Assembly (NCBI GenBank): GCA_964016885.1
Contig: OZ024750.1
Span: forward strand, 42,594,001 to 42,658,000
Direction of reading: 5' to 3'
Origin: Eledone cirrhosa
Lineage: Eukaryota
Length of the DNA: 64,000 bases
The position numbers and the translations under genes are program-made. Below, in pieces: positions 1 through 64,000 of the stretch. Under the pieces are notes generated by a model, which saw only the letters and a list, made by a program, of their open reading frames with translations, made no database searches and was not told the DNA's origin. Each line of letters starts with the position of its first letter. Position 1 is the first letter of the stretch.

Positions 1-25232: not shown

Positions 25233-26951
25233 CTACCTGTTCGGCTCCTGAGGAGCAGGTTGCACAATATCCATGGGCGTATTGGAGGGGTTGTTTGGTG
25301 GGTTGTTGTTCTGTGGTGGAGTGGGGGTGTTTGGTGAGGTGTGGGTGGGGAAACGTTTCAAGAGGACGCGGTTATAGGGTCGAGTACATGTTTTCCCCAC
25401 GTCCTCAGGAAAGTTCTCTCTTAGTTTTGCATAGGTGTCCATTGGGAGTCTTATCATTTTTAAATGCGGTTTGTTGGCCGCGCTTGCAAAGAATTGCCCT
25501 TCAGTTTCCACCGAAGGGTCTTTGTGTATTGTTTTTACTAGTTCTTTGTTATTTGTGTTAATGTATGTATACTGTTTTATTTGTGTTGTGTTTGTTTGTT
25601 GTTCTTGTGTGTGCTTACGTTTTGTTGTATGTGTTATGTTTTGGGGTGGGGCGGATTTTGTTTGTTCTGTTTGTTTTGTTTTTGTTGGTGGTTGTGTGTT
25701 TGTTTCGTTTATGTTCGAGTGGTGCTTTCTTTTTTTCCTTTTTACAGGTTGGAAGGGTTCCCCCTCTTCGTCACTAGGTGCCGTTTCCGCTGGGTCCTCG
25801 TCCGTGCTGTCGGGTAGTGGTGTATTTTGGGGTTTTGTTGTATTTGTGTGTGTTTTGGGAGTTGTTTTGGGTGGGGCCGTGTCTTGTGTTATTTTTCCGT
25901 GTTGTTTTTGTTGTTGTTGTGGTGGTGGTGGTGGCGGTGGTGGTGTGTGGGGTGTAGGAAAAAGAGCCTGTTTTTTTGTCAATTGAGGACAAGCAGCCCT
26001 TAGATGACCCCTGCTTGAACAGTAGTAACATATGGGCCTCCTACCCTCGGCTGAAATGTATATAAATGTTTCTCCATCGAGGGACACCCTCTGTGGTATT
26101 CTAGCTATTCGTTCTGGTCTCATTTGGACCAGAACCTCCACGCTCAAACCGCCGAAAACGTCTGTGGTGACTTCTCCTACTGAGAGGATTCCGTCCTCGT
26201 CTTCTAAAAATCCTGTTAGTACCCAGGAAATGCATGCATTTGGCCGGATTCCAGAGACCCTTATTTTCTGCGTTCTTTTCCCTAAATATGTGGGGAAAAA
26301 TGTATGTAGCTTGGAAACAATTGACGCCACAGAGTATTTCCTGGCCGTCAATTGATCCTTCATTAGGACCGTTATATTCCCATAGAGTGGCCCTTTTTGT
26401 ATGAACGATATATCACTCCACACGTTTTTTAGGACCAGCTCAATCTCTTTTTGGGATAATTGAGCTGGTTTCCTTGTTATGTTGGAAATTGTTCTGAAAG
26501 ATATCGTTCTTAGCGTCGTGTCTCTTTTGATTTCTTGTGGGTAGGTGATTGTGAAGTCTCCTCCTTCTTTGAAAGTTACATACTGTTTCGCTTCCTTCAT
26601 CTTTTCTCTCAGAGTTGTAATGTCCAGTTGCTTGCAGGTTTGTGTTTTCCGGACCGCCTGTGCAAAGGAGGCACCAGTAGTGGGTTCGCTTTGTTTGGTG
26701 TTATCGTTATTTTTTCCTTGGTTGGTGTTGTGACTATTGCTGTTATTGTCGTTGTTGTTTTTGTCTGCGTTTATGTAACTTTCTGGGTTTTCACCCATTT
26801 TTACAAATTTTTCTTTTAATTCCGTGTTCCATGTTTCTTTTGCAGAAGTGAGGAGGGAAGACTTAGAGCCTTGTGCTTCTAGCTTCTCTGTATCACCTTT
26901 CTTAGGGGGCGTGGCTTTCACGTTAGGATGAGATGTGAAAATTCCGTCCAT
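25233..26951 (-). CDS. LINE ORF1 (gag-like, CCHC zinc knuckle); likely start MDGIF at 26951
   Basis: CYYCSSRGHLRAAC knuckle, SFAQAV and FQPVKRKKRK motifs typical of L1/Tx1 ORF1; the frame is open to 27044. Confidence 0.85.
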   Translation of the reverse strand: MDGIFTSHPNVKATPPKKGDTEKLEAQGSKSSLLTSAKETWNTELKEKFVKMGENPESYINADKNNNDNNSNSHNTNQGKNNDNTKQSEPTTGASFAQAVRKTQTCKQLDITTLREKMKEAKQYVTFKEGGDFTITYPQEIKRDTTLRTISFRTISNITRKPAQLSQKEIELVLKNVWSDISFIQKGPLYGNITVLMKDQLTARKYSVASIVSKLHTFFPTYLGKRTQKIRVSGIRPNACISWVLTGFLEDEDGILSVGEVTTDVFGGLSVEVLVQMRPERIARIPQRVSLDGETFIYISAEGRRPICYYCSSRGHLRAACPQLTKKQALFPTPHTPPPPPPPPQQQQKQHGKITQDTAPPKTTPKTHTNTTKPQNTPLPDSTDEDPAETAPSDEEGEPFQPVKRKKRKHHSNINETNTQPPTKTKQTEQTKSAPPQNITHTTKRKHTQEQQTNTTQIKQYTYINTNNKELVKTIHKDPSVETEGQFFASAANKPHLKMIRLPMDTYAKLRENFPEDVGKTCTRPYNRVLLKRFPTHTSPNTPTPPQNNNPPNNPSNTPMDIVQPAPQEPNR

Positions 26952-27159
26952 TTCTATTAGTTTGCCGTAATAAGTTTTTAACTGGAAAATTCGCCCCCAA
27001 AAGGGGCGAAAATAAATAAACTCAAAGTTTGACGACCAAGGCAAGGGGTTAACGTATATTACAGTATAAAAAAATTAATCAAAACTCACTTTTGAGTAAG
27101 TAAATCCGACTCGGTAGCCGAGCTTGTTCACACACGTCAACACACGTCTCTCGTATACG

Positions 27160-27360
27160 AGATGTTATGTGAGATATTATGTGAGGTAAAGCCTTTACTG
27201 TGAAAATACAATAGTATATATAGAGTAATGTAAATGTTATGTGAGATATTATGTGAGGTAAAGCCTTTACTGTGAAAATACAATAGTATATATAGAGTAA
27301 TGTAAATGTTATGTGAGATATTATGTGAGGTAAAGCCTTTACTGTGAAAATACAATAGTA
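27160..27360. repeat. 60-bp MITE-derived minisatellite, left part
   Basis: Unit atgttatgtgagatattatgtgaggtaaagcctttactgtgaaaatacaatagtatatatagagtaatgtaa. Confidence 0.9.
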
Positions 27361-30300
27361 TCATCATCATCATCATCATCACCGTTTTACGTCCGTTCTT
27401 CCACGCTAGCATGGGTTAGACGGGTTGTCCTGTTGTGGGCAGTGTCTGGTCGGCTGACCATGCCTTGCTCATACAGGAACTGATCTGGCTTGATTTCTAC
27501 AGCTGGATGCCCTTCCTAACACCAACCTCATTTACAGTGAGTGCTGGGTGCTTTTTCGTGGCGCCTACACGTCCACTTTACAGTGTGGGCTGGGTGCTTT
27601 TTTGCCGTGGCACCTCCACGACCACCTTGCGGTGGGGGGGGGGGGGCATATTGTTTATATGCTTCAGCATGTACCCATGGGAGGTCGGGTACCCTGTATT
27701 ACTGCGTGACGCCAGAAGTCACGGTCGTGTGTCATTGACTTTGAGATGTGTAGTTGGGTAAGGTCGGCTTTTATCACCTCATCCCAAGTCATCTTGGGTC
27801 TCCCCACTCCGCGGTTTCCATCAACTTCTAGTGCTCTGCACCTTTTTATGCAGCTGTCATCCTTCATACGCATCACATGTCCATACCAGCGTAACCGCCT
27901 CTCCTGCACGCAGCATTTGATTCCTCTTATGCTCAGTCTCTCTCTCAATTCATTTATGCTTTGTCGTTCACGTATATTACTGTTACACATCCATCGGAGC
28001 ATGCAGGCTTCGTTTCTCTCTAATCTACGTAAGTCTTCCACCTTCAGCGCCCAGGTCTCACTACCATGCAACATCGCTGTTCGGATACACGCATCATACA
28101 GTCTGCCTTTCATTCTGAGGGAGAAGCCTTTTGCAGCTAGCAGTGGTAGTAGTTCCCTAAACTTCTTCCATCCCGTTCTTACCCTAGTTATTGTACTTTC
28201 TGAGCACCCACCTCCGTTGCTAATTCGGTCACCTAGGTAGCAGAAGCTGTCTACTGTTTCTACAGGGCCCTCCCAGAGATTGGTGGTACTTGTTTCCTGT
28301 GGCTGTTTGCTTGCTGTCCCAGCACAGCTGCTGCATGTGAATCCTACATTCTTAATTAAGCTTCCTGAGATCCCGCTACATCTCTTGTGTACCCATTGTT
28401 TGCATTTGGGGCAAAGAATGGAGTTCCTACCTACACCTTTCCTACATACTGAGCAAGGCCATTTCCCTGAGGGGATCTGGGTTCTGTTTTCTCGTCTACT
28501 TATAAGGACCTTAGTCTTTGTCATGTTGACTTTGAGGCCCTTTCTCTCTAGTCCCTGCTTCCAGGTTTGGAATTTATTCTCTAGTTCTACCATAGATTCA
28601 GCTATGAGTGCGAGGTCATCAGCATACAGGAGTTCCCATGGGCATCCGGTCTTAAACTCCTCCGTTATTGCCTGCAGGACTATGATGAACAGGAGAGGGC
28701 TAAGAACAGAGCCCTGGTGGACCCCAACCTGTACGCTAAATTCCTCGCTATACTCATTGCCAATCCTAACTTTGCTGACTGCTCCCCTATACATGGCTTG
28801 TACCGCTTTCACAAGCCATTCATCTACTCCTAGTTTTCTAAGAGCCCACCAGATTACTGCACGTGGAACTCTGTCAAAGGCTTTCTCAAGGTCGACAAAT
28901 GCCAAGTAGAGTGGCTTACTTTTAGCTAGGTACTTTTCCTGTAATTGCCTCACAAGGAAGAGCGCATCAGTGGTGCCTTTCCCTGGTACAAACCCAAATT
29001 GCATCTCGTCTATATTCACCCGGTCCCTAATCAGCTGTGCTATAACTCTTTCTGTTACTTTCATGACCTGGTCCATCAACTTTATACCTCTATAGTTTCC
29101 TCTATCTAGTGCATCGCCTTTACCTTTGTAGCAGTTGACAATGATGCTACTGCACCAATCTTTTGGTATGGCCCCCTCTAGTATTACCTGGTTAACGATA
29201 CGTGTGGTTATAGTGTGACCTACAGACCCAGATGCCTTCAGCATCTCGGCAGCTATACCCGATGGACCGGTTGCCTTCCCTATCTTCATATCTCTGATTG
29301 CCTTACTTACTACGCTGCCGCTGACTTGTACTGCTGGTCCCTCTATAGGGTCTACGTGGGGTAGGGTCTCTTCTTCCCATGCATTCTCCTCATTTAGTAA
29401 TCTATCATAATGACTCTTCCATGCATCTTTCTTCTCAGCACTTGTGAGGGCAAGCTCACCTTTATCATTCCGGATACACTTCTCTCCAATGACATCACAA
29501 CTATCTCTGACACACTGCCTCGCAATCTTGAATACCTCCTGTTTCTGGTCCTCACGTTGTAAAACATGCTTGAATTTTCTATCCTCTGCTTCCCTCCTAG
29601 CTAAGTATACTTGTCGCCTAGCTTCCCTCTTGGTCTCTATGTAATGTACCCTGCTCCCCCCGTTCTTCCATTCTTTCCATGCCTGTCTCTTGGCCTTGAC
29701 TGCTTCATCTACCTTATTGTTCCACCACCAAGTCACTCTCCTCCTGCTTGAGGTCTTACTCCAGCCACAAACCTCATCCGTCGCCTCTAGTAAGTTATTT
29801 TTTAGGAACTCCCAGTTCTCTTCTACGTTAAATGTCTCTATCTGTTCTTCTTTACTGTCGTAGGCGTTGAGTAAAATATCTTTAAATCTGTTACTGGTTG
29901 AGGGGACTTTCAGCTTCCAGATCTTTCTTCTCCAGGTTGGCCTCTGTTTCAGGGCTCGTCTAGTTCTGACCGTGAGGTCGCTGACAACTAAGCTATGTTG
30001 GGATGTACATTCCTCACTAGGGAAGGCTTTTGTGTTTACGACCGTCCATCTGTCACGTCCTCTGATGAGGATAAAATCTAACTGACTAGAGTGCTCCCCT
30101 GATCTATAGGTGATCAGGTGGTTGTCGGGTTTTTTAAAGTTTGTGTTACATATCGACATGTCATTGGCGTCGCAGAATTCTAGAAGTCTGAATCCTTCCT
30201 CATTCCTTGTGCCAACTCCATGGCCTCCATGTACTCTATTGAAGCCGTCGCAGTGTTTACCTACGTGTCCGTTAAAATCTCCTGCAATGATTAGGAAGTC

Positions 30301-30851
30301 CTTGTCGTCTGTTAGAGCAGTAGTGTGTATTAGGGACTCGTAAAACCTATCCTTAAGTTCGTCTGGCAGCCCCGATTGGGGTGCGTAAGCTGATATTATT
30401 GTGGTAATTGTCTTATTCAGGACTAGTCTGAGTTTAATGATTCTTGCATTTACCCTGTACACTGAGATTACTTTATCTACCCACTTGTCAGCTAATAGTA
30501 TACCTACACCACCCATCCCATCGTCATTTCCCACCCAGAAAAATTTGTAGCACTGGCTTTTTCCTACAAGGACTCTAGCAGACCCTCCTCTCCATCTAGT
30601 CTCTTGCACACAGCATACATCAACTTCCTTTCGCTCTAGCATTTCTACGATTTCTCCTGCTCTTCCTTTCATTGAGCCTACATTGATGATACCAACTCGG
30701 AGTTTTGGGCATTTGTCGACACTCGTAGGGGAGGGTCTCTGGGTTGGCGCTTCACGTGGGTGCTTGGTAGCTCGCAGATTCATATTTCATCTATTGATTC
30801 AGAGTTGCTCGTGTATTCCCAGCTCATCCATCCATAACGGTGGATGAGCTG
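27361..30851 (-). mobile_element. RTE-clade LINE, apparently intact, inserted in the 60-bp minisatellite
   Basis: Single ORF, ~300-nt 3' UTR ending (TGA)n; the satellite resumes in phase on both sides. Confidence 0.92.
27664..30783 (-). CDS. RTE ORF: APE, RT and PHD-like Cys/His finger (1039 aa)
   Basis: VQETRW, GDFNGH, NYRGIKL, FVDLEKAFDRV, GVHQGSVLSP, YADD; CSVC..CPKC..HKRC..CSSC; RRLRWYGHVMR. Confidence 0.95.
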   Translation of the reverse strand: MNLRATKHPREAPTQRPSPTSVDKCPKLRVGIINVGSMKGRAGEIVEMLERKEVDVCCVQETRWRGGSARVLVGKSQCYKFFWVGNDDGMGGVGILLADKWVDKVISVYRVNARIIKLRLVLNKTITTIISAYAPQSGLPDELKDRFYESLIHTTALTDDKDFLIIAGDFNGHVGKHCDGFNRVHGGHGVGTRNEEGFRLLEFCDANDMSICNTNFKKPDNHLITYRSGEHSSQLDFILIRGRDRWTVVNTKAFPSEECTSQHSLVVSDLTVRTRRALKQRPTWRRKIWKLKVPSTSNRFKDILLNAYDSKEEQIETFNVEENWEFLKNNLLEATDEVCGWSKTSSRRRVTWWWNNKVDEAVKAKRQAWKEWKNGGSRVHYIETKREARRQVYLARREAEDRKFKHVLQREDQKQEVFKIARQCVRDSCDVIGEKCIRNDKGELALTSAEKKDAWKSHYDRLLNEENAWEEETLPHVDPIEGPAVQVSGSVVSKAIRDMKIGKATGPSGIAAEMLKASGSVGHTITTRIVNQVILEGAIPKDWCSSIIVNCYKGKGDALDRGNYRGIKLMDQVMKVTERVIAQLIRDRVNIDEMQFGFVPGKGTTDALFLVRQLQEKYLAKSKPLYLAFVDLEKAFDRVPRAVIWWALRKLGVDEWLVKAVQAMYRGAVSKVRIGNEYSEEFSVQVGVHQGSVLSPLLFIIVLQAITEEFKTGCPWELLYADDLALIAESMVELENKFQTWKQGLERKGLKVNMTKTKVLISRRENRTQIPSGKWPCSVCRKGVGRNSILCPKCKQWVHKRCSGISGSLIKNVGFTCSSCAGTASKQPQETSTTNLWEGPVETVDSFCYLGDRISNGGGCSESTITRVRTGWKKFRELLPLLAAKGFSLRMKGRLYDACIRTAMLHGSETWALKVEDLRRLERNEACMLRWMCNSNIRERQSINELRERLSIRGIKCCVQERRLRWYGHVMRMKDDSCIKRCRALEVDGNRGVGRPKMTWDEVIKADLTQLHISKSMTHDRDFWRHAVIQGTRPPMGTC

Positions 30852-30859
30852 TATATATT

Positions 30860-32020
30860 AGTATATATAGAGTAATGTAAATGTTATGTGAGATATTATG
30901 TGAGGTAAAGCCTTTACTGTGAAAATACAATAGTATATATAGAGTAATGTAAATGGTATGTGAGATATTATGTGAGGTAAAGCCTTTACTGTGAAAATAC
31001 AATAGTATATATAGAGTAATGTAAATGTTATGTGAGATATTATGTGAGGTAAAGCCTTTACTGTGAAAATACAATAGTATATATAGAGTAATGTAAATGT
31101 TATGTGAGATATTATGTGAGGTAAAGCCTTTACTGTGAAAATACAATAGTATATATAGAGTAATGTAAATGTTATGTGAGATATTATGTGAGGTAAAGCC
31201 TTTACTGTGAAAATACAATAGTATATATAGAGTAATGTAAATGGTATGTGAGATATTATGTGAGGTAAAGCCTTTACTGTGAAAATACAATAGTATATAT
31301 AGAGTAATGTAAATGTTATGTGAGATATTATGTGAGGTAAAGCCTTTACTGTGAAAATACAATAGTATATATAGAGTAATGTAAATGTTATGTGAGATAT
31401 TATGTGAGGTAAAGCCTTTACTGTGAAAATACAATAGTATATATAGAGTAATGTAAATGGTATGTGAGATATTATGTGAGGTAAAGCCTTTACTGTGAAA
31501 ATACAATAGTATATATAGAGTAATGTAAATGGTATGTGAGATATTATGTGAGGTAAAGCCTTTACTGTGAAAATACAATAGTATATATAGAGTAATGTAA
31601 ATGTTATGTGAGATATTATGTGAGGTAAAGCCTTTACTGTGAAAATACAATAGTATATATAGAGTAATGTAAATGTTATGCGAGATATTATGTGAGGTAA
31701 AGCCTTTACTGTGAAAATACAATAGTATATATAGAGTAATGTAAATGTTATGTGAGATATTATGTGAGGTAAAGCCTTTACTGTGAAAATACAATAGTAT
31801 ATATAGAGTAATGTAAATGTTATGCGAGATATTATGTGAGGTAAAGCCTTTACTGTGAAAATACAATAGTATATATAGAGTAATGTAAATGTTATGTGAG
31901 ATATTATGTGAGGTAAAGCCTTTACTGTGAAAATACAATAGTATATATAGAGTAATGTAAATATTATGTGAAATATTATGTGAGGTAAACCCTTTACTGT
32001 GAAAATACAATAGTATATAT
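30860..32020. repeat. 60-bp MITE-derived minisatellite, about 19 units
   Basis: Same unit as 27160-27360; explains ORF 30799..32139. Confidence 0.95.
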
Positions 32021-32625
32021 AGGTTGATGGAAGCTACAGTGTAGGAAGACCTGGGATGACTTGGGATGAGGTGATCAAAGCTGACCTTGCACAATTGCCC
32101 CTCTCGAAGGTGGTGACACAAGATATAGGTCTCTGGCATTATTCAGTAATACAGAAGACCCACCTTCCCATGTGCATACATCTTGTATGCACTACCTTCT
32201 CCCTTTTCCTACCATTTTCCTCCATGTCCTAACGACCCTTCCTCCATCTATATATCACCCCCTCTTACACATCCCACATCCTAACACACCACCCTCTTTC
32301 ACACGACCCCAGATCTATCTCCCCAGTCCCAACACCACCAAACCCGAGGTCTCCAGCCCACACTATAATGTGGTTGTGATGGCGACGCAACCAAAAGCAC
32401 CCAGTCCTCACTGTAACGTAGTCATGTAGGTGACATAACAAAAAGCACCCAGTCCACACTGTAAATGTAGTTGGCTTTAGGAAGGGCATCCAGCCATAGA
32501 AACGAAGCCAGAATCAGTTCTGTATGAGCAAGACATGGTGTTCAGACCTGGCTTGTCTCACAACAGGACAACTCATCTAACCCATGCTAGTGTGGAAAAA
32601 TGGACGTTAAACGGTGAGGATGATG
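32021..32625 (+). mobile_element. Diverged RTE 3' fragment
   Basis: Translates VDG..VGRPGMTWDEVIKADL; tail with ggaagggcatccagcc and gatgatg. Confidence 0.75.
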
Positions 32626-33096
32626 AAACTACTCTACTATTTACAAATACAAATGTTTACAGACAATTCTTCTCTGTTCAAGGCCCTTATTTCCACTCAG
32701 TGTATCTGAAGGTAAACAAGTTATAAATATGGTTTCCTTGCAGTCATTTTCTGCCCCCTCCCCCGTCTGTCTCTTCCTTTCTCAACCAAAAATCTGTGTC
32801 TTTTCTCAACACATGACCCAACCATCTCACTCTATCTCTCCTCACAACATCCATCACTGTCTCTCTTCCTTTCTCTCCTCTCACCCAGTCTCACCCAACC
32901 TTCCTCCACACATGACCCAATATTTCTCTACAACTCATAGATTCTCTTCCCAAAGATAAAATGCCTCAGACCAAAGCTTATTAAACTATATTATACATTA
33001 ATGAGTCCAAATGATTGATTGGATTGGAATAATGGATAGTATAGTGACAAGACTGGCAGATCATGTCCTGTGGTTATTACTGCATTGTGTCATTGG

Positions 33097-33340
33097 TGGT
33101 AGATTGGCAGAATCGGTAGAGCGTCGGACAATATGTTTTGTGGCATAGAGGAGTTATGGCCCTTTGCCTTCTGAGTTCAAATTCTGCAGGGGTTAAGCTT
33201 TGCCTTTCATCCTTACAGGGTTGATAAAATTAAGTACCAGTAATGTACTGGAGTCGGTTTAATCGACCCCCCCCCCCAAAAAAAAACAACAACAGCAAAG
33301 AAACGAATTGCTGGCCTTGTGCCTATGGTAGAAACAATTA
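33097..33340 (+). mobile_element. SINE family B copy (diverged)
   Basis: Head ggtagattggcagaatcggtagagc; core gcctttcatccttacagggttgataaaat. Confidence 0.8.
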
Positions 33341-33566
33341 CTACATTGTGTCACATGACGATGATCATGTGACGCTAAATAACCAAGTCTACCTGATGGT
33401 AAACAGCTACTAAAACAGTGTATTTCACAGTTCTGTAAACATCCTCCCCTCTTTCCCCTCCTCATTCCCCCTCCTCCTCCTCTTCCTTATGATGATAATC
33501 ATGATCATCACCATCGTTGTTGTCATCACTGTCATCATCATCATCACCATCACCATCACCACCATT

Positions 33567-33603
<37 letters not shown>

Positions 33604-33720
33604 CCAGCAGCAGCACCACGAACACCTTATTGGATGGACTAGGAATTCTTTTTTTTCGTGTTACCAGCAGGACCAAGTTACAGGCTAGGCCGATATATAT
33701 ATATATATATATATAATATA

Positions 33721-34134
33721 CTAGCAGATATACCCGGCGTTGCTCGGGAAATGAATGACAGCCTGTGTGTCCGTATAAAGAGAGCCAAAGGTTGAGCAAA
33801 GAATTGAAATGTAATTGTAAAAAAAAGTTTAACAAAATGGGTGTACAGTGACATGATTGAGTGGAATAAACGGCAACATAAAAACAATTGATGGGGTAGC
33901 TTGAGTTAATTGACGTGAATGATTTCAGGTCCGGCCTTGCTGTAGTAGGTATGAGTAAGGGGATAAAGATGGAATAGACGCACCGTATGTCCTTCAGTAG
34001 ACTAAACCCTATGCGTAAGATGGTGCTGCCACTACCACGTTGACCATCCACTGGACATAGAAATATCATTCCTTGAAGCAAATCGGCCTAGTACTTCAAA
34101 AGTTAAAAGGAGCCTAGTATTTGTACACAGACAG

Positions 34135-34168
<34 letters not shown>

Positions 34169-34216
34169 ACAGACACACAGACAGACACATACACAGACCG
34201 ACTTGCTTTTATATAT
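33721..34216 (-). mobile_element. Non-autonomous Helitron
   Basis: Minus-strand 3' end cccgagcaacgccggg-tatatctg-CTAG|T; (GTCT)/(GT) repeats near the 5' end. Confidence 0.75.
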
Positions 34217-34470
34217 CATCATCATCTTCGTTTAACGTCCATTTTCCACGCTAGCATGGGTTAGACGGGAGTTGTCCCGCTTGAGGCAAGGCTGGTCGGG
34301 TGACCGTGTCTCGCTCATATAGGACTATCTGGCAGGCTTTCTACGGCTGGATGCCCTTCCTAACACCAACCACGTTTACAGTGTGGAACTGGGAACTTTT
34401 TACCGTGTTACCTACACGACCACATTACAGCTTGGACTGTGTGTGTGTTTTTGTTGTGACACCTACACGA
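34217..34470 (-). mobile_element. RTE-type 3' tail fragment
   Basis: (CAT)n-tttaacgtcc...ccacgctagcatggg...ggatgcccttcctaac. Confidence 0.7.
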
Positions 34471-34879
34471 ACTCCATCTCATTTTCTCATGCTGTTGGTG
34501 GGAGTGGGAGGATGGGGTAGGGGTAGTGGATTGGGGTGTATATTTTGTCAAGAGGTGCCTACTGACTATATATATGTAAGTATGTATACGTACATTCATC
34601 TATGTATTCAGATGTACAGTAGTATGTATATATATACATACATGTACACATATATATATATATATGTATGTATAGGTTTACCGAACATTTATTATAATGT
34701 TCGGTTTGTTTATAAACAAACAGCCCGAATTATGCCGTACAGTGTTTGACAACCAATCTTTGGTATATATATATATATATATATACCAAAGATTAATATG
34801 GTTCGTTGATTAAGCAACGAATACAATTTTACAATAGATTAGAAGCACTCAACAAAAGATTTTCCTGGAGTATTTAATG

Positions 34880-35209
34880 TTATTCAAAATATTAATAAAT
34901 GAAAAATATTCTCATAATCAAAATATATATTTTATACATATTTCAAAGGTACAATGGTGTTTAAGTACGTTTTCATCAGACAAAATATAAGATTTGATAT
35001 GCCACATACCGCTACGGTTTTGATTATTCAATTCCAATAGTGGCAATCCAATACTGGAATTGAATAATCAAAACCGTAGCGGTATGTCGCATATCAAATC
35101 TTATATTTTGTCTGATGAAAACGTACTTAAACACCATTGTACCTTTGAAATATGTATAATAAAATATATATTTTGATTATCAGAATATTTTTCATTTATT
35201 AATATTTTG

Positions 35210-35214
<5 letters not shown>
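34880..35214. repeat. Palindrome with ~158-bp arms next to (TA)n, carrying a hammerhead-like motif
   Basis: Arms ~34880-35037 and ~35055-35214; tatattttgt-CTGATGA-aaacgtac...gtaccttt-GAAA-tatgt at 35102-35168. Confidence 0.85.
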
Positions 35215-35251
<37 letters not shown>

Positions 35252-35367
35252 TAAAAAAGCACCCAGCACTAACTGTAAATAAGGTTGGTGTTAGGAAGGG
35301 CATCCAGCTGTAGAAATCAAGCCAGAATCAGTTCCCGTCCCACCCTTGGGGACGTAATATATATATA

Positions 35368-36015
35368 TCATCATCATCATCATCATTTTACGTCCGCTTT
35401 TCCCTGCTTGCAAGGGTGGGACGGGAACTGATTGTGGCTTGATTTCTACAGCTGGATGCCCTTCCTAACACCAACCTCATTTACAGTGAGTGCTGGGTGC
35501 TTTTTTGCCGTGGCACCTCCACGACCACTTTGCAGTGGAATGATAGGGATCCCAGTCCCTATCATCTCATTTCTACAGCTGAGTAAACTGGAGCAATGTG
35601 AAATAAAGTGTCTTGCTCAAGGAAAAAACACATCGCCCAGTCTGACCGTTTTACGTCCGTTCTTCCACGCTAGCATGGGTTAGACGGGTTGTCCTGTTGT
35701 GGGCAGTGTCTGGTCGGCTGACCATGCTTTGCTCATACAGGAACTGATCTGGCTTGATTTCTACAGCTGGATGCCCTTCCTAACGCCAACCTCATTTACA
35801 GTGAGTGCTGGGTGCTTTTTCGTGGCGCCTACACGTCCACTTTACAGTGGAATGATAGGGATCCCAGTCCCTATCATCTCATTTCTACAGCTGAGTAAAC
35901 TGGAGCAATGTGAAATAAAGTGTCTTGCTCAAGGAAAAAACACATCACCCAGTCTGAGAATTGAACTCACAACCTTTCGATTGCAAGACCAATGCTCTAA
36001 CCACTAAGCCATGTG

Positions 36016-36092
<77 letters not shown>

Positions 36093-36471
36093 TCATCATC
36101 ACCGTTTTACGTCCGTTCTTCCACGCTAGCATGGGTTAGACGGGTTGTCCTGTTGTGGGCAGTGTCTGGTCGGCTGACCATGCCTTGCTCATACAGGAAC
36201 TGATCTGGCTTGATTTCTACAGCTGGATGCCCTTCCTAACGCCAACCTCATTTACAGTGAGTGCTGGGTGCTTTTTCGTGGCGCCTACACGTCCACTTTA
36301 CAGTGGAATGATAGGGATCCCAGTCCCTATCATCTCATTTCTACAGCTGAGTAAACTGGAGCAATGTGAAATAAAGTGTCTTGCTCAAGGAAAAAACACA
36401 TCACCCAATCTGAGAATTGAACTCACAACCTTTCGATTGCAAGACCAATGCTCTAACCACTAAGCCATGTG

Positions 36472-36473
<2 letters not shown>
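35368..36473 (-). mobile_element. Tandem array: one family A SINE plus two chimeric SINE-head/RTE-tail units
   Basis: 35368-35645 is SINE A; 35646-36016 and 36090-36473 join the RTE 3' UTR to a SINE A body and head. Confidence 0.85.
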
Positions 36474-36529
<56 letters not shown>

Positions 36530-36532
<3 letters not shown>

Positions 36533-37662
36533 TCATCATCACCGTTTTACGTCCGTTCTTCCACGCTAGCATGGGTTAGACGGGTTGTCCTGTTGTGGGC
36601 AGTGTCTGGTCGGCTGACCATGCCTTGCTCATACAGGAACTGATCTGGCTTGATTTCTACAGCTGGATGCCCTTCCTAACGCCAACCTCATTTACAGTGA
36701 GTGCTGGGTGCTTTTTCGTGGCGCCTACACGTCCACTTTACAGTGTGGGCTGGGTGCTTTTTTGCCGTGGCACCTCCACGACCACCTTGCGGTGGGGGGA
36801 GTGGGGGCATATTGTTTATATGCTTCAGCATGTACCCATGGGAGGTCGGGTACCCTGTATTACTGCGTGACGCCAGAAGTCACGGTCGTGTGTCATTGTC
36901 TTTGAGAGGTGTAGTTGGGTAAGGTCGGCTTTTATCACCTCATCCCAAGTCATCTTGGGTCTCCCCACTCCGCGGTTTCCATCAACTTCTAGTGCTCTGC
37001 ACCTTTTTATGCAGCTGTCATCCTTCATATGCATCACATGTCCATACCAGCGTAACCGCCTCTCCTGCACGCAGCATTTGATTCCTCTTATGCTCAGTCT
37101 CTCTCTCAATTCCTTTATGCTTTGTCGTTCACGTATATTACTGTTACACATCCATCGGAACATGCAGGCTTCGTTTCTCTCTAATCTACATAAGTCTTCC
37201 ACCTTCAGCGCCCAGGTCTCACTACCATGCAACATCGCTGTTCGGATACACGCATCATACAGTCTGCCTTTCATTCTGAGGGAGAAGCCTTTTGCAGCTA
37301 GCAGTGGTAGTAGTTCCCTAAACTTCTTCCATCCCGTTCTTACCCTAGTTATTGTACTTTCTGAGCACCCACCTCCGTTGCTAATTCGGTCACCTAGGTA
37401 GCAGAAGCTGTCTACTGTTTCTACAGGGCCCTCCCAGAGATTGGTGGTACTTGTTTCCTGTGGCTGTTTGCTTGCTGTTTCAGCACAGCTGCTGCATGTG
37501 AATCCTACATTCTTAATTAAGCTTCCTGAGATCCCGCTACATCTCTTGTGTACCCATTGTTTGCATTTGGGGCAGAGAATGGAGTTCCTACCTACACCTT
37601 TCCTACATACTGAGCAAGGCCATTTCCCTGAGGGGATCTGGGTTCTGTTTTCTCATCTACTT

Positions 37663-37663
<1 letters not shown>
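36530..37663 (-). mobile_element. 5'-truncated copy of the RTE at 27361-30851
   Basis: Near-identical to 27361-28502; ORF 36825..37274 matches the C-terminus. Confidence 0.93.
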
Positions 37664-37704
<41 letters not shown>

Positions 37705-37813
37705 GAGAAAACCGAGTTAATAACTCGCATTAAGAGCTCAAAGTAACTGGGCTCTTTATAATACATAGAAATGAACACACATGAAAGTATGTTTTGAATT
37801 ATGAGGGCTGATA

Positions 37814-38561
37814 TCTGTTTATATTTAAAGATAAAGTTTTCTGTGTGTGTGTGTGGACAATTTTTAATGAGGGCTCATAATTCTAAACCATTCATGCTAT
37901 TTCTTTGAAATTTTTTACAGAGCTTCTCCTTGCACAAAACCTGTACATGATCTACAAAGGCTTTCAAAAATCGATATTGGGGCCTTTGGAGACATTAAAA
38001 AAGTTTCGGTTATTTGTGTCAATTTTCGTGATTAAGTAAGACAAGAGTTATCTTTCGTCAATACAACCTTTCATCAATCATTTTTGATGACGTTGGCTGT
38101 TCTCGAGTTGGTAATCCTGACAACCTATTTATTTATGCTCCTGACGGGAAAACCAAAAATGTTGTGTATAAATCTGCTCTACAATAATCCAAAAGACAAT
38201 GGGTGCTCCCACCCAACATCCACCTCTTTATATAACGATTTGCTCATCCATCAGTTCCCCCCTGTTATGTCCAATCTGTGTTGTTATTCCAAACTATGTA
38301 TAGAATAGTGTCTATTATTCCCTTCACTTCTCTATTTCATGATGCGCTTTTACTGTTGTCAAAAAAATTTATACCTAGATTGGATTTCTGTTGATACATA
38401 GTATAATGGATGACACCGAGCTCACATATTAATTATTTCGCTGGAATAGTGCCTAAGGTTTTCATGTTTACATAAAGTACGTTTTTCTTCTATGTATTCA
38501 AATTTACTTTGTTTAGTTTAATGAGCTACTTGAACCGTCCAAAGGACGGGTACTTTAGCTA

Positions 38562-38562
<1 letters not shown>
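37814..38562 (+). mobile_element. Non-autonomous Helitron retaining the RepHel helicase C-terminus
   Basis: 38092-38187 translates VGCSRVGNPDNLFIYAPDGKTKNVVYKSALQ*; hairpin ccgtccaaaggacgg, then CTAG|T. Confidence 0.85.
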
Positions 38563-38604
<42 letters not shown>

Positions 38605-38658
38605 TAAACAAATAATGAATAAAACAATGAAACAGTTCCTTATATTAAACAAAAAAAG

Positions 38659-38813
38659 TTCATTATTTAACGATCGTTTCTAGGATATATATGTGTTAGA
38701 ATTGGCATGCATATTCAACAGATCTATGTACAAAATTATACAAAATTATACAAACTATCAAGATTAAATATACATACCAAACACACATATACGCCGTCTT
38801 CAGAAATAATGAA
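38659..38813 (-). ncRNA. Type I hammerhead ribozyme (inverted copy)
   Basis: Reverse complement of 47569-47723. Confidence 0.75.
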
Positions 38814-39435
38814 ATATATTTATTGATAATAATAACAATTCAAAATTTCAGGTCCGTTTGGGAACAAAATTGACCAATGAAAATACAAAAGGTTATATGC
38901 AGTTTGGCGTGTGTATATACATGTAACTACCCCGTACACATATTTATACAAAGATGTATGCTCAACATGCATACGCATGCCAAAAAGATGCATGCAAATA
39001 CAAAATTTCAAGGTTAATGTCTCTGTAAGTTTATAATGCACAGATAAGATGCGTATAGACACATAAATATGAAATAAGTGTATACACATATTCTCATACT
39101 CACACATATCCGTACACTCACACACACTCGCGCGTATATGCATAAACATACACATAATTACGAACATACATACACACAACACACCCCCACACACATATAT
39201 ATATGTGGATATAATATCATCATAAGCACATGGATATTAATTCACTCACATAAACACTGCCACACACATTTAGATCAAGATACAGAAATTAGGTGGGAGG
39301 GGGGGAGAGGTCAGTATTCAACGGTTTGGGCAGACTGCTTATTTATAGATGTATCTATAAACTAAGAAATAAAAAATAAAAATTAAAAAGGAAAGAAAAG
39401 AAAAAGAAAAAAGAAAAAAGAAATATATCAAGAAA

Positions 39436-39498
<63 letters not shown>

Positions 39499-39592
39499 CA
39501 CATACATATACACACATCTACACTTAGAACACACATACACACACATATATAAACATATACATATACAGACATACACACATATACACACATAC

Positions 39593-39649
<57 letters not shown>

Positions 39650-40166
39650 TACACATATAATCACACATACATATATAGACACACATATATATACACATAC
39701 ACGCACATATACATACACATACATACTTATATACATACAGATATACACATACATACCTATATATACACACAAATACATACAGACATACATACATACATAC
39801 ACACAAATACTTACGCATCCATATATCGGTATATACATACAAACACCACTACACTCTCACACAACTCAGACATACAAAGAAAAAGGTATATACCTATACA
39901 CATATACACATACAAATAGAGATACATATACATATATATATATATATACACATATATATATATATATATATACATACACATATACACACATATACATACA
40001 TACACATACATACATGTACTCACACATACATATACATACATATACACATACACACATACATATATAGTCATACACACACATACACCTACACGAACATACA
40101 CATACACATATATAAAGATATATATAGACACACACACATACACACACACACATATATATAAAATAA

Positions 40167-40237
<71 letters not shown>

Positions 40238-40798
40238 CACATATACATAGACATATATGTACATACATACACACACATACATACATATACACATATATAT
40301 ATATATATATATACACACATAGACACATACATACATACACACACAACATACATACACACACATATATACTCATACATAGACATAGATATATATTCATACA
40401 TACATACGCACTTACATATACTCATATATACAAATACATACGCATCCATATATGCGTATATACATACAAACACCACTACACTCTCACACAACTCAGACAT
40501 ACAAAGAAAAAGGTATATACATATACATATATACACACACTAATAGAGATACATATACACATATATATATATACACATATATACACATACATTTATATAT
40601 ATACACCCACACACACATACAACCATAAACACACATACAAACACACACATACACACATATATACATACATATATATACACACACACAAAAAAAACACACA
40701 TACACATATATATTTTTTTACCCATATATATACATATATATAGACATATACACACCCTCACATATACACACATACACATAAGTTATATTATAATAATA

Positions 40799-40847
<49 letters not shown>

Positions 40848-40880
40848 CGAATATAGACATATATACACACATAGATATAC

Positions 40881-40916
<36 letters not shown>

Positions 40917-41084
40917 TCACATATATATGTGCGCACACGTACATATATACACATACACACATATACACATAAACATATACATGTGCATACATGTACATAC
41001 ACACATATAGCCACATAGATACGAAGATAGACATATATATAGAGAGATATACATATATATACACATATATATATACACATACAT

Positions 41085-41125
<41 letters not shown>

Positions 41126-41925
41126 TACACGCCCACACACATATACACATATACACATATATATATATATACATATACACACATATATACACATGCATAT
41201 ATACACATATATATATATACATACACACACATATATATACACACAATCTTACATTCTTATTTGCATGCGCATATATGTATTTTTATATTCAGATATAAAT
41301 ACCCAAACATATATACACCTACCTACATATATATTCATACATACACGCTTACAAACACAGATGATAATAGTATGGGGGAAAGGGGGGGGGGGGGTTGGAG
41401 AAGGGGATTATAGTAAATATATGTTTCAAGAAACATAGAATATTATCTGTATCTGGATCCCAATATATGTTTTTTTACATAGTTTCAGTGTTAGGAAATA
41501 CAAGAAATAAGGCAAAATTATGCATTTCAAAATAAGTATACCATTAATTATATGTTAACTAAACTAAAGATAGTTAACATATTGATTTCTAAGGTGTAAA
41601 TTAGTTAGGTTTATAATATTTGAAGCAGAATTTTGAAGTTAAATAGTAGTAGAGTATTAATTATAGTATAACTAAATTAAAGTTATTAACATTATGGTAT
41701 CAATATTAGGAAATGAATTTAGTAATAGGGAAAAAACAAATAAAGTATTACATCGGTAGTAGAATATAAATTATAGGTTAACTAAATTAAAAATTATATA
41801 TTAATTTCCATAGTATATGTTAATTAGGTATATAATAAATAAAACAGATATTGTATTTTATCAATAGCAGAATATAATTATATGCAAATAGAAATCAAAA
41901 TTAATACACATACATATACATATAC

Positions 41926-41972
<47 letters not shown>

Positions 41973-42219
41973 TACATACACATACATATACATACATACA
42001 TATACATATTTTTTCAAAAATTGCAAAGAATATATTAACTAGGTATACATCCAAAACACATCCCATTCTATGATTACATGACACTCTGCAATCCGTCTGT
42101 ATAAGGATACTAATTTTAAGCCAATTAAATTAAATTTTTAGGTTGACTAAATTTAAAACCAAATTATAAATATATTTCTAAAATGTATATTAATTAGGTC
42201 TATAATACTAAAAATTATT

Positions 42220-43956
42220 GGTTTAAAAATATTAGATGTAAATCTTCTGCTTCATTTCTACAATTTGATATAGATAATTACTATTCTTCTATATCACCTA
42301 TACTCCTGAACAAAGCATTGATATTTGCTAAAAATAGATCTAACTTAACTTTGGATGACATTAATATTATTACACATGCTAGACTAACACTTATTGAATT
42401 TCAGAATGAATACTGGACCAGAAACACATATAGTAATCTATTTGATATTACTATGGGTTCAAGCGATTCCGCCCAAATTACTGATCTTGTGGGCCTCTTT
42501 CTCCTTTTCAACATAAATGCCTCCTTTCCCCACCTCAAAGGTGGTTTATATCGTGATGACTGTCTTCTTCTTTCTAACAACCTTAGCCTTTCAGAAATTG
42601 AAAAAAACAAAAAACATATTAGAACTTTCCTTAAAGACTATTATAATCTTCATATTACTTTTGAAAAAACAAGTAAGGTAGTAAATTTCCTAGATATAAC
42701 TTTAGATTTAGCTACGGGTATCTACCAACCTTACCATAAACCAAACCAAAACTTACATTACATACACTCACAATCTAATCACCCTAAATCTATCCTTAAA
42801 AACCTTGCATATAATATATCACTTAGAATTTCTAACCTTTCTTCTAACCAAGATGTATTTGATAAAAATGCGACCTTCTATAACGAAGCTCTAGATAGAA
42901 GTGGCCACAAAAATAGATTAGAATATATACCTTCTACTAAAAATACTAAAAGCATACAACCTAATATTACCAACAAACACCAAATGAAAAGTACACACCT
43001 AAATGCCACCCACACTATACCCCAAAATACCAAATCTTCTAATATAAAATATAGTAACTCTCAAAAAACTACTCATCATACAACTCTAATAAATATTAAT
43101 AATAAAACTCCTAATAAAAAAGATAAAACACCTAAATCTACAAATATAACTAAAAATGGTTGTGGTGAGATCATTAACATTAATCCTCCTAGTAAACATC
43201 ACGATACAACCTATAAAAATAATAAAAATAATAAACAACATAGAAACCGTAATAGACGCGTTACTTGGTATAATGCTCCATTTAATTTACAAATTAAGGA
43301 TAATATTGCTAAAAAATTTTTTTATATCCTAGAGAAAAACTTCCCGCCAAACCACAAATACCATCAAATCTTAAATAGGTCTACAGTTAAATTCTCATAC
43401 TCAACAACAAATAACATAAAACAAAATATAAGTGCCTATAATGCATATAAATGTAAGAAAACCATAAGTATACCACCAGTACATCAAATTAACCATAATA
43501 TCTCCTCAAATACAGAATTAACGAAAGGTTGTAACTGTAGAAACAAAGCAAACTGCCCATTAAAAGGGAATTGTCTTGTTAACAACATAGTCTATAAATG
43601 TAATGTTAAAACTAAAGATTCTATTTGCTCATATATAGGAGCTACCTCTAACAATTTTAAGACAAGGTTTAATACCCACAAGCATAGTTTTAAAAATGCC
43701 GCACTGGCTAATACAACATCTCTAGCAGAAAAAAATCAATAGTTATAAAAATAAGAATATAGAATATGATTTGACCTGGAGTGTGCTCAAAAGAGCCACC
43801 CCTTATCAAAATAATAGAAATGAATGTAGATTATGTTCCCAAGAACTATTTGAAATAATGAAATCTAAGGATATCCTATTAAATAAACGACAGGAATTAA
43901 TTATATCGTGTAATCATAAACTAAAAAAAACATTTAAATATTATAAACCTAATTAA
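42220..43956 (+). pseudogene. 5'-truncated Penelope-like RT plus GIY-YIG endonuclease, one frameshift near 43735
   Basis: FLQFDIDNYYSSI, MGSSDSA, LYRDD, NFLDITL, SNHP; linker CNCRNKANCPLKGNC; IVY..YIG, FKTRFNTH; CRLC..E, LLN, CNH. Confidence 0.9.
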
Positions 43957-44448
43957 TAACATTATTTTAGAAATTAATTTAATTTAAATGTTAGTTAACC
44001 TATAAATTTAATTTAATTAAAATTCTACTACAGATGAGAATATAAAATATTGTGTAATCATAAATTGTGAAAAACCTTTAAATATTACTAATATATACTT
44101 AGTAATTTAATTTATAGATTAATTTTAATTTATTTAAACCTTTTATTAAAATTCCTTTACAGATAAAATATAACAAAATATCGTGTATCCAATGACAGAG
44201 AAATAATTTTTAGTATTATAGACCTAATTAATATACATTTTAGAAATATATTTATAATTTGGTTTTAAATTTAGTCAACCTAAAAATTTAATTTAATTGG
44301 CTTAAAATTAGTATCCTTATACAGACGGATTGCAGAGTGTCATGTAATCATAGAATGGGATGTGTTTTGGATGTATACCTAGTTAATATATTCTTTGCAA
44401 TTTTTGAAAAAATATGTATATGTATGTATGTATATGTATGTGTATGTA

Positions 44449-44503
<55 letters not shown>

Positions 44504-45302
44504 GTATATGTATATGTATGTGTATTAATTTTGATTTCTATTTGCATATAATTATATTCTGCTATTGATAAAATACAATATCTGTTTTATTTATTATATA
44601 CCTAATTAACATATACTATGGAAATTAATATATAATTTTTAATTTAGTTAACCTATAATTTATATTCTACTACCGATGTAATACTTTATTTGTTTTTTCC
44701 CTATTACTAAATTCATTTCCTAATATTGATACCATAATGTTAATAACTTTAATTTAGTTATACTATAATTAATACTCTACTACTATTTAACTTCAAAATT
44801 CTGCTTCAAATATTATAAACCTAACTAATTTACACCTTAGAAATCAATATGTTAACTATCTTTAGTTTAGTTAACATATAATTAATGGTATACTTATTTT
44901 GAAATGCATAATTTTGCCTTATTTCTTGTATTTCCTAACACTGAAACTATGTAAAAAAACATATATTGGGATCCAGATACAGATAATATTCTATGTTTCT
45001 TGAAACATATATTTACTATAATCCCCTTCTCCAACCCCCCCCCCCCTTTCCCCCATACTATTATCATCTGTGTTTGTAAGCGTGTATGTATGAATATATA
45101 TGTAGGTAGGTGTATATATGTTTGGGTATTTATATCTGAATATAAAAATACATATATGCGCATGCAAATAAGAATGTAAGATTGTGTGTATATATATGTG
45201 TGTGTATGTATATATATATATGTGTATATATGCATGTGTATATATGTGTGTATATGTATATATATATATATGTGTATATGTGTATATGTGTGTGGGCGTG
45301 TA

Positions 45303-45333
<31 letters not shown>

Positions 45334-45509
45334 GTGTGTATGTATGTGTATATATATATATGTGTATATATATGTATGTCTCTCTATATATATGTCTATC
45401 TTCGTATCTATGTGGCTATATGTGTGTATGTACATGTATGCACATGTATATGTTTATGTGTATATGTGTGTATGTGTATATATGTACGTGTGCGCACATA
45501 TATATGTGA

Positions 45510-45547
<38 letters not shown>

Positions 45548-45578
45548 GTATATCTATGTGTATATATGTCTATATTCG

Positions 45579-45623
<45 letters not shown>

Positions 45624-46184
45624 TATTATTATAATATAACTTATGTGTATGTGTGTATATGTGAGGGTGTGTATATGTCTATATATATGTATATATATGG
45701 GTAAAAAAATATATATGTGTATGTGTGTTTTTTTTGTGTGTGTGTATATATATGTATGTATATATGTGTGTATGTGTGTGTTTGTATGTGTGTTTATGGT
45801 TGTATGTGTGTGTGGGTGTATATATATAAATGTATGTGTATATATGTGTATATATATATATGTGTATATGTATCTCTATTAGTGTGTGTATATATGTATA
45901 TGTATATACCTTTTTCTTTGTATGTCTGAGTTGTGTGAGAGTGTAGTGGTGTTTGTATGTATATACGCATATATGGATGCGTATGTATTTGTATATATGA
46001 GTATATGTAAGTGCGTATGTATGTATGAATATATATCTATGTCTATGTATGAGTATATATGTGTGTGTATGTATGTTGTGTGTGTATGTATGTATGTGTC
46101 TATGTGTGTATATATATATATATATATGTGTGTATATGTATGTATGTGTGTGTATGTATGTACATATATGTCTATGTATATGTG

Positions 46185-46215
<31 letters not shown>

Positions 46216-46734
46216 CTTTATTTTATATATATGTGTGTGTGTGTATGTGTGTGTGTCTATATATATCTTTATATATGTGTATGTGTATGTTCGTGTAGGT
46301 GTATGTGTGTGTATGACTATATATGTATGTGTGTATGTGTATATGTATGTATATGTATGTGTGAGTACATGTATGTATGTGTATGTATGTATATGTGTGT
46401 ATATGTGTATGTATATATATATATATATATATGTGTATATATATATATATATGTATATGTATCTCTATTTGTATGTGTATATGTGTATAGGTATATACCT
46501 TTTTCTTTGTATGTCTGAGTTGTGTGAGAGTGTAGTGGTGTTTGTATGTATATACCGATATATGGATGCGTAAGTATTTGTGTGTATGTATGTATGTATG
46601 TCTGTATGTATTTGTGTGTATATATAGGTATGTATGTGTATATCTGTATGTATATAAGTATGTATGTGTATGTATATGTGCGTGTATGTGTATATATATG
46701 TGTGTCTATATATGTATGTGTGATTATATGTGTA

Positions 46735-46789
<55 letters not shown>

Positions 46790-46883
46790 GTATGTGTGTA
46801 TATGTGTGTATGTCTGTATATGTATATGTTTATATATGTGTGTGTATGTGTGTTCTAAGTGTAGATGTGTGTATATGTATGTG

Positions 46884-46946
<63 letters not shown>

Positions 46947-47568
46947 TTTCTTGATATATTTCTTTTTTCTTTTTTCTTTTTCTTTTCTTTCCTTTTTAAT
47001 TTTTATTTTTTATTTCTTAGTTTATAGATACATCTATAAATAAGCAGTCTGCCCAAACCGTTGAATACTGACCTCTCCCCCCCTCCCACCTAATTTCTGT
47101 ATCTTGATCTAAATGTGTGTGGCAGTGTTTATGTGAGTGAATTAATATCCATGTGCTTATGATGATATTATATCCACATATATATATGTGTGTGGGGGTG
47201 TGTTGTGTGTATGTATGTTCGTAATTATGTGTATGTTTATGCATATACGCGCGCGTGTGTGTGAGTGTACGGATATGTGTGTGTATGAGAATATGTGTAT
47301 ACACTTATTTCATATTTATGTGTCTATACGCATCTTATCTGTGCATTATAAACTTACAGAGACATTAACCTTGAAATTTTGTATTTGCATGCATCTTTTT
47401 GGCATGCGTATGCATGTTGAGCATACATCTTTGTATAAATATGTGTACGGGGTAGTTACATGTATATACACACGCCAAACTGCATATAACCTTTTGTATT
47501 TTCATTGGTCAATTTTGTTCCCAAACGGACCTGAAATTTTGAATTGTTGTTATTATCAATAAATATAT

Positions 47569-47723
47569 TTCATTATTTCTGAAGACGGCGTATATGTGTG
47601 TTTGGTATGTATATTTAATCTTGATAGTTTGTATAATTTTGTATAATTTTGTACATAGATCTGTTGAATATGCATGCCAATTCTAACACATATATATCCT
47701 AGAAACGATCGTTAAATAATGAA
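47569..47723 (+). ncRNA. Type I hammerhead ribozyme with extended stem II
   Basis: ttcattattt-CTGAAGA-(~115-nt stem-loop)-GAAA-cgatcg-TT-aaataatgaa; perfect 10-bp stem I, palindromic stem III. Confidence 0.8.
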
Positions 47724-47917
47724 CTTTTTTTGTTTAATATAAGGAACTGTTTCATTGTTTTATTCATTATTTGTTTAATATTTTATCTTGACTCTGTATA
47801 CCGTTTATCTTTCACCGAAAGTGATTTTTCATTGCATCTCTTCTTTCCATGATATCCGGATTACATTGAGTTCTTCATACGGATTGGACACTACCGTAAA
47901 CTCTTGGTAGATTTATC

Positions 47918-47984
<67 letters not shown>

Positions 47985-48274
47985 TCATCATCGTTTAACG
48001 TCCATCTTCCACGCTAGCATGGGTTAGACAGGTTTGTTCCATTTGATGCAGGTATGGTCAGGAGACCCGGCATACAAGTCAACATTTGGAGCCTAAAAAT
48101 ATAAAATGTGAACCTTTACCACTGAGGGGTAAACAGTGAAACTGCCTGCCTAACACTCGTTGTACACCACTTACTATAACTCTAGCAGCCCACCACAATT
48201 ATTTCCTACTGAACCTCATATTTGTTAAGTCGATTTAACGTAGAGATTATAATATCCATGACTTGCTGTAGCTC

Positions 48275-50100
48275 ATAGGGTAGGTTACCATAGGGTAGCT
48301 TACCATAGGTTAGGTTACCATAGGGTAGGTTAGCACAGGGTAGGTTACCATAGGTTAGGTTACTGTAGGTTAGGTTACCATAGGGTAGGTTAGCACAGGG
48401 TAGGTTACCATAGGGTAGGTTACCATAGGTTAGGTTACCATAGGGTAGATTAGCACAGGGTAGGTTACCATAGGTTAGGTTACTGTAGGTTAGGTTACCA
48501 TAGGGTAGGTTATCGTAGGGTAGGTTAGCATAGGGTAGGTTACCATAGGTTAGGTTACTGTAGGATAGGTTACCATAGGGTAGGTTACCGTAGGGTAGGT
48601 TAGCATAGGTTAAGTTACCATAGGGCAGGTTAGTATAGGTTAGGTTACCATGGGGTAGGTTACCATATGGTAGGTTACCATAGGATAGGTTACCATAGGT
48701 TAAGTTACCGTAGAGTAGGTAACCATAGGGTAGGTTACTGTAGGGTAGGTTAACATAGGTTAGGTTACCATAGATTAGGTTACCATAGGGTAGGTTAGCA
48801 CAGGGTAGGTTACCATAGGTTAGGTTACTGTAGGTTAGGTTACCATAGGGTAGGTTACCGTAGGGTAGGTTAGCATAGGGTAGGTTAAAATAGGTTAGGT
48901 TACTGTAGGATAGGTTACCATAGGGTAGGTTACCGTAGGGTAGGTTAGCATAGGTTAAGTTACCATAGGGCAGGTTAGTATAGGTTAGGTTACCATGGGG
49001 TAGGTTACCATAGGATAGGTTACCATAGGTTAAGTTACCGTCGAGTAGGTAACCATAGGGTAGGTTACTGTAGGGTAGGTTAACATAGGTTAGGTTACCA
49101 TAGATTAGGTTACCATAGGGTAGGTTACCATAGGTTAGGTTACCATAGGGTAGGTTACCATAGGGTAGGTTAGCATAGGTTATGTTACCATAGGGAAGGT
49201 TAGCATAGGTTAGGTTACCATAGGTTAGGTTACCATAGGGTAGGTTACCATAGGTTAGGTTACCATAGGGTAGGTTACCATAGGGTAGGTTAGAATAGGT
49301 TAGGTTACCATAGGGTAGGTTAGCATAGGGTAGGTTACTATAGGGTATGTTAGCATAGGTTAGGTTACCATAGGGTAGGTTACCATAGGGTAGGTTAGCA
49401 TAGGTTAGGTTACCATAGGGTAGGTTACCATAGGGTAGGTTAGCATAGGTTAGGTTACCATAGGGAACGTTAGCATAGGTTAGGTTACCATAGGGTAGGT
49501 TACTATAGGGTATGTTAGCATAGGTTAGGTTACCATAGGGTAGGTTACTATAGGGTATGTTAGCATAGGTTAGGTTACCATAGGGTAGGTTACCATAGGG
49601 TAGGTTACTATAGGGTTTGTTAGCATAGGTTAGGTTACCATAGGGTAGGTTACCATAGGGTAGGTTAGCATAGGTTAGGTTACCATAGGGTAGGTTACCA
49701 TAGGGTAGGTTACCATAGGGTAGGTTAGCATAGGTTAGGTTACCATAGGGTAGGTTACTATAGGGTATGTTAGCATAGGTTAGGTTACCATAGGGTAGGT
49801 TACTATAGGGTATGTTAGCATAGGTTAGGTTACCATAGGGTAGGTTACCATAGGGTAGGTTAGCATAGGTTAGGTTACCATAGGGTAGGTTACCATAGGG
49901 TAGGTTACCATAGGGTAGGTTAGCATAGGTTAGGTTACCATAGGGTAGGTTACCATAGGGTAGGTTAGCATAGGGTAGGTTAGCATAGGTTAGGTTACCA
50001 TAGGGTAGGTTACCATAGGGTAGGTTACTATAGGGTTTGTTAGCATAGGTTAGGTTACCATAGGGTAGGTTACCATAGGGTAGGTTACTATATGTTTGGT
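48275..50100. repeat. 15-bp minisatellite (taggttaccataggg and variants), ~1.8 kb
   Basis: Built from the pentamers TAGGT, TACCA/TAGCA and TAGGG. Confidence 0.95.
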
Positions 50101-50331
50101 AAAGTAGGTTTTAGAAGTGTCTTAGCCTTTAGCGTGCCACTAAATGTTTTGAATTATTTCTCCTGCAACAGCCTTATTTTTTTAGGGTCGGCTTATCCCA
50201 TGAATATAGATCTAAACCGAATCTTACACAAATTTTAGGGGTCGAACTAGGGGTTGGCCTTGTGGTAGTGTTGGGGGTGGTGGTGGTGGTGGTGGTGGTG
50301 GTTGTGGTATTGGTGGTGATGGTGGTGACAA

Positions 50332-50369
<38 letters not shown>

Positions 50370-50393
50370 CTACTCATGTACAAAAACACAGTA

Positions 50394-50496
<103 letters not shown>

Positions 50497-50515
50497 ATAT
50501 ATATATATATATATA

Positions 50516-50561
50516 AGTATGTATACGTACATACATATATGTATACAGACGTACAGTAGTA

Positions 50562-50609
<48 letters not shown>

Positions 50610-51048
50610 TGCACACATATATATATGTATGTATGGATTCACCGAACATTTATTATAATGCTCAGTGTGTTTGTAAACAAACATCCCGAATTAAGCCGTA
50701 CAGTGTCTAGCAACCATTGTTGGAAAGTATATACTTCAAGGAAAGTATATACTTTCAGACGTTCAACCATTTGGCAGGAAGGTATACGATGCTGACGATA
50801 GTTAATAAGCTTGAAACTAGTACATCGTTCCTGTGTCAGTGTTGAACAAAAAGGTGACGTGGTTGCCTAAACACTGTACGGCGTAATTCGGACTGTTTGT
50901 TTGTTTACAAACAAACAAACCGAGCATTATAGTAAGTGTTCGGTAAACCGATACGTGCATATATATATGTGTGCATGTATGTATATATATATACATACTA
51001 CTGTGCGTCTGTATACATATATGTATGTATACATACATACATACTTAC
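50516..51048. mobile_element. Foldback/MITE-like element with diverged ~190-bp inverted arms
   Basis: 50516-50716 versus 50860-51048; one arm recurs at ~34575-34755. Confidence 0.6.

Positions 51049-64000: not shown

Follow-up and report, generated by a model that had tools for sequence, protein, structure and literature searches.

The window, a 64-kb stretch (64,000 nucleotides) of Eledone cirrhosa contig OZ024750.1, carries an inverted repeat spanning 9.2 kb (38596..47920), whose arms were found by self-BLAST and pairwise alignment to be near-identical reverse complements separated by 1,982 bp (Table 1). Across 3,573 aligned columns the arms show 5 substitutions (0.14%, a divergence that the initial annotation had left to be computed), three of them outside the low-complexity block, and nine gaps, every one within a (TA), (TG) or C run and the largest measuring 38 bp. 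The tail present at one end starts with a degenerate form of a motif seen behind the hammerheads of relatives, while the inverted arm terminates exactly in (TA)n, 73 nt behind its predicted cut site and without a tail. At the head-to-head junction (42219) the certain overlap amounts to a single base, the T of an invariant Trp codon, and from this truncation point to the end of the tail the element measures 5.7 kb. A direct upstream copy, that is a direct pseudo-LTR from a partial tandem, was not found at the locus by self-alignment, as expected for a truncated copy; inverted-only copies are described for Penelope-like elements (PLEs) in the available part of PMC3846280.

Table 1. Coordinates of the element, its flanks and two comparison elements in the window.
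Feature	Position	Strand	Evidence
ORF-less hairpin of two hammerhead-bearing ends, comparison element	34787..35217		motif search
(TA)18 run, left end, left half of presumed target	38563..38598		repeat search
Inverted arm, 3,624 bp: tail-less, 5'-truncated second copy of the 3' region	38596..42219	-	self-alignment
Mirror copy of hammerhead-like motif, core 38803	38659..38813	-	pattern search
5'-truncated ORF: RT from Trp before motif 3/A, thumb, linker, EN	42219..43956	+	homolog alignment
Proximal 3' spacer, 19-24% GC, multi-copy	43957..45188	+	repeat search, run contigs, self-alignment
Direct arm, 3,585 bp, partner of inverted arm	44202..47786	+	self-alignment
Low-complexity block, 1,783 bp, 87% purine-pyrimidine alternation	45189..46971	+	repeat search
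Type I hammerhead-like motif, predicted cut after 47713	47569..47723	+	pattern search and folding
134-nt tail, one end only	47787..47920	+	arm alignment
(TA)31 run, right end, right half of presumed target	47921..47982		repeat search
PLE-2, another Hydra-type family, comparison element	51157..53854	-	ORF and motif search

The ORF fragment retrieved 145 homologs at E≤0.001 (best 4e-113), and its RT motifs and VY...YIG core could be aligned with full-length relatives. Since a Pfam search of the ORF fragments gave no match above threshold, the naming of the element relies on the motifs described in PMC8557442. According to this 2021 source, members of the Hydra clade such as Hydra-1_Obim and Penelope-13_HM encode an RT followed by a GIY-YIG EN, with a CxCx5C linker and with CxxC and CxH motifs around conserved E and N residues, target (TA)n and carry a hammerhead near their 3' end. 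The same domain order is displayed here: an Asn/Lys/Thr-rich linker with the CxCx5C motif (CNCRNKANC) lies upstream of the core of a C-terminal, GIY-YIG-type EN, and the stop codon is at 43954-43956. The ORF is frameshifted at an A-run near 43729-43735, whose length difference is also listed in contigs of three of the four sequencing runs compared below, and CRLC (CxxC) and CNH (CxH) sit in frame past the frameshift. On inspection of the alignment a CxxC between VY and YIG was absent, two Cys lying nine apart there with the second not conserved. The N-terminal RWK/DKT region is missing from the truncated copy; among relatives of at least 600 aa, [AS]DKT was found in 54 of 68 and a strict RxRW[KR] in 21 of 68. 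In a quick tree of 48 rows, built with no published Hydra RTs, the ORF grouped weakly with P0001, P0003 and P0014 (Argonauta hians; SH-aLRT 84). The Naiad clade (N-terminal EN, no canonical hammerhead), our first guess, was dropped because the EN is C-terminal here.

Judged by these motifs, the element is a 5'-truncated, EN+ PLE with Hydra-clade motifs, and it is inserted in (TA)n as in that clade. The 5' truncation, the adjoining inverted truncated copy and the one-sided tail are all present, matching the description of PLEs in PMC8557442; the 9.2-kb inverted repeat is real and represents their known head-to-head insertion form. The RT/GIY-YIG motifs, the arms and the one-sided tail thus bear out the initial annotation, which had recognized a Penelope-like insertion with near-identical arms around a fragment of about 2 kb. 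Its further proposal, a 3.6-kb pseudo-LTR specific to the family, was not retained, because an inverted 5'-truncated copy is a described PLE feature (PMC8557442 and, in its available part, PMC3846280); a 966-nt one is listed in the supplement of PMC8557442 for the Hydra family Penelope-13_HM. Rather than being characteristic of the family, the arm length probably records how far copying went.

The hammerhead-like core at 47579 (+) lies 3,623 nt past the stop codon, in agreement with the initial estimate of about 3.6 kb. The motif has a 10-bp stem I, complete cores and a palindromic stem III, and none of 1,000 dinucleotide shuffles of 43956-47920 produced a comparable one. Its stem II, 116 nt long with an irregular base, failed a stricter rule that was passed by 28 relatives and by PLE-2; when folding is left unconstrained, some core bases become paired and the resulting structure is favored over the hammerhead by 3.2 kcal/mol, and Rfam at gathering threshold yielded no hammerhead, only three tRNA-like matches. 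The exact 22-nt hammerhead pattern is confined within the window to the two arms and had zero matches in the viral and prokaryote collections. We regard the motif as a candidate ribozyme, its self-cleavage being predicted from sequence.

The insertion form being already known, the inverted repeat is ordinary apart from its size, and what is unusual is the distance from stop to hammerhead, which reaches 3.62 kb in this element and 1.26 kb in PLE-2. This distance was 48-305 nt in the 28 related loci, among 61 with a located stop, that contained a hammerhead under the stricter rule; this count is to be read knowing that the rule misses the element's own motif, that short contigs favor short distances and that some of the 28 are near-copies. 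The other 33 loci had no hammerhead under the rule, seven of them with at least 950 nt downstream. In four Hydra consensi a hand count gave stop-to-hammerhead intervals of about 125-180 nt. The clade is generally below 3 kb, a descriptive and not a defining trait, and its listed entries measure 1,080-3,045 bp (PMC8557442), whereas the truncated copy here already reaches 5.7 kb and half of its spacer is of low complexity. The tail and stem II are also long, PLE tails being quoted as 30-40 bp (PMC8557442). Inverted repeats of 183-544 bp (66-90% identity) were noted in 3 of the 27 related loci of at least 3 kb.

Two neighbors in the window share the architecture of the element. In PLE-2, the inverted arm (53594-53779 / 51157-51342) is short, as first noted, and measures 186 bp, not 183 bp, with a tail of about 75 nt on the inverted arm. 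This short arm is no sign of a short 3' region: the ORF stop is at 52510 and the hammerhead core at 51253, 1,257 nt downstream, the 3' region being of low complexity. The second neighbor is an ORF-less hairpin, 94% self-complementary over 34877-35217, with a tail on one side and seated between (TA)n runs. An alignment of the 3' ends of the element and PLE-2 scored 203 against a shuffle maximum of 194 and was set aside as compositional.

The proximal spacer is built partly from the element itself. It includes degenerated second copies of the ORF end (44018-44105, 65/79 identical) and of the post-stop sequence (44229-44350, 86/102 identical), each of which outscored all 200 shuffles, together with a short (TA)/(TATG) array (44412-44525). 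The low-complexity block has a strong strand bias on the ORF strand (325 TG against 9 CA) and an internal duplication (45714-46248 / 46296-46813), found in both arms, whose two units match at about 88% (437 matches, 59 mismatches) and share an exact 65-bp core at a distance of 589 bp. The block contains seven of the eight perfect (TA)≥10 runs of the right arm, and most of the microsatellite lies in the distal 2.4 kb of the spacer. The arms do contain kilobases of repeat; 'microsatellite-filled', as they had been called, goes too far, since TRF arrays make up 56% of the right arm (2,009 of 3,585 bp) and about half of it is microsatellite-like. None of the complex 16-mers of the 3' region recurs elsewhere in the 64-kb window, where similar strand-biased TG/TA tracts without an adjoining hammerhead were observed, for example at 19751-20250.

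Contigs from four public runs (X1, X4, X5 and X6, bearing three organism labels) were compared with the spacer, which they covered up to 45180. Its first 1.2 kb was found in many divergent variants in all four runs, with variant letters recurring between runs, and depth was present in all 12 bins of 44002-45180 in X1, X4 and X6 and in 11 of 12 in X5, the exception (44497-44595) adjoining the short array. A divergent X6 contig (record 27, 43878-44136) runs from the ORF end into the spacer, and one from X1 (record 7) covers 43857-43973 and then 44217-44361 with nearly the same spacing. The median summed depth, which is not a copy number and is taken over a very AT-rich spacer, was 26,025 for the spacer and 38,753 for the ORF in X1, with the spacer still lower in X4-X6; it thus did not exceed that of the ORF, whereas 5' truncation within a family would be expected to raise depth towards the 3' end. 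Joints at 43958-44636 (two X6 contigs) and 43922-44635 (X1) may reflect relatives with shorter spacers or misplacement on the internal duplication. For 42220-45180 no RNA run was listed, which bears on expression in neither direction. That other copies share the 3' region, as initially supposed, is therefore seen for this first 1.2 kb; that the whole family carries the microsatellite block, connected to the hammerhead, is extrapolated from this one locus.

We favor, with a probability of roughly 0.7, a recent single insertion between (TA)n runs by a family in which the spacer between ORF and hammerhead has expanded to about 3.6 kb. The arms are 99.86% alike while only 732 of 2,732 X1 contigs are at least 99% alike, which points to one template for both arms, and because both arms hold the long low-complexity 3' region it was in that template, as the initial annotation had proposed; the long spacer likely travels with the element. 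For the Anolis carolinensis protein Poseidon, cleavage and extension on both strands of AT-rich DNA are described in vitro (Frangieh et al. 2024, PMC11167929), and two internal RT start sites behind the Poseidon hammerhead define an optional tail. By analogy, the element's protein would nick both strands of (TA)n and reverse transcription would begin behind the hammerhead at both 47786 and 47920, positions separated by the tail; one cDNA of 5.7 kb and another of 3.6 kb would then be joined head to head at 42219. Two start sites fit the two different ends observed here; Poseidon, however, belongs to another clade and its ORF begins inside the hammerhead, whereas the present element is known from sequence alone, and we found no Hydra-clade biochemistry in the literature. 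The spacer would have grown within the lineage through tandem duplication and slippage, the microsatellites probably being carried along as passengers.

Alternatively, the distal 2.4 kb could have been captured solely by the donor of this copy, as host DNA or as a nested insert of low complexity, the family sharing just the proximal spacer and the hammerhead end. The precedent is Pen1_Av of Adineta vaga (Arkhipova et al. 2013, PMC3846280), whose 0.9-1.5 kb spacers between ORF and 3' terminal repeat, in the available part of that source, vary from copy to copy and are interpreted as host DNA picked up by the element, with mostly direct repeats. The long spacer is common to both systems, but here it is longer and microsatellite-rich, and its first 1.2 kb is partly self-derived and common to divergent copies. 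The strand-biased TG/TA tracts elsewhere in the window and the reach of the contig comparison would accommodate a capture; the block's internal duplication in both arms and the long low-complexity 3' region of PLE-2, another family, speak against it, and we consider it unlikely.

Long inverted repeats are able to convert each other. The inverted arm could accordingly have been made or homogenized after insertion at the DNA level, by fold-back repair or gene conversion, in which case near-identity would date nothing and would be no proof that RNA carried the region twice. The one-base junction overlap would allow this, but repair is not expected to end an arm exactly in (TA)n, 73 nt behind a predicted cut and without a tail, nor to choose a point 3-5 nt upstream of the tail's first RCTC, where the short end lies in all three elements of the window, and we hold this origin to be very improbable. 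Equally little credence is given to an assembly or long-read fold-back artefact, for although the junction is seen in the assembly alone (no strand-changing joint at the inversion is listed in the run contigs, where that of a single locus may fall under the 5% listing limit) and the arm gaps all fall within simple repeats, a frequent site of consensus error, the arms flank 1,982 bp of unique ORF, carry three of their substitutions beyond the low-complexity block and have an end point typical of the clade, and two neighbors are built alike.

If the swollen spacer of our preferred reading is family-wide, repeat libraries built on a <3-kb Hydra model would score it as simple repeat and miss its origin, and an element carrying its own target would make feedback between retrotransposition and microsatellites testable by counts of nested insertions. 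Young, near-perfect 3.6-kb inverted repeats are also potential sources of long double-stranded RNA and of rearrangement, and the two insertion ends with the conserved motif behind the hammerhead provide concrete predictions of Hydra-clade RT start sites. It is conceivable, if doubtful, that at least two Hydra-clade families of the host lineage carry a kilobase TG/TA spacer in every copy, often twice, forming a self-seeding (TA)n source, a measurable share of strand-biased low-complexity DNA and chains of nested insertions. L1 and Alu also give birth to microsatellites. According to the available part of Grandi and An (2013, PMC3812793), those repeats form during or after integration, whereas the present element already contains finished (TA)n runs of the type it is inserted in. 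The spread of microsatellites initially suggested holds insofar as each insertion deposits new (TA)n runs, 17 perfect ones across both arms, or 2.36 (TA)≥10 runs per kb, about 3 times the 0.82/kb background outside the element. With such a background targets do not look limiting, so that self-seeding is probably a minor, candidate effect: a full copy would contribute some eight perfect (TA)n runs, which is small compared with an already rich background.

The insertion at 38596-47920, a 5'-truncated Penelope-like element (PLE) with an inverted and a direct arm, is real and, judging by arm divergence, young. As the initial annotation had claimed, the arms are near-identical: self-BLAST and pairwise alignment gave 5 substitutions over 3,573 aligned columns, plus 9 gaps, all within (TA), (TG) or C runs, the biggest being 38 bp. 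A (TA)18 run directly adjoins the left arm, whereas the right arm is followed by 134 nt more and then by (TA)31. Between the arms lie 1,982 bp containing an ORF fragment, which opens with an invariant Trp codon and is frameshifted at an A-run near 43730. This architecture is already known; in the available text of PMC8557442, PMC3846280 and PMC8969392 the usual PLE form has a 5'-truncated copy in inverted orientation at its 5' end and a one-sided tail, and the accessible supplement of PMC8557442 includes a Hydra family, Penelope-13_HM, with a 966-nt inverted copy. The novelty is the swollen 3' spacer between the ORF stop and a hammerhead-like motif.

A homology search returned 145 relatives of the ORF at E<=0.001; an Argonauta hians protein (36% identity) is the only species-labelled entry among the best 30. 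Together with the repeat landscape, these relatives suggest a cephalopod host. Aligned to these relatives, the ORF displays RT motifs, a thumb, a low-complexity linker, CxCx5C and an endonuclease whose VY...YIG core is devoid of CxxC and which carries CxxC and CxH around conserved E and N, the features ascribed to the Hydra clade in the available part of PMC8557442. The N-terminal motifs are absent from this truncated copy, and a quick tree made without published references was weak. Between thumb and linker lies an in-frame Asn/Lys/Thr-rich insert of ~100 aa, reminiscent of the Asn-rich inserts in Adineta Penelope ORFs; shorter ones occur in the related proteins P0001-P0003 and P0014.

The unusual feature of the element is its spacer. 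The initial annotation had placed the hammerhead ~3.6 kb downstream of the stop, and the measured distance is 3,623 nt. In relatives the hammerhead lies 48-305 nt past the stop (median 104.5; 28 loci, strict rule), in a sample where short contigs bias toward small distances and some loci are near-copies. The stop was located in 61 of the 77 related metagenome loci examined; the 33 of these 61 without a hammerhead under the strict rule, which also fails on the element's own motif, include 7 with at least 950 nt downstream. By hand count, four consensi in the accessible supplement of PMC8557442 carry the hammerhead ~125-180 nt after the stop. Of the right arm's 3,585 bp, 2,009 lie in TRF arrays; in the main low-complexity block 87% of steps switch between purine and pyrimidine, with TG 325 against CA 9 on the ORF strand. 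In the accessible, mostly open-access papers, searches uncovered no Hydra-clade family described with a multi-kilobase microsatellite spacer. Long consensi may already be present in the Octopus vulgaris library, since the annotation of that species, in the available text of PMC13282606, counts 329 recent Penelope insertions over 1,795,539 bp (mean 5.5 kb).

That the 3.6-kb region travels with the ORF, as the initial annotation proposed, is supported for its proximal 1.2 kb. Contigs of four public runs from two studies (organism A for X1 and X6, organism B for X4 and organism C for X5; X1 possibly comes from the source of the window itself) were compared over 42220-45180, where three runs had depth in all 30 bins and X5 in 29. 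The same spacer variants turn up in different runs (position 44738 in 11, 2, 6 and 1 contigs); X6 record 27 spans the stop with 14 differences, X4 record 14 extends to 45180, and X1 record 7 joins the ORF end to 44217-44361 across 249 letters versus 243 in the window. The proximal spacer is therefore multi-copy and common to divergent copies, over a length exceeding the distance at which relatives place the hammerhead. Several observations weigh against this: median depth in X1 was no higher over the spacer than over the ORF (26,025 vs 38,753; the tool's depth is not copy number); joints from ~43920-43960 to 44636 were listed in the runs and may represent shorter spacer variants; and none for the inversion was listed over the same interval in the four runs. 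Within the spacer lie decayed copies of the final 80 nt of the ORF (65/79 identical) and of the post-stop sequence (86/102 identical), each scoring above all 200 shuffles, which points to growth from within. The distal 2.4 kb may instead be captured DNA specific to one copy, for which the PLE Pen1_Av, with spacers of 0.9-1.5 kb, offers a precedent (PMC3846280, available text).

The initial annotation contrasted the arms with a 183-bp arm in PLE-2, a second Hydra-type family in the window. The PLE-2 arm measures 186 bp and goes with a 1,257-nt 3' region, which shows the lengths of arm and 3' region to be separate properties. That 3' region is T-rich and of low complexity; PLE-2 also has a 38-nt stem II, a tail on its inverted arm and a linker similar by eye to that of Hydra-1_Obim. 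According to the accessible text of PMC11167929, the protein of the anole Poseidon element acts on both DNA strands, cutting and extending them, and reverse transcription begins at two internal sites, the tail being the interval between them. By analogy, the present element would have its starts at 47786 and 47920, with the resulting pair of cDNAs meeting at 42219. Self-priming on an antisense template, put forward in the available text of PMC3846280, may be another route to an inverted arm.

A motif, RCTC-N4-30-GAGY-N-CT, lies 49-70 nt past the hammerhead GAAAC in 15 of 22 related loci, where shuffles predict 0.08; these 22 are the loci among the 28 that offer at least 100 nt, the other 6 being too short. 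It is intact in PLE-2 and in an ORF-less mini-element, and degenerate in the element under study; in all three, the short end falls 3-5 nt ahead of the tail's first RCTC. The motif, which the available text of PMC8557442 does not mention, may signal the inner start of reverse transcription or mark a site of protein binding. By eye it can also be seen in the published consensus sequences of Hydra-2_Ajap and Hydra-2_Amil, and L019, L035 and L036 pass into (TA)n about where it would start.

A pattern scan of the window detected hammerhead-like motifs with a 10-bp stem I in both arms, in PLE-2 and in the mini-element. The motif at 47579, with no counterpart in 1,000 dinucleotide shuffles of 43956-47920, is a putative type I hammerhead with predicted cleavage. 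Its stem II is 116 nt long with an irregular base, and its palindromic stem III resembles that of dimer-type PLE hammerheads (PMC4209133, available text). Unconstrained folding reached -47.8 kcal/mol with part of the core paired, versus -44.6 for the hammerhead fold.

Of the 64 perfect (TA)>=10 runs in the window, 17 fall in the arms, a density of 2.36 per kb against 0.82 per kb outside the element, so that the insertion increased potential targets. Within the arms we found no second hammerhead and no recognisable ORF piece, hence no sign of nested target use at this locus. The background (TA) density suggests that targets are not limiting, and feedback from a self-spread target is possible but probably small. 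The view that retrotransposons can give rise to microsatellites is established (PMC3812793, available text); that the swollen spacer seeds (TA)n targets family-wide we consider unlikely, at roughly one chance in five.

Coordinates of features in the window and loci carrying the RCTC motif
Feature	Position	Strand	Remark
Left arm	38596-42219
Right arm	44202-47786
ORF fragment, start	42219
ORF fragment, stop	43954-43956
Asn/Lys/Thr-rich insert	42960-43250
Main low-complexity block	45189-46971
Hammerhead-like motif, element	47579	+
Hammerhead-like motif, element	38803	-
Hammerhead motif, PLE-2	51253	-
Hammerhead motif, PLE-2	53683	+
Hammerhead motif, mini-element	35112	+
Hammerhead motif, mini-element	34979	-	partner of 35112
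Weaker hammerhead-like pattern	50792
RCTC-N4-30-GAGY-N-CT	53783-53810; 34840-34872
RCTC-N4-30-GAGY-N-CT, related loci			L006, L007, L013, L015, L018, L025, L032, L040, L042, L053, L060, L068, L071, L072
PLE-2	51157-53854
Mini-element	34754-35250
Palindrome-rich sequences	34700-34760; 50680-50930		related, short
Two-ORF APE-RT non-LTR element	21774-27074	-	long open frames; presumably L1/Tx1-like
APE-RT frame, 1,040 aa	27664-30786	-	taken to be RTE-like; truncated second copy at 36825-37652
tRNA-like matches	18103-18160; 35950-36013; 36406-36469
Kilobase tandem array	9470-13335		trinucleotide-like
Minisatellite array	14319-15706		short-period
Tandem array	30800-32140		also at 59193-59654
Tandem array	48274-50100		15-bp-based
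Tandem array	55854-58250		70-bp

The mini-element is a hairpin with two hammerhead-bearing ends flanked by (TA)n runs, and its tail terminates outward in the reverse complement of the 8-9 bases that adjoin the left run. One of the palindrome-rich sequences neighbours the mini-element, the other PLE-2 on its 3' side. The three tRNA-like matches, near-identical and barely over the Rfam threshold, are probably SINE heads; two of them adjoin (TA)n runs.
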